IMG/VR virus record: IMGVR_UViG_3300031669_005479
Span: 96,001 to 160,000 of that record
Strand: one strand, 5' to 3'
DNA length: 64,000 nucleotides
DNA from: a virus
Taxonomy: Duplodnaviria; Caudoviricetes
The notes beneath the pieces are model-generated. The model saw only the letters and a program-made list of their open reading frames with translations. It was not told where the DNA came from and did not search any database. How positions within the stretch are numbered: the first letter of the stretch is position 1; each line of letters opens with the position of its first letter. Positions 1 through 64,000 of the stretch are shown piece after piece. Made by a program: the position numbers and the translations under genes.

Positions 1-596
1 TAGTTGTGCTTAAATCTCCAAAATTTAACACCATCCTTTTCAGCACCCTTATCAATTCCACGAACAATATAGAATTTCTTAGCTTCCCACTTAACTGCTT
101 CCTTATAAATTAAGTCATTTTTTTCCTTAACTTTAAGTTGCATGTCATTCATTGCTTCTTTCTTAATACCCTTAATTGATGGGTCTTGCTTTGCAAGTTC
201 TTTCTTGTGCTTTGCACATAAAGGACATGGAGCGGGAATTAGAATTGGAGCACCATTACTGTCAAGAACTGGCTTGCCATCACTACCCAATTTTGGAACT
301 TTAGGGTCGTTATGTGCAGGACAATAAATTACACTTCCATGCTTTTTTGTGCCACCTTTAGCGTTGGTTGTAACCACATGAAAAAACGCTTCTTCAATGT
401 GCTTTTTACCTGCTTTAGGTGGGAGAATTCTGAAGAGTTCTTTAGTTTTTCTTGGAACGAAATACTTTGCAAGAAGGTCTTCACGTGATTTGCGATTTTT
501 GCTTTGACTTTGTTTTTTCTGGTAATCAGAAAACATTTTTTTTAAGTCAGACAAGTTGCCACCTTGGGCATTTGTCATAGAATTTTCATTACTCAT
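1..596 (-). CDS. T4 gp32-like single-stranded DNA-binding protein (3' end runs off the window; not in ORF track)
   Basis: Hand translation from ATG at 596: MSNENSMTNAQGGNLSDLKKMF...FRILPP...FFHVV...YCPAHND...PCPLC...KKFYIVRGID...VKFWRFKHN; resembles the gp32 RxLP / H / C..CPxC zinc-site layout; no stop before base 1. Confidence 0.65.
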   Translation of the reverse strand, partial: MSNENSMTNAQGGNLSDLKKMFSDYQKKQSQSKNRKSREDLLAKYFVPRKTKELFRILPPKAGKKHIEEAFFHVVTTNAKGGTKKHGSVIYCPAHNDPKVPKLGSDGKPVLDSNGAPILIPAPCPLCAKHKKELAKQDPSIKGIKKEAMNDMQLKVKEKNDLIYKEAVKWEAKKFYIVRGIDKGAEKDGVKFWRFKHN

Positions 597-669
597 TTTT
601 CAATTTTAATTTACAGTTATTTTCGTTTTCAATTATAAAAATTGCAGTACAAATGTATTATACATTTCA

Positions 670-678
670 TATAAATAC
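670..678 (-). promoter_or_regulatory. Putative late promoter motif GTATTTATA
   Basis: TATAAATAC on + strand, upstream of the minus-strand gene starting at 596. Confidence 0.5.
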
Positions 679-711
679 AAGGATTTTTAAAAATAAATCC
701 GATATTTATAA

Positions 712-2115
712 TTAAGCAGTTAAAATATTATCCGACACAATTGTAAATGAAACAGTTTGTTTATTTTCATAATAATTGCCATTTTTCATTCTAATTTGTA
801 AATGATAATCTTGCGGAATTAGCCATGATGTATCAAGATTAAATTCATAACCAGTATTTGTTCGATTAACAGAAGTAAATGGAATCACATCAATTTCATA
901 TTTTTTACCAACAGTAGTGAATAATCTATATTCAATATCCAAAGGTAAGAAATTATTTTGATTTGGGTATAGTTCCTTAATTGTTAATTTAATTTTTTTG
1001 ACAACACCTGCACTAATATTTTCCTTTTCGCCAATACCCCAAAAATAAAAAAAATAATTATTGAAATCAATTATATTTGAATTATCGTAGGTATTATATT
1101 TTTCTGGTGATATTAAATAAAATTCATCAGAATGTTCACTAGACCTACCATTAATCGTTAATTTCCATACATCTTTAAATAATACTGCATCGGGATATAA
1201 TTCCGAATCAATATTTAAGGTTATTTTGTATATTCCTTTACCTACATTAACAATTGAACTACCAGTTAGTGTATCAATAAGATTATCTTCATGATCGTAA
1301 ATATCAACACCATTTACAGTAATATTCTGTGGAAACCCACCAACATTTACGTATAGATATAAATTATTATCCTTATCTTGATAAAAATAATTACGATCAT
1401 CGATGATAATATCATCAACAGTTGTTTCAATATATGGCTCATACCAAGTGTTGGTATTTTTTGCATGAAATGCAACTGCTTGCGTTAAACTAGTTATTAA
1501 TTCCTCATATACATCTGGAAATTTAATGCCCAACCCATAGGAATTTCCAGTATATGTTGAACCACTACCAGTTAATCTTTGATTTATATAATCAGTAACA
1601 TCAATATTAATATTTTCATTCCCCTTTTCAAATCTTTGTGAACCAATTATTTGTGTAATTCCAGAACTATATGCGCCAGCATTATTCCAAGCAGTCGTAG
1701 TTTTTGCAGAATACCAATTAGATGCTTGATTAATTGGATTAAATGTCGTTGTCGTATCATATATGAAATCATAACCACTACCCTCATCCCAATCTTGATT
1801 TATATTGAACACGTCCAAATCGAAACTTGATGCCCTATTAATTGCATCAGAATATGATCTTTTGCCTAAATATTGTTGTGCATAACTAATAGTATTGGTC
1901 ATGTGTAATGTATGTGTAACTACACTAGCGGGATTAATAAATCCATCCGAAATTTTATTACTCAAATTAGTTAAATCAACATCAAATATCAATCGACTAA
2001 CTCGTTTATTGACTGTACCATATGATATTTCAGTAACAGGATTTTGAGAATTATTTGTTTCGTTAAGACTAATTAATGTATTTGACTTGCTAAAATAACT
2101 TCTATATGTTGACAT
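712..2115 (-). CDS. Probable virion structural protein (Asn/Thr-rich, beta-rich)
   Basis: 467 aa ORF with its own late motif (2142-2149); composition typical of tail/baseplate proteins; function not recognised. Confidence 0.45.
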   Translation of the reverse strand: MSTYRSYFSKSNTLISLNETNNSQNPVTEISYGTVNKRVSRLIFDVDLTNLSNKISDGFINPASVVTHTLHMTNTISYAQQYLGKRSYSDAINRASSFDLDVFNINQDWDEGSGYDFIYDTTTTFNPINQASNWYSAKTTTAWNNAGAYSSGITQIIGSQRFEKGNENINIDVTDYINQRLTGSGSTYTGNSYGLGIKFPDVYEELITSLTQAVAFHAKNTNTWYEPYIETTVDDIIIDDRNYFYQDKDNNLYLYVNVGGFPQNITVNGVDIYDHEDNLIDTLTGSSIVNVGKGIYKITLNIDSELYPDAVLFKDVWKLTINGRSSEHSDEFYLISPEKYNTYDNSNIIDFNNYFFYFWGIGEKENISAGVVKKIKLTIKELYPNQNNFLPLDIEYRLFTTVGKKYEIDVIPFTSVNRTNTGYEFNLDTSWLIPQDYHLQIRMKNGNYYENKQTVSFTIVSDNILTA

Positions 2116-2132
2116 TATTTTGTTTTTTTATT

Positions 2133-2149
2133 GTATTTATCATAAATAC
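2133..2149. promoter_or_regulatory. Palindromic back-to-back late motifs GTATTTAT-C-ATAAATAC
   Basis: Perfect 8-bp inverted repeat between divergent starts at 2115 (-) and 2158 (+). Confidence 0.65.
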
Positions 2150-2157
2150 TAAAAAAG

Positions 2158-3282
2158 ATGAAATATACCACAGAAACATTCATAAAAAAAGCAAATGAAA
2201 TTCATAATAATAAATATGATTATTCATTAATTGAATATATCAATACTCAAACATTAATTAATATTGTTTGTCCTCAACATGGCATTTTTAAACAAATTCC
2301 AGCCAATCATATTAGAAATAATAAACCACGTGGATGTCCAAATTGTGCAAAAAATAAAAAATTAACAACAGAAACATTTATAAAAAAAGCAAAAGAAGTT
2401 CATAGTGATAAATATGATTACTCGTTGGTTAAATATGTTAATGCCAATACAAAAATTAAAATTATTTGTCCCAAACATGGTGTTTTTGAACAAAAACCAT
2501 TTCTACATTTACAAAATTATGGTTGTCAAATTTGTGGAAACAACATAAAATTAACAACAGAAACATTTATAAAAAAAGCAAAAGAAGTTCATGGTGATAA
2601 ATATAATTATTCCTTAGCTAAATATGTTGGTTCTCACTTAAAAATTAAAATCATTTGTCCCAAACATGGTGTTTTTGAACAAAAACCAAATAATCATTTA
2701 TGTGGACAAGGATGTTATAGGTGTGGAGAAACTATTAGAAGTAACATAAAATTTATAAACGCAAATAATTCTTTTCTAATTAAGGCAAATAAAATTCATT
2801 CCAATTTATACGATTATTCATTAGTTCAATACAAAAACAATAGAAGTAAAATTAAAATTATTTGTTCAAAACATGGTGTTTTTGAACAAAAAGTTAATTC
2901 ACATCTAAGTGGTCATGGATGTCCTGAATGTAATATTTCAAAAGGTGAACTAAAAATAAAAAATATTTTAGATGAAAAAAATATTGAATATGCCTTTCAA
3001 AAAACATTTGATGATTGTATCACCCCAAATAATAGAAAACTAAAATTCGACTTTTATTTACCAAATCAAAACATATTAATTGAATATGATGGAAAACAAC
3101 ATTACGTGCCATTAAATTATTTTGGCGGTATTAAATCATTTAATGTTAGAAAAGAATATGATGAAATTAAAAATAAATTTGCAAAAGATAATAACATTAC
3201 ATTGTTAAGAATCCCATATTTTAAATATAAAATAATTGATAAATTAATTCAAAAAATTATAGAAAACAAAAAAGACTACTAA
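2158..3282 (+). CDS. Putative free-standing homing endonuclease: four zinc-binding repeats plus C-terminal PD-(D/E)xK (DUF559/Vsr-like) nuclease
   Basis: 4 repeats of FIKKA.EVH..KYDYS..KY....KIKIICPKHG.F.Q....HL...GC..C, then SKGE...KFDFYLP..NILIEYDGKQHY; opposite strand to both neighbours. Confidence 0.75.
   Translation: MKYTTETFIKKANEIHNNKYDYSLIEYINTQTLINIVCPQHGIFKQIPANHIRNNKPRGCPNCAKNKKLTTETFIKKAKEVHSDKYDYSLVKYVNANTKIKIICPKHGVFEQKPFLHLQNYGCQICGNNIKLTTETFIKKAKEVHGDKYNYSLAKYVGSHLKIKIICPKHGVFEQKPNNHLCGQGCYRCGETIRSNIKFINANNSFLIKANKIHSNLYDYSLVQYKNNRSKIKIICSKHGVFEQKVNSHLSGHGCPECNISKGELKIKNILDEKNIEYAFQKTFDDCITPNNRKLKFDFYLPNQNILIEYDGKQHYVPLNYFGGIKSFNVRKEYDEIKNKFAKDNNITLLRIPYFKYKIIDKLIQKIIENKKDY
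2359..2688 (+). repeat. Coding direct repeats with 189 bp period inside the endonuclease gene
   Basis: aaattaacaacagaaacatttataaaaaaagcaaaagaagttcat at about 2359 and 2548; atttgtcccaaacatggtgtttttgaacaaaaacca repeated at the same period. Confidence 0.85.
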
Positions 3283-3293
3283 ATGTAGTCTTT
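3271..3293. terminator. Hairpin between convergent genes
   Basis: AAAGACTAC-taaat-GTAGTCTTT. Confidence 0.6.
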
Positions 3294-3315
3294 AATTATT
3301 AATTTAACTTTACCA

Positions 3316-5451
3316 TTATTTCTTTGGTCTATATTTTGTCCATAAATCAAAATATTCTTTTTTTTGACTATCACTTAATGTATTAACATCTTTTTTTTCA
3401 TAGTCTTCAAGTTTAACGTAATCATTATTATCGCTATCTGTTTCTTGTGGTGCAGCCACTGCAGGTACTGCACCAGCAGCACCAACAATTTCATTCATGT
3501 TGTCGCCAACATTTATTGGTTTATACCCAAGTAGTTCATCGGTTTTTTCTTCATCGTCCCCATCTTCACTAGCATCACTTGCTGCGCCAAACTGTGCACT
3601 TGCTTCTGGAGTATCTTTTTCTGTATAGTATTCACTATCTTCGCTAAGATGATCCATTACAATTTCAATTGCAACTAATGGGTCGTCGGTATGCTCCTTT
3701 TCGACTTCAAGTCCCATTAATATTTGTTTTGGATCAAAATCTAATGGCGATTTACCGTCACCCTTACCACCAATGAGCACCTCACCCTCCTCTTCTTTAT
3801 CTTGCGCCAACTTACTAATTTCATCTGCAGTTTCTTGTGATGCACCTGTATTTTCTTCTTCATTCATTTGAGACATATCGTATTGTAGTCCAATATATCC
3901 GATCTTTGGATTCCACGACATTATATATCCATCTTTCTCATAGATATGGTCACTGCTACCATGTCCCAATTCATTGGTGGTTGCATGTTCACCGCTATAA
4001 TGCCATTGTTTTAAATATTCCAGTGCAGCATCCTCACCCTTTGTTTCAAGAATTTCTAATGGTTGAAACGCAGCATCTCCCTGTAGAAAAACAATATCTT
4101 CATATCTATCCCCACCAACACTTTCACTAACACCTGTTTTAACACTAAGTTTTTTCGTTTTATGTTTTTTCTTTGGTTTTGGATATTTTGTGCTTGTTTT
4201 TATGTCACTAGCAATTCCCAATTCTTGAGGATAGTCGGTTTCATTTAATTGTTCCATATATCCATGAAATAATTTCATTGCTGTTTGTCTTACCAATTCA
4301 TAATATTCCTCTTTAGACATTTGATACACCTTAACACCTAAACGCTTCTTAAGCATTTCATCTGCCATGTTTATCAATTTTTGTCTTCTTTCTGGTGTTA
4401 ATTTATTATAATATGCAGGAGTTATCTTATCCACATCAATAGATGTATCGGATTCAGGTAAAAACTTATCTGCCCAAGCAGGATAAACCCTTTTTTTTCC
4501 TTTTGCCATCATATTACCAAGACCAGTAGATTTTTCCGCACTTTGAGATTCTGGCTGTTCAAGATTTTTTAATTTCTCAAATTCCTTATCGATTTCATAT
4601 CGTGTTGGATAGTAGTATGAATTTCTATTTCTTCTATTGTTGTCATTAATTAAATTTTCAACTGCTTGATTATATAGTTCAACATCCTTTGGATCATCTT
4701 CAGTCTCTTCTTCAGGTTCTATTTTAGTATTATATTTATTTTTTTTCATTTCGAGATAATCGGGTGGCATTGCAAGTGGGTCATCTTCAATAGTATCATT
4801 TGTATAATCATCATCAACAACATCGTCATTATCATCGTTTTCGCTAACAAATTTCTGTAATTCAGGTGAATTTACCCTAAGTTTAGGATTAACGGGCTTT
4901 TCATCAAAATATGCCTTTTGTGTTTGAATTTCTTCACTACCTTTTCTATATGGAATTTTATCGATGAATTTAACTGCTTCTTCATACATCTCATCCATTT
5001 CAACGGCAGATTCACCAGCATCCGCATATTTACCAACAACATCAATCATATCTTGACCATATTCTTGGTTCATCTTTGTCAATATGCTTGCACCTTCAGG
5101 TATTTCAATATTATAGCCAGATGAATTATATTCAAATCCAATTAATTCTGCATTTCCAACAGTAAAAACACCTTCTTGTTCGCCCTCATTTGAGGTTATT
5201 TTAAATCTAAATGTAACCTTTTCATTATCATTACCTGATGCAACAATCGTAATATGACTTTCATTATCAACTGTTTGACTATTGGTCTCATCAATATTCA
5301 GATTTCCATCAATTAATTTTGTTAATTCATTTTTGACAACCTCTTCTTGATAATTACCTTGGGTCATATCCTCATTTAGAATTATTTTATTGACTCTTTG
5401 AAACATCTCAAGGAATCTTTCTTTACTACCAATTGAACTATATATTTTCAT
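3316..5451 (-). CDS. Large acidic probable internal head protein with C-terminal DUF5661-like motif
   Basis: MGLEVEKEHTDDPLVAIEIVMDHLSEDSEYYT resembles DUF5661; very Asp/Glu-rich; start set at 5451 (MKIYSSIGSKER) by similarity to the neighbouring gene's N-terminus. Confidence 0.55.
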   Translation of the reverse strand: MKIYSSIGSKERFLEMFQRVNKIILNEDMTQGNYQEEVVKNELTKLIDGNLNIDETNSQTVDNESHITIVASGNDNEKVTFRFKITSNEGEQEGVFTVGNAELIGFEYNSSGYNIEIPEGASILTKMNQEYGQDMIDVVGKYADAGESAVEMDEMYEEAVKFIDKIPYRKGSEEIQTQKAYFDEKPVNPKLRVNSPELQKFVSENDDNDDVVDDDYTNDTIEDDPLAMPPDYLEMKKNKYNTKIEPEEETEDDPKDVELYNQAVENLINDNNRRNRNSYYYPTRYEIDKEFEKLKNLEQPESQSAEKSTGLGNMMAKGKKRVYPAWADKFLPESDTSIDVDKITPAYYNKLTPERRQKLINMADEMLKKRLGVKVYQMSKEEYYELVRQTAMKLFHGYMEQLNETDYPQELGIASDIKTSTKYPKPKKKHKTKKLSVKTGVSESVGGDRYEDIVFLQGDAAFQPLEILETKGEDAALEYLKQWHYSGEHATTNELGHGSSDHIYEKDGYIMSWNPKIGYIGLQYDMSQMNEEENTGASQETADEISKLAQDKEEEGEVLIGGKGDGKSPLDFDPKQILMGLEVEKEHTDDPLVAIEIVMDHLSEDSEYYTEKDTPEASAQFGAASDASEDGDDEEKTDELLGYKPINVGDNMNEIVGAAGAVPAVAAPQETDSDNNDYVKLEDYEKKDVNTLSDSQKKEYFDLWTKYRPKK

Positions 5452-5458
5452 GTTTTCA

Positions 5459-5911
5459 CTATTCAAATATTATTGAATTATTTTTTCCAAAATCTCTTAA
5501 TAATACACCTGCTAATGAATTTGCCTCATTTTCGTCTGGACTACCAGTTTTATTAGAATCGGATGTTAATTTTCCATCTAAATTTTGCTTATGGTGTATC
5601 ATTTCGTGTGCTAAAGTTCTTAAAACATCTGCTAAATTTCTATTTGCGATAACAACTCTAATTTCTTTTGATATTGGAGTATATTTTCCAAAAGAATGCA
5701 TAGTTTCAGCCTCTTTTTCATCATTAGATAAAACAATCTTCGGTAAGTTATCTGTATAACCTAACCTTTTACCAGCATACTTAACAAAATCGTTAATTAT
5801 CTCAATTTTTTTTTCTTTAGGTAATAATGCCTCATTTAATGGAGCATTACTTACCCTATTAAGCATTTCAAATAATCTTTCTTTCGAACCATATTGATGA
5901 AATATTTTCAT
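5459..5911 (-). CDS. Zinc metallopeptidase-like protein (HExxH)
   Basis: RTLAHEMIHHKQ followed by downstream ENEAN glutamates. Confidence 0.6.
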   Translation of the reverse strand: MKIFHQYGSKERLFEMLNRVSNAPLNEALLPKEKKIEIINDFVKYAGKRLGYTDNLPKIVLSNDEKEAETMHSFGKYTPISKEIRVVIANRNLADVLRTLAHEMIHHKQNLDGKLTSDSNKTGSPDENEANSLAGVLLRDFGKNNSIIFE

Positions 5912-5913
5912 TA

Positions 5914-6651
5914 CTAATTCATTTCATTAAAACTGTTCTGAACATCTATTTTTGACCTTTGGGGTAATTCATCAAAATCTGCAACAAACGTACCATCAGG
6001 TAGTTCGCTAATACCCCTTTCTTTTTCCTTCTCACGATTTGCATTAAACCAATTACCTTGCCAAAAATCATTTAAATTAAAATAATATGGATAACTTACG
6101 TTTGTTTTATTCATTAGTTTTTCTGAATTAGTTGGTTCTCTAACTTCTTCCACATCAGCATTAAGTATTTCCAATTTTCCATTTAATCCTTGAACAACGT
6201 TATTCAAATTTTCCAATTGGTCATGAATATCTTTCATGGCTTCAAGGTTATGTTTAATAATATCATTTTGAATATCGTTTACTTGATTTTCTGGTTCAGG
6301 ACTATTACCTATAGGATTGGTGGAAACATTATCAATACCATCAGACATATCATCACCATCATCCACATTGTCACCATTATTATCATCAGATTGGTCAAAT
6401 GCTGGAACTGGTGATGGTGTTGGATTACCATCAACTGGTTGATCGTTTGATGGTGCTGGCAATTGATTTCCCACTGGTTTTGGTGCATCTTCTTGATCTC
6501 CAGCCTCATTAGTTAATTTAGGCATTTCATCAAATTCTTCATTTGCACCAACTAATGGACTATATCTCGCAGTTTCGTTAATCTTATAATTAACACGATA
6601 TTTAATCTTTCGGATTTCTTCTGAAAGATTAGTTAGGTTTTCATTTTTCAT
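5914..6651 (-). CDS. Hypothetical acidic protein, probably head-associated
   Basis: 245 aa; N-terminal LSEEIRKIKYRVNYKINE, acidic Pro/Asp linker, coiled coil. Confidence 0.45.
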   Translation of the reverse strand: MKNENLTNLSEEIRKIKYRVNYKINETARYSPLVGANEEFDEMPKLTNEAGDQEDAPKPVGNQLPAPSNDQPVDGNPTPSPVPAFDQSDDNNGDNVDDGDDMSDGIDNVSTNPIGNSPEPENQVNDIQNDIIKHNLEAMKDIHDQLENLNNVVQGLNGKLEILNADVEEVREPTNSEKLMNKTNVSYPYYFNLNDFWQGNWFNANREKEKERGISELPDGTFVADFDELPQRSKIDVQNSFNEMN

Positions 6652-6663
6652 TAAATGAATGTA

Positions 6664-6879
6664 TTAGTATTGTTCTCTCAATAACATGCGTCCAGATTTA
6701 TCAACAAAAATTTTATCAACTCTTTCGATAAGTCCTTCACGTTCATCAAGAACGGCTTTCTTTGCATCATTAATTTTTGCATCAACTTGAGGTTCATCAA
6801 CGAAATTATCAAGTGCCTTTTCTACATTTTTTTCCATAGTATCCATAATCATTTCATATAAATACTGTGTTACATTCAT
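6664..6879 (-). CDS. Hypothetical protein
   Basis: 71 aa; ATGA overlap with the upstream gene. Confidence 0.55.
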   Translation of the reverse strand: MNVTQYLYEMIMDTMEKNVEKALDNFVDEPQVDAKINDAKKAVLDEREGLIERVDKIFVDKSGRMLLREQY

Positions 6880-7535
6880 TTTGACAAAATGGAAACAAGA
6901 TATCTTTTAAGTAGAATGAAATTAGGAAATATTTTATAATATTTTAGATATTCATCGCCTTCATTATCAAAATATGAATATTCTGTCCTTTGCTTCAAAT
7001 ATTCAACCATTTTTTCAACATTAAATTGAAAAAATTCATACATTTTTAGATTGATACTTACAATAGTTTCCTTATTCTCGCCAAAATTTTTATTTTCAAA
7101 TAGTAAATACACCATTTCATTTTTGTAGTGGTATGTCGCTTTAATATTCTTAGGAATAATATCTAAAAAATCTTCCAAATCTTTTATTTGAAAAAAAACT
7201 GGGTCTAAGTTTGTAAACATATACTTTGGAATATAGTATAGTGATGGTGCATCATTTACAAAGGAATTTATTCCTTTAACATGTGATGCCTTACCTTCTT
7301 CAAAACTACATTCCCAATACAATTCATTTGTAATTATTTTTCTTTTGAGAATATCAGCATTTTGAATTATCTGATTATCTGGGTTACAATTTTTCATGAA
7401 TGACCATCCAACATATAGTGTTGGGAGTGACATATCCAACTTTTCATACTCAATTGGTTCATTATAATAGTTAACATAATCGACCTTAGTGTGATTAACC
7501 AATTCTTTTTCGTAAACAATATTTGCGATTTTCAT
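6876..7535 (-). CDS. Hypothetical protein
   Basis: 219 aa ORF in a tightly packed minus-strand run. Confidence 0.6.
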   Translation of the reverse strand: MKIANIVYEKELVNHTKVDYVNYYNEPIEYEKLDMSLPTLYVGWSFMKNCNPDNQIIQNADILKRKIITNELYWECSFEEGKASHVKGINSFVNDAPSLYYIPKYMFTNLDPVFFQIKDLEDFLDIIPKNIKATYHYKNEMVYLLFENKNFGENKETIVSINLKMYEFFQFNVEKMVEYLKQRTEYSYFDNEGDEYLKYYKIFPNFILLKRYLVSILSK

Positions 7536-7546
7536 ATACCATTTAT

Positions 7547-8293
7547 TTAAATTATTGTTTGATAATTAGATATTTCTGTTACATGCCAAAGTTTTTCTCT
7601 ATCAAGACTTCTCTTCCATGTCATGTATGCATCACCATTATGTTCATCATAGCACAAATCATCCGTTAGATGATACGCCAAATTCTTAACCGTAATATAC
7701 CACGATTTATTTATTTCATGCAATTTATTGCGAATATTACCATCATAATAATATATTGTTTCGAGAATAAATAGGTCTTTCTTTTTCAATGTCATTAGTG
7801 CTGGAACTCCAATCCCAACAACACTAATTGGAGACATATTTGCTCTATTGTTCATATAGTCAACATAGTAATTAGTTCCAATACGTCTATTTGGATTTCT
7901 CCAGTTACTTAGTGGATATAAATCAACTGACGATATTGCGCAATCGCCATTATTAAATGCCCCAAATATTTCTTGCATTGTTGATTTCATATCATATATG
8001 TAATAATCTCCATCAGTAATGGTAATATAATCATACTTTCGCAAAAAATCTCCATATTCTTTTAAAAATATATTAATTGCATTAGCAACAATATTTTTTT
8101 CAAACTGAATGTATCCTACTAGATTATTTTTTATTTTTTTTTGTTCAAGAAAATATTTTACAATCTCTTCCGAATAATTTGATTTATTTTCAACAATAAA
8201 ATAATCTATATTGTCTTGATACATTGAATCAAAAGACATTTTAATGTGTTCTACATTATTAAAACAAAAAAAAACTAATATGTGTGTGTTCAT
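7547..8293 (-). CDS. Glycosyltransferase-like protein (GT-A/GT2 fold)
   Basis: N-terminal hydrophobic strand ILVFFCFNN, FIVENKS, and ITITDGDY (DxD); located in a GT cluster. Confidence 0.55.
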   Translation of the reverse strand: MNTHILVFFCFNNVEHIKMSFDSMYQDNIDYFIVENKSNYSEEIVKYFLEQKKIKNNLVGYIQFEKNIVANAINIFLKEYGDFLRKYDYITITDGDYYIYDMKSTMQEIFGAFNNGDCAISSVDLYPLSNWRNPNRRIGTNYYVDYMNNRANMSPISVVGIGVPALMTLKKKDLFILETIYYYDGNIRNKLHEINKSWYITVKNLAYHLTDDLCYDEHNGDAYMTWKRSLDREKLWHVTEISNYQTII

Positions 8294-8892
8294 ACATCTT
8301 TAATTTTAATTGCTGGTGTGCCAACATATACACCAGATTCATTAATATTTTTTATTACTCCAGAATTTAGACCAATAATTATGTCATCACCAATACTAGT
8401 TTTTTCTCTCACACATGAATTACACCCCAAGTATACTCGATTACCAATATTACAGTTACCTAAAACATGAACATTAGGTGCGGTAGTAAAAAAATCCCCA
8501 ATTATTGCATCGTGACTTATATTTGTTGCACGATTTAGTTGAGCATGCTTACCAATTTTAATATTTGTTGTCAATATTGAACCAGCACATATAATCGAAC
8601 CCTCACCAATTTCAATATTATCAAAAATTTGTACTGATTTATGTATAAATGTAAAAAATTTAGTATTGATTGGCAATGCATTCACTAATTTTTGTCTACC
8701 ATACATATCACCAATAGCAACTACTACCTCGTAAATATTTGGGTTAAATTTACTAATTGGAAATATTTTAATATTATCATAAGAATATTCATCGCCAACA
8801 AAAAACACGATTTCCTCATTAGGATTATTATCTAACATCTGAACATATAGTTCTCTGCCCATACCACCAGCACCAATAATTGCTTTTTTCAT
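8290..8892 (-). CDS. NeuD/PglD-family sugar O-acyltransferase
   Basis: KKAIIGAGGMGRE Rossmann-like start, VVVAIGD, hexapeptide repeats (IGEGSIIC, IGKHAQLN, IGNRVYLG), C-terminal VGTPA. Confidence 0.85.
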   Translation of the reverse strand: MKKAIIGAGGMGRELYVQMLDNNPNEEIVFFVGDEYSYDNIKIFPISKFNPNIYEVVVAIGDMYGRQKLVNALPINTKFFTFIHKSVQIFDNIEIGEGSIICAGSILTTNIKIGKHAQLNRATNISHDAIIGDFFTTAPNVHVLGNCNIGNRVYLGCNSCVREKTSIGDDIIIGLNSGVIKNINESGVYVGTPAIKIKDV

Positions 8893-8916
8893 GATTTATT
8901 ATTATGTATTAAATTT

Positions 8917-9483
8917 CTAATCATTTTGTATACGCTCAAAAATAAAAAAATCTGCTTGAGTATCATCACCTTTATATGGATTATCCAAAAATTTAATTAA
9001 TTTAAATTCTTGTGGTACGTCAGGCATAAATTTCCTAAATAAATTATGTATGCCACCAAGAACCTCATCTTTATTGGTACTATAAATAATAACATACTTA
9101 TTACTTAGTCTGAAAAGGTCTTTCATATATTGCAGATACACATCTTGTTCAATCAAATGCAATATAACATCCATTGAAATTGTTAAATCATATGTTGTAA
9201 GGTCTGCCATTGACGTAGTAAACTTATGGTTATAATTCATTTTATTTCTATCTATAACAAATTGACTCACATCAAATCCCGTATAGTCAGGAATAGTAAA
9301 TAATGAAAACAACCAATCACCACAACCAAGTTCACACGCAGTTTGAATATTATTATCTATTACAAAATCATTGATTATTTTTGCTTTATATTCTGCAATA
9401 ATACCTTGTGAGCCAATTCCAGAATTTCCACCTGATTTGTATCTATTTTCCCAATATTCCTTGCTATTAAAACTATTGCTCAT
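8917..9483 (-). CDS. Class I SAM-dependent methyltransferase
   Basis: YWENRY..GGNSGIGS, ELGCGD motif I, DLTISMDVILHL. Confidence 0.8.
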   Translation of the reverse strand: MSNSFNSKEYWENRYKSGGNSGIGSQGIIAEYKAKIINDFVIDNNIQTACELGCGDWLFSLFTIPDYTGFDVSQFVIDRNKMNYNHKFTTSMADLTTYDLTISMDVILHLIEQDVYLQYMKDLFRLSNKYVIIYSTNKDEVLGGIHNLFRKFMPDVPQEFKLIKFLDNPYKGDDTQADFFIFERIQND

Positions 9484-10193
9484 ATTTTATTAAAAATGTT
9501 ATTTATGAATTCCGTTTGAACTTTATCGTCGTATCTATGCTTATCAAAAACATAATTATCTTCTAAAAATTGTTCTTTATGTTTTAAATATCCTTCCCGA
9601 TGTTCGAGTACAATTCTACGTATGCCCCTTTTCTTCGCAAAATAATTCACATATATATCATCCATTGATGTAGTTCCACAGAAATCATACCATTTATCAA
9701 GGTCATCATAAAATTCTCGTTTAAATAATGACCCGCAATTGCTTGCAATATCTACTTCAACATCTTGTTCAACATTTCCTAACGAACGAAAAACGGCTAA
9801 TGGCTGTCCATAATAACTAATAATATTACCTTTAGGTAGTATTCTGCCATGCAAGGAAACCATAGCATTATACTTTTCACAACCATTTACTAATTTATGG
9901 AGATAATTTGATGGATATATTAAATCATCATCGGCCAAGCAAATATAATAATTATGACCAATACCAACAAATCTAAGTTTTTCATTACTTCCCTTTTCAT
10001 TATTAGTTCTATGAAGACTTATCTTTTCATCATTTAACATTTCATTTACGAACTTCCATTGCTCATCAGTGTAATTGTTACATGAAATTGTAATTGTACC
10101 AACTTCTGGATTTAACAACAAAGATTTAACCGTTTTAACAACATGTCCCTGTCGCCATAAGGATGCCATATAAATATCAACAAATTTATCCAT
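9480..10193 (-). CDS. Glycosyltransferase (GT2-like)
   Basis: YMASLWRQ, ICLADDDLIYP (DxD), MDDIYV; start set at 10193 to avoid overlap with the upstream gene. Confidence 0.75.
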   Translation of the reverse strand: MDKFVDIYMASLWRQGHVVKTVKSLLLNPEVGTITISCNNYTDEQWKFVNEMLNDEKISLHRTNNEKGSNEKLRFVGIGHNYYICLADDDLIYPSNYLHKLVNGCEKYNAMVSLHGRILPKGNIISYYGQPLAVFRSLGNVEQDVEVDIASNCGSLFKREFYDDLDKWYDFCGTTSMDDIYVNYFAKKRGIRRIVLEHREGYLKHKEQFLEDNYVFDKHRYDDKVQTEFINNIFNKI

Positions 10194-10194
10194 A

Positions 10195-12309
10195 CTAATT
10201 AATAGGTTTTTGTCCATAATTTGGGCTACCTTGTGTTTGTGTCAACACCAAGTCAATCCATTTTTGCTGTAATCTTTTCGTAAGACTAGATATTACTCTA
10301 TAGTCTCCAAAATTCCATGAACCCCAATCAACAGGTAAGTGCTTACTATGAAACATAAATCCAATACCTGAAATATTACCAGCAATTATCCTACCAAATC
10401 CATCATTGCTTGGAACAATTTGACCATTAATATCCACTCGCCATAATAATATTTGATTTTCATTTTCAATATTATCTACAATAATTTTTAATGAATCTGG
10501 ATTAATAAATTTATCATCATCGTCTAAATACATTATCCAGCCACCTTTTACATATTTTTGTAATTCATTTAAATGCAAATTCCAAGGTGCTGGATAACTT
10601 GCTGGACCATCTGGAATTGTTGTTGAATATTCCTGCAAATCTAATTTAATGTAATCAGAAAAATAGTCACATTTTATATCACTTCCCACAATATGATTAA
10701 CATTTTTATATGTTTGGGTTAAAATAGAATCCTGACATACTTTAAAATGCTTCGGCCTGTCATGTGTTCGTGTTAATATATTTACCAGTGGATTGTTATT
10801 GCTTTCATGATTGTTGTCATTATTTTTTATAAATGATAGCAATCTTTCATAGTCAACCATAAATCGTTGTTCACCACCACTTAATTTATTTCTTGAGATT
10901 GATTCATAGTGATATGCGACGGCATCGCTAATTGTAATGTTTTTAAGTCCAGAATATTTACATTTGAGATTCAATTCGACATCCTCTAAACATTCAATAT
11001 ATTCTTCATTAAAACCGCCAAACATTAAAAACAATTCTTTTTTTATTAACAAAAAACCGCCAGTATTTCCTTGTGAATTATAATTAATCTCTGTTTGAAA
11101 GCCATCAGTCTTCCTAATATCTTTATGTGATAGTCTTATTTGATTATTATTATCCTTAACTATGGTAATCCCGTTGTGTTGAATACTGCCATCACCATAA
11201 TGTAAACGAATTCCAATTGTTCCAACATTATTTTTATTTTGATTGTAAACTTCAACACATCTACTTAACGCATCGTTTAGTAACTTTATATCGTCATTAC
11301 AAAATAAAATTAACTCAGTATCTGCAGATAGATGATTTTTAACAACATCATTATTTATTTTCGCAAAATTATACCAATTGTATTTAATCAATTTAATTCT
11401 ATCATCAAGAAATTCATCATATTTTTTTATAACGTCTTCATCACTACCAGTATCGGCAATAATTATTTCATAGTTATTATATCTAACAAATTCTTTCCAA
11501 GAATTAATATTATTATTAAGATAACTATAATTGTTTTTTGTTGGAATTATAACAGAAACTTTTGGAAATTCCTTTAACTTTACGTTGAGTTCGCTATGTT
11601 GTGGAGATACTGACAATGGAAGTTCGTCTGCATATCTCCGAGCAAATTGTAATCTATTGTTTTCCCATTGCTGGTTTGTCATACCTATTGACTTATGTAA
11701 TATACGGATTACAGTTGTTACCCCAATATTGCAGCCATCTAAATAATTTGGAATACAAAATCCCAAATCATAAAAATGAAAACCAGCAAACGTTTCGTCA
11801 AATTTATGAATAATTGTATCTGGATTAAAAGTAATAAATAAACCATCAATTAATACCACTTCTTTGACACCAAGAATCTCTGGTGAATACTGACTTACCC
11901 ATGTATTATAACCATCTGTATGCTCAACAATACCACACATTTTTGTTCTATCTTCCCACCATTGAGCAGAAGCAGGTAAAAATGTACTACCAGCAACACC
12001 AATTATATCATAATCAGAACTATTATATTTAGTTAATAAAAGTCTACCCCAATTTTTTGTCTTAATAATAATATCGTTATGACACATAACAAAAATGCAA
12101 TCTTTTTCATAATGATGAGTAATTGCATCGTTATATATTTTAGATAGACCATATTGATTAAAATTGGGATAACAAACTACCTTATGCTTAACACCAATGC
12201 TACTACTAATGTGTTTAATAAACTCATTATTTTCAAGTTCAGTTAAATGAGAAGAAAATATTACAACAATATTATTTTTCATGTATACAGCTTTTGCAAC
12301 TGCAAACAT
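10195..12309 (-). CDS. Multi-domain glycosyltransferase (three GT-A modules)
   Basis: Module 1 FVMCHNDI...FHFYDL; module 2 KVSVIIPTKN...IIIADTGS...LFCNDDI...EDVELN; module 3 LVNILTRT...MYLDDDD; true start may be 12282. Confidence 0.85.
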   Translation of the reverse strand: MFAVAKAVYMKNNIVVIFSSHLTELENNEFIKHISSSIGVKHKVVCYPNFNQYGLSKIYNDAITHHYEKDCIFVMCHNDIIIKTKNWGRLLLTKYNSSDYDIIGVAGSTFLPASAQWWEDRTKMCGIVEHTDGYNTWVSQYSPEILGVKEVVLIDGLFITFNPDTIIHKFDETFAGFHFYDLGFCIPNYLDGCNIGVTTVIRILHKSIGMTNQQWENNRLQFARRYADELPLSVSPQHSELNVKLKEFPKVSVIIPTKNNYSYLNNNINSWKEFVRYNNYEIIIADTGSDEDVIKKYDEFLDDRIKLIKYNWYNFAKINNDVVKNHLSADTELILFCNDDIKLLNDALSRCVEVYNQNKNNVGTIGIRLHYGDGSIQHNGITIVKDNNNQIRLSHKDIRKTDGFQTEINYNSQGNTGGFLLIKKELFLMFGGFNEEYIECLEDVELNLKCKYSGLKNITISDAVAYHYESISRNKLSGGEQRFMVDYERLLSFIKNNDNNHESNNNPLVNILTRTHDRPKHFKVCQDSILTQTYKNVNHIVGSDIKCDYFSDYIKLDLQEYSTTIPDGPASYPAPWNLHLNELQKYVKGGWIMYLDDDDKFINPDSLKIIVDNIENENQILLWRVDINGQIVPSNDGFGRIIAGNISGIGFMFHSKHLPVDWGSWNFGDYRVISSLTKRLQQKWIDLVLTQTQGSPNYGQKPIN

Positions 12310-12336
12310 AAGTAATTTAATTTAAAATTACAAGTA

Positions 12337-12651
12337 TTATTCGTTTATATAGGTAGTTAATATCGACTCATAATCAGATTTTGCCTTACTTAATGGAAAT
12401 GCTATTCGAATAAGTGCACCTTCTGGTATGTCAAATTCACTAACATATATATTATTGGCATATAATATTAGAAAATCATAAAAAGGATTACCATAATATT
12501 TTTGTGACAATTTATCGAGTCTACTGTTTTCAGGATTCCAAGTTTCATACTTATCACTAGAATTTATTGGTAAATCAACAAATGGCATTGGGTTAATTGT
12601 ACCGTCCGAATTTCTCAATATTGAATATCTATCGTAGTCTTTATATGGCAT
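12337..12651 (-). CDS. Baseplate wedge-type LysM-like protein (gp53/tail X-like)
   Basis: RLDKLSQKYYGNPFYDFLILYAN...IPEGALIRI pattern; downstream of a large baseplate-like gene. Confidence 0.6.
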   Translation of the reverse strand: MPYKDYDRYSILRNSDGTINPMPFVDLPINSSDKYETWNPENSRLDKLSQKYYGNPFYDFLILYANNIYVSEFDIPEGALIRIAFPLSKAKSDYESILTTYINE

Positions 12652-12659
12652 ATATTCTA

Positions 12660-15600
12660 TTATTTAGTTCCATTATTTTGATTATTCTGCGAATCTCTTA
12701 TTGCATTAAATGCAGATAATAATGCAGAATTTTTTCCATTTAAAATTCCCTGTGTATAGCTCGACTGATTTTCGGCAACACTTGTTGGAAGTTTATACAT
12801 ACCATCACTAGTATATGTAGAATTTGCATAATAATTGAATGATACAGCATTTTGAAGTGCATCAATTGGTCCCTTAAGCGATTGCCCACCAATTATTTTC
12901 ATTTGCATTGTGATTTTAGCCATCATTGGCTGCATACCAAAACCTTCTGGGTTCATATCCCATGCACTATCATTATAGTCAATTGTTATGTTATCAATTA
13001 CAATTTTAGTATAAAAAAAATCACCTATTCTTAATATACATATTGGTTGTTTACCAAATACAGAATTTTTACCCTGTATTTCTCCATTATCATCTATAAT
13101 ATCATATCTTTTTGCAGCACCCTGCCTAACACATTGCTGCAAAAAAGTAAGACGTTTATGAAAATCTTCGGGTGTCTGACTATGATTAGCAGGTGAGTAA
13201 TAGTTTTCCTTAATATTTTCAAATTGATTTAACACACCCTTTGAATCAAATTTTCTTTGACTATAAATATTATCGGAAATATCACCACTACCATTATTTG
13301 AATTTAATCTATCAATTTTTGATTGAAGTGAATCAATTTCTTTTTGTTTTTCAGATATATCGGTAATATCACTACTTGATTGCAAATTACCATTTATTGG
13401 AATACTCTTTATTTGTGGTGGAGTTGGAATTCTTGAATTTCTAGCAATAAGTATTGTGGCAGTTCTATCACGTTTAACAATGTCAAGATTAATATTATTT
13501 TTATCTGCACCTTCTGAACTACCAACACTACTACCCTGACTTATTGGGTCTTTTAAATCAAAATCATCAAGATTTGATATATTAAGAACCGCTTTTAATC
13601 TTGCCTCAAAAAATTTTCTTGCTGCCAATCCTCTTCTAAATCCAAGTTGATAATTATAATCAGCTTCTTCTGATTTATTTTCATACAATTTTGATGCGTT
13701 TCCAACAAAATTAACCGAATAATATTGTCTAAATTCCTCATTACCAAAAATATCTTTTAATCTCTGATTAAAATAATTCTGAGAATTACCATCACCAATA
13801 TCTTGTTGATTAATTTGTCCAATATTATATTGATCAACATTACTATTATCTTTAACATATTTACCACCAGTAGATTCGGTGAGACCAGTGAAATAATATA
13901 TTTGACTGTTTAATCCTAATGCCCTTCCTTCCTGAGCACTATCAACTTTTGTTGAAATTTCATAATGAAGCGGATTATTATACATGTAGTTCATTGTAGT
14001 GTTTACTTGACTATCAGTTGGAACATCATTTTGAAAATATATAATAAAACTTTCACTAACTGTTGGTGGTTCAGAATATGTATTATTAGTACCATTAATG
14101 GTATTAATTTCATTTTTTAAAACATTTATTCTTAATTGCAAATCATTAATTGCTGCACTAGGATTTAATGGGTCACCACCGAATGCAAAAAAATCTGCGA
14201 CCTTCTTCTTATAATCAGGATTTCCTATATAGTTTTTTAGTTGTTCGGGATAATCCATTAACATAACAAAACTAAGCGTTGCACTTCTTTCAGAATTCAT
14301 GTAATTATACATTGGTTCGTTTCTACCAAGCATAACAGTTGGTTCAAATTTCGCACTAGCTGTTTCGTTTAACTGCATATCATAAGGTGGAAACCACATA
14401 ATTCTTCCAGAAAATGGTCCAACCTCACTTGATGGAATTGGTGATCCAAATTCGTCATCAATTATGCCATTACCACTTTTTGGGTCTTTAATTACACCAA
14501 TTGCAAGATTTTCAATACTAAACATTAGATTTTTCGAATCAATGTTGCCCTTATCATCTCGTGTTGGATGAATTCTTGGCATTACTGATTGATGTATAAC
14601 AGAATTTTCATTTCCACCATAAGCAATATTACCAACGTATCTTAATGTCTTTGCATATCTATCATATTGATCAATTACAGAATGTTGACGAATACCAGTA
14701 TAGTTTAGATTACCACTAACATTTGCATATTGAGAATTATTTGACTGCCATAAAGGATTACCATTAAACCCAATTACATCGTTACCATTCACAAATGCTT
14801 TTTTTGTAATATCTATATAGTGACCAGAAGTAGCATTTAATAAATTCTTTGTATATTCCAATATACCACGCTTTACATTAAAATCGGTATTAAGAACAGA
14901 ACTCTGAAGTTGTAAATTATCCTGCTCGTATGTGGTATTGCCATGCAAATATGATGACACACTTTTTGCATTATCTGAAACACCATCTCTACCCCAAACA
15001 AGTTTATTATTAATACTTTCACTATCAACACTATTAACTACATTGTATAAATCAATACTACCCTTTTGTGGTGTTTTATTTGTTATTCCAAAATCAGAAT
15101 CAATAATGTCTTGACTTGGCGCATATTCATCTGTGGTTGTATCAGTAGTAAACGAATCAAACATATCGATATTGCTACGATAAACAACATATGATGGAGA
15201 ATAAATATGATTATAATTATATGGATGAAATTCTTTACTGTCGAAATTAAAATAAATTTTATCCAGCACAACATCAGATTGTCTAGTTAATTTTACTCCT
15301 TGATATGCACTATCAGAATTAATCGTACTAATCGTATTACTACTATCAGTACCATCTTGATTTATTGATTTATATACATTTAAATTAATGTTTCTAAAAA
15401 ATTGAATTAATTGACCCTTACCAGTATTTTTAAGATAGTCATCATTCGTAGGATTTGCACTAAGTGGATTGGCATTAGTAATATAATTAGTGCTATAAAA
15501 AGCAGTGCTAATTATTTTTTCAAATAGATTTGCATTAATATCCTTTGTAATACCATAATCGGTTGGAAATGACAACGGATTTTGCCATTTTAATATTTTA

Positions 15601-15950
15601 CTTAAATCAACAGATGGTAAATATTGCTGTGCCAAATGCGCTGCAGAATCATAAGATAACTGCTTAATAAGCATTTGTGATCCAATTTGTTCTAAATTAG
15701 TTAAATTTCCACCTCCAGCACTAACAATACCTCTTGAAATTAATGAATTACTAATATTTCCAATGCCGTTAAGTTGTGGAATAACATTAACATAATTACC
15801 AACTTGTTTTAATGAAGTTGGCGTATTATCTTGATATGGAACAGATGAATCATAAGGATTTTCTGCAATAATTGCATTTCTAAAATCATTATAATTAGTA
15901 TAAAATTTACCCTTCCAGCTAATATTTAAATTGCTATCTAATGTTGACAT
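12660..15950 (-). CDS. Large tail/baseplate structural protein
   Basis: 1096 aa directly downstream of the tape measure gene; C-terminal PICILRIGDFFYTKIVIDNITIDY...WD tube-initiator-like motif. Confidence 0.55.
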   Translation of the reverse strand: MSTLDSNLNISWKGKFYTNYNDFRNAIIAENPYDSSVPYQDNTPTSLKQVGNYVNVIPQLNGIGNISNSLISRGIVSAGGGNLTNLEQIGSQMLIKQLSYDSAAHLAQQYLPSVDLSKILKWQNPLSFPTDYGITKDINANLFEKIISTAFYSTNYITNANPLSANPTNDDYLKNTGKGQLIQFFRNINLNVYKSINQDGTDSSNTISTINSDSAYQGVKLTRQSDVVLDKIYFNFDSKEFHPYNYNHIYSPSYVVYRSNIDMFDSFTTDTTTDEYAPSQDIIDSDFGITNKTPQKGSIDLYNVVNSVDSESINNKLVWGRDGVSDNAKSVSSYLHGNTTYEQDNLQLQSSVLNTDFNVKRGILEYTKNLLNATSGHYIDITKKAFVNGNDVIGFNGNPLWQSNNSQYANVSGNLNYTGIRQHSVIDQYDRYAKTLRYVGNIAYGGNENSVIHQSVMPRIHPTRDDKGNIDSKNLMFSIENLAIGVIKDPKSGNGIIDDEFGSPIPSSEVGPFSGRIMWFPPYDMQLNETASAKFEPTVMLGRNEPMYNYMNSERSATLSFVMLMDYPEQLKNYIGNPDYKKKVADFFAFGGDPLNPSAAINDLQLRINVLKNEINTINGTNNTYSEPPTVSESFIIYFQNDVPTDSQVNTTMNYMYNNPLHYEISTKVDSAQEGRALGLNSQIYYFTGLTESTGGKYVKDNSNVDQYNIGQINQQDIGDGNSQNYFNQRLKDIFGNEEFRQYYSVNFVGNASKLYENKSEEADYNYQLGFRRGLAARKFFEARLKAVLNISNLDDFDLKDPISQGSSVGSSEGADKNNINLDIVKRDRTATILIARNSRIPTPPQIKSIPINGNLQSSSDITDISEKQKEIDSLQSKIDRLNSNNGSGDISDNIYSQRKFDSKGVLNQFENIKENYYSPANHSQTPEDFHKRLTFLQQCVRQGAAKRYDIIDDNGEIQGKNSVFGKQPICILRIGDFFYTKIVIDNITIDYNDSAWDMNPEGFGMQPMMAKITMQMKIIGGQSLKGPIDALQNAVSFNYYANSTYTSDGMYKLPTSVAENQSSYTQGILNGKNSALLSAFNAIRDSQNNQNNGTK

Positions 15951-15964
15951 CCACGTATTTTTAA

Positions 15965-15972
15965 ATAAATAC
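15965..15972 (-). promoter_or_regulatory. Putative late promoter motif GTATTTAT
   Basis: 14 nt upstream of the start at 15950. Confidence 0.6.
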
Positions 15973-16360
15973 TTGCAGAATAAGTTTTTTATATATACTT
16001 TTACCTTGCCAAAAACTATGCAATCGACATATTCTTATAACAATATTTTTTCCTAAAAAAAGTTGAGTATGTAATGAAATTAACTATGATTAATTGAAAT
16101 TATAATATTACTTTTGATTTTTTAATTGATTTCAATTGAAATGAACATAACTATCCCATATTGTCAAATTATTATTAAATTTGTAAAAGTTAATAACAAT
16201 CTTGTAAATTTGTTCATCAATTCGGAGAAGCGATGAAAGAAGTTTGAATGAGTTAAATAACTGTTTGTCTGAAAGACTCCCAAAAGTTTAATGAAAAACT
16301 TCGTCAAAGTTACAATATTTTTTTGACAATATCAAGACATTTTATGTTTTATGGCAAAAT

Positions 16361-18916
16361 TTATTTTTTTCCTGATTTTCCTTGATATGCAGATTGTTGT
16401 TTTTCAATAGCAACTACAGTGTCATATACTTTATGCATGAAAACTTCTCCATTCATATTTAATGTAATGTCATTGCTTAATTGAACTTTTCCACCATTTT
16501 CAAATTCAACTTTTAGTGGAGATTTTAATAGATTTGCAAGTTCTGCAAACATTCCACCACCTTTAATATTTGCTTTTGAAATTGATTCAACAGCATTTTG
16601 AACAGCAATAAAATCATCTTTACTTCCTGACATTACTGATTTTATATTTGCAAATCCATCTCCAACATTTTTTATTGCGTCAGCATGTTTTGCAATGCGA
16701 CCAATTGCAAATGATAGTCCAATTGCAGCAGGTAATGACATTGTTGAAACTCCAAATGCTGCCGACATCATACCAATCCCCGATGCTACTTTAATAAAAT
16801 CATCACCAGCACCTTTAATGTTTTTAAACATATCGCCTAATCCAGTGCCCATATATCCAATACCTGCTGCTGCAATACCAACAGCACCACCTATCATCAA
16901 TAGTGCAGCACCCAATGCTAATAATACTGGTGCTGCAGGAGCAGCAACTGCTGCAACAATACCAATACCCACCGCTGCAGCTGGAAATGTAATTGCAAGT
17001 GTCATTGCAATACTTTTTAGATTTTCTGCCTGATCTTTTGTTAACTTACTCATGGAATCTGCAAGTTTTGATATTCCTTCCGCTGCAAGTCCAACTCCAG
17101 CACCAAGTCCAATTGCGGCTGCACCAATACCAGCACCAGTTCCTAATGATTTTAAACCCTGTCCTGCTGCAAGTCCACCTGCACCTTTTTTTATATTACC
17201 TGCCTTAGTAAACCATTTACTTGCACTCTTACCCATTCCACCACCTTCTTTTGCTATAGAAGATGATTTACCAAACCCAATTGACTTGAATGCACCACCT
17301 AGTTTTCCGCTTTCTAAAAATTTATCTGCAACCCTACCCAATCCAAACGTAACTGTTTTCCAAGCAACCGCTGCTCCTGCTAATATTGCAGCAGTTGCTG
17401 CCAATCCCCCCCATCCTTTTGTTGCAAGGTCTGCAAGCCATTTAACGGCAGGTAATAAATATTTATTAATTCCATTTAATACAGGTAGTAAGGATGCCTT
17501 TAATTCTTGAATAGTTGCCTTAAATGTTTCATCAAATGTTTGTGCGTTTTTTGCACGTTCCTCCAAACTCACCTGTTCTTTAGCAAAAGCTTTTGCTTGA
17601 TCTTTTGTTAGATTACTAATATCTTCCATTCTACCAGCAAGTTCAACTTGAAATCTACCCGATTTTGCATTAAACACTGCAGCACCTTGAACTAATTCTT
17701 TTTCTCTATCAGTTAAACCCAATCCCTGTAATTGCTGTGCCATTTTACTAATATCAAATGCACGTTCTGCCATTTCAGTCATTTTTTCGGTGGTAATGCC
17801 CAACGCTTTACCAGCAAATGCTAATCTATCACGGTCTGCAGGACTAATAAATTTTTCAAACGTTCCATCACTAGTTTTTCTTAATGTAACTAAATTTTTA
17901 GTTAATCCAGCAATTTTTTCTTGTAATTTTTTGGGGTCATTACGTGCAAAATATAGTGTTTGAAACATATCAAGTTTTGCAAATTCACCTCCCATTACTT
18001 GTAGTTTAGCAACCATATTAATTGCGCCATCCAAGGTTCTTGCAGTATCTGCTGCATTTAATGCATCGCTAATATCAATTTTAAATTTTTCGGCATATTG
18101 TGCCATTTCAGCAAAACCCTTAACTCCTTGCTGAAAATTATATGTATTTAATTTTTTAAAATTATCATTTATGTTTTTTAATACTTTGGTTGTATTAACG
18201 CCCATTCTTTCCGATGAATCTACAACCCCCTGTACGTAATTCATTGTACTTTTTGCATCAAATCCCATTAATTCAAATTGCGCACCTAGTTTTGTTGCTT
18301 GCTCAATACCTAATCCAGTACCCTTTCCAATCATAGTAATGTCACTAAGCATTTCAGATGTCATTGCACGTGCCCTACCAGTTTCATCCGCATATCCTTC
18401 TTGAATCTTTTGTAAATCTTCAAGGTTTGCACCAAGTCTTGCAGCAAAAATCGCACTATTTTCAAATGAACTTCGCATCATTTCTGCCTTAGTACCTGAC
18501 ATGCCAAGGTTAAGAACTGTTGATCTAATTATTTTATCTTGTGATTGTAAATATGTCCAAAGTCCTTTTACTGCACCACCTAGTTGTCTGGTTAAGTCAA
18601 CTGCTGTTTGTCTAGCTTTATTTCCTTCCCTAATTGTCTTATTAAATTCCTTTTCTTTATCAATAAGACTTTTTTGTTCATTTCTTAGTTGTTCTACTAA
18701 TTTAAGTGCATCCTTTTCACCAGCAAGATACGATTTAGTTGCTTCAGCAAGTAATTTTTGATTATTTGCAATTTGTTCAGAAAGAAGTCTGCTTTGTTCT
18801 TGCTGACTAACAACACCCTTTTTACCATTAATTTCGTCTTGAATTAATTTATTTAGTGCTGATTGTTGCTCACGCATTTTTTCTAACTCACTTAAACTTT
18901 TATGTGTATCTGCCAT
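16361..18916 (-). CDS. Tape measure protein
   Basis: 851 aa helical coiled-coil protein with an Ala/Gly-rich hydrophobic C-terminal third; directly downstream of a frameshifted chaperone pair. Confidence 0.8.
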   Translation of the reverse strand: MADTHKSLSELEKMREQQSALNKLIQDEINGKKGVVSQQEQSRLLSEQIANNQKLLAEATKSYLAGEKDALKLVEQLRNEQKSLIDKEKEFNKTIREGNKARQTAVDLTRQLGGAVKGLWTYLQSQDKIIRSTVLNLGMSGTKAEMMRSSFENSAIFAARLGANLEDLQKIQEGYADETGRARAMTSEMLSDITMIGKGTGLGIEQATKLGAQFELMGFDAKSTMNYVQGVVDSSERMGVNTTKVLKNINDNFKKLNTYNFQQGVKGFAEMAQYAEKFKIDISDALNAADTARTLDGAINMVAKLQVMGGEFAKLDMFQTLYFARNDPKKLQEKIAGLTKNLVTLRKTSDGTFEKFISPADRDRLAFAGKALGITTEKMTEMAERAFDISKMAQQLQGLGLTDREKELVQGAAVFNAKSGRFQVELAGRMEDISNLTKDQAKAFAKEQVSLEERAKNAQTFDETFKATIQELKASLLPVLNGINKYLLPAVKWLADLATKGWGGLAATAAILAGAAVAWKTVTFGLGRVADKFLESGKLGGAFKSIGFGKSSSIAKEGGGMGKSASKWFTKAGNIKKGAGGLAAGQGLKSLGTGAGIGAAAIGLGAGVGLAAEGISKLADSMSKLTKDQAENLKSIAMTLAITFPAAAVGIGIVAAVAAPAAPVLLALGAALLMIGGAVGIAAAGIGYMGTGLGDMFKNIKGAGDDFIKVASGIGMMSAAFGVSTMSLPAAIGLSFAIGRIAKHADAIKNVGDGFANIKSVMSGSKDDFIAVQNAVESISKANIKGGGMFAELANLLKSPLKVEFENGGKVQLSNDITLNMNGEVFMHKVYDTVVAIEKQQSAYQGKSGKK

Positions 18917-18934
18917 AATATTTTGGTGTTTGTA

Positions 18935-18943
18935 TATAAATAC
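18935..18943 (-). promoter_or_regulatory. Putative late promoter motif GTATTTATA
   Basis: 18 nt upstream of the tape measure start. Confidence 0.6.
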
Positions 18944-18977
18944 AATAGACCAAGAATTTTACCTTCTTGGTCTATTG
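18943..18977 (-). terminator. Perfect 14-bp-stem hairpin at the end of the frameshift ORF
   Basis: CAATAGACCAAGAA / TTCTTGGTCTATTG with a 7-nt loop, followed on the minus strand by TATTTAT. Confidence 0.65.
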
Positions 18978-19177
18978 CTACTTTTATTTCTTTCGTTATC
19001 GGCAATTCTTTCTATTTCATCTCTTTCCTTTTTGAGTAAGTGTAGAAAGTGTCGTCTACGATAAATCGGAATATTTTCAATATAATTCGCCTGAAATCTA
19101 CCATGCTTTGTTAAAATGTAAATTTCTTCATTAACCATTTTCTTATACTCACCTGCTAGGTGCTTGGGAAAAAAAAA
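18959..19177 (-). CDS. -1 frame extension of the tail assembly chaperone (GT-like product; not in ORF track)
   Basis: Open from the T9 run: FFFPKHLAGEYKKMVNEEIYILTKHGRFQANYIENIPIYRRRHFLHLLKKERDEIERIADNERNKSSNRPRR*; an internal ATG at 19138 would give 59 aa. Confidence 0.75.
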   Translation of the reverse strand, partial: FFFPKHLAGEYKKMVNEEIYILTKHGRFQANYIENIPIYRRRHFLHLLKKERDEIERIADNERNKSSNRPRR

Positions 19178-20061
19178 TCCAGACCAATTGTTAAATTAGC
19201 TTCAAATGTATACCCATCCTTTGTTTTAAATTCATATGCCATATCAACATCAGGTGCAACATCAATGATTTTTCTACGAATTGCGTATGCATCTAGTGCT
19301 GGCATTGCATCTACAAATTTATCAACATATGTTCTGTCCATATTTCCACCAATTGAAATAATATGTGACTTTAATTTCATTGTATTATATTCACTAAATT
19401 CTTGGTTATATACATCTTTTAATGCTTCGGCTTTTTTAAATATGATATCTTCTTCACCTGAAGTGAGCAATCTAATTATAGCAGTTTTTTTACGCATGGG
19501 TAATTCAACACTAAAATATCCCCTTTCATCTGGAAGTTCCTTAATTTCCCTATACTTTAATTTTAATAGGTTAACTGATGCCTTAAATGGTGTATTTGTT
19601 CTAGGGTCATTAACTTGAACAGTGTATTCTGAACCATAACTTGAGCTGCGTAAAAACAAAATTATTGCATTACGGTCACCTGCCAACAGATTTTCAGGAT
19701 TAACACCTGCGGTTTTTATTTTTCTTTTTAATAGTAAATTTAATACAGTACCAGAATCAATTAGTGATGGAGTTGTAAGTAAGTCCTCATCTTTTGATGT
19801 CATATACTCAACATTTACTTCAGAAATTCCATTAGAATAAAATAAACCCTTTGATGGTAATTTAATTATTTCATATGCAATCATCAAATCAGGGTCAGTT
19901 TCAGTTGACATCGTTCTTTCAAAATTACTTTGATTAAATTCTGGGGTCTTTGGTGCTAAATTTATTGGACTACCAATTTGTTGGTTATTTGAGTCTTCTT
20001 TGTATTTTTTTAATACATCTCCAATTTGTTCCTTTTGTGGTAATTGTGCTCCGTCTTCCAT
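19156..20061 (-). CDS. Tail assembly chaperone / T4 gp26-like baseplate hub assembly protein
   Basis: IKLPSKGLFY...YMTSKDEDLL...LLAGDRNAIILFLR..SYG; ends GAT TTT TTT TTC CCA (slippery site); upstream of tape measure. Confidence 0.75.
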   Translation of the reverse strand: MEDGAQLPQKEQIGDVLKKYKEDSNNQQIGSPINLAPKTPEFNQSNFERTMSTETDPDLMIAYEIIKLPSKGLFYSNGISEVNVEYMTSKDEDLLTTPSLIDSGTVLNLLLKRKIKTAGVNPENLLAGDRNAIILFLRSSSYGSEYTVQVNDPRTNTPFKASVNLLKLKYREIKELPDERGYFSVELPMRKKTAIIRLLTSGEEDIIFKKAEALKDVYNQEFSEYNTMKLKSHIISIGGNMDRTYVDKFVDAMPALDAYAIRRKIIDVAPDVDMAYEFKTKDGYTFEANLTIGLDFFFPST

Positions 20062-20084
20062 TTTATATTTTTTTATTGTTTTTG

Positions 20085-20092
20085 ATAAATAC
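20085..20092 (-). promoter_or_regulatory. Putative late promoter motif GTATTTAT
   Basis: 23 nt upstream of the start at 20061. Confidence 0.6.
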
Positions 20093-20207
20093 TGTGATTT
20101 AAAAAAATAATAAAAAAATTCAAGATTTTTATTTTATACTCGTATTACTACATGTATGTCAGATTATAAAATGATAATAATTAAAGTAAATTTTTAACTC
20201 AAATTAT

Positions 20208-22097
20208 ATGGGTAGGGATAGAATAAAGGAAAATGAAGATTACAATTCAATGCTTTTTACTAATAATAGTAATCAAATTTCAAAATTTAAGGAAGAAATT
20301 GGTAAACTTTTACCTAATGACATAAAAATTAAAGCAAAAAATGAAAGTCAGGTTAAGTTAATCAATTCAATAAAAAATAATGAAATTACTATTTGTGCTG
20401 GTCCTGCAGGAACTGGAAAAGCACAACCATTAGATTCATTAATTTTATCTGAAAATGGTTTTATTAGAATGGGTGATATTACATTAAAAGATAAAATTTT
20501 TTCAAAATCTGGAAATTTAACAAATGTTATTGGTATTTTTCCACAAGGAGAAAAAGATATATATAAAATAACTTTTAGTGATAATAGTGTAGTTGAATGT
20601 TGTGATGAGCATTTATGGTTGGTTAAATCAGCAAAAGACAGAGAAAATAAAAAAAACTTTAATGTTAAAGAATTGGTCGATATTAAAAAGGATTTCATTC
20701 TAAAAGGAAATGGTCGTAAAAATTATTCAATACCAATAACAAAACCAATTAATTTTTCTAGTAAAGAAGTTACCATTAATCCCTATTTAATGGGAATTTT
20801 AATTGGTGATGGTTGTTTTGTATCACCCAATGTTAGATTAACAACAGTTGATAATGAAATTTTAAATAAATTTAATGATTTATTAGATGATAATTATATT
20901 CTAAGTCAACAAAATTCTGATTTAATTAGTTATAATATAATATTTAAAAATTCTAAAGATTCTAAAAATAGATTTAATGATAATTTAATTCCATTTACCA
21001 CATTAATAGCGAATTATGATTTATTGGGATTAAAATCTAATGAAAAATTTATTCCTAATGATTATAAATTTAATTCGGTTGAAAATAGAATTGAATTATT
21101 GCAAGGATTAATGGATAGTGATGGTACGATTGAAAATAAAAGTAGGAGTTTATCGTTTTCAACATCATCAAAAAAATTAATTGATGATTTTAAATTTATT
21201 GTTGAATCTTTAGGTGGTGTTGTTAACAAGCTACGTATAAAAAAGGGTGGGTATAAAAAAAATAGCATTTACATCGCATGTAAGGAAAGTTATACTTATT
21301 CATTTAGATTACCCAATAATATTATACCATTTAAATTATCAAGGAAATTAATTCTCTTTAAAGAAAAAACCAAATATCTTCCAATAAGATATATTAAAAA
21401 TATTGAATATGTTGGAAAAAAGGAGGCACAATGTATAATGGTCGATGATGAGTCACATACTTATTTAACAAATGATTTAATTGTGACACATAATACTTTC
21501 GTGGCAATTGCATATGCATTAAGTTTATTAAGAAAGCCAAGTAATCACTATAAGAAAATATATTTGGTTAAGTCGGTTACGACACTAAAAGGTGAAGAAA
21601 TTGGTTTTCTAAAGGGTGATTTGAAAGAAAAAATCGAACCATTTATGTGGAGTTTTACAATAAATATGGAAAAAATTTTAAATGATACAATAATTAAGGA
21701 ATTGGTTAATCGAGATGTTATCAGATATTTTCCACTAGCATATATGCGTGGTGCGAGTCTTGATGATTGCATCATTATTGCAGATGAAATGCAAAACGTT
21801 ACGCTTGATAATTCACGAACACTTCTTACTCGTATTGGAAGTAACAGTAAATTAATTTTACTTGGAGATATTAATCAGATTGATATGAAAAATAAGCGTG
21901 AAAGTTCTTTAGAAATCATACTAAATATATTTGATAATACAGATAGTATTGGTGTAATTAAAATGTCTGAAGATGATACTAATGTTAGAAATCCACTTAT
22001 AACAATAGTTGAAGATAAATATAAAGAATATTTTACTTTAAATAAAATTAGTGGTCACAAAAAAATGTTATTGATTGAAGATAATGGAAGAGAATAA
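20208..22097 (+). CDS. phoH: PhoH-family ATPase interrupted by an intein
   Basis: GPAGTGK|T Walker A, EEIGFLKGDLKEK, PLAYMRGASL, IADEMQN, LLTRIG, GDINQID. Confidence 0.92.
   Translation: MGRDRIKENEDYNSMLFTNNSNQISKFKEEIGKLLPNDIKIKAKNESQVKLINSIKNNEITICAGPAGTGKAQPLDSLILSENGFIRMGDITLKDKIFSKSGNLTNVIGIFPQGEKDIYKITFSDNSVVECCDEHLWLVKSAKDRENKKNFNVKELVDIKKDFILKGNGRKNYSIPITKPINFSSKEVTINPYLMGILIGDGCFVSPNVRLTTVDNEILNKFNDLLDDNYILSQQNSDLISYNIIFKNSKDSKNRFNDNLIPFTTLIANYDLLGLKSNEKFIPNDYKFNSVENRIELLQGLMDSDGTIENKSRSLSFSTSSKKLIDDFKFIVESLGGVVNKLRIKKGGYKKNSIYIACKESYTYSFRLPNNIIPFKLSRKLILFKEKTKYLPIRYIKNIEYVGKKEAQCIMVDDESHTYLTNDLIVTHNTFVAIAYALSLLRKPSNHYKKIYLVKSVTTLKGEEIGFLKGDLKEKIEPFMWSFTINMEKILNDTIIKELVNRDVIRYFPLAYMRGASLDDCIIIADEMQNVTLDNSRTLLTRIGSNSKLILLGDINQIDMKNKRESSLEIILNIFDNTDSIGVIKMSEDDTNVRNPLITIVEDKYKEYFTLNKISGHKKMLLIEDNGRE
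20421..21494 (+). mobile_element. Class 3-type intein (Ala1) with LAGLIDADG endonuclease, 358 aa
   Basis: Starts AQPLD, ends VTHN before Thr; Trp in block B (CCDEHLW), Cys in block F (AQCIMV), Thr in block G; motifs MGILIGDG and LQGLMDSDG. Confidence 0.88.
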
Positions 22098-22368
22098 AAT
22101 AATTGTAATATATGTTGGTATTGCAGGTCTTCGCAGTGAAGATATTGAACAATATGTAATGAAATTAAAAAATAAAATTTCTCCAACATCGGTAAATGGT
22201 GAGGTCATATTCATACCAACACAATCGTATGATACTAGGATTGATTGTATTAATCCAAAATATATAACTGATAGAGAATTGATTCAAGAACATACAAATA
22301 TGATGCATAAATTAGAAAATGAGTTGAAAATTCAGCTCGATATATTAAAAACAAAAAATCATGAGTAA
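22075..22368 (+). CDS. Hypothetical protein
   Basis: 97 aa overlapping both neighbours; true start may be the second Met. Confidence 0.6.
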   Translation: MKIMEENKIIVIYVGIAGLRSEDIEQYVMKLKNKISPTSVNGEVIFIPTQSYDTRIDCINPKYITDRELIQEHTNMMHKLENELKIQLDILKTKNHE

Positions 22369-23095
22369 ATTAAAAATAGGTATTGTTATTGACGAAATAC
22401 TTAGAGCCAAATGGCTTCAATTTGATAGATTTTATGCACAAGAATTTGGTGAAGAACAGCACGAACCAAATTATGTATATGATTTATTTAATGGGTATAA
22501 ATGGGATGATACTTTGGAAGAAGTTAAAGAAATGCGAGAACCAGAAGAAATTCCAGAAAATATTAACCCACTCGACTATCAACCAAATGAAAATGGAGAA
22601 GTACCAGCAGATTTTTTATTGTTTAGAAAATCTGAAAAGGTAAATGTTACTGCAAAAGAAATGTATAATCGTTTTATGTATGAAGACTATTTGTTTGAAA
22701 TACATGGTGCTGCAACTGTAATGTATAAGGGAATGGATTTGCATGTAAATAATTTTTTGCAAAAATATGAAGGTAATGTAGACTTTACTGTAATGAATGT
22801 TGAAAATCGTTTTAGCATTCCACCAACACTTTTCTTTCTTAGTAAAATGTCGTGCAGATTTAAGAATTATAAATTTGTTAATAATTCTGTGGATATGTGG
22901 AACGATGTTGATATTTTAATCACAACCGACCCATATATACTAAAATTGGGAGCACCTTGGGGTAAGAAAATTATAAAATTAAAACGACCATATAATGAAG
23001 AAATTTCTACAGGTTCTATGGAAGTATTACAAATTGCAGACTTAATCGATAATTCTGATTTTGAAAAAATAATTAAATATAAAAAAAGTAAATAA
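22361..23095 (+). CDS. HAD-like 5'(3')-nucleotidase-related protein
   Basis: KIGIVIDEIL N-terminal strand with Asp; C-terminal DILITTDP...IIKLKRPYN resembles the NT5C family. Confidence 0.5.
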   Translation: MSKLKIGIVIDEILRAKWLQFDRFYAQEFGEEQHEPNYVYDLFNGYKWDDTLEEVKEMREPEEIPENINPLDYQPNENGEVPADFLLFRKSEKVNVTAKEMYNRFMYEDYLFEIHGAATVMYKGMDLHVNNFLQKYEGNVDFTVMNVENRFSIPPTLFFLSKMSCRFKNYKFVNNSVDMWNDVDILITTDPYILKLGAPWGKKIIKLKRPYNEEISTGSMEVLQIADLIDNSDFEKIIKYKKSK

Positions 23096-23096
23096 A

Positions 23097-24296
23097 ATGA
23101 GTGAAGAATTACGTAGTGCAGCACAACAAGCTGAATTAGAAAAAACTGAAAAAATTAGGGTGTCTTTAGATAAACTTGTTAATAAAACATCAAAATTTTT
23201 ATTCATTATACCAGAATCACCAAGTCCTGCTGCAAGTGTGTATGAAATATACTTTCATGCAAGTGTTGTTAAAAATATGGGATATGAGGTTATTATTATG
23301 GTTGAAAAGGGTGATTATGTAATACCTGCATGGATTGAAAAGGAACTTACTGATCATAAGCATATGTCAATGTCAGACCCAAAACTTTCTGTTGGTCCTG
23401 AAGATATTATGATTATCCCAGAAGTGTATACAAACGTTATGGAACAAACTAAGAATTTACCTTGTGTTAGAATTGGATTACTACAATCTGTCGATTATAT
23501 GGTTAATTCGTTAATTCCTGGCACTGATTGGGAATCATTTGGAATTCACGATATTATTACAACATCGCAGTCACTCAAGGAATGGGTTGATGTATACTAT
23601 GGTAATAAATTTAATATTAAGGTATATGATATTGGAATTCCAGAATATTTTGAGAAATCAAATACACCACAAAAACCAATTATATCTATTATGGGTAGAA
23701 ATGCAAATGAAATTAGCAAGTTTGTTAAATTGTTTTATGCTAAAAATCCACAATATAATTGGGTAACATTTGACCCTATGCTTACAAAGTCAAAGCCACC
23801 ACAACCAATGCGCAGGGTTGATTTTGCAAAGAGATTGCGTGAAAATTTTGCAGCAGTATGGATTGATAGAATTTCATCGTTTGGAACGTTCCCGCTTGAG
23901 TGCATGAAATCTGGCGTAATTCCAATTGCATTAAAGCCAGATATTATGCCAGAATATATGATCGAAAGAGATGAAAATGGTGTTGGTGTTAGGGCGGTTG
24001 ATGGTGCAGGGGTTTGGACAAATAATTATTACGATCTTCCAGTTATGACTGGTGAGGTATTAATTAAATTTCTGGATGATAGTATTACTTCAGAACTATA
24101 TGAATCAATGGATAAGGTTGTGAGTAAATATACACAGAAAGCAAGTGAAAATATGCTAATCGAAATTTATTCTGAATATGTTAATGACAGAATTAATTTA
24201 TTGCGTTCTGCAATAGAACCAGTTGCTGAATCAGAATCAAAACAATCTACAATAGAATCAGTTGTTGAATCAGAATTAAAACAATCTATTGAATAA
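23097..24296 (+). CDS. GT-B fold glycosyltransferase (GT4-like)
   Basis: DIMIIPEVY, IITTSQ, and SSFGTFPLECMKSG matching the GT4 EgFG.P.LEAMA.G motif. Confidence 0.7.
   Translation: MSEELRSAAQQAELEKTEKIRVSLDKLVNKTSKFLFIIPESPSPAASVYEIYFHASVVKNMGYEVIIMVEKGDYVIPAWIEKELTDHKHMSMSDPKLSVGPEDIMIIPEVYTNVMEQTKNLPCVRIGLLQSVDYMVNSLIPGTDWESFGIHDIITTSQSLKEWVDVYYGNKFNIKVYDIGIPEYFEKSNTPQKPIISIMGRNANEISKFVKLFYAKNPQYNWVTFDPMLTKSKPPQPMRRVDFAKRLRENFAAVWIDRISSFGTFPLECMKSGVIPIALKPDIMPEYMIERDENGVGVRAVDGAGVWTNNYYDLPVMTGEVLIKFLDDSITSELYESMDKVVSKYTQKASENMLIEIYSEYVNDRINLLRSAIEPVAESESKQSTIESVVESELKQSIE
24211..24288 (+). repeat. 39-bp tandem duplication at the end of the GT-B gene
   Basis: caatagaaccagttgctgaatcagaatcaaaacaatcta followed by caatagaatcagttgttgaatcagaattaaaacaatcta; three differences, all C versus T. 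Confidence 0.9.
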
Positions 24297-24325
24297 AAAT
24301 AATTATAACATTATAATATAAAAAT

Positions 24326-25150
24326 ATGAATATTACTGCAATAATTCCAGTCCATGAATACAATGACAAAATTTCAAGTTATTTAGATAAGGCTGTTGAA
24401 TCTATAATGAAACAAGAGGGTGTTGAGTTACCAGAAATTATCTTGGTATATGCTGCATCAATTGAACCCGAAATCAATGATTTTAATAATCAAATGATTA
24501 GTAAATATCAGGATACGATTAAATTAGTTTTACTAAAAAATAGTGATAATACTGAATATCAGTCACAAGTTAATCTTGCTGTCGATATGGTCAAAACAGA
24601 CTATTTTACAGTAATTGAACTTGATGATGAATACAGTGTGTCTTATTTTAAGAATTCAAGTAAGTATATCGAAAGTTATCCAGAAATTGACATATTTCTT
24701 ACGATGATGGTTGAGGTTAATGATAATAATCAAGGAATTAAATTGACAAATGAAACTGTTTGGGCACAACAATTTGTTGGTGAAAACGGTGAAATGGGTT
24801 ATTTAAACATTAATTCATTAAAGCAATATTCTGATTTTAAACTCAGTGGTGCAATCATTAAAAAATCAGAATTTATTAATTTAGGTAGATATAAAGTAAA
24901 TATTAAATTGGCATTTATGTATGAGTTCTTACTCAGAGCATTAAATAATGCAAGTAAAGTATTTTCAATGCCTAAAATTGGATATAAACATCTTGCAACT
25001 AGAGAGGGTAGTTTATTTGATGGTTATTTGAAAAATATGCCTGTCGAGGAAAGAAAGTTTTGGTTTGAAACTGCAACAAAAGAATCTAATTTTATTGGTG
25101 ATAGAGTTATAGATACATCAAAACTTAATAAAACTGTTGCTCAAAAATAA
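24326..25150 (+). CDS. GT2-family glycosyltransferase
   Basis: ITAIIPVHEY...AVESIMKQ...FTVIELDDEY. Confidence 0.75.
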   Translation: MNITAIIPVHEYNDKISSYLDKAVESIMKQEGVELPEIILVYAASIEPEINDFNNQMISKYQDTIKLVLLKNSDNTEYQSQVNLAVDMVKTDYFTVIELDDEYSVSYFKNSSKYIESYPEIDIFLTMMVEVNDNNQGIKLTNETVWAQQFVGENGEMGYLNINSLKQYSDFKLSGAIIKKSEFINLGRYKVNIKLAFMYEFLLRALNNASKVFSMPKIGYKHLATREGSLFDGYLKNMPVEERKFWFETATKESNFIGDRVIDTSKLNKTVAQK

Positions 25151-25174
25151 TCAATATTCTTGAATTTGTTGTAA

Positions 25175-25927
25175 ATGAAAGAAGTTGAAAATGGTGCACA
25201 ATATTTTGCTGAAAGGGAAGAACAAGCAGTTATTGATTATATAAATTCAAATTCTCTGGAAGAGAAAAATAAAATTTATAATGAAATACTGATTGAGCCA
25301 TTCAGAAAAATGATACAATCTATTTTAAGAAGATACCCCATCCATATCGGTAATTACGATATGGTTGAGGTTGAATCTAATGCTCTGACACATCTTATTG
25401 AGCATATGGTCAAATTTAATCCAGATAAAATAACTAAATCTGGAAATAGAACAAAAGCATTTAGTTATTGTCAAACAATTATTAGAAATTATTATAAAGA
25501 CCATAGCAAGAAAAGTTATACTGAAAAAAAAATTAATTTATCATATGATGATTATGCCGATGAAATTAATGAAAATAGCGATTATTCATATGAAATTGAA
25601 ATTGAAACACAACATCAACTTGAAAAATTAATCGATTCAGTAATCATGAAAATCGAAAACATGATTACTGAAGAATCGACATTAAAAAGAAATGAAATTA
25701 TTGTTGGTGATGCAATTATTAATGTATTGAAAAATTGGCATATTTTATTTATGGAGGAAACACCAGAAGGAAAATATTCAAAAAGGGTTACCAATAAATT
25801 TGCTAAAAATAAAATATTGCTATTTTTAAAGGAACAAACAGGACTAACAACAAAAGAAATTAGAATTGGCATTAAACCATTTAAGGAAATATATTTTGTT
25901 GAAAAGATGGACTATTTGGATGACTAA
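25175..25927 (+). CDS. Phage sigma factor, T4 gp55-like (late transcription)
   Basis: KFNPDK...KAFSYCQTIIRNYY resembles the gp55/sigma region 2 FDP.K..NAF.Y.T.I..N pattern. Confidence 0.6.
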   Translation: MKEVENGAQYFAEREEQAVIDYINSNSLEEKNKIYNEILIEPFRKMIQSILRRYPIHIGNYDMVEVESNALTHLIEHMVKFNPDKITKSGNRTKAFSYCQTIIRNYYKDHSKKSYTEKKINLSYDDYADEINENSDYSYEIEIETQHQLEKLIDSVIMKIENMITEESTLKRNEIIVGDAIINVLKNWHILFMEETPEGKYSKRVTNKFAKNKILLFLKEQTGLTTKEIRIGIKPFKEIYFVEKMDYLDD

Positions 25928-26018
25928 TAAATGTTGAATTTATGGTATTGGTTGAACAAAAATGTCTATTTTAATTAAAAAAATGAAATATCATTAAATA
26001 GAATAAATTAAATAACTA

Positions 26019-26027
26019 GTATTTATA
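26019..26027 (+). promoter_or_regulatory. Putative late promoter motif GTATTTATA
   Basis: 20 nt upstream of the start at 26048. Confidence 0.6.
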
Positions 26028-26047
26028 TGTACTAAAACCTACATGTC

Positions 26048-26440
26048 ATGCCAAGACCACAGAGACGAAAATTAGAATTTAATGAAGATAGTGTTAATAA
26101 ACTGCTTCAAGAAATTTATGATGATACCCATAACATAAGAGCAAAAATTACTAGGCTATTTACTAAGTGGGAAACTAAAGTAAAAGAAAATGGTGAAGTT
26201 GCTGCAATTGGTGACCAAATTGTTAAACTTATTGCTGCGGAAGCAAAAAATCAAGATCAAAAAATCATGTTGCTCCGTTATTTAAAAGAAGTTGTGTTTG
26301 ATAATAAAATTGGTATTACCAGCAGTGCAAATGATAAAAAAACTGATGAGAAAAGTAATGTAACCACTGATAGAAGAAATGAGTTACTCAATTTTGTTGC
26401 AGATGAAATTGAGAAAAAGGAAAGAGAAAAGGGTAGATAA
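26048..26440 (+). CDS. Hypothetical helical protein
   Basis: 130 aa, first gene of a late + strand run. Confidence 0.6.
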   Translation: MPRPQRRKLEFNEDSVNKLLQEIYDDTHNIRAKITRLFTKWETKVKENGEVAAIGDQIVKLIAAEAKNQDQKIMLLRYLKEVVFDNKIGITSSANDKKTDEKSNVTTDRRNELLNFVADEIEKKEREKGR

Positions 26441-27819
26441 TGAGTAGAGCAAGCGATAAATCTGCAACATTCAGTAAAATTCGTGCAATGAATTCTGCTA
26501 ACATGCAAGGTAAAATGCCTAAGCAGTTAAATTCATTGCCATCAATCAATAATAAAACCGAGCCAATACCATATTTGCTCGATATGTTAAAGGTTGTTGC
26601 AGGTTCAGAAGCATTGAAAATGTTGGTTGGTGGCCTTCTAACTAAAGTTGTTGGAAGTGCAGAGCCAAAAGTAAAGTCTGTAATTAAAAAACAATTTACT
26701 CAATCAAATTCAAGCAATTCATTACCAGCATCATTTAAAACAAACGGTGTTAACATACCCATGAAAACACTTGATCCACAAAAAAAATTGCAAGTTAGTC
26801 CCACATCAACAAATACTGGTGGTAAAATATTGTATGGTTCGCCAAGCAATAATAACTTTGATTATCGGGTTCGTGATTCGTTGAGACTTTCTGGACAACC
26901 AGTTCAAACAAATAATATGCAAATTATGCATAATGCAGGAATTGATAGTCTTAATATAAAACCTGCTATAAGTAGTTCAAGTTTAAATGTTGGTACATAT
27001 TTTAGTCAATTTGTTGATAATAGCCAACTTATAAATACAAATGAAATTGTTGGTAGTACAATGGATAGAATTTTTGGCACAATGTCCAAAAGTCAAAATA
27101 AATCTGCCGAACAAATATTGGATGAGTTACAAACAGAAAAGATGTTAGAACAGGTAATTAATGGTGATGATTCATTTGTAATTTCACCTGAAGATAATGC
27201 TGCATTACAGAAGCAAGCGTTAGAAACTGCACAAGGTGTATTAAATTATGATATGGGTTGTGGAATAATGCCATCTTCACTATCAATGAATGCGCTCAAT
27301 ACAATGATAAATACCATATCTGGGTCAACTGATCCCAATGCTGTTTCAAATGCAATTGAGGATGCGCTAGATGCAAGTCTTTCAGGAAATACTGATGTTT
27401 CTGCAGAAAATAAACAAACAATAAAAGATGGTTTTTTCACTAAGTTGATTAATACCCTTACTGTTAAACTATTGGCAGCAGTAACGACAGCACCACAAAT
27501 ACGTGCATTGATGGGAATTATGAGTAGTATTCAAAATAATGGATTGATGCTTCTTACTAGCGTAAAGGATGATATTAAAAAATGGAAAATCTACATAAAA
27601 TGCCTAGCAAAAGAAATTTTAACAATGGTTGCTGAATTTATATTTGCATTGGTTGTTGCATATTTAATTAAGTTGATAAAACCAATTGTAGTAAAAATTG
27701 TAAAAGAAAAGGTTAATCAATTTGTTAGAATAATAAAAAGTTTAGTTTCAGCAAAAGCCGCAGCACTTTCTAGTGCTGTTGCAGGAAGTGCCGATACTTC
27801 AGCAGGACCACCAACATAA
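26440..27819 (+). CDS. Hypothetical virion-associated protein
   Basis: 459 aa in the spike gene cluster; hydrophobic C-terminal helices. Confidence 0.5.
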   Translation: MSRASDKSATFSKIRAMNSANMQGKMPKQLNSLPSINNKTEPIPYLLDMLKVVAGSEALKMLVGGLLTKVVGSAEPKVKSVIKKQFTQSNSSNSLPASFKTNGVNIPMKTLDPQKKLQVSPTSTNTGGKILYGSPSNNNFDYRVRDSLRLSGQPVQTNNMQIMHNAGIDSLNIKPAISSSSLNVGTYFSQFVDNSQLINTNEIVGSTMDRIFGTMSKSQNKSAEQILDELQTEKMLEQVINGDDSFVISPEDNAALQKQALETAQGVLNYDMGCGIMPSSLSMNALNTMINTISGSTDPNAVSNAIEDALDASLSGNTDVSAENKQTIKDGFFTKLINTLTVKLLAAVTTAPQIRALMGIMSSIQNNGLMLLTSVKDDIKKWKIYIKCLAKEILTMVAEFIFALVVAYLIKLIKPIVVKIVKEKVNQFVRIIKSLVSAKAAALSSAVAGSADTSAGPPT

Positions 27820-27843
27820 ACATAGAATTTAATACTTAATTAT

Positions 27844-28020
27844 ATGATAGTAGACCAAAAATTAAACAAACAATTTGTCGGAGTTTATCTTATCGATGGT
27901 GAGATAGATGGCACACAACTTGCAACGACAATAAAACCAAATTTGTTTAGAAGATTAATGACAAGTTGGTTTTTGGGTTGGAAATGGATTAGCATTAAAC
28001 AGTTAAAAACCAAGAAATAG
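27844..28020 (+). CDS. Small hypothetical protein, 58 aa (not in ORF track)
   Basis: MIVDQKLNKQFVGVYLIDGEIDGTQLATTIKPNLFRRLMTSWFLGWKWISIKQLKTKK; fills the gap and its stop is 2 nt before the next start. Confidence 0.6.
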   Translation: MIVDQKLNKQFVGVYLIDGEIDGTQLATTIKPNLFRRLMTSWFLGWKWISIKQLKTKK

Positions 28021-28022
28021 AA

Positions 28023-28430
28023 ATGGCAATTGATTTTACTAGTATTGATTCAATTATTGGTGGGTTTGATAAAGTATTGAGTCTATCGACTGTTGGTGGT
28101 CCACCACCTGTGCCCACACCATTAATACTAATTGGTGTTCCACAACGTGCTGGATTATCACCAACAAAAATCGCAACCAACATTATCGCCAGAAAAAGCG
28201 AAGCTGGGTTGCCAGTAGGTGTTTTACCTAATGGTAATACAAATCCTGATGAAATTATGGAACGAATTAGAATTGAAGAAATTGTTAAAGCACTTCAGGA
28301 AGATGCAATTATTAGCGTGGGCGTACCACCAGGTATAACACTTACGGCAGCAGGTATTTCACCATCTGGTCCAGTTTCAGTTTTTGGTTCAACGATAACA
28401 TTTATTAAGGGATATGGAGTAATACAATAA
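28023..28430 (+). CDS. Pro/Gly-rich small structural protein (possible spike-associated)
   Basis: 135 aa, Pro/Gly-rich, two genes upstream of the gp5-like gene. Confidence 0.4.
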   Translation: MAIDFTSIDSIIGGFDKVLSLSTVGGPPPVPTPLILIGVPQRAGLSPTKIATNIIARKSEAGLPVGVLPNGNTNPDEIMERIRIEEIVKALQEDAIISVGVPPGITLTAAGISPSGPVSVFGSTITFIKGYGVIQ

Positions 28431-28636
28431 TGGAAAATTTGAGTGGATATACTTCAACGCAGTTACTTAAAATTGGAAATGATATTAAGAAACAATATGA
28501 TGAATTAAAAGTTGACATTGTTAACGAAACGTATTTGCTTCAGGAAGTTGAAAATAGATTAAATGAAAAACTTTCTAAGTTTGAACTGCTCGAAAAACAT
28601 TATACAACAGTTATTAATGAAATTAATAAAAGATAG
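28430..28636 (+). CDS. Hypothetical coiled-coil protein
   Basis: 68 aa; TAATG stop/start overlap. Confidence 0.55.
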   Translation: MENLSGYTSTQLLKIGNDIKKQYDELKVDIVNETYLLQEVENRLNEKLSKFELLEKHYTTVINEINKR

Positions 28637-28638
28637 TT

Positions 28639-29541
28639 ATGTATAATAAACCATATCTACAAAGAAGTAGGCCAAATGAACAGGTACAATCTACGATTAA
28701 TGTAAATAGAACAATATATTATGGCAGGGTTGTTAGTATTGATGACAATACTGATGGTGGTGCTATTAAGGTATTTATACCAGATTTGGATAATTTTACA
28801 TCCGATTCTGATTTGCCTTGGTGTTATCCATTACTGCCAAAATTTTTTCATATATATCCTCAAATTAATGAAGTTGTGCGTATTTTACTTGAAGACAATA
28901 AATTTCCACAAAGAAGTAGGTATTGGTTAGGTAGTGTTATATCACAACCGCATAAAATTGGTTTTGATTCATGTAAAACTGCGTTATCTACAACTAATTA
29001 TGGTGCTGTTCAGCCAGATAGAGCACCCAGCACATATCCAGATGCACAAGGTGTATATCCACTAAAAACAGATGTGGCACTTGTTGGTAAAGTTAATACT
29101 GACATTATTTTGAGAGATAGTGAGGTTCATATTCGAGCAGGTAAGCATGAAAATGGTAGTGTTTTAAAATTAAATACCACAAATCCTGCAGATATTAGCA
29201 TGACATACGAAATAAAACCAAGCATTTCTGACACTAAAACAGTAACATACTATAGTAATACCGTTATTATGAGTGATAAAATTGCCATAATTTCCCATAC
29301 TGGTGATCCCCAATATAGGGCAGCAAGAGTAACTGCTGCAGATAGAACCGATATGTTTAATACTGGACATCCTATGGTGCGTGGCGATGTGCTTATTGAA
29401 GCACTAAATGTAATTAAGGACGCACTAATAAATCATATTCACGGATATTCGGCAATATCTGCAGAAAAAACAGAAGTAATTACAAAATTAGAAAAACTTG
29501 AGTTGGAATTAATGTTACAACCAAATATTGTAATTAATTAA
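28639..29541 (+). CDS. Baseplate central spike, gp5/Vgr-like OB-fold protein
   Basis: YYGRVVSIDD...IKVFIP...LPWCYPL...PQINEVV...YWLG pattern followed by beta-helix-like repeats. Confidence 0.7.
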   Translation: MYNKPYLQRSRPNEQVQSTINVNRTIYYGRVVSIDDNTDGGAIKVFIPDLDNFTSDSDLPWCYPLLPKFFHIYPQINEVVRILLEDNKFPQRSRYWLGSVISQPHKIGFDSCKTALSTTNYGAVQPDRAPSTYPDAQGVYPLKTDVALVGKVNTDIILRDSEVHIRAGKHENGSVLKLNTTNPADISMTYEIKPSISDTKTVTYYSNTVIMSDKIAIISHTGDPQYRAARVTAADRTDMFNTGHPMVRGDVLIEALNVIKDALINHIHGYSAISAEKTEVITKLEKLELELMLQPNIVIN

Positions 29542-29560
29542 TTTTTTTGTAGATTTGTCC

Positions 29561-30355
29561 ATGATTGATCTTCAAATACCGAATGAACTATATACATCAT
29601 TTAATGATGTTACGTATTATGATGAACCGCATAAGTATTACCTTAATGGAAATGAATTAATTTCAGTAACAACTATTATTCATAGGTATCAAGAAGAATT
29701 TGATGTAGAATTTTGGTCTTATAGTAAGGGAATTGAGTTTAATCTAAGCCCAGAAATTATTAAGAGGGCATGGAATTTCATAAATAAAAAGGGAACAATT
29801 AAGGGTTCTGCAATACATAATTATAGTGAAAACTTATTTCAAAATAAAATATTCGAATATCCAAAACAATTGATATTAAATGAATTTGGTTTTGATCCAA
29901 TATTACCTGAATTTAATATTACAAAAAAACACGTAGATAAATTTTATTCTGATGTTCATGGTAAGTTAATACCAATTAGAACTGAAATGATTATATATGA
30001 CCGTGAGTCATTTATTGGAGGGATGGTCGATATGTTGTTTTATAATGTAAAATGGAAGTGTTTTCAGATTTTCGATTGGAAAACTAATAAAAAATTTACT
30101 ACTGAAAATAAGTCAAAATATTTATTAAATGATTTATTTGTGCTGGAAGATACCGATTTAACTATATACTCATTACAACTTAGTTTATATAAATATATTA
30201 TAGAAAAAAATACTGGAATTAAACTTGGAAAATCATATGTTGTTTGGTTTTCACACAATAATTCGTCATATAAAATTATTGAAACCATAGATATGACATA
30301 TTACATAAAAAAAATTATTGAGAATAGGATATCTGAATTATCTATACGTAGTTAA
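29561..30355 (+). CDS. PD-(D/E)xK exonuclease (RecB/Cas4-like)
   Basis: HKYY...ISVTT, GSAIH, GGMVDMLF...IFDWKT, YSLQLSLYK; ATG at 29561. Confidence 0.8.
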   Translation: MIDLQIPNELYTSFNDVTYYDEPHKYYLNGNELISVTTIIHRYQEEFDVEFWSYSKGIEFNLSPEIIKRAWNFINKKGTIKGSAIHNYSENLFQNKIFEYPKQLILNEFGFDPILPEFNITKKHVDKFYSDVHGKLIPIRTEMIIYDRESFIGGMVDMLFYNVKWKCFQIFDWKTNKKFTTENKSKYLLNDLFVLEDTDLTIYSLQLSLYKYIIEKNTGIKLGKSYVVWFSHNNSSYKIIETIDMTYYIKKIIENRISELSIRS

Positions 30356-30356
30356 T

Positions 30357-30387
30357 AAAAAAGCCACCTAAAATGAGTGGCTTTTTT
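30357..30387. terminator. Bidirectional intrinsic terminator
   Basis: AAAAAAGCCAC-ctaaaatga-GTGGCTTTTTT between convergent genes. Confidence 0.8.
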
Positions 30388-30405
30388 AATAAAATCGTAT
30401 AACTT

Positions 30406-30897
30406 TTACAAGTTAAGTATACATTTGTAAGGTTGTAGTTCAAGTGTAATATTAGTTAATTCATCTGAGCCATAATCGTTTTCACCGAAATCAATGCTAA
30501 CAATTTGACATTTTTCTAGTGTCCATTTTTCGATTTCAACACCTGTTGGGTCTAATGAAGTCAAAATAATGTTTTTTTGATATCCTGCTGCATAACCCAT
30601 ACGACCAGTAAGCGATTCTGCACCCAAACGAACCCATTCCATTAAAATTTGTGATGTTGATGGACCTATTGGGTCAAGAAATGTAACTGACACGGTATCC
30701 CACGTATATCTACCCATAACGTATGTTTGTTCATTCATGTATGGAATAGCAACGCTATTTATTTTCATTGATGGTCTTTTAAATTTTTGAACTGCCCACA
30801 CTTCAACACCTATTGTACTATCAAATTTTGCGAAAAATCGATTTACACGTTTTGGTTCATATTCGAAGGGCATACCCCTCATCATTTCTCCTGCCAT
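30406..30897 (-). CDS. gp19: Tail tube protein (T4 gp19-like)
   Basis: YEPKRVNRF...KRP...IPYMN..YVMGRYTW..VSVTFLDP...EWV...YQKNI.L..LDP.G..IEKW.L. Confidence 0.8.
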   Translation of the reverse strand: MAGEMMRGMPFEYEPKRVNRFFAKFDSTIGVEVWAVQKFKRPSMKINSVAIPYMNEQTYVMGRYTWDTVSVTFLDPIGPSTSQILMEWVRLGAESLTGRMGYAAGYQKNIILTSLDPTGVEIEKWTLEKCQIVSIDFGENDYGSDELTNITLELQPYKCILNL

Positions 30898-30943
30898 TTT
30901 ATTTTATTGTTTAATTTTGTTTAACTTATTTTTATGCGTTTTT

Positions 30944-30952
30944 TATAAATAC
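30944..30952 (-). promoter_or_regulatory. Putative late promoter motif GTATTTATA
   Basis: Upstream of the tail tube gene. Confidence 0.6.
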
Positions 30953-30978
30953 TTGTGTATTTCAAAACAAATTATAAA

Positions 30979-31329
30979 TTATTCTGGTAATTTACCTGTT
31001 CTTTGATATGACCTAAATTCTTCGGTGGTTAAACTTTCAATGCTTCTTTTAGGCTTTAATTGTATCTGAGATTCGTTAATGATTTTATTATTGTCATCAA
31101 TATTGTTAACGAATTTCTGTTCATCAATGATTACTTCGCTATCGTTGATTTCATGATTATCTACAATTTTTTCTTCATCAATAGTTTTTTCTTCATTAAT
31201 AACTTCTTGTTCATCAAAAGAATTAACTTCAATTGGAATTTTAATGTGAACTGCTTCTGGTTGTGTTTCTATAATAACGTTATCTACTGATTCGTTAATA
31301 CCTTCTTCATTTTTTTTATCTTTTGCCAT
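30979..31329 (-). CDS. Hypothetical acidic protein between sheath and tube genes
   Basis: 116 aa; own late motif at 31361-31368. Confidence 0.55.
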   Translation of the reverse strand: MAKDKKNEEGINESVDNVIIETQPEAVHIKIPIEVNSFDEQEVINEEKTIDEEKIVDNHEINDSEVIIDEQKFVNNIDDNNKIINESQIQLKPKRSIESLTTEEFRSYQRTGKLPE

Positions 31330-31360
31330 TTTATGATATTTTAATGTTTTATTATTTATG

Positions 31361-31368
31361 ATAAATAC
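31361..31368 (-). promoter_or_regulatory. Putative late promoter motif GTATTTAT
   Basis: Upstream of the start at 31329. Confidence 0.55.
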
Positions 31369-31377
31369 TGTTAAATT

Positions 31378-31418
31378 AATAATGAAAATGAGAGGAATTT
31401 CCCCTCATTTTCATTATT
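31378..31418 (-). terminator. Long hairpin after the tail sheath gene
   Basis: AATAATGAAAATGAG / CTCATTTTCATTATT perfect 15-bp arms. Confidence 0.7.
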
Positions 31419-31423
31419 TGGAA

Positions 31424-34189
31424 TTATGCCCCAACATCAGCAAATGATGCTCCTGATGGTGTGATTGTAAATGTAATACCAATATACTCTAAAGAACGTG
31501 TTGGTTTTAAGAAAATTTCGCCATATAATTCATTTCTATCACGGCTTTCGGGTGTGTTATTAGTATCATCCATCGTGATCCTGAAATCAGTTAAACCTCT
31601 TTCTCTCTTAATTGCTTCAAGAATTGGATTTGCCTGTGCTAAGAACTGGTCAACTGTTGCTTGGTCATTTTGCTCAAACAACAATCTGACTGCGATGTTT
31701 GAAATAAGAACCTTGATTTGAAGCAATAGTCTTCGAACATTAATTCTGTCAAGTGCTGTTTCGGCAACCTGTAATGTTTTTTGACCAAAAATTGCAGTTC
31801 CTACATCAGTGAAGAATGCCATTGGGTTAATTTTTGCTTTATATAAAATATCTCTTGCATCAAGCGACATGTTATACTTAGGTTTAATTGCGTTTGTTAC
31901 ACCACGATTAAGACCTGCAGGTGCGAACCAAGGATATGCAATATTATCTGTAAATGCCATTGCCCTAACAACTTCAGATGTTGGTGAGATATATACATTA
32001 ACATTATTCTGTGTATCTCTCATCTGAATCCAAGGAAAATATGTGCACGAAAAACTACTATCAATTCCAGTATTTGCCATTAAATCTGCAATACCTTGTG
32101 CAGCCAATACATCTGTACTTGTGCCATCACTTACTGAAATTGGTGGTATGTAATCAGGCGAATCAATAATATATAAACTATCTGTTCTCTTTTGCTCTAT
32201 CATATCGATAGTGTCTTGAACTAAAATTGTATTGTTAGTCCAATCAATACCAGGTGTTGAAAACAAATTAATTGTTACTTGTTCAGGGTTTGAAAATGTA
32301 TCAATTGCTGTTTGCCATGCCTGAAAATCATTACTTGGAACAATATTTGGATTTGATGGGTAGCCGCTAAATAATCCACCTTGCTGAAATCCATCAGTAT
32401 TTGATCTTGATGTTCTGTTAACATCCCATGCATCAAAACCACCTGCAGGAACAAATGTGAATTTTCTAGTCTTAATATCATAGTAAGGATTTGTTGTTCT
32501 ATCCGTGTCCTTATATGTTTGAATTTGACCGCTACCTACTTCGAATTGACCGATTTCTTCAGTGCCCTCATAGTATGTTCCAGTTGCACCGCTATCTAAG
32601 TGAAAACCTTTAGTCTTTGTAAAGCCACCTTGACCGTAATAGTTGAAAAAGTTTTGGTTAATACCATCACCAGTTGAACTAGTTGAATCATATCCGTGTT
32701 CTGAAATACCTAAGTATGTTTTAGATACCTTATCGGTAGTTAGATAACTTGTTTTATAGAAAATTTTTGGTGCAATACCATATGTTGCATTACCAGTATT
32801 TCCAGTACTATAATCGGTAAATTCATATCCTTCGAAACCTGCTGGGAACATATTTGCTGGAATATTGTCAGCAAGTTCTACCATAACATAGCTACTAAGT
32901 AATGAATATTCACCATCAGACGTACCAATGCGCTGTGCAATATAACTAGACAATCCTTTGAATAGTGTACATCTTGTATAAGTTTCCAATACAATTGGAC
33001 TATCATCAGTATCGTAGAAATCACGAACCACCACATCGAATTCATATGTTGATGGGTTAATGTTTGCAATAGTTACTTTAATCTCTTGATTTGCAGCATC
33101 ACCATCAGAAATGCTAATAAACTTAAATAGTCTGTTAACGTGGCTACCCATTAATTGCGATACAACCCAAGGCGTTTCTGGTGTTTGATATTTTATTTTA
33201 TAGTCACTAAAATTCTCAGAAGAGCCAGTAATTACATTGCAGTTAACGCCATACGCATAACCCTCAGCATCAATCTTATTAATGAGGTCAGGATAAATTG
33301 CTTGTGTCCAAATTTTTAATTTTTTGTCCTTTGCTGTTCTACCAATAACGTTTGGCAAAAATGCAGTGCTTGTTGGGTCTAATGAAACTGTGTATAATTC
33401 GGTGCTACCAGAATCAGATGCAATCATATTAAATTTACCAAATAGGTCTCCAGAGCCAACAATTGTGGTGTTACCACTAGCTGGAATTTCAAAATTTGTT
33501 GCCCAGAATGTTGTTTGCTGTACATCGTTGGTTGGTATTGTAGAATCTGCTCTACTTCTAATAACGGCAACTACCATATTTTCATACTCACTTAATGATG
33601 TACCAGTATATGATACAACAGTATCTGTAACAGTGCCACTACTTGTTATTGCACTATAGGTTGTTGCAGTAAATTGGTGCACTTGCTTTGTGAAAACACC
33701 AGTATTAATATTTTTTGTGTATCCAGTATCGGTAATACCAGTTGCACCACTACCAACTAATGCTACACCAAGATATGCATTATTAGTGTATGGAATGCCA
33801 GTTGTAACCACAGGTGAACCCGTAGTTCCTTCTGTGCTACTATCAATACCTGCTGATATGGTTAATGCCCATGCTTTACCTGCATCATACCCACTTAAAC
33901 CCAGCACTCTGGTTACCCAAAGTTGATTGGTTTGACTTAAATATGAATTTGCAACATATGGTAACTGAAATTGCAATTGATTTGCATTATTTGGAAATCT
34001 TGCAATGCTTTGTGCACCAAATCTGTTTAAGAATTGAGTTTTATCCTGTATGTATACTGGTTCGAAAGCGGGACCCTTTAGCGTTTCACCAACTAAACCC
34101 AAAGTTGTTACGCCTACATTACGTGTTACGTATGTTATGTCTCGTTCCTTAAATTTTACACCTGGAGAGGTGAATACGAAATCTGCCAT
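31424..34189 (-). CDS. gp18: Contractile tail sheath protein (T4 gp18-like)
   Basis: FTSPGVKFKERD, GLVGETLKGPAFEP, PWFAPAGLNRG, FGQKTLQ..ETALDRINVRRL, IFLKPTRSLEYI.I.F. Confidence 0.95.
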   Translation of the reverse strand: MADFVFTSPGVKFKERDITYVTRNVGVTTLGLVGETLKGPAFEPVYIQDKTQFLNRFGAQSIARFPNNANQLQFQLPYVANSYLSQTNQLWVTRVLGLSGYDAGKAWALTISAGIDSSTEGTTGSPVVTTGIPYTNNAYLGVALVGSGATGITDTGYTKNINTGVFTKQVHQFTATTYSAITSSGTVTDTVVSYTGTSLSEYENMVVAVIRSRADSTIPTNDVQQTTFWATNFEIPASGNTTIVGSGDLFGKFNMIASDSGSTELYTVSLDPTSTAFLPNVIGRTAKDKKLKIWTQAIYPDLINKIDAEGYAYGVNCNVITGSSENFSDYKIKYQTPETPWVVSQLMGSHVNRLFKFISISDGDAANQEIKVTIANINPSTYEFDVVVRDFYDTDDSPIVLETYTRCTLFKGLSSYIAQRIGTSDGEYSLLSSYVMVELADNIPANMFPAGFEGYEFTDYSTGNTGNATYGIAPKIFYKTSYLTTDKVSKTYLGISEHGYDSTSSTGDGINQNFFNYYGQGGFTKTKGFHLDSGATGTYYEGTEEIGQFEVGSGQIQTYKDTDRTTNPYYDIKTRKFTFVPAGGFDAWDVNRTSRSNTDGFQQGGLFSGYPSNPNIVPSNDFQAWQTAIDTFSNPEQVTINLFSTPGIDWTNNTILVQDTIDMIEQKRTDSLYIIDSPDYIPPISVSDGTSTDVLAAQGIADLMANTGIDSSFSCTYFPWIQMRDTQNNVNVYISPTSEVVRAMAFTDNIAYPWFAPAGLNRGVTNAIKPKYNMSLDARDILYKAKINPMAFFTDVGTAIFGQKTLQVAETALDRINVRRLLLQIKVLISNIAVRLLFEQNDQATVDQFLAQANPILEAIKRERGLTDFRITMDDTNNTPESRDRNELYGEIFLKPTRSLEYIGITFTITPSGASFADVGA

Positions 34190-34250
34190 GTTATTTATTG
34201 TTTAAATTTTATAATTTTTCTCTATGATAAGCAATGTTTTATCTTTTCAA

Positions 34251-34258
34251 ATAAATAC
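34251..34258 (-). promoter_or_regulatory. Putative late promoter motif GTATTTAT
   Basis: Upstream of the sheath gene. Confidence 0.55.
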
Positions 34259-34465
34259 TAAAAAAATATTGAAAAGGTGTTTAATTCTAATTATTATGGT
34301 GCTGTCATTCTTCTCAATAAACCCAAATTTTCATAGATTTTATGTTTTTTGATTCAAATTTTTAAAAATTTCGGTTTTTATTGCCCAGATTTCGCCAAAT
34401 TTTCTTAAATATTTTTTTTATTAAAATAGAAAATAATTTTCATTAATGTGGATTTCATTATATTA

Positions 34466-34473
34466 GTATTTAT
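34466..34473 (+). promoter_or_regulatory. Putative late promoter motif GTATTTAT
   Basis: 15 nt upstream of the start at 34489. Confidence 0.6.
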
Positions 34474-34488
34474 GTTAAATATTTATTT

Positions 34489-36840
34489 ATGAATAAATCA
34501 CAACGAATTTATTTAACTACAGGCAACACAGGTAATTTCATAAATGATAAGTATGTTAAGGTAAAGCTTGAGCAAAATGTTGAAACACTTGAACTTCTTA
34601 CGCTAAGTCTAACTACCGAGGATGCATATCAAAATTTCAATTCTGATTATGGAGTAATTGTTGGAAGAGTATACGCTAATGGTGGAGTTGCGGTTCCCAA
34701 TGCTAAAATAAGCGTTTTTATACCATTATCTGATACCGATGCATTTAATGGTGATATCTATAGCATCTATCCATATACTAGTCCTAGAGATAAGAATAAT
34801 GATGGAAAACGATATAATCTACTACCACGTGTTGCGCTACTTGAGGCAAGCACTGGAATATATAAACCTAAACAACCTTTCGGTAGTTTTCCAATAAAAC
34901 CAGAATTAATAATAAATGAACCATATTTAAATGTATATAAAAAATATTATAAATATACTTCAGTAACAAATGATTATGGTGATTATATGATATTTGGTGT
35001 ACCAATTGGAACACAAACTGTCCATATGAGCGTTGACATAACTGATATTGGAAAATATAGTATGACACCTGCATCAATGATAAAAGCAGGTTATCCAGCA
35101 AATTTATTTACTAAATCAGGTAATGCGATTAAACCTAGTGACGATTTAAATGATTTACCTAATATTGAAACGCAAGAAATTAGTGTAGATATTCTTCCAT
35201 TTTGGGGTGATACAACCAATTTTGAAATTGGAATTACTAGACAAGATTTTAGAGTTAAAGCAAATCTTAGTTCAGATTTTGTTGTATTCGGAACATCAAT
35301 GACAATGGGTGTGTATGGTATATTTGGTAATGCTGCATATAGTGGTGATGATAGGGCATACTATTCAATTGATACTGATAATGGTGGCATGACGACAAAT
35401 AATATATTTTCTGACGGTAATACTGTTGGCCGATATAACAACCTTGATATAAGAACATTTAGAGTAGCAAAACCAACAATTAGCGTATTTACTTATACCA
35501 ATGATATTCCTGTTGTTAATGGAGAAATTCAACTTCCTGCAGATAATGACATTGACTTCGATAGCCAGATACGCCAGCTATCAGATACGGAATATTTCGA
35601 ATATAATGAAAATGGTAATTTTTTTCTAACCATACCCTGCAATAGAGCCAAGGTAATTACTGATGAAAATGGTCAAGACGTGTATATTGACGAGAATTCG
35701 CCAAGTGGTGTATTTACCAAATTTTTTGGTATGATACTTATTGAATATCCAGATTTAAATGACATGCCACAAAATTCTGGTTGGTCACATAAATTTTTTG
35801 GTCGTGATAATGAATATAAGGCACGTGGTTGGTTTAAAATACCACAAAGTGTTGGTTTATTGAGTGATATCAATCAAGACGATCCTAATGGTATTTATCC
35901 TCCAGAATACATTACTGCAAACAATAATGCATGGAGAAGAGAGTATCAGGAATTCAGCGGTGGTAGCATTTATAGTGTTGCACAATTCTATCCAACCAAA
36001 TGGGGTGCTAGTGGTGCTGGTGGTCAGAATTTTGAAAACAGTTTCACCAATAGTAGCAATGTTGGTTATAACTATGCTGAAATTGCAGGTGCTTGGTTTA
36101 AAACTGCAGGATTGGATTGGGTAGTTCAATCAGAACAAACCGATAGCCAAAACTATCTTGTACAGCCATATAGTGGTAGCAGCACAACTCCAACATACTA
36201 TAAATATAATTTCTCGCCCAATGTTGTTAATTTTAATTCCAGTCTTCCAGCATATAGTGCAGATACATTCTTTGGTGGTCAATGGCTAAATTTCTGCCTA
36301 ATGTTTCCACAATACGGTTGGTCGTATGGTAATCATCTTAACTTTGCCGATGTTTACCATAACGATTTTGAAGGTGGTTCACCTAACTTTGTTACCGATA
36401 ACCAGCAGAAAATATTTGCAGGTTTAGTTAATACCAAGTTCCTATTGAAGGGTGATGCGTTTCAAACCGCATTTATTAACCTGCCTAAGCTAGAACTTTC
36501 TAAGCTGCTTCAAGTAGATTTAAAGGGTATTAATGTTACTAGATGGAATAATGGACAAGAAAAGGATATAAATGAAAATTATAATTATCATGACATTCAA
36601 CTTACGCCAAACTACTACAAGTATGCAAAAGTAAAGGAAAGAAGTTCATACTTTTCGAGCAATACTGATGGACGAACCTACAATGCCTTTGGCTGGGATG
36701 AGTGGGATAGGTCACCAAATGCCTATACATATCCATACAATGCATATATTTCTAGTACAGATAATAGAAGTGCCTACCTATTTAAGGGCATGTATGGAAA
36801 TGATTGTATAAAAATGCTATCGGACTTTGGTGTGATTTAA
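34489..36840 (+). CDS. Probable baseplate/tail-associated structural protein
   Basis: 783 aa; N-terminal GVIVGRVYANGG..VPNAKISVFIP beta-sandwich-like start; aromatic/Asn-rich C-terminus. Confidence 0.5.
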   Translation: MNKSQRIYLTTGNTGNFINDKYVKVKLEQNVETLELLTLSLTTEDAYQNFNSDYGVIVGRVYANGGVAVPNAKISVFIPLSDTDAFNGDIYSIYPYTSPRDKNNDGKRYNLLPRVALLEASTGIYKPKQPFGSFPIKPELIINEPYLNVYKKYYKYTSVTNDYGDYMIFGVPIGTQTVHMSVDITDIGKYSMTPASMIKAGYPANLFTKSGNAIKPSDDLNDLPNIETQEISVDILPFWGDTTNFEIGITRQDFRVKANLSSDFVVFGTSMTMGVYGIFGNAAYSGDDRAYYSIDTDNGGMTTNNIFSDGNTVGRYNNLDIRTFRVAKPTISVFTYTNDIPVVNGEIQLPADNDIDFDSQIRQLSDTEYFEYNENGNFFLTIPCNRAKVITDENGQDVYIDENSPSGVFTKFFGMILIEYPDLNDMPQNSGWSHKFFGRDNEYKARGWFKIPQSVGLLSDINQDDPNGIYPPEYITANNNAWRREYQEFSGGSIYSVAQFYPTKWGASGAGGQNFENSFTNSSNVGYNYAEIAGAWFKTAGLDWVVQSEQTDSQNYLVQPYSGSSTTPTYYKYNFSPNVVNFNSSLPAYSADTFFGGQWLNFCLMFPQYGWSYGNHLNFADVYHNDFEGGSPNFVTDNQQKIFAGLVNTKFLLKGDAFQTAFINLPKLELSKLLQVDLKGINVTRWNNGQEKDINENYNYHDIQLTPNYYKYAKVKERSSYFSSNTDGRTYNAFGWDEWDRSPNAYTYPYNAYISSTDNRSAYLFKGMYGNDCIKMLSDFGVI

Positions 36841-36843
36841 AAT

Positions 36844-36874
36844 AAAAAACCTCGAAAATACTTCGAGGTTTTTT
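36844..36874. terminator. Bidirectional intrinsic terminator
   Basis: AAAAAACCTCGAA-aatac-TTCGAGGTTTTTT between convergent genes. Confidence 0.85.
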
Positions 36875-36890
36875 GTAGCACAATGGGTGG

Positions 36891-37334
36891 TTACTGTTGC
36901 TTGCTTAATACATATCGAAATGTATCTTCCCCACCACTTACTTCTAACGTCATCATATTGTAATTTGGTTCTAATGGCAATATTGCAATAGTAAGTATTG
37001 TGGGCGAATCACCTGTCTTAGTTAATGTTATTGTGGAATTATCTGAACTCAAAGTCCAAGTATTAAATACGGTATGAACTCCAGAATTAATTCTGTCTGT
37101 CATAATAGCACTACCATTCAAAATAAATTCGTATTGTCTTTGCCCCACCGCATTATTGAGCTGTCCATTTAAGTAGGTAGCGGTATTAATCCACTTGCCC
37201 ACGATGTGAGCAACCATAGGGTTGGTGAGTTGAACTGAAGGAGTTGGATTAACCGCATCATCCTTCTTAGAGCAGCTTGCACTCATCAGTGCAACCATTA
37301 ACATCAGCGTAAATAAGTAAGTTAGTTTCTTCAT
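36891..37334 (-). CDS. Lipoprotein with lipocalin-like domain
   Basis: MKK + hydrophobic core + lipobox MSAS-C, then SKKDD; IVGKW...YEF..NG...W.LSSD..TITL pattern. Confidence 0.8.
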   Translation of the reverse strand: MKKLTYLFTLMLMVALMSASCSKKDDAVNPTPSVQLTNPMVAHIVGKWINTATYLNGQLNNAVGQRQYEFILNGSAIMTDRINSGVHTVFNTWTLSSDNSTITLTKTGDSPTILTIAILPLEPNYNMMTLEVSGGEDTFRYVLSKQQ

Positions 37335-37399
37335 TTTGTTTAAAGTTTTAAAGTTATATCATATAATACGAAAAGAAATTTAAATTGTTACAGAAACAA

Positions 37400-37423
37400 G
37401 TATTTATTTTTACGGTATTTATA
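37400..37423 (+). promoter_or_regulatory. Two tandem late motifs (GTATTTAT 37400-37407; GTATTTATA 37415-37423)
   Basis: Upstream of the start at 37428. Confidence 0.55.
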
Positions 37424-37427
37424 TGAT

Positions 37428-39107
37428 ATGGATAAAACGATTGAAATACTACTTGGGAGTTATAAGAATATTGATTCAGTTAATGTAGATAACCAAGATA
37501 AAATTGAACTATTTAACAGAACTTCAGAATTAACTGATTATGACGTTAATGATGCACTGAGTGCTACGGATGTATTCGACGTTGAAAGAGAAGCAAATCC
37601 TATTTATAGAATTTATGGCAAAATTGAATATATGTCACTATTAAATGGATTAAAAAATAATTATACCAACATTAGCGATTTTTTTACATACGAAACCAAT
37701 GGTTCATATAATATAACCAATTCATTTAATTTTTATTTAGTTAAGGCATCTACGGGTTTTACTAAAATCAGTGGACAAACAACAATTGATGCAGTACCAG
37801 ATGAAATAATTCTTAATGAAAACTTTAATACTTGGATATCTAGTTCACCAAGTAACTATCCTACTGGTTGGACGGTTACGGTTACCCCAAATAGTTATGT
37901 CCAAAAAACTGTGGGAAATCAGGCACAATTTGTACTTAGCACTGGTGCTACAAATATTGTTACGCTATCAAAAGAAATGTTGTCCGACTATGGTAATATG
38001 GTTATTCAAACAAATATTAGCTTATTACCAAATTTTATTGCAAATACTGATTCGCTAAACGTTTCGTTATGGTCTGACGATACGATAATTGGTAGCCATA
38101 ATCTCTTGGCTGGTGGAATTGTTCATAATCAAATTTTAATTAACGTGACTGAAAATTTGCCAATGACTAAGTTAACGATTGAAGCGGGTGGTAATGGTAA
38201 GAGCATAATTATGGATTATGTCAAGTTGATTAAAACAGGCACAACAACATCTAGCGTAATACCAAATGTTGAATATATTAGGTATTTTGATGTAGTTGCA
38301 ACACCAAATGATTTCGAAATATTTCCTGTTGGTTTTAATAAAAACGTGTATAACGAACAGGCGTATGCATTTAGCTTTAGAAAAGATTTTGATGTTTCTA
38401 CATATTTTGATGATTTTAAGTTTCCAGCAACAGAACTTTTTTTATATGCACAGTACATTCCCAAAACAAATGGTAATGGAATACTTGAAACAGTTTCTGG
38501 AACTACATGGGGAATTAGCGATGGAATTGCAAGTAAGTTCAATTTACAATTCGCTGTTTTGAATGTTGGTGATATGGTAAAGTCAAATACCAATATCAAA
38601 ATTGGGGATTTAATTCAGTATGATCGTGAAAATTTTTTACAAACGCAAATATCTGGACAAACAATTTATGTTACAACCGAATGCCATAATGTTAACGATA
38701 TTAGCATTAACTTGGTTTGGAAATACAATCCATTTATTGGATTGAGATTAAGGTATTTTTCTGACACATTAAATGCAGTTAATACTGGAAGTACATCGTA
38801 TGATGATGTTTCGTCAATACCAGAATATGCGACATATTTAGACGATAATGGTAATTGTGTTTGGAGAGATATATTACCTCAAGGATATACCGACCCATCA
38901 ACTGGCGTTGGCGTTAACTATCCATTCATTAATATGAGAAGATACTTATTTACACCAATAATATTTTCAATATCGCCAGATTTAACCAACGATGAAACAT
39001 TAAATGCATTTACTAATATCTGGTTTAGCAGAAATATTACAAATCTTTCAACAAATCTGCAAAGTAATGATGATCTAACAAATAAACTTGGAAAACCATG
39101 TCAGTAA
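37428..39107 (+). CDS. Probable virion structural protein
   Basis: 559 aa, Thr/Asn-rich; late motif upstream. Confidence 0.5.
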   Translation: MDKTIEILLGSYKNIDSVNVDNQDKIELFNRTSELTDYDVNDALSATDVFDVEREANPIYRIYGKIEYMSLLNGLKNNYTNISDFFTYETNGSYNITNSFNFYLVKASTGFTKISGQTTIDAVPDEIILNENFNTWISSSPSNYPTGWTVTVTPNSYVQKTVGNQAQFVLSTGATNIVTLSKEMLSDYGNMVIQTNISLLPNFIANTDSLNVSLWSDDTIIGSHNLLAGGIVHNQILINVTENLPMTKLTIEAGGNGKSIIMDYVKLIKTGTTTSSVIPNVEYIRYFDVVATPNDFEIFPVGFNKNVYNEQAYAFSFRKDFDVSTYFDDFKFPATELFLYAQYIPKTNGNGILETVSGTTWGISDGIASKFNLQFAVLNVGDMVKSNTNIKIGDLIQYDRENFLQTQISGQTIYVTTECHNVNDISINLVWKYNPFIGLRLRYFSDTLNAVNTGSTSYDDVSSIPEYATYLDDNGNCVWRDILPQGYTDPSTGVGVNYPFINMRRYLFTPIIFSISPDLTNDETLNAFTNIWFSRNITNLSTNLQSNDDLTNKLGKPCQ

Positions 39108-39922
39108 TTAATAAAACAGTTAAATATAATGCCTTGGATGTTAATCTAAAATTTAGTTTAGGTTCCGATATTCAACCAAGTGGTTATCAACAAGAAATTG
39201 ATAATATTACAGTGAAAACTGAATACGATTTACTTAATCCTGTTAGTGATGTTGAGGTGCGTAGGTTCAAATATATGCCAACGATTCAGGCAAGTAATTT
39301 AGTTTTTAATTTTTATGATATCACTGGAAATACTCATGTAAATTCATTTATTGCTGCAGGATTCGCTTCAAATGAAATATCAATAAATAATAATAGTATT
39401 CTCAATAGTTTTTTTATATTGGATTTTTATGATAGTTTTGATCCAAATATTCAAACTAAAATATTTTCGACATATTTAACTAAAGTAATTATGGGACAGC
39501 AAGATTCCATAACTAAACTTCAAATACCTAAATATAGAATTTATTCTGATACTTCAAATCAATTATATTATTGGCACATACCCCAATCATTTATTAATGA
39601 ACAAACTAGCAATATAATAAATGCATACGTGAAATTTAGTTTCTATAATGCAAAAAAAGGTATTATTACGCTATTCTATAATAAAGATAATGAGCAGTTG
39701 ACAACACCAGAGCATATGTATTTTAAGGTGGAGGTAAATCTAGCAAATATGACTTGGAGAATACTAACAAGTTCGTTTCCAACATTGGTTGCATATGAAG
39801 TAATTCCAAATGAATATGTGGCTAGAATAAATAATACGATTAATACAACTGACAATAAAAAACAAAATTATCCTAATGGAAATGCATTTCAACGTGAGAG
39901 TGGGACATATACTACTGAATAG
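39098..39922 (+). CDS. Probable virion structural protein
   Basis: 274 aa overlapping the previous gene. Confidence 0.5.
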   Translation: MSVINKTVKYNALDVNLKFSLGSDIQPSGYQQEIDNITVKTEYDLLNPVSDVEVRRFKYMPTIQASNLVFNFYDITGNTHVNSFIAAGFASNEISINNNSILNSFFILDFYDSFDPNIQTKIFSTYLTKVIMGQQDSITKLQIPKYRIYSDTSNQLYYWHIPQSFINEQTSNIINAYVKFSFYNAKKGIITLFYNKDNEQLTTPEHMYFKVEVNLANMTWRILTSSFPTLVAYEVIPNEYVARINNTINTTDNKKQNYPNGNAFQRESGTYTTE

Positions 39923-40676
39923 ATAATCCAATTCTTGGTTTTCTGATAGTTTTAACTATCTCAAATTCCTTTTCATCTTGAATGAAACCTAAGACCTTTA
40001 GTGCATATTTTGATACAAAAAATCTATCACCATCAATATTTTCAATAGGATTTGATTCAGCAAAACCTTCGAAAAGCATGGGTATTGGATTACCATTAAT
40101 TAAAATGTAATCTTGACGACTTGCAAAATTTTTAAGTACTTGCTCATCATATTTATTAACATCGACCCTATATTTAGTAAATAGTGCTACCTCATAAATC
40201 ATATCAACATTTGTAGGTTCTGGCATTTTAAATTGTAGAAATATGACTTCACCTTCGTCAAGAATTGGAATTTGCATATATCTAAATTTACGGGGCTGTG
40301 GAATACGAAATTTTGTTCCAAGTCTGGTTCCAGGTTGTTTATCAATACGTCTTACTGTAATATATGGGGTAGGCACATTTTTATCATTGTCCACGAACTT
40401 CCAAGTTTTGCTAAATTCACCCCAGCGGTCGTTATCAAGATAAAAGGTTGGAACCAATTTATTATCTAATGTTAGCTGCATGCCATCATTGTTAACATAG
40501 TCAAATAATGCTTGGTCAATATGCTCAAGTAAAATTGTTCTTGGAAGATATTTTGTTTTAGTATCGGTTAAACGCATGAGTTCTTCAATTCTATCCATAC
40601 CATACTTAAGATATTCGTTACCTATCTTTGGTGGATTAGTATCAAGTGTTAATTTTATTTTTTTTGGAAGTGACAT
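39912..40676 (-). CDS. Tail completion / sheath terminator protein (gp15-like)
   Basis: IDQALFDYV...W..DNDKNVPTPYITVRR...MPEPTNVDMIYEV...KY.L.V.G pattern; late motif upstream. Confidence 0.5.
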   Translation of the reverse strand: MSLPKKIKLTLDTNPPKIGNEYLKYGMDRIEELMRLTDTKTKYLPRTILLEHIDQALFDYVNNDGMQLTLDNKLVPTFYLDNDRWGEFSKTWKFVDNDKNVPTPYITVRRIDKQPGTRLGTKFRIPQPRKFRYMQIPILDEGEVIFLQFKMPEPTNVDMIYEVALFTKYRVDVNKYDEQVLKNFASRQDYILINGNPIPMLFEGFAESNPIENIDGDRFFVSKYALKVLGFIQDEKEFEIVKTIRKPRIGLSIQ

Positions 40677-40691
40677 TATTATTTCTTTTTA

Positions 40692-40700
40692 TATAAATAC
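40692..40700 (-). promoter_or_regulatory. Putative late promoter motif GTATTTATA
   Basis: 15 nt upstream of the start at 40676. Confidence 0.6.
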
Positions 40701-40734
40701 TTGTATATATAACATATTTTTCATAACCTTGCAT

Positions 40735-40742
40735 GTATTTAT
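40735..40742 (+). promoter_or_regulatory. Putative late promoter motif GTATTTAT
   Basis: Upstream of the RHH-nuclease pair. Confidence 0.55.
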
Positions 40743-40751
40743 GTAAAGCAA

Positions 40752-40916
40752 ATGATATACCAAATGAAAAAAAAGAAAAATTTAATCGAATCTAAAATGA
40801 TTAATATTAGAATAAATCCCATAGTATTGGATAATTATAGAGTATTTTGTGAAAAAAATGGTTATTCTGTTTCAAAAAGAATTAGAATTTTGATTGAAAA
40901 CGATATGAAACTATGA
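40752..40916 (+). CDS. Ribbon-helix-helix-like small DNA-binding protein, 54 aa (not in ORF track)
   Basis: MIYQMKKKKNLIESKMINIRINPIVLDNYRVFCEKNGYSVSKRIRILIENDMKL; strand INIRI, helix, G-x-S turn, helix; ATGA overlap with the next gene. Confidence 0.65.
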   Translation: MIYQMKKKKNLIESKMINIRINPIVLDNYRVFCEKNGYSVSKRIRILIENDMKL

Positions 40917-42613
40917 TTAATATATTGACGAATAATTTTGGGCACTGTATTAAAGAATCTAAATTATGTGCAATAGATATTAATTTATACAATAAAATTA
41001 TTGAATATAATGTAAGTAAACTACCTTGGAATCAAATGGTGTATAACTATTTGAATTCAATGGCTAAATTACCTAAATGTGCTTGTGGTGGTGAATTAAA
41101 GTTTATATCATTTAAAGAAGGGTATAGAAAATACTGCTCCATTAGATGTGCAACCAATTCTCTTGAATATAAAGAAAAAAAAGAAAACACTTTAATTGAG
41201 AAATATGGTGTAAAAAATATATCACAATCAGAATTAATCAAGAAAAAAAAAGAATTGACATTATTAAATAATTATGGTGTATCACATCCACTAAAATCAA
41301 TGGTGATTAAGAAGCGGGTCGTTATTACAAACAATTGCCGTTGGGGGGTAGATAATGTCTCACAATCAAGCATTGTTGCAGAAAAAAAAAGAAATACCAC
41401 CAATAAAAATTTTGGAGTTGATTATAATTTTCAATCAAATGAAATTAAAAAAAACATTAAATCAACAATAAAAAATAAATATGGCGTGGATTATTATGTA
41501 CAATCAATTGAAAATAAACAACGTATAACGGAAACAAATAATGAAAAAAAAATAAAATTCTGGACGAATCGGTTAAAGATAGACAGTAATGATATTGAAG
41601 TCGAGAATGATAAATTCATTATAAAAAATTTATGTAAAATACATAATCAATTTGAAATCGATAAGTATAATTTATATAATCGTTCTGCTATACAACAAAT
41701 TGAAAATATTTGCACAATATGTAATCCGATATCTAAAAGTATATCAATTAAAGAAAATGAAATTAGGGACTTTATTGAGAATGAATTAAACATTAATACA
41801 GAAAAAATTCGAATAAGCAATAAAGAAATTGATATATTTTTACCAAAACATAATTTAGGAATTGAATTTGATGGATTGTATTGGCACTCGAACATATATA
41901 AAAATAAAAATTATCATTTAAATAAAACAGAACTATGTGAATCACAAAATATTCAACTACTACATGTATTTGAAGATGAATGGATGTTTAAAAAGAGTAT
42001 CGTAAAATCAATAATTAAATCTAAATTAGGAATAGTTGATAATAAAATATTTGCAAGAAAATGTGAAATTATTGAAATTAATTCAAAATTATGCTCAAAT
42101 TTTCTTAACGTTAATCATATTCAAGGTAGTGTTAATTCTAAAATAAAAATTGGTTTATTTTATAATAATGAGTTGGTTTCTGTTATGACTTTTGGTAAAA
42201 AAAGATTATCTATGGGTAATAAGCAACAAGTAGATAATAATTACGAAATATTGAGATTTTGTAATAAATTAAATACTGTTGTTATTGGTGGTGCGAGTAA
42301 AATGCTAAAATTTTTCATAAAAAAATATCGACCTGATTCAATTACAACTTTTGCAGATAGAAGATATTCACAAGGTGATCTTTATGTGCAGTTGAAATTT
42401 ACCTTTTGCAAAAATACTGTTCCAAATTATTATTATTTTCATCCTAATAATATGATTAGATATCATCGATTCAAATTTAGAAAGGATGTGTTAGTTAGAG
42501 AAGGTTTTGATTCAACCAAAACTGAACATCAGATAATGGCCGAAAGGGGTTATAGTCGAATTTATGATTCAGGACACATGAAATTTGAAATACTCTTTGA
42601 TTTTAATATTTAA
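40913..42613 (+). CDS. Hef-like putative homing endonuclease: Zn ribbon, KYGV repeats, PD-(D/E)xK nuclease, C-terminal Mom-like GNAT domain
   Basis: CACGG..C; KYGVKNISQS-type repeats; EIDIFLPKHNLGIEFDGLYWHS; IFARKC...NHIQG...GLFYNNELVSVMTFG...EILRFC...TFADRRYS.G.LY. Confidence 0.75.
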   Translation: MINILTNNFGHCIKESKLCAIDINLYNKIIEYNVSKLPWNQMVYNYLNSMAKLPKCACGGELKFISFKEGYRKYCSIRCATNSLEYKEKKENTLIEKYGVKNISQSELIKKKKELTLLNNYGVSHPLKSMVIKKRVVITNNCRWGVDNVSQSSIVAEKKRNTTNKNFGVDYNFQSNEIKKNIKSTIKNKYGVDYYVQSIENKQRITETNNEKKIKFWTNRLKIDSNDIEVENDKFIIKNLCKIHNQFEIDKYNLYNRSAIQQIENICTICNPISKSISIKENEIRDFIENELNINTEKIRISNKEIDIFLPKHNLGIEFDGLYWHSNIYKNKNYHLNKTELCESQNIQLLHVFEDEWMFKKSIVKSIIKSKLGIVDNKIFARKCEIIEINSKLCSNFLNVNHIQGSVNSKIKIGLFYNNELVSVMTFGKKRLSMGNKQQVDNNYEILRFCNKLNTVVIGGASKMLKFFIKKYRPDSITTFADRRYSQGDLYVQLKFTFCKNTVPNYYYFHPNNMIRYHRFKFRKDVLVREGFDSTKTEHQIMAERGYSRIYDSGHMKFEILFDFNI

Positions 42614-42626
42614 ATCATTATATTTG
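42596..42626 (+). promoter_or_regulatory. Bacteroidota-type primary sigma promoter TTTG-N19-TATATTTG
   Basis: TTTG at 42596-42599, 19-nt spacer, TATATTTG at 42619-42626; upstream of the KTSC-dut-thyA run. Confidence 0.75.
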
Positions 42627-42645
42627 CCCAAACAATTAAAAATCA

Positions 42646-42984
42646 ATGTTAGTTAAACGAAACGAATATCTTGACACAGATGGTACATTAGGATATATTG
42701 AATCAGTTTTTAATTCTGATAATGTATTAAAAACCACATATTTTCCAAAGTCAGAACGACTATATATTGCATTTGGTAGAGGACACACATATTCCTATGG
42801 AAATATTAGTTCTGAAAAATATGAAGAATTTGAAGAAGCAGAATCCCAGGGAAAATTTTTTCACCAAAAGATAAATAATAATAAACAACATCCCATGCGT
42901 AAAGAATTTACACTTTACCCTAACGAAATAAAGGAACTTAAACAAGTTGTTGAAAATAATAAGCTTGAGGAAGAAGATGAATAG
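42646..42984 (+). CDS. KTSC-domain protein
   Basis: SDNVLKTTY....LYIAFGRGHTYSY.NI....YEEFE.AESQGKFF...I. Confidence 0.75.
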   Translation: MLVKRNEYLDTDGTLGYIESVFNSDNVLKTTYFPKSERLYIAFGRGHTYSYGNISSEKYEEFEEAESQGKFFHQKINNNKQHPMRKEFTLYPNEIKELKQVVENNKLEEEDE

Positions 42985-43264
42985 TATCGAAGAATATCAA
43001 AATCTTGTTAGTTTGCTTGAACAGGCATTAAAATTTTATGCAAATAAGCAAAATTATGTTAGTAATACAAGCAGTAATTCGTTAATTGCTTCCGATGATT
43101 ATGGTTCACAAGCACGTTTTGCATTGAGAAAAATTGAGGAATTGAATAATATCAATACTCAAATGGAAAACGATTTTATTAAACTATCTGAATCCACTGA
43201 TGGTGATACAACAAATAGTGAATTGCTTAGGGCAATTAATGGTATTAATAATATTGGAAAATAA
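42977..43264 (+). CDS. Hypothetical protein
   Basis: Start set at MNSIEE (42977), overlapping the KTSC stop. Confidence 0.55.
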   Translation: MNSIEEYQNLVSLLEQALKFYANKQNYVSNTSSNSLIASDDYGSQARFALRKIEELNNINTQMENDFIKLSESTDGDTTNSELLRAINGINNIGK

Positions 43265-43274
43265 ATTTTAATAT

Positions 43275-43733
43275 ATGAAGATTAAATTTAAAAAATTATC
43301 ACCTAACGCCACTACGCCGTTAAAGTTAATTGATATTGATGCAGGATTTGATTTATTTGCTACATCAATGGTAGAAACAAATAGTTTTGTCGAGTATGGA
43401 ACTGATATTTCGTTTGAAATACCAGAAGGATTTGTTGGATTATTATTTCCACGTAGTTCAATCACAAAATATGATTTAATGTTGAAGAATTCAATTGGAT
43501 TAATTGATGCATCATATCGAGGTGAAATTCGTTGTAGATTTTTTGGAACAAATAATACATACTATTCTGTTGGTAGTCAAAAAACAATTATATATAGTAA
43601 AAACAGCTATAAAGTTGGTGACAGAATTGCACAAATCGTGTTCATGGAATTACCAAAAATTGAATTAGAAGAATCCGAAGAATTAAGTAATACCGAAAGA
43701 GGAACTGGTGGTTTTGGACATACTGGTGAATAA
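43275..43733 (+). CDS. dut: Trimeric dUTPase
   Basis: AGFDL, PRSSI, GLIDASYRGEI, RIAQIV, RGTGGFGHTG. Confidence 0.97.
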   Translation: MKIKFKKLSPNATTPLKLIDIDAGFDLFATSMVETNSFVEYGTDISFEIPEGFVGLLFPRSSITKYDLMLKNSIGLIDASYRGEIRCRFFGTNNTYYSVGSQKTIIYSKNSYKVGDRIAQIVFMELPKIELEESEELSNTERGTGGFGHTGE

Positions 43734-43757
43734 ATAATATTAATTAAAATAAATAAT

Positions 43758-43952
43758 ATGAAAACAGGAGCAATTACTTCAAGAAGAGAAACAGCAAAAA
43801 AATTACTTGAAACTCAACTAAAAAGAGGGACAAAACCAGAAAAAATTGATGGTAAAACCACCAATAAAATGGTACAATTGAGTCCATCAGATATTACTCG
43901 AATTACCAAAGAACTCGATAGACTAAATAATCCAAAGGGTAGTATAAAATAA
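43758..43952 (+). CDS. Small basic hypothetical protein
   Basis: 64 aa between dut and thyA. Confidence 0.55.
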   Translation: MKTGAITSRRETAKKLLETQLKRGTKPEKIDGKTTNKMVQLSPSDITRITKELDRLNNPKGSIK

Positions 43953-43972
43953 ACTTATTTTAATTATACATT

Positions 43973-45577
43973 ATGAAGCAATATTTAGAATTGTTAGAGA
44001 ATATTCTTACCAATGGTGTTGAAAAGGAAAGTGGTAGAATTAATATGCCAAATACTATTGGTATATCAAACGCCATGATTAAAATGGATTTAACAGAAGG
44101 TTTTCCATTACTTACCACAAAAAAAATGTATTGGAAAGGTATTGTTCATGAATTGTTGTGGTTTCTGAGAGGTGAAACAAATATCAAATATTTGGTTGAT
44201 AATAATGTAAATATTTGGAATGACGATGCATTTAGATTTTTTCAAGAACGTCTTTGGTTATTGCCTAATATTAAAAATATAACAATGGAAGAATTTCTTA
44301 ATAGAGTTAAGAACGAACAATTCGAAGAAAAATTTCATTATAAATATGGTGATTTGGGTCCAGTTTATGGACATAATTGGAGAAATTATAATGGTAAAGT
44401 GAACTACTATCATATTAGTAAAAAACCTAAGTTTGAATTGGATGATTCGTATGTGTTTGGTGTTGGGATCATTGAAACTTGGAGAGGCATTAAAAAACGT
44501 CCGTTATTTAATACTTGGTATAATATGATTAGTAGATGTTATAACTACTATGATCCCAATTTTTCAGTATATGGTGGTAGGGGCGTATATGTTTCAGATG
44601 ATTGGTTAAATTTTAAATTATTTGATGAAGAGGTAAAGACAATTTTAAATTATAGCAATAAATTAAACGATCCACATAAATATCAATTAGATAAAGATTA
44701 TCTGGGTGGTAAATGTTATTCAAAAGAAAATTGTATTTGGTTTAGTACTGAAAATAATTCAAGATTAACGACTAAAAATTTTGAATATATCATATCTAAT
44801 GGTGAAAAAACAATAACGACAACTAATATTCAAGGAACTGCAAATGAATTGGGAATCGAACCAACAAATTTGAATAGGGTTTGTAGTGGTGTTAGAAAAA
44901 GTGTTGGCGATTGGTATTTGGTAAGTAAAACAGATTTTAGAATTGGTGAAGACCAAATTGCTAATATTTTAAATCAATTGAAAGAAAATCCATATTCGAG
45001 ATATCATATCTTGGATGGTTGGAATCCAATACAAAGAAAAATAAGTGCACTTGCTCCATGTCATCTACTATATCAATTCATTGTAAGACCTTTGAGTTTT
45101 CATGAGAGAGAATCAATTGCAATGCAAAGAAATATTATTACTAAAGATGAGTATGGACATCTAGTTGGAGTTGATGTTGCAAATGCAGAATATGAAGAAA
45201 GAATACTTGGTGAAAATAATATTCCAAAATTTTATCTTGATTTAAATATGTATCAGAGGAGCGTTGATTCTGCACTTGGATTGGGATTTAATTTAGCTTC
45301 TATGTCATTATTGTTAATGCTATTTGCAAAGGTAAGTAATATGATTGCAGGTGTGGCAACATGGATTGGTGGTGATACACACATTTATGTTAATCATATT
45401 GATGGTATTAAAAAGCAACTGGAAAGAGAGCCATATCAATTACCTCAAATGATAATAGATAAAAAAATAAATTCACTGGATGACATTCTAGCATTAACCA
45501 TTAATGATTTTGAATTAGTTGATTATGTATCACACCCAAAAATTGATTTTGAATTATTTACTGGTTTGAAAAAATAG
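43973..45577 (+). CDS. thyA: Thymidylate synthase ThyA carrying an in-frame endonuclease insertion
   Basis: FPLLTTKK, ELLWFLRG, LGPVYG, ALAPCH, YQRSVD, FN, GDTHIY.NH. Confidence 0.92.
   Translation: MKQYLELLENILTNGVEKESGRINMPNTIGISNAMIKMDLTEGFPLLTTKKMYWKGIVHELLWFLRGETNIKYLVDNNVNIWNDDAFRFFQERLWLLPNIKNITMEEFLNRVKNEQFEEKFHYKYGDLGPVYGHNWRNYNGKVNYYHISKKPKFELDDSYVFGVGIIETWRGIKKRPLFNTWYNMISRCYNYYDPNFSVYGGRGVYVSDDWLNFKLFDEEVKTILNYSNKLNDPHKYQLDKDYLGGKCYSKENCIWFSTENNSRLTTKNFEYIISNGEKTITTTNIQGTANELGIEPTNLNRVCSGVRKSVGDWYLVSKTDFRIGEDQIANILNQLKENPYSRYHILDGWNPIQRKISALAPCHLLYQFIVRPLSFHERESIAMQRNIITKDEYGHLVGVDVANAEYEERILGENNIPKFYLDLNMYQRSVDSALGLGFNLASMSLLLMLFAKVSNMIAGVATWIGGDTHIYVNHIDGIKKQLEREPYQLPQMIIDKKINSLDDILALTINDFELVDYVSHPKIDFELFTGLKK
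44396..44941 (+). mobile_element. In-frame HNH-type homing endonuclease domain with NUMOD1-like HTH inside thyA (boundaries approximate)
   Basis: TWYNMISRCY...YGGRGVYV...W.NF..F...LDKD...YSKENCIW, then TANELGIEPTNLNRVCSGVRKS; lies between YGHNWR and DQI; no intein termini. Confidence 0.78.
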
Positions 45578-45581
45578 ATGA

Positions 45582-45827
45582 ATGATAATACTATACATAT
45601 TAATAGTATTATTGGTGCTAATAATTTTGTTATTAGCACTGGCATTGTTTTATTTTTCGAAGAAAAGTGTATACTTTTCAAATAAAGAAAATGAATTCAT
45701 TACATTTGTTATTGACATATTTGAACAATATGGAGATGATTTAGGTATTCAGTCTAAAGAACAGCATGAAAAATTGACAAATGAACTCGATAAAATTAAA
45801 AAAAAACTAAATAAAAGAGGAGAGTAA
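45582..45827 (+). CDS. Small membrane-anchored protein
   Basis: N-terminal hydrophobic stretch of about 24 aa. Confidence 0.6.
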   Translation: MIILYILIVLLVLIILLLALALFYFSKKSVYFSNKENEFITFVIDIFEQYGDDLGIQSKEQHEKLTNELDKIKKKLNKRGE

Positions 45828-45837
45828 ATTACTCTCC
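45819..45837. terminator. Hairpin between convergent genes
   Basis: GGAGAGT-aaatt-ACTCTCC flanked by A and T runs. Confidence 0.7.
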
Positions 45838-45865
45838 CTTTTTTATTCATATAATACGTTTTAGT

Positions 45866-46570
45866 CTACAATGTATATATATCGTCTTCATTTGAATCAA
45901 TATTGTACCAATTATTATAATCATAAGGGTTAATTCCCTTTCTTTCCAAATATTTTCCAGTAACAATATTTACTAATTTAGGATTTATTTGCATGTCTCT
46001 AATATCATTAAAAAAGTAATGATTTTTATCTAAACGCAATTCTTCTGGGTCATATCCCTTATACTCCCAACCATTTACAATTTTGCCACCATTTTTTAGT
46101 ATTGCAAAATGCGTATATTTGGGATTAACATTAAACATTCGTCTAGTTTCATCCATAGGTTGTTCGTCATTAATGCCATCATATAAATTACTAACAATTA
46201 ATTTGAATTCTTCTTTAGCTGGTTCAATATCGCTTTCATTGGTAATCCAATAGAAATCTTCATTTTGATTACCGTCATAATCCATTTGAATACCATTTTT
46301 TTTCAAATCTTGAATGATTTCTTGTTTTAGACTATCGTTTCTACCAATCTTAGTGACACCATTTTTACTAAACAATTCATTATACATCGTATCTGTAATT
46401 TGTTTAATTTGTGTTGCTTCTTGTTTGCTCACATAAACTTTATTTGTTGGTTTATTATAATATCCACCATCAGAAGCAACTGCAAGTTCTTCATTAAGTT
46501 TTGGTTTAAAATCGGAATTAACTTTACTCATGACCTCAAAAAGCCTTTGTTTATTACTATTTTTCATCAT
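45866..46570 (-). CDS. Probable internal head protein
   Basis: N-terminus NKQRLFEVMSKVN...LNEE shared with the ORFs at 3316 and 5459; late motif upstream. Confidence 0.5.
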   Translation of the reverse strand: MMKNSNKQRLFEVMSKVNSDFKPKLNEELAVASDGGYYNKPTNKVYVSKQEATQIKQITDTMYNELFSKNGVTKIGRNDSLKQEIIQDLKKNGIQMDYDGNQNEDFYWITNESDIEPAKEEFKLIVSNLYDGINDEQPMDETRRMFNVNPKYTHFAILKNGGKIVNGWEYKGYDPEELRLDKNHYFFNDIRDMQINPKLVNIVTGKYLERKGINPYDYNNWYNIDSNEDDIYTL

Positions 46571-46582
46571 ACTTAAATTTAC

Positions 46583-46591
46583 TATAAATAC
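46583..46591 (-). promoter_or_regulatory. Putative late promoter motif GTATTTATA
   Basis: 12 nt upstream of the start at 46570. Confidence 0.6.
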
Positions 46592-46639
46592 ATATTAATT
46601 TCTTTTTGTTTCACTACCTATTACTATTTTTCATCATAT

Positions 46640-47200
46640 TTAAATATGAGAATCCCCCTTTTCACCATCATCAAAATTAAAAACATCAGATTTTACGGGA
46701 ACACCAGTAATGCGTTTCCAGTATGACTTAAATCCACCAATGGTTTTGCTCGTTTCGTCTGTTACGTTGTTGGCACTTTCAACTTCATAATATCTATTTT
46801 TCTGACCACTCATGTTGTATTCAATTATATCACCTCTATCTATTTCTAAGTGTTTATCTTCAAGTTCTTTTAAATACACTCCAAATGATATGTTACCAGT
46901 GTCATCACGAGCAATTCCACCTGGATTGTCACCATAATTTACTTGTTTACCTTCCTCAATATTAATCATCACACTGATTTTAACTGGCGACATAAATTTT
47001 TTATCTTTAGTTTTTGTTTGTCCATAAAGATTATGTGATTTTGTCTCAATTATATTTATTTTATGAATAATAACTTCTTGTGCATTGTCTGTTTGTAAGA
47101 AATTTCTACCATACATGACATCCAATTCAAATGAATTGTTTGTCATGAATAATCCCATTCTTTGACTTTCAATATCAATAATTTGTTTTTTCTTTTTCAT
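46640..47200 (-). CDS. Head closure / neck protein (gp14-like)
   Basis: HNLYGQTK..KFMSPVKI...FGVYLKELEDK.LEI.RGD.I...YYEV pattern; near the gp13-like gene. Confidence 0.5.
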   Translation of the reverse strand: MKKKKQIIDIESQRMGLFMTNNSFELDVMYGRNFLQTDNAQEVIIHKINIIETKSHNLYGQTKTKDKKFMSPVKISVMINIEEGKQVNYGDNPGGIARDDTGNISFGVYLKELEDKHLEIDRGDIIEYNMSGQKNRYYEVESANNVTDETSKTIGGFKSYWKRITGVPVKSDVFNFDDGEKGDSHI

Positions 47201-47218
47201 TTATAAATAATGATTTAA

Positions 47219-47227
47219 TATAAATAC
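47219..47227 (-). promoter_or_regulatory. Putative late promoter motif GTATTTATA
   Basis: 18 nt upstream of the start at 47200. Confidence 0.6.
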
Positions 47228-47290
47228 TTTTTTTATTGAAATTTTTATTATCTTTACGACGATTTTGGTGAAACAGAATAGGATGTATGG

Positions 47291-47299
47291 GTATTTATA
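47291..47299 (+). promoter_or_regulatory. Putative late promoter motif GTATTTATA
   Basis: 15 nt upstream of the start at 47315. Confidence 0.6.
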
Positions 47300-47314
47300 A
47301 AAAATTAAAATATT

Positions 47315-49069
47315 ATGAAGAGTGAAATTATTAATGATTTATCTATAGACAATAAATCTGGTAATAAAACTAGGGAAAATTATATTAAAAATCATTATTT
47401 GATTGATTATGAAAATATCATAAAAATTAATTTTGTTAATAATTGGAACGAAAAATTGTATTGTTATGTTAATAACGTAAATGAAGTGCCCACATGTAGC
47501 AATAAAAATTGTAGTAATCACGTTAAATTTAAAAAATACTCTGAAGGATACCGTGATTATTGTTCAATTCAATGCAGAAATTCTGATTCAAAATTTAAAT
47601 TATTTGGTGAAAGTAATCCAATGAAAATTAGTGAAAATGTTGTAAAAGCGAAACAAACAAAAAAAAATAGATATGATGATGAAAATTTTGTTAATTCAGA
47701 TAAGGCGAAATTAACAAAGAAAAAAAAATATTTGGATGAAAACTATAATAATCGAAATAAATTTAAACGTACTACCTTCGAAAAATATGGTGTCGAAGGA
47801 TTTACTAATAGAGAGAAGGCAAAGAATACGTCGCTAATTAAATACAAGAATGAATTTTATAATAATAGAAAAAAACACGTTGAAACAAATTTAACCAAAT
47901 ATGGTGTTAAATATTATAATAACAGAGAGAAGGCAAAAAATACGTGCCAAAATAAATATGGTTGTGAATCGTTTGTTTTGAGCAATGAGTATAGGCAGAT
48001 AATTTTTAATAAAACCAAAAAAAAATATGCGGATATTTTAAATATTGATGTTAATAATATTGATTATGATGGTGAAAATTTTACAATTAAAATGTATTGT
48101 AAAATACACGAAATATTTAAAATAAATCGATATATATTAAAAAATAGAATTGCATATGGAATTGAAGAGTTGTGCACTGCATGTAATCCAATTTCTGATA
48201 ATTGTTCAATAAAAGAATTGGAGGTTAATAATTTTATTTCAAATGAATTAGGCATTGAGACAATAAAACATAAAATATCCAATAAAGAAATTGACATTTT
48301 TTTACCAAAATATAATTTAGGTATTGAATTTGATGGATTGTATTGGCATTCTAGTTTAATGATTAAACCAAATCAGCATCAAATTAAAACTGATTTATGT
48401 GAAAAAAATGGTATTCACCTATTACATATTTTTGAAAATGAGTGGATAATGAAAAAAAATATTGTTAAATCAATAATTAAATCTAAACTTGGAATTATTG
48501 ATAATAAAATCTATGCTAGAAAAACCGAAATAATGGAAATTTTTGATAATCAATTAGTCAAAAATTTTCTTAAAACAAATCATATTCAAGGATTTGTTGA
48601 AAGTAAAATAAAAATTGGTTTATTTTATAATAATGAGTTAGTATCACTAATGACTTTTGGTAAAAAAAGATTATCTCTTGGAAATAGTATCAATAATAAC
48701 GATGAGTATGAAATGTTAAGATTTTGTAATAAACTTAATACAAGTGTTGTTGGGGGTGCAAGTAAAATGTTAAAATATTTTATAAAAAAATATCAACCTA
48801 ATTCAATAATGACGTTTGCAGACAGAAGGTATTCACAAGGTAATTTATATAAACAACTTGGATTTCTTTTCATAAAAAATACAATACCAAATTATTGGTA
48901 TTTTAAACCACACGAATATATGCTACAACATCGCTTCAAATTTAGAAAAGATGTGCTAATAAAAGAAGGTTTTGATCCTACCAAAACTGAACACCAAATA
49001 ATGGCCGAAAGAGGTTATAGTCGAATTTATGATTCTGGCTCCATGAAATTTGAACTTAAATTGCGATAA
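47315..49069 (+). CDS. Second Hef-like endonuclease with Mom-like GNAT domain (paralog of 40913..42613)
   Basis: Same architecture; EIDIFLPKYNLGIEFDGLYWHS; near-identical C-terminus KTEHQIMAERGYSRIYDSG.MKFE. Confidence 0.75.
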   Translation: MKSEIINDLSIDNKSGNKTRENYIKNHYLIDYENIIKINFVNNWNEKLYCYVNNVNEVPTCSNKNCSNHVKFKKYSEGYRDYCSIQCRNSDSKFKLFGESNPMKISENVVKAKQTKKNRYDDENFVNSDKAKLTKKKKYLDENYNNRNKFKRTTFEKYGVEGFTNREKAKNTSLIKYKNEFYNNRKKHVETNLTKYGVKYYNNREKAKNTCQNKYGCESFVLSNEYRQIIFNKTKKKYADILNIDVNNIDYDGENFTIKMYCKIHEIFKINRYILKNRIAYGIEELCTACNPISDNCSIKELEVNNFISNELGIETIKHKISNKEIDIFLPKYNLGIEFDGLYWHSSLMIKPNQHQIKTDLCEKNGIHLLHIFENEWIMKKNIVKSIIKSKLGIIDNKIYARKTEIMEIFDNQLVKNFLKTNHIQGFVESKIKIGLFYNNELVSLMTFGKKRLSLGNSINNNDEYEMLRFCNKLNTSVVGGASKMLKYFIKKYQPNSIMTFADRRYSQGNLYKQLGFLFIKNTIPNYWYFKPHEYMLQHRFKFRKDVLIKEGFDPTKTEHQIMAERGYSRIYDSGSMKFELKLR

Positions 49070-50174
49070 TTGGAAACATTGGTGGCTGAAATCCCCTCTC
49101 TTTATTAACATTTTCAGCAATTTTTGCTCGTTCCTCAGTTAGATTAACCTGACTTAATTTAGCAAGCTGTTCTAGTATTAATTTTTCCGTATCTTCTTTT
49201 AACTTTGTTCCTTCATCAAGTAAATGACGATAATCCATTGTTAATTGTTTTTCAGTTACGCCTAATTCTCCACTATAAAATCCTCTAACTGTTCCCAAAA
49301 CAATCTTAACTTGTGCAATTAATAAATTTCTGATTTGCTGCTGTGCTACATCATTCATATTACCCCATTGTAATACTTTTGTTGGTGGGTCTGATGGTAA
49401 CTTAACAATATCATTATTTTCTTCTAAGCATTTGTCTCTACCCGTTTTATTTGTATCATAATACCAATACCATACCTTTCTACCTGCATAGTGTTTGCCC
49501 CATGCGGGAGCAATTTCATATCTATCGCTTGGTATTGGATATAAATGCAATACTTTTTCGCCACTAGCCAAACCAGTAATTCGATATGTTAATATTGATT
49601 GCAAAATTCTTTGTTTCATTCTTCGGTCCTGTGCAGAAAGTAGCGTTGAAAATGTTGGTTGAACATAAAGTGCGGGACGGCCTAGATATGACATTCCCAT
49701 CATACCTGCACTCCAAGCATTCAATGCAAATGGGTCAACCAATCCACCATCAATTTCTGGTGGTGTTTCCCATAACACTTCATTTACTTCACGACCTGCA
49801 GGAATGATGTAATGTTGAGTATATTCTTCCGTTGTAATGAAGTCTCGTTTTAATTCCCAGCCAGTTGCTGCAGGTGCATTTGTTCCCAACCCAACTTGTT
49901 TTGAATAGGCGTATGTAAATGATTCCATGTAACTATTTGGCTTAGTTGTAAATGCACTAAGAAAATCACTACTTTCTTTATTCAGTCCTTCCAATCCAAT
50001 CCATTGCTGTTGAATCAACCAATTGTTTAATAGCGAAGAATAATCCTCAATAACCATTTCTAAATAAGAATCCATCATTTCATCATTGATTTCAAATGGT
50101 CTTAATGGAAATCCTAGAGTATGCTTAACTTTAAGATATAATTTATTTTTATCTGCAGTTGTTATTAATGCCAT
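49056..50174 (-). CDS. Neck / head-tail adaptor protein (gp13-like)
   Basis: LYLKVKHTLG.P...EI.DEMMD..LE..IEDY; LIAQVKIVLG.VRG.YSG...L.MDY..LLDEG. Confidence 0.6.
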   Translation of the reverse strand: MALITTADKNKLYLKVKHTLGFPLRPFEINDEMMDSYLEMVIEDYSSLLNNWLIQQQWIGLEGLNKESSDFLSAFTTKPNSYMESFTYAYSKQVGLGTNAPAATGWELKRDFITTEEYTQHYIIPAGREVNEVLWETPPEIDGGLVDPFALNAWSAGMMGMSYLGRPALYVQPTFSTLLSAQDRRMKQRILQSILTYRITGLASGEKVLHLYPIPSDRYEIAPAWGKHYAGRKVWYWYYDTNKTGRDKCLEENNDIVKLPSDPPTKVLQWGNMNDVAQQQIRNLLIAQVKIVLGTVRGFYSGELGVTEKQLTMDYRHLLDEGTKLKEDTEKLILEQLAKLSQVNLTEERAKIAENVNKERGFQPPMFPIIAI

Positions 50175-50187
50175 AATAGCGTTTTGA

Positions 50188-50196
50188 TATAAATAC
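50188..50196 (-). promoter_or_regulatory. Putative late promoter motif GTATTTATA
   Basis: 13 nt upstream of the start at 50174. Confidence 0.6.
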
Positions 50197-50240
50197 TAAA
50201 AATTTTTTTTAAAAAAACGATTTATTATCAAATAAATAGT

Positions 50241-50248
50241 TATATTTG
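50241..50248 (+). promoter_or_regulatory. Bacteroidota-type -7 element TATATTTG
   Basis: Upstream of the start at 50273; no clear -33 TTTG. Confidence 0.5.
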
Positions 50249-50272
50249 CTGAAATAATGAATAACGATAATT

Positions 50273-50737
50273 ATGTATAACATAGATTACGATATATTAT
50301 TAAATGAACAGGGTAGACCATATATACATTTACCTGACGATTATGAACAAAGACCCGAAGATAGGTTTTTTGTTGTTGAACTAACGAGATATATATTACA
50401 AAGTGTTTATAATGCGAAAAGTGTGGAATTCGATAAAAATGCCGCTAAAGTAATTGAATCTGGTATTAGCCTTTTAGGACAAGTTAGTGATGAAATCGCA
50501 GAAATTTTATGGAATCAAATGAAAGTTATGGGTGATGTTGATCTTTTATTAGCAAAAAGATATCACATTACGCTCAACACTGTAGAGGAGATGAATATGT
50601 TGGACGATAAATATATTCATCATAATAATAAAATTTATACAAGACAAGAGGGATTGAGGGTTTTTATTATCGAAAACAATAGCATTTACGAATTAACTGG
50701 TGGAATTACCAATGATTGTTGGACAAAAATTGAATAA
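50273..50737 (+). CDS. Hypothetical protein
   Basis: 154 aa ORF preceding the helicase. Confidence 0.6.
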   Translation: MYNIDYDILLNEQGRPYIHLPDDYEQRPEDRFFVVELTRYILQSVYNAKSVEFDKNAAKVIESGISLLGQVSDEIAEILWNQMKVMGDVDLLLAKRYHITLNTVEEMNMLDDKYIHHNNKIYTRQEGLRVFIIENNSIYELTGGITNDCWTKIE

Positions 50738-50841
50738 TTTTTTTAGACATTTATTTCCAGTAGTTTTATTGTTATTACCATTTGGAACATTATTATTATT
50801 AATTCTGTTTATAAAACATCCAAAATTTTTAAAGAATAAAA

Positions 50842-53343
50842 ATGATTAATAAACCAACTTCTGAACAAGACCGAGTATTTCTTTTTACAAAAAAAAGACC
50901 CGAAAATATTTTAATTAAGGCATTTGCAGGTGCTGGTAAATGTCTAGGTATTAATACACCAATATTGATGTATAATGGTGAAATTAAATCAGTTCAGAAT
51001 ATTAACATTGGTGATTTATTAATGGGTGATGATTCTACACCAAGAAAAGTAATTAACGTTAACAATGGGACTGGTGAATTATATAAAATAATTCCAAACA
51101 AAGGAGAATCATGGATTTGTAATGATGTTCATATGATGACATTATTTCATGAATATAAACATGAAATAATTGACATGCCGTTGAATGAAATCAATTATCC
51201 GAAATACAGTGGTGGTTGTTATAGATATGTTCGATTAATGAGAACTGGTGTTGATTTTGTTGAGAATGATGTAACAATAGACCCTTATTTGCTTGGTCTT
51301 TGGCTTGGTGATGGAAAAAAGGAAAATGGAGCACCCACAATATTTGTAAACAAAACAGAAAAACCAATATTAGAATATTTAAAAAATATTAATTATTCTA
51401 ACATTACACCTAAATTCAATGAATATCAAAAAAATTTAATTAATGTCGATTTAACTACTAAAAATTTTAATGGACGTAAAATTAATAATGTATTAAGGGA
51501 TGAATTTAAACGATGTTTAAATGCTGATGGTAGTTTCTCAATACCAAAAAATTATTTAATTAATTCAAAAGAGAATAGATTAAAATTATTGGCAGGTATT
51601 ATTGATACTGATGGATATTGTTATGATAAATGTTATGAGGTAACTACTAAATATAAATCATTTGCTGATGATTTATTATATTTGGGTAGAAGTTTAGGTT
51701 TCGCAACATATATAACACCAATAAAAAAAGGTATAAAATCGATTAATTTTATTGGTGATTATTGGAAAATATCTATTTCTGGTTCGTTTGAAGATTTACC
51801 ATGTTTATTAATCAGAAAACAATCTACATGTAGACTACAAATCAAATCTGTTCTGAGAACTGGATTTAAGAAAGAGTATCAAGGTATTGGTAATTATTAT
51901 GGATTTACGTTAGATGGTAATGGACGATTCTTACTAGGTGATTTTACTATTACACATAACACATCAACAATTGTTGAAGCAGTTAAACTATTACCCAACG
52001 ATAAGTCAATCATGTTTTTGGCATTTAATAAGCATATTCAGGAAGAATTAAAAGCAAAATTACCTGAATATGTTAGATGTTATACTACCTATGGTTTAGG
52101 CGTTGCAGCAATTAAAAGAAAATATGGGGATAAAATTCAATTTGATGAATTTAAAGCAGATAAAATAATTCAAAAAAAGTCAAAATCTTGGGATTTACAT
52201 GATGAACTAAAAAGTGAAGAAGAGATTAATTTTTATTTAGGTAATATAAAAAAATTGGTTAATTTATGTAGGTTAACACTTACATTAAAATCAGAATATA
52301 TTCCATATATTTCTGAAAGATACGACATTCCATTAGGTAAACCCAAAGATATTAAACGGGTTCTGAAAGTTCTCGATGAAATGACCACAGATAGAAAGAC
52401 ATACGATTATACAGATATGATATTTCTACCAGCAATTGATAGTAGTATATGGATGTTTCAGCAGGATTACGTATTTGTTGATGAAATACAAGATTTGAAT
52501 AAGTGCCAAATAAGAATTATTGAAAAAATTCTGAAGAGAAACAAATCAACCAATAAATATACAGGTAGACTAATTGGTGTTGGTGATTTTTTTCAGGGAA
52601 TTTATGGTTTTAATGCTGCAGATGAAAAATCATTCGAGTGGTTTGAAAAGTTTCCTAACACTAAAGTATTACCACTTTCAACATCATTTAGATGTTCCAA
52701 GGCAGTAATTAGAAAAGCACAAGAAATTGTTCCAGATATTAAAGCACTTGATGATGCACCAGAGGGCGTTGTACGAGATGGAAGTGTATTAACTGAAGCA
52801 CAAAGTGGTGATTTTGTATTGTGTCGAACTACGATGCCACTAGTTAAACTATTTTTTGAATTTCTAACGCAAAATAGAAAAGCAGTAATTAAGGGTTCTG
52901 ATATTGGCCTACATCTTATTGAATTAATTGGTAGTATTAATAATATTGATCTGTTGGTGAGTTTTTGGGATGGCGAATTGTTGAAATTTAGAAAAGATTT
53001 AAAATCAGAGGGAATATTAAATCCTAGTGAACATAGTGGATATGCAGTACTTGAAGATAAGGTTACGACATTACTGTTTTTAGCAAGACTTTCAGAAAGT
53101 ATTGTTGATTTAAAATATAAAATAAAAACTATATTTACTGATGAGATTCAAGGAATCGTACTAAGCACAGTTCACAAAATAAAAGGATTGGAAGCCAATA
53201 GAGTTTTTATTATTAGACCAGACCTATTGCCCATGCAAAATGTAAAGCCTTGGCAATTTCTTCAAGAAAAAAACTTAGAGTATGTTGCAATAACAAGGGC
53301 AAAATTAGAATTAATATATGACAGAGAATGGAAAGACGAATAA
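50842..53343 (+). CDS. UvrD/Rep-family (SF1) helicase interrupted by an intein
   Basis: AFAGAGK|T, LAFNK, FVDEIQD, VGDFFQGIYGF, LSTSFRC, STVHKIKGLE, YVAITRAK. Confidence 0.9.
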   Translation: MINKPTSEQDRVFLFTKKRPENILIKAFAGAGKCLGINTPILMYNGEIKSVQNINIGDLLMGDDSTPRKVINVNNGTGELYKIIPNKGESWICNDVHMMTLFHEYKHEIIDMPLNEINYPKYSGGCYRYVRLMRTGVDFVENDVTIDPYLLGLWLGDGKKENGAPTIFVNKTEKPILEYLKNINYSNITPKFNEYQKNLINVDLTTKNFNGRKINNVLRDEFKRCLNADGSFSIPKNYLINSKENRLKLLAGIIDTDGYCYDKCYEVTTKYKSFADDLLYLGRSLGFATYITPIKKGIKSINFIGDYWKISISGSFEDLPCLLIRKQSTCRLQIKSVLRTGFKKEYQGIGNYYGFTLDGNGRFLLGDFTITHNTSTIVEAVKLLPNDKSIMFLAFNKHIQEELKAKLPEYVRCYTTYGLGVAAIKRKYGDKIQFDEFKADKIIQKKSKSWDLHDELKSEEEINFYLGNIKKLVNLCRLTLTLKSEYIPYISERYDIPLGKPKDIKRVLKVLDEMTTDRKTYDYTDMIFLPAIDSSIWMFQQDYVFVDEIQDLNKCQIRIIEKILKRNKSTNKYTGRLIGVGDFFQGIYGFNAADEKSFEWFEKFPNTKVLPLSTSFRCSKAVIRKAQEIVPDIKALDDAPEGVVRDGSVLTEAQSGDFVLCRTTMPLVKLFFEFLTQNRKAVIKGSDIGLHLIELIGSINNIDLLVSFWDGELLKFRKDLKSEGILNPSEHSGYAVLEDKVTTLLFLARLSESIVDLKYKIKTIFTDEIQGIVLSTVHKIKGLEANRVFIIRPDLLPMQNVKPWQFLQEKNLEYVAITRAKLELIYDREWKDE
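50941..51960 (+). mobile_element. Class 1 intein with LAGLIDADG endonuclease, 340 aa
   Basis: Starts CLGINTPILM, ends ITHN before Thr; motifs LLGLWLGDG and LAGIIDTDG. Confidence 0.92.
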
Positions 53344-53350
53344 AATATTG

Positions 53351-53358
53351 TATATTTG
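53351..53358 (+). promoter_or_regulatory. Bacteroidota-type -7 element TATATTTG
   Basis: Upstream of the start at 53394. Confidence 0.5.
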
Positions 53359-53393
53359 TCTTAAATAAATAACTATATTAAATACATAAATTT

Positions 53394-53675
53394 ATGAATG
53401 AAGGTAATACACAAACAAGGACATTAATGAGTTCTTTGGAGATTTTAAATGAAAATGTAAGACAACTTGAAAAATTATTAAATTTAAGTGAAAAATTAGT
53501 CGATAAATTTGAAAGAACAGAAAATGATCTCAAAAAGGGATCAGCTGAAATTGATTCTGGTTATGAAAAGCAACAAAATATTGTTGGTTTATTTTATGGG
53601 GCAAATGAGCGCATTGTTGTGCTGATGAATAAAATTGAAACTAATGTTGAAAAAGTTATTTCAATGATTGACTAA
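53394..53675 (+). CDS. Hypothetical coiled-coil protein
   Basis: 93 aa ORF. Confidence 0.55.
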   Translation: MNEGNTQTRTLMSSLEILNENVRQLEKLLNLSEKLVDKFERTENDLKKGSAEIDSGYEKQQNIVGLFYGANERIVVLMNKIETNVEKVISMID

Positions 53676-53763
53676 CATAATTATTTGGATAATGACATAT
53701 GATGCAAAATAACTGAAAATTTGGGAGACAGATGAACCAGATATCGATTATTCACAAAGCAAA

Positions 53764-54240
53764 ATGCCATTAATTTTAGATGCATGTTGTGGTGGTCGTC
53801 AATTTTGGTTTGATAAAGAAAATCCAGATGTATTATTTGCAGATAATCGTGTAATGCAACCTAAAATGGTTGGAAGTGGAAAAGATGGTCGTATTCGAAA
53901 ATGTTTGCCAGATAGAGTTATGGATTTTCGAAATATGGACGTAGCAGATCAAACTTTTAAACTTGTTGTATTTGATCCACCACACCTATTTTTAGGTGAA
54001 AATAGTTATATGGCTCAAAGTTATGGCAGTTTAGATAGACAAACATGAAAAGAAGATATCACTAAGGGATTTTCAGAATGTTTTAGAGTAATTAAAGATG
54101 ATGGCATTTTAATATTTAAATGGAACGAATCTGATATTTTATTAAAAGAAATATTAAAATTAACTACATATAAGCCATTATTTGGTCATCCTTCAGGAAA
54201 AGCGCAAAAAACGCATTGAGTATGTTTTATGAAACATTAG
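53764..54240 (+). pseudogene. DNA methyltransferase-like gene (DPPH motif) with two in-frame TGA codons at expected Trp positions; pseudogene or read-through
   Basis: ILDACCGGRQFWFDK...FDPPHL...DRQT*KEDITKGFSECFRV...LIFKWNES...PLFGH..GK..KTH*VCFMKH; TGA at 54046-54048 and 54217-54219, TAG at 54238-54240. Confidence 0.8.
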
Positions 54241-54257
54241 TTTAAATATGTCTGATT

Positions 54258-54536
54258 ATGATATGGATAGTAAAAATAGAAAATAAAATAAATCAAAGAA
54301 TTAAAGTGGTTTTTGACCCAATGTCTGAACAATTAACATTTACGGGTCAATTTAAACCACATAATGAAATGTGGACAGATTTTAGTGAAGAAACACATTC
54401 AATAAATATTGATTTAACAACAATCAGTAATTTATTATTTGATGTGCAGCAAAAAATGGAAGAAAGATTATCCACATACAAAAATGTTGAAGAAGTGTTT
54501 AGTAAAATAAAAATTGTTGAGATTAATGGGAAATAA
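54258..54536 (+). CDS. Hypothetical protein
   Basis: 92 aa ORF. Confidence 0.55.
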   Translation: MIWIVKIENKINQRIKVVFDPMSEQLTFTGQFKPHNEMWTDFSEETHSINIDLTTISNLLFDVQQKMEERLSTYKNVEEVFSKIKIVEINGK

Positions 54537-54540
54537 ATAG

Positions 54541-54563
54541 ATTGGAGATAACATATCTCCAAT
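54541..54563. terminator. Hairpin between convergent genes
   Basis: ATTGGAGATA-aca-TATCTCCAAT. Confidence 0.7.
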
Positions 54564-54565
54564 TT

Positions 54566-56068
54566 TTAATACTTCCATCGAAAATTATTTACAATTTTTT
54601 CGTTTTTACACCATCTTGATATTGTTGATTGATTTACATTTTCGTGTATACTTGCAATTTGTGTTGAATCGTATTCTATTATATTATTTGTTATAGTGTT
54701 AATCTTATATACTTTTTTACATAACACAGTTTTTTGTTTATCCGATAATCCAAGCAGTTTTTTTGTTTTACTTATTTTTTTCTTAGTGTCATCATCACGA
54801 TTTTTTCCAAGCCAATATTTTGGTGAGTTTGCGGATAAATATTCCCTTTCTTCTTCGGTTTTTATTTTACCATATTTTTTAGCTTCATCCGTACCCGATT
54901 TAGCAATTCTTCTGTCAATCCAAACATTAGTTTGTTTTATTCCAATATGTGACCTAGACATTCTCTCAAGTGTTTCTGTATTGGGAATCGCATTTCTACC
55001 TCCCAATTCAATATTATAGCCGAATTCTTTTTGATTTGATTTATATTGTTGGATGTAATTAATTTCTTTTTCATTTAATTCATTTATATCTTTGGCAGTA
55101 TCAATAACCTCAAATTTAAAATTATAAAATTCATATTTTTTAAATGAATTATATAGATGTTGATTAGAATTGATATTATTATATAATAAAGATTTTTTGT
55201 ATTCACCAATTCTTTTACTCAATTCTCTTGTTGTTTGGCCAATATAAACCTTGTTGTTTGTTAGATTAGTAATCTTATAAATAAAACCAAATATGACATG
55301 TTGTGTTGAATCAAGAAATAATTGATATTTATATTTCCCACAGTCCCAAATTCTAACGTATCCAAGTTCTTTAGCCAATTCAGATTCAGTCTTATTTTCA
55401 TTAAAAATATTTGGAAATTTTAATTTAATTTGAGATTTACCTAAGTTAAATTTATGTAATAATTTACCGTTTTTATAGTAGAGATAGTCTTGTGGTAGTG
55501 TTTTTGTTAATTTAAAGCCATTTTTTGAATATATATTATCTTTACTTAACGTCCATCTTTTATTTGCAAATGTGGTAATTTTAGTTGGCTTATATTGAAC
55601 AATAAATTTATTTAACATCTTCGGGAAGATGCCAATAACAACATAATTATTGTCAGTTGCAAACCTAGATAATTCATACTCATTATCTATTTTCCCCCCA
55701 TTAAAAGTTCTTTTATCATCAAAAGTTAATACTGCAATTAATTTATTTTCATAATATGCACCATAACATATATTTGACCTATCAGTTCCTTGTATATGAT
55801 TCAGATTTAAAAATTTATTTTTATTTATATTATCTATTTCAGATATAATACATTTTCTGGCAAAGATTTTTTCGGAAATTTCATTATTATGATATTTAAT
55901 CGATTTTTTTATAATTTTCTTTTTTGATAATTCTGCTGAATAATAAACATATGTTTTTTTATTGTTCTCTTGTAAAATTTTAACTGATTTTCTATTGGAG
56001 AGAATGTTAATATCTTTTTCTTCATGAAGAAAAAGAAAAATTGAATCAAAAGTTTCTATCTTTTTCAT
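54566..56068 (-). CDS. Chimeric endonuclease: N-terminal Mom-like GNAT domain, GIY-YIG nuclease, NUMOD3 and NUMOD1-like modules
   Basis: IFARKC...NHIQG...YELSRF...TFANKRW...GYVRIWDCG; then FIYKITN..NNKVYIGQTTR...E..E; C-terminal VNQSTISRWC...FRWKY. Confidence 0.8.
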   Translation of the reverse strand: MKKIETFDSIFLFLHEEKDINILSNRKSVKILQENNKKTYVYYSAELSKKKIIKKSIKYHNNEISEKIFARKCIISEIDNINKNKFLNLNHIQGTDRSNICYGAYYENKLIAVLTFDDKRTFNGGKIDNEYELSRFATDNNYVVIGIFPKMLNKFIVQYKPTKITTFANKRWTLSKDNIYSKNGFKLTKTLPQDYLYYKNGKLLHKFNLGKSQIKLKFPNIFNENKTESELAKELGYVRIWDCGKYKYQLFLDSTQHVIFGFIYKITNLTNNKVYIGQTTRELSKRIGEYKKSLLYNNINSNQHLYNSFKKYEFYNFKFEVIDTAKDINELNEKEINYIQQYKSNQKEFGYNIELGGRNAIPNTETLERMSRSHIGIKQTNVWIDRRIAKSGTDEAKKYGKIKTEEEREYLSANSPKYWLGKNRDDDTKKKISKTKKLLGLSDKQKTVLCKKVYKINTITNNIIEYDSTQIASIHENVNQSTISRWCKNEKIVNNFRWKY

Positions 56069-56088
56069 ATGGACATTATTTACTTATG

Positions 56089-56097
56089 TATAAATAC
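56089..56097 (-). promoter_or_regulatory. Putative late promoter motif GTATTTATA
   Basis: 20 nt upstream of the start at 56068. Confidence 0.6.
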
Positions 56098-56107
56098 GCA
56101 CAAACAT

Positions 56108-56139
56108 AAAAAAAGGTTGCAATATTTGCAACCCTTTTT
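56108..56139 (-). terminator. Intrinsic terminator after the major capsid gene
   Basis: GGTTGCAA-tat-TTGCAACC flanked by A and T runs. Confidence 0.8.
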
Positions 56140-56163
56140 AAAATTATATTTCGATATTATCGA

Positions 56164-57867
56164 TTATTGTAAATCACCGATTCCGAAAGTCTGAAGACCG
56201 TCGCAATATACTCTACCGTAATAACGGTTAAGAACCATTTTCTTTGCATACCTTGTCATAATACCACGAATTGGTGTAAAGTCAAAAGGATTGTACATGA
56301 CTGGTGTTAATTGCATTGGAACGTATGGAGCGTATATGTATCCGGTCTCTAAGATGCTAGTTCCCTTATGTCCAATAAGCATTGTGTTTGCTGGAGCATA
56401 TGGGTCACGATAGATTATGTAACGTCCACCAAGAGTACCGATTTTCTCAATACCCATGTTATACTTGTCCTGTTCTGGAGCAGCATTACTTACGTGGAAA
56501 TATTCTAAGTCATCAAATACAGCAGAAATTTCAGGAGAAACTACTACCCATGATGCACCACCACGAAGGGTTGATTTATGGATTTGTGCAGAAATTTGGT
56601 TGATCTTTGTTAACAAAGTCTGATTCCAGTCTTTCTGTACACCATAGTAAGTGTTAGTACCCTTACGTAGTCCATTATAGTCCCATCTTGCGGTCCAAGC
56701 TGCACCACGTCTAAGGTCACGAAGAATTTCACGGTCAATTTCTGCAGCCATTTGCTCAGAAAGTAGGGCAGTTAATTCAGCCTCAGCATCAATGTTATGG
56801 AAAGCACTTACGTCTTGTGCAAGTTCAGGTGTCCACATAGCACGCATTTTACGTGTTTCTACAGATACGGTAACTTGGTCAAGCACGAATGTAACTTCAG
56901 CCATTCTTGAATCTTCTTCAATATCACTGTAACTTCTGTAAGTTGCTGTGAAAGTAGTAGCACCAGTTGCACCACTAAGTGCCTGATAACCGTTAGCACC
57001 TGGATACTGTACGTCAACAACAAGAGTAATTTTACCTGTTGTATCTACAATACCTTGTCCATATTTCTGAACCTTTACGTTGAAAGGAATTACACTACCT
57101 GCGGTAATGGTTTCACTTGCGTATGGTGCAGGAGCAGTCAAGTCTTTATTTGCGAAAATTTGTAAACCAGCAAGGAATGACTCGGTATCAATTTGAACAC
57201 CTTGTGGGCCAATCAATTTACCATCATTAGTTGTGCTGAAACCAGTAAGACTAATTGTTGCAAATTTGTCAGTTCCTAAAGTAAATCCTGCAGCAGTTAA
57301 ACCAGATACAGAGTGTGCTGTGATAGAACCTTTTGAACGGTCAAATAATGAAGTACCTTCAGTATTGTATTCAGATGCATAAAATGCGTCATACAATGAA
57401 CGTGTTTCGAATTGAGTTTTTACGTTTGCAGCCTTAGTTGCAGCGTTTCCATATGCGCCATCTGGTGATGTTTGCATACCTGTCGAACCATCGGTCCCAA
57501 CATTAGGATTAGCTGTATTATCAACAACTCTAACGCTAGTTTTTGGGTTGATAAAATACAATTTACCAATTGGTAAGTTAAGTGCCTGTACTGACACGAT
57601 ATCATTTGCTAAAAGTTTAGCAAATACTCTACGGATTACAGGGAATGCAACTGTTTCAAACTGTCCACTTGAAGAAGAATCTGACGACTCATTAATCATG
57701 TGTGATAGTTGGTTTTCAAATAACTGCGCACAGTTTTCTCTTACATTACCTTCCAAACCTTCTAGCAGACCAATTTTTTCCCATCTGTTAGTGGTTATTT
57801 CTCTTTGCTCACGAAGTTGTTTTAATCCAATATTACCAACTTCAGCAGATTCCATTAAAAATCCCAT
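56164..57867 (-). CDS. gp23: Major capsid protein (T4 gp23-like)
   Basis: FPVIRRVF..LLANDIVSVQ, TRKMRAMWTPELAQDV.AFHNIDAEAEL..LLSEQ.A.EIDREI, GYIYAPYVP, P.RGIMTRY. Confidence 0.97.
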   Translation of the reverse strand: MGFLMESAEVGNIGLKQLREQREITTNRWEKIGLLEGLEGNVRENCAQLFENQLSHMINESSDSSSSGQFETVAFPVIRRVFAKLLANDIVSVQALNLPIGKLYFINPKTSVRVVDNTANPNVGTDGSTGMQTSPDGAYGNAATKAANVKTQFETRSLYDAFYASEYNTEGTSLFDRSKGSITAHSVSGLTAAGFTLGTDKFATISLTGFSTTNDGKLIGPQGVQIDTESFLAGLQIFANKDLTAPAPYASETITAGSVIPFNVKVQKYGQGIVDTTGKITLVVDVQYPGANGYQALSGATGATTFTATYRSYSDIEEDSRMAEVTFVLDQVTVSVETRKMRAMWTPELAQDVSAFHNIDAEAELTALLSEQMAAEIDREILRDLRRGAAWTARWDYNGLRKGTNTYYGVQKDWNQTLLTKINQISAQIHKSTLRGGASWVVVSPEISAVFDDLEYFHVSNAAPEQDKYNMGIEKIGTLGGRYIIYRDPYAPANTMLIGHKGTSILETGYIYAPYVPMQLTPVMYNPFDFTPIRGIMTRYAKKMVLNRYYGRVYCDGLQTFGIGDLQ

Positions 57868-57892
57868 TTTATTGTTTTTATTATTTATTTAA

Positions 57893-59515
57893 TTATTTTT
57901 TTTTGCCCCTATTTTCTACGTAATTAATGACATTTTTCATTCTATTAAGATGTTCATTATTTGCGTATGCCGTTTTTTCAACAACCTCATCAAGTTTTTG
58001 CTTTGAGGATGGTTGTATTGAGGCAGATACTTTATTCTCAATATTTTCAGTTAAAGTTTTTTTACTACCTTTCATTTCTGTAAGGATTGTTTTATACTTT
58101 TTCTGTGATTCAGAAATGCTATCAACTCGTTTAAATTCGTTGATAATCCTAATCTTATCCTCTTGTGTTAAAGCAAGACTTTCATTCACCAATAGGTTAT
58201 TAACATGTGCCAAATTGGTGTTGAATGTGGCCATTTCTTTCAATTGATTGCGATACTTTTCAAGTGCAGATTTGTATTGTTCAATCAATGTGCTTGCTGA
58301 TTGTTTGTATTTCTTGGTTTCATTTAATTTTTTTGTTAATTTTTTGTTCTCTTCAATTAAACTACCAATCTTCATGTTTGATTCTCTCATTTCTGGACGT
58401 TTCTTATTTACAGCACCAGAAGGTTTATATTCATTACCTGGTATTTGTGCCGTTTGGTGTCTCATATTTGAAAGATTACTAGCAATAGTTTCGTCAACTG
58501 GTTGCTCACTTCCTAATACAGAATTAACGTCATCAATAGAAATTTCGTCATCATCTTCTTCATCAATCAGCGGATTTCCCTGATGTAACTTAGCAACTTG
58601 GTCATGTGAACCAAATCTCTGTTCATCTCCCTTAGCATGCATTTCGTCCATGCCAATTTCATCAATTAATTTATTGTCAATATGTGGTGAACTGTCTGCG
58701 TGTTGTCTCGAAATTTGACTTTTGGTTCCATATCTTTCACCACCAGCAGCATGCATTTCTTCCATGTTCATGCCATTAAGTATTTCATCTAGTTGATTTT
58801 TTAAACCAACAAGTTGATTAAATGCAATTCCTTTATTATCTTTTTCCATATATGATGGTGAATCTTGGTTAATATCTCTAAGTTCTTCCATTTCTGAAAT
58901 TTCTTTTTCAATGTCTTCCATGCCAATTACGTCATCATCGCCATCATCGTCGATAAAAATTTCATCATCGTCCTCAACACCTTCTAATGCCATACCCGCA
59001 TCATGTACGTTAAGTTCTGTTATGTCAAATTCTTCGGTCACCTTTTGAAGAGGTTTTTTAGTTTTTTCGTTAAATGGTTTGCCTTCACCTGCAGTTTCTT
59101 CTACCTTTTTATTACCCTTTGCTTTTTCTGTAAATGGGTCTGGCTTACCAACAGTATCAGTGATTTTTACATCTTCTTCTACTTTTGCAACTTTTTGCGC
59201 TGCTTTTTCAAAGGGTTTGCCCTTTCCTGCAGTTTCTTCAACCTTCTTGGTCTCTTTTTCTTGATTTTTCATAACAGATTCTTCATTATTTAGGTTTGAT
59301 TCATCTTCCTCAGATTCTTCAACATTGTCCAATTTTTTATAGGACTCTTTTGTTTTTTTATTTTTATTTTGTAGTTCTTCCTTTAACAGACTATTAAATT
59401 TCTCTGGAAATTCGTCTGCCAATTTTTTTTTGGCATTTGCATCCGCAGCCTCTTTGATTGCGTTATAATCTGTTAATGCATCTTTTAGTATTGATGGTTT
59501 TTTATCGTCTTTCAT
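57893..59515 (-). CDS. Prohead core scaffolding protein (gp22-like)
   Basis: Highly acidic/coiled-coil protein between protease and capsid genes; many hydrophobic-x-E sites. Confidence 0.7.
   Translation of the reverse strand: MKDDKKPSILKDALTDYNAIKEAADANAKKKLADEFPEKFNSLLKEELQNKNKKTKESYKKLDNVEESEEDESNLNNEESVMKNQEKETKKVEETAGKGKPFEKAAQKVAKVEEDVKITDTVGKPDPFTEKAKGNKKVEETAGEGKPFNEKTKKPLQKVTEEFDITELNVHDAGMALEGVEDDDEIFIDDDGDDDVIGMEDIEKEISEMEELRDINQDSPSYMEKDNKGIAFNQLVGLKNQLDEILNGMNMEEMHAAGGERYGTKSQISRQHADSSPHIDNKLIDEIGMDEMHAKGDEQRFGSHDQVAKLHQGNPLIDEEDDDEISIDDVNSVLGSEQPVDETIASNLSNMRHQTAQIPGNEYKPSGAVNKKRPEMRESNMKIGSLIEENKKLTKKLNETKKYKQSASTLIEQYKSALEKYRNQLKEMATFNTNLAHVNNLLVNESLALTQEDKIRIINEFKRVDSISESQKKYKTILTEMKGSKKTLTENIENKVSASIQPSSKQKLDEVVEKTAYANNEHLNRMKNVINYVENRGKKK
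59074..59250 (-). repeat. Coding repeat KKVEETAG(K/E)GKPF in the scaffold gene (boundaries approximate)
   Basis: KKVEETAGKGKPFEK ... KKVEETAGEGKPFNEK visible in the translation. Confidence 0.7.
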
Positions 59516-59550
59516 ATTATTAAATATCGTATCTAATACAATAATTTTTA

Positions 59551-59559
59551 TATAAATAC
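59551..59559 (-). promoter_or_regulatory. Putative late promoter motif GTATTTATA
   Basis: Upstream of the scaffold-capsid pair. Confidence 0.6.
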
Positions 59560-59636
59560 ATTCTTATTATAAAAAAGTATTATTTAAACCCAAATTTATT
59601 GGTTCTTTGAAAAATTATATTTATATTGCAAAACAC

Positions 59637-60350
59637 CTATAGTATGAATTTATCTAAAGCAGTTATTAACTTATTGTTATCTTCCCTAAGATAAATACCG
59701 TTTTTATTAACATAATTCTCAGAAAAATTTGCATCATTATGCTTATCAAAGAATAAATAAGCACCAGGAGTACTAGGTGTTGCAACTAAGTCAAAACCAA
59801 TTAATTCAAAATCATTTTGAACTAGATTTTCCCCATTTACTTCCTTAAGTGTACCAACACCACGACTTGAAATACCTAACTTGATTTTGTTTTGTAGGTA
59901 TAATACAATCTTATCCCCAATCACTGAAACAATGCCATATTTAATGTAACCTGGACTGACAATTAATTTTAATTGACCATATAAAATATTTTCTTTATTA
60001 CCCTCACCCCACCACATTTTAGTAATCATATGTGAAATGTTTTGTAATGAGATAATGCTTGAATCTGGATGATCAGCTTCTGATACGGCACTATTTGTTT
60101 TTACCAATTCCTCGTATACTTGAACCTGTGGCACTAGAACATCTTTTGGATATATCCGACCATTTTTGTTTTTAACTCCCCATTTTTGCAAAATACAGTT
60201 AACTAAAACTGGTTCATTTGGTTTGAGTTCAAAGTTTTCATTGAGAATATCTCTATTAGTTTCTGAACTAATAAATCCAGCATCATGTTCAATTAAAATC
60301 ATTTTCTCTCCAAATCTATTTTCAGAATAGAAATCAATATATTTTGTCAT
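59637..60350 (-). CDS. gp21: Prohead protease (T4 gp21-like)
   Basis: KNKNGRIYP, SEADHP, SHMI, LGISSRGVGTL, DFELIGFDLVATPSTPGAY; start set at 60350, just after the endonuclease stop. Confidence 0.92.
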   Translation of the reverse strand: MTKYIDFYSENRFGEKMILIEHDAGFISSETNRDILNENFELKPNEPVLVNCILQKWGVKNKNGRIYPKDVLVPQVQVYEELVKTNSAVSEADHPDSSIISLQNISHMITKMWWGEGNKENILYGQLKLIVSPGYIKYGIVSVIGDKIVLYLQNKIKLGISSRGVGTLKEVNGENLVQNDFELIGFDLVATPSTPGAYLFFDKHNDANFSENYVNKNGIYLREDNNKLITALDKFIL

Positions 60351-60354
60351 AAGT

Positions 60355-61041
60355 TTATTCTTTATATTTCCATTTATATCCACCAGCAGTTTTTTTTCTA
60401 TTATTACAAACATCTGTGATGGTACATCTATTAATTTTTAATTCTTTTGAGGCAACAACAATTCCTTTCCAAGTACTTATATAATTATCATATAAGTCAT
60501 ATTGAATTATACATCTATAATGTTTAGAACTTTCAGGTCTTTTTTTACCATACATTGGGTTTCCAATACCAGTGCGATGAATTGATAAACTAATTCTACC
60601 TTCTAAACTAATTTTTCGCTGTTTAGCACTCGTTTTCATTTTTTCCTTACTTTCATTGGTGAAGGTTCTATTTTTTAATGCATCTGATATTTTTTTATTT
60701 ATAATGGGTCCTTGATTACCACCACGACCACCATTTGCAATATTGGTTAAATTAAATCCCCACATTTTCATTGTCTCAATCCAATAAGTTTCCCAAAAAC
60801 CCCAATCATTATTATTGACTTCATCAAGTACTTCAATAACTGGTTTTAAATTTTTAGATAATAACGATTTAATCCAATTGTTTTTATGTGTTTTAGCATA
60901 TTTACATTTTCTTATATGTTCACCTAATCTTAATTTTAAATTATCTGATTTACCAACATATCTAATTTCATTAGTAATTGGGTCAGATAGTGTATATATA
61001 AATGTTGTTTCAGTATCACCTGCTTGTAATATTCTACTCAT
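60355..61041 (-). CDS. GIY-YIG homing endonuclease with NUMOD3 and NUMOD1 modules
   Basis: FIYTLSDP...RYVGKS....R...H...E..WI...NLTN...GG; SESKEKM; GNPMYGKK; IIQYDL...ASKELKI....I..VC...KTAGGYKWKY. Confidence 0.88.
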   Translation of the reverse strand: MSRILQAGDTETTFIYTLSDPITNEIRYVGKSDNLKLRLGEHIRKCKYAKTHKNNWIKSLLSKNLKPVIEVLDEVNNNDWGFWETYWIETMKMWGFNLTNIANGGRGGNQGPIINKKISDALKNRTFTNESKEKMKTSAKQRKISLEGRISLSIHRTGIGNPMYGKKRPESSKHYRCIIQYDLYDNYISTWKGIVVASKELKINRCTITDVCNNRKKTAGGYKWKYKE

Positions 61042-61056
61042 TTTAAATATATTTTA

Positions 61057-61065
61057 TATAAATAG
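61057..61065 (-). promoter_or_regulatory. Variant late motif CTATTTATA
   Basis: 15 nt upstream of the start at 61041. Confidence 0.5.
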
Positions 61066-61074
61066 TTTTAATTA

Positions 61075-61230
61075 CTATTTTGTCTCAGTAATTGGTTTTG
61101 GTTTTTCGTTGTTGATAAATTTTTCATTAACGATATAGATATTTTCTATAAATGCCTTTGTTTCCAACTTATTGATTATGTTCACAAGTGTTGTGTTAAC
61201 TTCTCTGAGTTTATCGAGTTTTTTTGACAT
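61075..61230 (-). CDS. Small hypothetical protein, 51 aa (not in ORF track)
   Basis: MSKKLDKLREVNTTLVNIINKLETKAFIENIYIVNEKFINNEKPKPITETK; starts 14 nt after the upstream stop. Confidence 0.45.
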   Translation of the reverse strand: MSKKLDKLREVNTTLVNIINKLETKAFIENIYIVNEKFINNEKPKPITETK

Positions 61231-61244
61231 AATTATTTTAATAA

Positions 61245-61727
61245 TTATTCGATCTTTGTTATTTTTTCAACCTTTGTTTGGATTTCATCAAGTTTCTTTA
61301 ATATTTTTTCTGATTCGACTCTTCCAATTTTTTCACTTAAATCTAATAGTGTTGAGACACCATTTAATACATGTAGAGTTTCCTTTTCTGATTCAATCCA
61401 CTGACGGCTTCTTTCTTCTTCACGCTTTAGCATTTCCACTCTTATTTTTTCAAGTGTGTCTGAATGTTCTTTTCTAATAATATCAATCTTTGCTGAGTGT
61501 TGCTGCTGCATTGTCTTTATGCCATTATTTTTCCTTTTCAATTCTTTCATCATGATTGTTGTAATAATAATAATTACCAGAATAAGTGAGAGAAACAAAT
61601 AGAAATATTCATTCTGCCACACAGGGTGCAAACTGTGTTGGATGGCTTGTTGTAGCTGTAATAATATTAGTTGAAATTGCATAATTTTTGGTTTACTAAT
61701 AAATAGTATTAATATGTCGATTATCAT
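61245..61727 (-). CDS. Single-pass membrane protein with coiled coil
   Basis: YFYLFLSLILVIIIITTIMM hydrophobic helix followed by a charged helix; start may be 61682. Confidence 0.55.
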   Translation of the reverse strand: MIIDILILFISKPKIMQFQLILLQLQQAIQHSLHPVWQNEYFYLFLSLILVIIIITTIMMKELKRKNNGIKTMQQQHSAKIDIIRKEHSDTLEKIRVEMLKREEERSRQWIESEKETLHVLNGVSTLLDLSEKIGRVESEKILKKLDEIQTKVEKITKIE

Positions 61728-61755
61728 ATTAATAATTTATATTTTTTGTTATTTA

Positions 61756-61763
61756 GTATTTAT
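61756..61763 (+). promoter_or_regulatory. Putative late promoter motif GTATTTAT
   Basis: 17 nt upstream of the ATG at 61781. Confidence 0.6.
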
Positions 61764-61780
61764 GTGAAAATCAAATAAAA

Positions 61781-64000
61781 ATGTCAAGTCAACCTACGAA
61801 TAAATATAGTTCAACTGTCAGAAATGGTAATGTAATACTTGTTGAACCAAATTCAATAAATATTAATACAACAAATATTGGTAATATTCCATTTGTAAAT
61901 GGTGTTCCAGAATATCAGGATATGTATATATTCGCAGAATTAAGTGCTGAAAGTAGGGGCAGAACGCTTATTATTAATAATAATGGAAGCAGTAGCAATG
62001 GAACTAAGGTTAATTTAATGGGTGTTAATCAAGACAGTAGTGTTGGAAATCCAGATTTGAATAAATTTACTACAAACTATTACGATGGTAGTATGGGCAC
62101 TCGTGAAGTGCTTGAAAGTTTTGGTATTAGTAGTATTAAGGTCACAGTAAATTCATCTTATGTGCCACAAGTAAATATTCAATTTATTGACATTAGAGGT
62201 TTGTCATTTTTTAATCAAGAAAAATCACCATATAGAATATTATTTGATTTTCCACCCCCAATATTTACACTAACAATTAAAGGTTATTATGGAAGGGCGT
62301 TAAGATATCAATTACATTTGGTGAAATATACATCTGAATTTCAAGCCCATAGCGGTAATTTTGTGATTGATGCTGATTTTGTTGCAATGACATTTGCACC
62401 ATTATCAGACATACTATTTAGATATATTGTAAATGTGCCGTTAATTATTAGTCATGCTGCAAGTCCAAATCCTGCTTCTCCACCTGTAAACACAAATGAT
62501 TTAATCATTAAATTACGTGGATTGTATTCAAGAATACGTGATAAAATAAATACTCAAACAGAAACAAAATCATATGATGAAATACTCAACCAGCAAAAGA
62601 CTATTGCAAATGTATTGGATATAATCAATGGCTTTGGAAATAATAGTAGGTTAACGCAAGGTGGTGCAGTTCCATATATGATGGTAAAAACTGTTGAAAC
62701 TAATGCGAATTGGATTATAAAAAATTCCCCACCAACTCAACCAGATGAATATGCAGTATTACAGAGAATAAAAACAAGTAGTGATTATGACACAATAATT
62801 AAGCAGCAAGAAACTGATGGTACGACAACAACTTTTGTAAATAGATTACTTATTGGATATGTTGCAGAAACAAACTTATCGTCGTCTGATACTGGTGATA
62901 CAAAACCAACATTTCCTTCATATACTGGAAATACATTACATTTTAGTGATTTATCTGATAATTTAAATTACTACGCTAAACTATTAATGGATAATCAGCC
63001 AACTAGTAATAGATTAACTGTTAATAGTGCTGATAAAAATATATACAACGGTAAAAATATTAGTAATGATGGTAACAGTAGAACTAGATATGTAGTAATT
63101 GATATTACTGATTATTATAATGCAATATATAAAATAAGTGATAAGTTAGAGAAACAAAGGATTGAACTTGGTAATCAGATTAACGTAAAAGTTAATGCAA
63201 TTACTATTGGGGAATTAGGTATGTTGCCAACAATTTATAATGTATTTAAAATAATATTGGATGATGTTGATGACTTCTTTTCTCAACTCAGGACAGTATC
63301 GTTGAATGCAGAAACAGAACATAATAAAAGTACAGCCAAGGCAATAATTTTAGGTGAAGATAAGAGTGTTAACCCCAAGGATAATTATGTATATTCATTT
63401 CCATTGATTGTTAGACGTTCAGATAATGGCAGCGAAGAAAGAATAGCACCTGTTGAATTAAGTAAAAGAACTGCATTTCCCGAATTAGACTTTGTTCAAA
63501 ATTTTATAGATACTTTTCAGCAACAACACGCATTAAATATTCAAAATGATTTAAGAAATCAACAAAACGCTGATGGCTCATTCAAATGGATTCCAATATC
63601 ACCACTAGATTCAACAATTGGTGGTGGAACAGCACAAAGTCCATATATTGGATTAGATACATCAGGTTCTTCCGACGATAAAATCACACAAGTATATAAA
63701 ATATTGTTGAGAAGATATTATATTCTAAGTCAGGCAATAATGCCAGATGAATTTGGTGGAATCGACGATAATGGAAAAAGAAGCGATGCATTTCGTACAT
63801 TGTATGCAAATGCCGAGGCAAGTAATTTAGCAGAAGCACTTTCCGCATCACTAAACACAGATTTTTTGAGTAAAATGAAAGATGAATCGTTACAATATAA
63901 TTCTGCAACTAAAATTAGTAAGTTCTATAATAATATTAAAGATATAACCGATATTGATGCCCAAGGAAATACAATCAAATTAACTAATTTCCCAAATAAT
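61781..64000 (+). CDS. Very large probable tail/baseplate protein (3' end runs off the window; not in ORF track)
   Basis: Hand translation MSSQPTNKYSS...ESFGISSIKVTVNSSYVPQVNIQFIDIRGLSFF...PPPIFTLTIKGYYGRALRYQLHL...; appears open to the window edge (740 codons). Confidence 0.7.
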   Translation, partial: MSSQPTNKYSSTVRNGNVILVEPNSININTTNIGNIPFVNGVPEYQDMYIFAELSAESRGRTLIINNNGSSSNGTKVNLMGVNQDSSVGNPDLNKFTTNYYDGSMGTREVLESFGISSIKVTVNSSYVPQVNIQFIDIRGLSFFNQEKSPYRILFDFPPPIFTLTIKGYYGRALRYQLHLVKYTSEFQAHSGNFVIDADFVAMTFAPLSDILFRYIVNVPLIISHAASPNPASPPVNTNDLIIKLRGLYSRIRDKINTQTETKSYDEILNQQKTIANVLDIINGFGNNSRLTQGGAVPYMMVKTVETNANWIIKNSPPTQPDEYAVLQRIKTSSDYDTIIKQQETDGTTTTFVNRLLIGYVAETNLSSSDTGDTKPTFPSYTGNTLHFSDLSDNLNYYAKLLMDNQPTSNRLTVNSADKNIYNGKNISNDGNSRTRYVVIDITDYYNAIYKISDKLEKQRIELGNQINVKVNAITIGELGMLPTIYNVFKIILDDVDDFFSQLRTVSLNAETEHNKSTAKAIILGEDKSVNPKDNYVYSFPLIVRRSDNGSEERIAPVELSKRTAFPELDFVQNFIDTFQQQHALNIQNDLRNQQNADGSFKWIPISPLDSTIGGGTAQSPYIGLDTSGSSDDKITQVYKILLRRYYILSQAIMPDEFGGIDDNGKRSDAFRTLYANAEASNLAEALSASLNTDFLSKMKDESLQYNSATKISKFYNNIKDITDIDAQGNTIKLTNFPNN

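What the first reader, a model, noticed from the sequence alone, without database searches (positions are those of the whole stretch)
44396..44941. HNH-type endonuclease inserted in-frame in thymidylate synthase without intein or intron signatures
Seen: about 180 codons between YGHNWR and DQI, a short variable loop in ThyA, encode an HNH-type nuclease (W..M..RCY...YGGRG...LDKD...YS.ENC.W) and a NUMOD1-like HTH. The insert has no stop codons, no Cys/Ser start or His-Asn end, and no recognisable group I core. Knowledge: phage thyA genes are classic homing targets (T4 td intron), normally through introns. Inference: this is a splicing-free selfish element tolerated as a surface-loop domain, giving a bifunctional ThyA-nuclease. 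The ThyA also deviates at SRY (usually SRR) and GFN..SM (usually PFN..SY).
Basis: partly seen in the sequence, partly recalled or inferred. Interest (0 to 1): 0.8.

Follow-up and report, generated by a model that had tools for sequence, protein, structure and literature searches.

The report
Unspliced homing-nuclease module inside phage ThyA
A soil jumbo-phage thymidylate synthase gene carries a complete homing-endonuclease-like module in frame in a surface loop, with no intron or intein to remove it, and many phage thyA genes share this layout, so it looks like a little-described way for a selfish gene to live inside an enzyme.

Summary
The ORF at 43973..45577 (+) encodes a 534-aa ThyA. Residues 141-324 (nt 44393-44944) are an extra 184-aa module that close relatives lack (junction WRNQN|GVDQI).

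The module has three parts: a linker, a 93-aa core and a C-terminal helix-turn-helix like that of I-HmuI. The core belongs to the atypical "IPA-HNH" homing-endonuclease family: its profile finds ICP1 gp59 and gp209. It has a beta-beta-alpha shape, but a conserved Asp-Lys-Asp sits where canonical HNH enzymes have the catalytic His.

I found no Rfam group I hit, no intein signature and no hidden alternative-frame ORF.

In 21 orthologue clusters the insert is exactly 184 aa. In four sequenced orthologues dN/dS is 0.04-0.38 in the insert and 0.01-0.27 in the flanking ThyA parts, so both are under selection.

The layout is common. 88 of the best 148 family representatives are ThyA proteins with this module in frame, at two or more sites. 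Examples are Tenacibaculum phage PTm1 and Bacillus phage 015DV002.

Not shown: nuclease activity, and direct absence of splicing (no RNA data).

This scan has noted the same class before on other DNA (83 notes, at least 65 genomes). I found no paper describing it in thyA. The closest published case is the ShiLan insertion.

The parts
43973..45577 (+). Whole ORF: 534-aa ThyA with embedded module (P0001)
43973..44392 (+). ThyA N-terminal part, aa 1-140, up to YGHNWRNYN. It contains an L. casei-type small-domain extension.
   Evidence: Pfam/NCBIfam matches. dN/dS 0.04-0.20 among insert-bearing orthologues.
44393..44944 (+). In-frame insert, aa 141-324, absent from close relatives
   Evidence: Alignment A1, region table, DNA junctions
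44393..44491 (+). N-terminal linker of the insert, aa 141-173. Low model confidence; fast-evolving.
44492..44770 (+). IPA-HNH-like core, aa 174-266, with the W..M..RCY / YGGRG / LDKD / YS..C.W / N signature
   Evidence: AF2 pLDDT 92.4. The profile hits ICP1 gp59 and gp209. Conservation table.
44690..44698 (+). Codons GAT AAA GAT = Asp240-Lys241-Asp242, the conserved putative active-site triad. Lys241 is where HNH_3 proteins have the catalytic His.
44771..44944 (+). C-terminal beta-hairpin plus helix-turn-helix DNA-binding part, aa 267-324
   Evidence: VIA-align Z 6.7, rmsd 2.1, 55 residues to the I-HmuI C-terminal domain; Z 3.8 to the I-TevI DNA-binding domain. Relatives carry PF22083/NUMOD1.
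44945..45577 (+). ThyA C-terminal part, aa 325-534, plus stop. It holds SRY343-344, Cys363-His364, QRSxD (428-432), Asn440, His470 and Tyr472.
45089..45226 (+). Second, family-wide hypervariable insertion, aa 373-418, after QFIVRP. It is present with or without the endonuclease module.
   Evidence: dN/dS 0.37-1.08
43275..43733 (+). dUTPase gene, part of the conserved KTSC - dUTPase - thyA neighbourhood
   Evidence: the same order occurs in relatives L007, L008, L010, L011

Best explanation
A homing-endonuclease gene of the IPA-HNH family (nuclease-like core plus I-HmuI-type helix-turn-helix) has settled in frame in the variable small-domain loop of a jumbo-phage thymidylate synthase. It lies between the conserved WRN and DQI motifs. 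It is not removed at the RNA or protein level. It is translated as a separate folded domain within ThyA, which stays functional. Shown: the anatomy, the family assignment, the lack of splicing signatures, purifying selection on both insert and ThyA, and recurrence of the layout in many thyA lineages. Inferred: the module still recognises, and probably cuts or nicks, insert-less thyA alleles around the WRN|DQI site, so that repair copies the insert and its flanks into them. Continuing spread, or a benefit in competition between co-infecting phages, would then explain why it has not decayed.
For: The open 534-codon frame has a split ThyA match and a PHROG 'HNH endonuclease' match on the insert. 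Insert-less relatives at 60-67% identity, in the same KTSC-dUTPase-thyA neighbourhood, define the junction. No Rfam hit, no intein family or terminal residues and no long alternative-frame ORF. The insert is exactly 184 aa in 21 clusters. Its dN/dS is 0.04-0.38 against 0.01-0.27 for the ThyA parts, at near-saturated synonymous divergence. ThyA catalytic residues are intact, and the 203-kb record holds no second ThyA, ThyX or DHFR. The core profile finds ICP1 gp59 (E 2e-13) and gp209 (E 3e-8), the founding IPA-HNH homing endonuclease genes (PMC10448857). All family-conserved residues, including D-K-D and N262, are present. The C-terminal part matches the I-HmuI DNA-binding domain. 88 of the top 148 family representatives are ThyA proteins with the module in frame, mostly at this same site and some at a second site. 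PTm1 gp285 and Bacillus phage 015DV002 gp207 are isolate examples, and free-standing homologues sit next to thyA in Bacillus phages. Inserts in distant ThyA lineages are 37-45% identical to this one while their ThyA flanks are only 26-40% identical. Much closer ThyAs (56-62%) lack it. A second insert type occupies the same site (P0026, P0046), and P0029 keeps a 44-aa in-frame remnant.
Against: No RNA or protein data exist, so absence of splicing is indirect (no RNA holder listed). No canonical HNH model matches. The catalytic His is replaced by Lys, and fold matches to HNH domains are weak (Foldseek E>1, VIA Z 3.9). No IPA-HNH member has been shown biochemically to cut DNA in the paper read. 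The 21 type-A inserts form one clade with the ThyA N-terminal part, which fits long vertical inheritance as well as homing. The N-versus-C tree conflict is also seen for an insert-less control clade, so it shows recombination within thyA, not homing specifically. No insert-less variant of this phage was seen in the metagenome contigs.
Confidence: 0.72

Rival explanations
1. Domesticated or nuclease-dead domain. The module came from a homing endonuclease but no longer cuts DNA. It is kept as a DNA-binding or merely structural appendage of ThyA, for example for regulation, for localisation to replicating DNA, or because its removal would disturb folding.
For: Lys replaces the HNH general-base His. 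There is no canonical HNH match. The type-A inserts are monophyletic with their ThyA N-terminal part, which is compatible with long vertical descent. Selection on the insert is strong, which a purely selfish element fixed in a lineage would not be expected to keep.
Against: The Asp-Lys-Asp triad is itself more than 90% conserved across free-standing and embedded family members and is invariant in ICP1 gp59 and gp209. It is therefore the family's normal state, not a decay mutation. The module recurs at the same conserved site in ThyA lineages only 26-40% identical, and free-standing copies sit beside thyA. That pattern is what target-specific mobility predicts.
Confidence: 0.22
2. The insert is removed after all, by an unrecognised RNA splicing, protein splicing or ribosomal bypass mechanism, so the mature enzyme is an ordinary ThyA.
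For: The same glycine codon flanks both junctions in each of five genomes (GGT/GGT or GGA/GGA), which recalls matched take-off and landing codons. There is no direct RNA or protein evidence either way.
Against: No Rfam intron hit and no Hint domain or intein terminal residues. There is no stop codon after the first Gly codon. A 549-nt bypass is about ten times longer than the 50-nt T4 gene 60 bypass (my own recollection, not checked here). The insert evolves as a protein in the ThyA frame with dN/dS well below 1 and no indels. Its end segments are part of the conserved protein family.
Confidence: 0.04
3. The ThyA is dead, and the ORF survives only as a carrier for the endonuclease-like gene.
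For: R127 (E. coli numbering) is Tyr, the glycine-rich DRTGTGT loop is divergent, and the record holds no DHFR.
Against: These deviations are invariant in the whole subfamily, including 97 insert-less clusters. The ThyA parts of insert-bearing genes have dN/dS 0.01-0.27. The Cys-His, QRSxD, Asn, His and Tyr catalytic residues are all present. From my own recollection (not checked here), the equivalent Arg179 of L. casei TS was reported to be non-essential.
Confidence: 0.02

Closest known systems
IPA-HNH homing endonuclease genes of ICP1-like phages (gp59, gp115-116, gp209; Barth, Dunham & Seed 2023, PMC10448857)
   Same: The same nuclease-like core domain. A profile built from the insert core finds ICP1 gp59 (E 2e-13) and gp209 (E 3e-8). 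W..M..RC, LDKD, Y..C and N are shared. Both sit next to or in essential DNA-metabolism genes.
   Different: The ICP1 genes are free-standing and pair the core with a C-terminal AP2 domain. Here the core is paired with an I-HmuI-type helix-turn-helix and is embedded in frame inside ThyA.
ShiLan-domain insertion in actinophage DNA methylase genes (Arsenault, Gosselin & Gogarten 2025, PMC11855218)
   Same: An insertion in a phage enzyme gene that leaves the host frame open, has no intron or intein features, and is thought to be tolerated as a loop.
   Different: In ShiLan the HNH endonuclease is encoded out of frame and the in-frame translation is a featureless loop. Here the endonuclease-like module is read in the host's own frame and no alternative-frame ORF exists.
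I-HmuI, HNH homing endonuclease of the Bacillus phage SPO1 DNA polymerase intron (PDB 1U3E)
   Same: It is the best structural match. The C-terminal DNA-binding domain aligns at Z 6.7, rmsd 2.1 A over 55 residues. The overall order is the same: nuclease core, then helix-turn-helix.
   Different: I-HmuI is intron-encoded, has a canonical His in its HNH motif (from my own knowledge) and matches HNH_3. The core here matches no HNH Pfam model and has Lys at that place.
Classical mobile elements in phage thyA/td: the T4 td group I intron with I-TevI, the Bacillus phage beta22 thyA intron, thymidylate synthase inteins, and genes split by free-standing endonuclease genes (for example Aeh1 nrdA/mobE)
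   Same: A conserved nucleotide-metabolism gene is targeted at a conserved motif, and host gene function is retained.
   Different: Those elements rely on RNA splicing, protein splicing, or splitting into two polypeptides. Here one continuous polypeptide keeps the element.

Membership tests
Thymidylate synthase ThyA (PF00303 / TIGR03284) | Profile match over the curated cut-off | tested here: met
   PF00303 E 2.5e-76, 256.8 bits against a 24.3 cut-off, in two stretches. TIGR03284 249.8 bits against a 108.35 cut-off.
Thymidylate synthase ThyA (PF00303 / TIGR03284) | Catalytic residues (E. coli C146-H147, Q165-R166-S167, D169, N177, H207, Y209, R21, R126) | tested here: met
   C363-H364, Q428-R429-S430, D432, N440, H470, Y472, R22 and R343 are present and invariant in A1. 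The R127 equivalent is Tyr344 in the whole subfamily.
IPA-HNH homing endonuclease family (Barth et al. 2023) | Sequence homology of the nuclease-like domain to ICP1 gp59/gp209 | tested here: met
   Profile A3 against the ICP1 genome hits only ORF59 (E 2.1e-13) and ORF209 (E 2.7e-8). Alignment A4.
IPA-HNH homing endonuclease family (Barth et al. 2023) | C-terminal AP2 DNA-binding domain; free-standing gene | tested here: not met
   The C-terminal part is an I-HmuI/NUMOD-like helix-turn-helix, there is no AP2 Pfam hit, and the module is embedded in ThyA.
IPA-HNH homing endonuclease family (Barth et al. 2023) | Endonuclease activity and homing | not testable with these tools
   The paper assigns the domain by HHsearch and gene context. 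The passages I read contain no cleavage assay.
Canonical HNH / His-Me finger nucleases (PF01844, PF13392) | Match to an HNH profile | tested here: not met
   No HNH family in Pfam or NCBIfam, even at E<=10. hhalign against five HNH_3 sequences aligns only 17 columns, probability 1%.
Canonical HNH / His-Me finger nucleases (PF01844, PF13392) | Beta-beta-alpha-metal fold | tested here: inconclusive
   The model (pLDDT 92) has strand 64-67, strand 82-85 and helix 86-95 in the right order. Foldseek's top rows are mostly Cas8/Cas9/Gme/ColE7 HNH domains, but at E>1. VIA best match is PacI at Z 3.9.
Canonical HNH / His-Me finger nucleases (PF01844, PF13392) | Catalytic general-base His at the end of strand 1 | tested here: not met
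   Lys241 occupies that position by spacing to the conserved Trp and Asn. It is Lys in 152 of about 160 aligned family domains.
Intein | Hint splicing domain; Cys/Ser/Thr at the first residue; His-Asn at the end; nucleophile at +1 | tested here: not met
   No Hint or intein Pfam family at E<=1. The insert starts G-K-V and ends R-I-G-E, followed by D-Q.
Group I / group II intron | Ribozyme core detectable by covariance model; reading frame normally interrupted | tested here: not met
   No intron family among the Rfam matches at E<=10 in 43000-46500. The frame is open, and the insert evolves as protein.
ShiLan-type insertion (hidden out-of-frame HNH) | Endonuclease ORF in an alternative frame of the insertion | tested here: not met
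   Within 44393-44944 the only other ORFs of 40 aa or more are two antisense ORFs of 51 and 63 aa at its edges. The homology lies in the ThyA frame.
I-HmuI NUMOD-like / NUMOD1 helix-turn-helix | Fold or profile match of the C-terminal part | tested here: met
   1u3e_M at Z 6.7, rmsd 2.1, 55 residues aligned (model 127-183 to chain 119-174); I-TevI DNA-binding domain at Z 3.8. PF22083 is found in relatives (P0133; Atlas clusters) but not in P0001 itself at Pfam thresholds.

The most novel reading that the evidence does not exclude
In-frame, non-splicing residence inside an enzyme is a distinct and widespread lifestyle of homing endonucleases. The ThyA-embedded IPA-HNH module is an active, thyA-specific nuclease that works as part of the dimeric enzyme: two modules per ThyA dimer could turn a nicking enzyme into a double-strand cutter. 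It drives its own spread, with flanking thyA sequence, between co-infecting phages, and possibly also serves as a weapon in phage-phage competition.
Probability: 0.35. Interest if true: 0.8.

Novelty: new variant of a known kind. Interest (0 to 1): 0.62.

Why it matters
Homing endonucleases are thought to survive in essential genes only by hiding in introns or inteins, or by sitting between genes. A complete endonuclease-like module that is simply translated as an extra domain of thymidylate synthase, and is kept by selection in many phage lineages, would add a third route. It would also show how new domain insertions in enzymes can arise from selfish DNA.

The system is testable. The enzyme has a simple complementation assay. 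The predicted target, the insert-less WRN|DQI region, is known from natural alleles. Cultured examples exist (Tenacibaculum phage PTm1, Bacillus phage 015DV002). It would also give the first biochemical handle on the IPA-HNH domain, whose Asp-Lys-Asp site lacks the canonical histidine.

Tried and rejected
- **Group I intron.** An Rfam scan of 43000-46500 at E<=10 gave only six sub-threshold matches to small RNAs and leaders, none an intron.
- **Intein.** No Hint family and no terminal residues.
- **ShiLan-like hidden ORF.** No alternative-frame ORF.
- **Word-index search with the insert alone.** It found no 101-322 aa relatives. The exhaustive profile search then found the family.
- **PDB sequence searches.** Profiles A2 and A3 gave nothing meaningful.
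- **Fold searches of the core.** HNH domains dominate Foldseek's list, but all at E>1. VIA best match is PacI at Z 3.9. This is no proof of the fold.
- **hhalign against a shallow HNH_3 alignment.** Only 17 columns aligned, probability 1%.
- **Foreign composition.** The insert's GC (0.22-0.32) is no different from its flanks.
- **Another copy of the module in the 203-kb record.** None found.
- **ThyX, DHFR or a second ThyA.** None in the record, which is about 66% complete.
- **RNA evidence.** No RNA holder is listed for this stretch.
- **Contig lay-down.** No contig joins across the insert. The listed joints have short sides and come from other organisms' conserved ThyA parts.
- **N-versus-C tree conflict as proof of homing.** Rejected as specific evidence, because an insert-less control clade also fails to hold together (p-AU 0.047). 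A second control did not finish.
- **Literature.** Searches found no paper describing an in-frame endonuclease module in thyA. The library lacks most subscription journals.
- **Megablast of 10 kb around the gene against phage records.** No match.
Full report
**What is there**

The window is part of a 202,814-bp IMG/VR virus record, estimated 66% complete. It is AT-rich (GC about 0.22-0.32 around the gene), and the source is probably a soil metagenome.

The ORF at 43973..45577 (+) is open for 534 codons. Pfam Thymidylat_synt matches at E 2.5e-76 in two stretches, and TIGR03284 matches well above its cut-off. The stretch in between matches PHROG 2081 'HNH endonuclease' (E about 1e-35) and four further PHROGs named HNH or restriction endonuclease. 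It matches no Pfam or NCBIfam family.

The gene follows KTSC and dUTPase genes. Relatives keep this order whether or not they carry the insert.

**Boundaries**

A word-index search returned 22 clusters of 508-542 aa covering the whole protein, 20 of them at 62-74% identity. It also returned many 335-390 aa relatives at about 60-67% identity over the shared C-terminal part that lack the middle.

Alignment A1 and the DNA junctions show this:
- Insert-less alleles read Y-G-Y-Q-W-R-N-Q-N-(G/D)-V-D-Q-I.
- This gene reads Y-G-H-N-W-R-N-Y-N-[184 aa]-D-Q-I.

It lies in the variable small-domain loop, between two conserved ThyA motifs.

They have nothing to do with the insertion.

**What the insert is**

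It has three parts.

- *Linker (aa 141-173).* It is poorly modelled and fast-evolving.
- *Core (aa 174-266).* With a 90-sequence alignment it folds with pLDDT 92.4 into helices followed by strand-strand-helix.
  - A profile of it finds exactly two genes in Vibrio phage ICP1: ORF59 (E 2e-13) and ORF209 (E 3e-8).
  - Those are the genes for which Barth, Dunham and Seed defined the 'IPA-HNH' class. They describe it as related to HNH_3 but too divergent for the Pfam profile, and recognised only by HHsearch (PMC10448857).
  - The shared signature is W..M..RC, L-D-K-D, Y-S..C.W and N.
  - Across 169 aligned domains, Asp240, Lys241 and Asp242 are each conserved in over 90%.
  - By spacing to the conserved Trp and Asn, Lys241 falls where HNH_3 proteins have the general-base His.
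  - Fold searches list mainly HNH domains (Cas8-HNH, Cas9 HNH, Gme HNH, ColE7, PacI), but none significantly: Foldseek E>1, VIA Z 3.9.
  - So the core is a member of the IPA-HNH family. Calling it an HNH nuclease is plausible but unproven.
- *C-terminal part (aa 267-324).* It aligns with the C-terminal DNA-binding domain of I-HmuI (Z 6.7, rmsd 2.1 A, 55 residues) and more weakly with the I-TevI DNA-binding domain. Relatives carry PF22083 I-HmuI_NUMOD-like or NUMOD1.

**No way out of the protein is visible**

- Rfam gives no intron match at E<=10.
- There is no Hint domain, no Cys/Ser/Thr at the first residue, no His-Asn at the end and no nucleophile after it.
- There is no sizeable alternative-frame ORF in the insert. 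This sets it apart from the ShiLan insertion of actinophage methylases, where the open host frame hides an out-of-frame HNH gene (PMC11855218).

**Selection**

In 21 orthologue clusters the insert is exactly 184 aa, without one indel, at 54-77% identity to this one.

For four orthologues with DNA, synonymous sites are near saturation (pS 0.4-0.8). The dN/dS values are:

| Region | dN/dS |
|---|---|
| Insert core | 0.11-0.38 |
| Insert helix-turn-helix | 0.04-0.30 |
| ThyA parts | 0.01-0.27 |
| Hypervariable second insertion | 0.37-1.08 |

The insert is thus read as protein in this frame and is constrained. ThyA in insert-bearing genes is constrained too, so the enzyme is not dead.

All ThyA catalytic residues are present except the R127 equivalent, which is Tyr family-wide. 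From my own recollection (not checked here), the corresponding Arg179 of L. casei TS is dispensable. The record holds no second ThyA, ThyX or DHFR, though it is incomplete.

**How common it is, and whether it moves**

An exhaustive profile search found 70,452 representative proteins with the domain at E<=1e-3. Of the best 148 representatives, 88 are ThyA proteins carrying the module in frame.
- Most have it at this same site, immediately before D-Q-(I/L).
- At least four to six have it at a second site, before G-D-L-G-P-x-Y-G.

Isolate examples:
- Tenacibaculum phages PTm1/PTm5 gp285 (second site; annotated either as thymidylate synthase or as HNH endonuclease).
- Bacillus phage 015DV002 gp207 (this site, with a longer module).

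In Bacillus phages Chotacabras and C30-1, a free-standing 240-aa homologue lies two genes upstream of an uninterrupted thyA. The ESM Atlas has a 176-member cluster of such ThyA proteins. The module family occurs in 782 phage records, mostly as free-standing genes.

Distribution does not follow ThyA descent:
- ThyAs 56-62% identical to this one lack the module.
- ThyAs only 26-40% identical carry it at the same site, with cores 37-45% identical.

Within this subfamily a second insert type, about 30% identical, occupies the same site (P0026, P0046). P0029 keeps a 44-aa in-frame remnant resembling the two ends of that type.

Trees show that the 21 type-A insert-bearing genes are one clade in the ThyA N-terminal part (SH-aLRT 99.7) but are scattered among insert-less genes in the C-terminal part (AU p 6e-136). 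An insert-less control clade also breaks up (p 0.047). I therefore read this as frequent recombination inside thyA, compatible with homing-linked co-conversion but not specific proof of it.

The same allele, both junctions included, occurs without differences in contigs from two further soil metagenome studies. No contig skips the insert.

**Reading**

The best-supported account is a homing-endonuclease gene that lives in frame in ThyA and is never removed. It is tolerated as a surface domain and kept intact by selection. That selection could be for continued spread into the many insert-less alleles, or for a benefit to the phage. Interference between co-infecting phages is one possible benefit, as reported for an intron endonuclease of PhiPA3 (PMC11620839; I saw only the abstract).

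Steps shown: anatomy, family, lack of splicing signatures, selection, recurrence.

Steps inferred: translation without removal, target recognition at the WRN|DQI region, nuclease activity, homing.

The main rival is a nuclease-dead, domesticated DNA-binding domain. Removal by an unknown mechanism and a dead ThyA are both unlikely.

**Novelty**

The parts are known: ThyA, the IPA-HNH family and the I-HmuI-type helix-turn-helix. The arrangement is what is new: a complete endonuclease-like module read in the host's own frame with no splicing element. I found it described in no paper in the searchable library. The nearest published case is ShiLan.

It is not new to this scan. 83 earlier notes in at least 65 genomes describe the same class. 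Their leads to ShiLan and IPA-HNH were checked here. This window adds:
- an intact, well-conserved example in a soil jumbo-phage lineage with abundant insert-less relatives;
- a second insert type and a deletion remnant at the same site;
- quantitative selection estimates and recombination tests.

Noticed in passing
window 40913-42613 (+): A 566-aa ORF just upstream of the KTSC-dUTPase-thyA block. It has DUF7487 repeats (E 3.5e-17), a motif (IEFDGLYWHS) that I recall from memory as Vsr/DUF559-like (not tested), and a weak sub-threshold Mom-like match. It is probably another free-standing homing-endonuclease-like gene. Relatives L007 and L008 have other genes at this position, and L012 has a DUF7487 gene downstream of thyA.
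   Followed up: partly
window 45089-45226 (aa 373-418): A second, family-wide insertion after QFIVRP is hypervariable (dN/dS 0.37-1.08) and mosaic. This phage's version is closer to those of insert-less relatives (45-52% identity to four of six compared) than to those of insert-bearing ones (15-37%). That points to recombination breakpoints inside thyA.
   Followed up: partly
window 44390-44395 and 44936-44941; same places in L007, L010, L011, L012: The glycine codon at the 5' junction and the one at the 3' junction are the same within each of five genomes (GGT/GGT in two, GGA/GGA in three). This could be a boundary ambiguity, a short direct repeat that favours precise deletion, or chance among related genomes. 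It remains unexplained.
   Followed up: no
P0029 (394-aa relative, aa 146-189): A 44-aa in-frame remnant at the same ThyA site resembles the N- and C-terminal ends of the second insert type (P0026, P0046). It looks like an internal deletion of the nuclease-like core that kept the frame.
   Followed up: partly
G000:C1:179141-179278 (outside the window; locus L023): A canonical HNH_3 gene (E 3.3e-10, 221-aa open frame) lies elsewhere in the same phage record. The phage therefore carries both canonical and IPA-type endonuclease-like genes.
   Followed up: no
L012 356-982 and 4268-5548: In a relative, the thyA neighbourhood holds a 208-aa gene with a faint HNH_3 hit upstream of dUTPase and a 426-aa DUF7487 gene downstream. 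The nucleotide-metabolism block looks like a hot spot for endonuclease-like genes.
   Followed up: no
L001 1501-3084 (Tenacibaculum phage PTm1 gp285): The same protein is annotated 'HNH endonuclease' in RefSeq and 'thymidylate synthase and pyrimidine hydroxymethylase' in GenBank. Public annotation hides the composite nature of such genes.
   Followed up: partly
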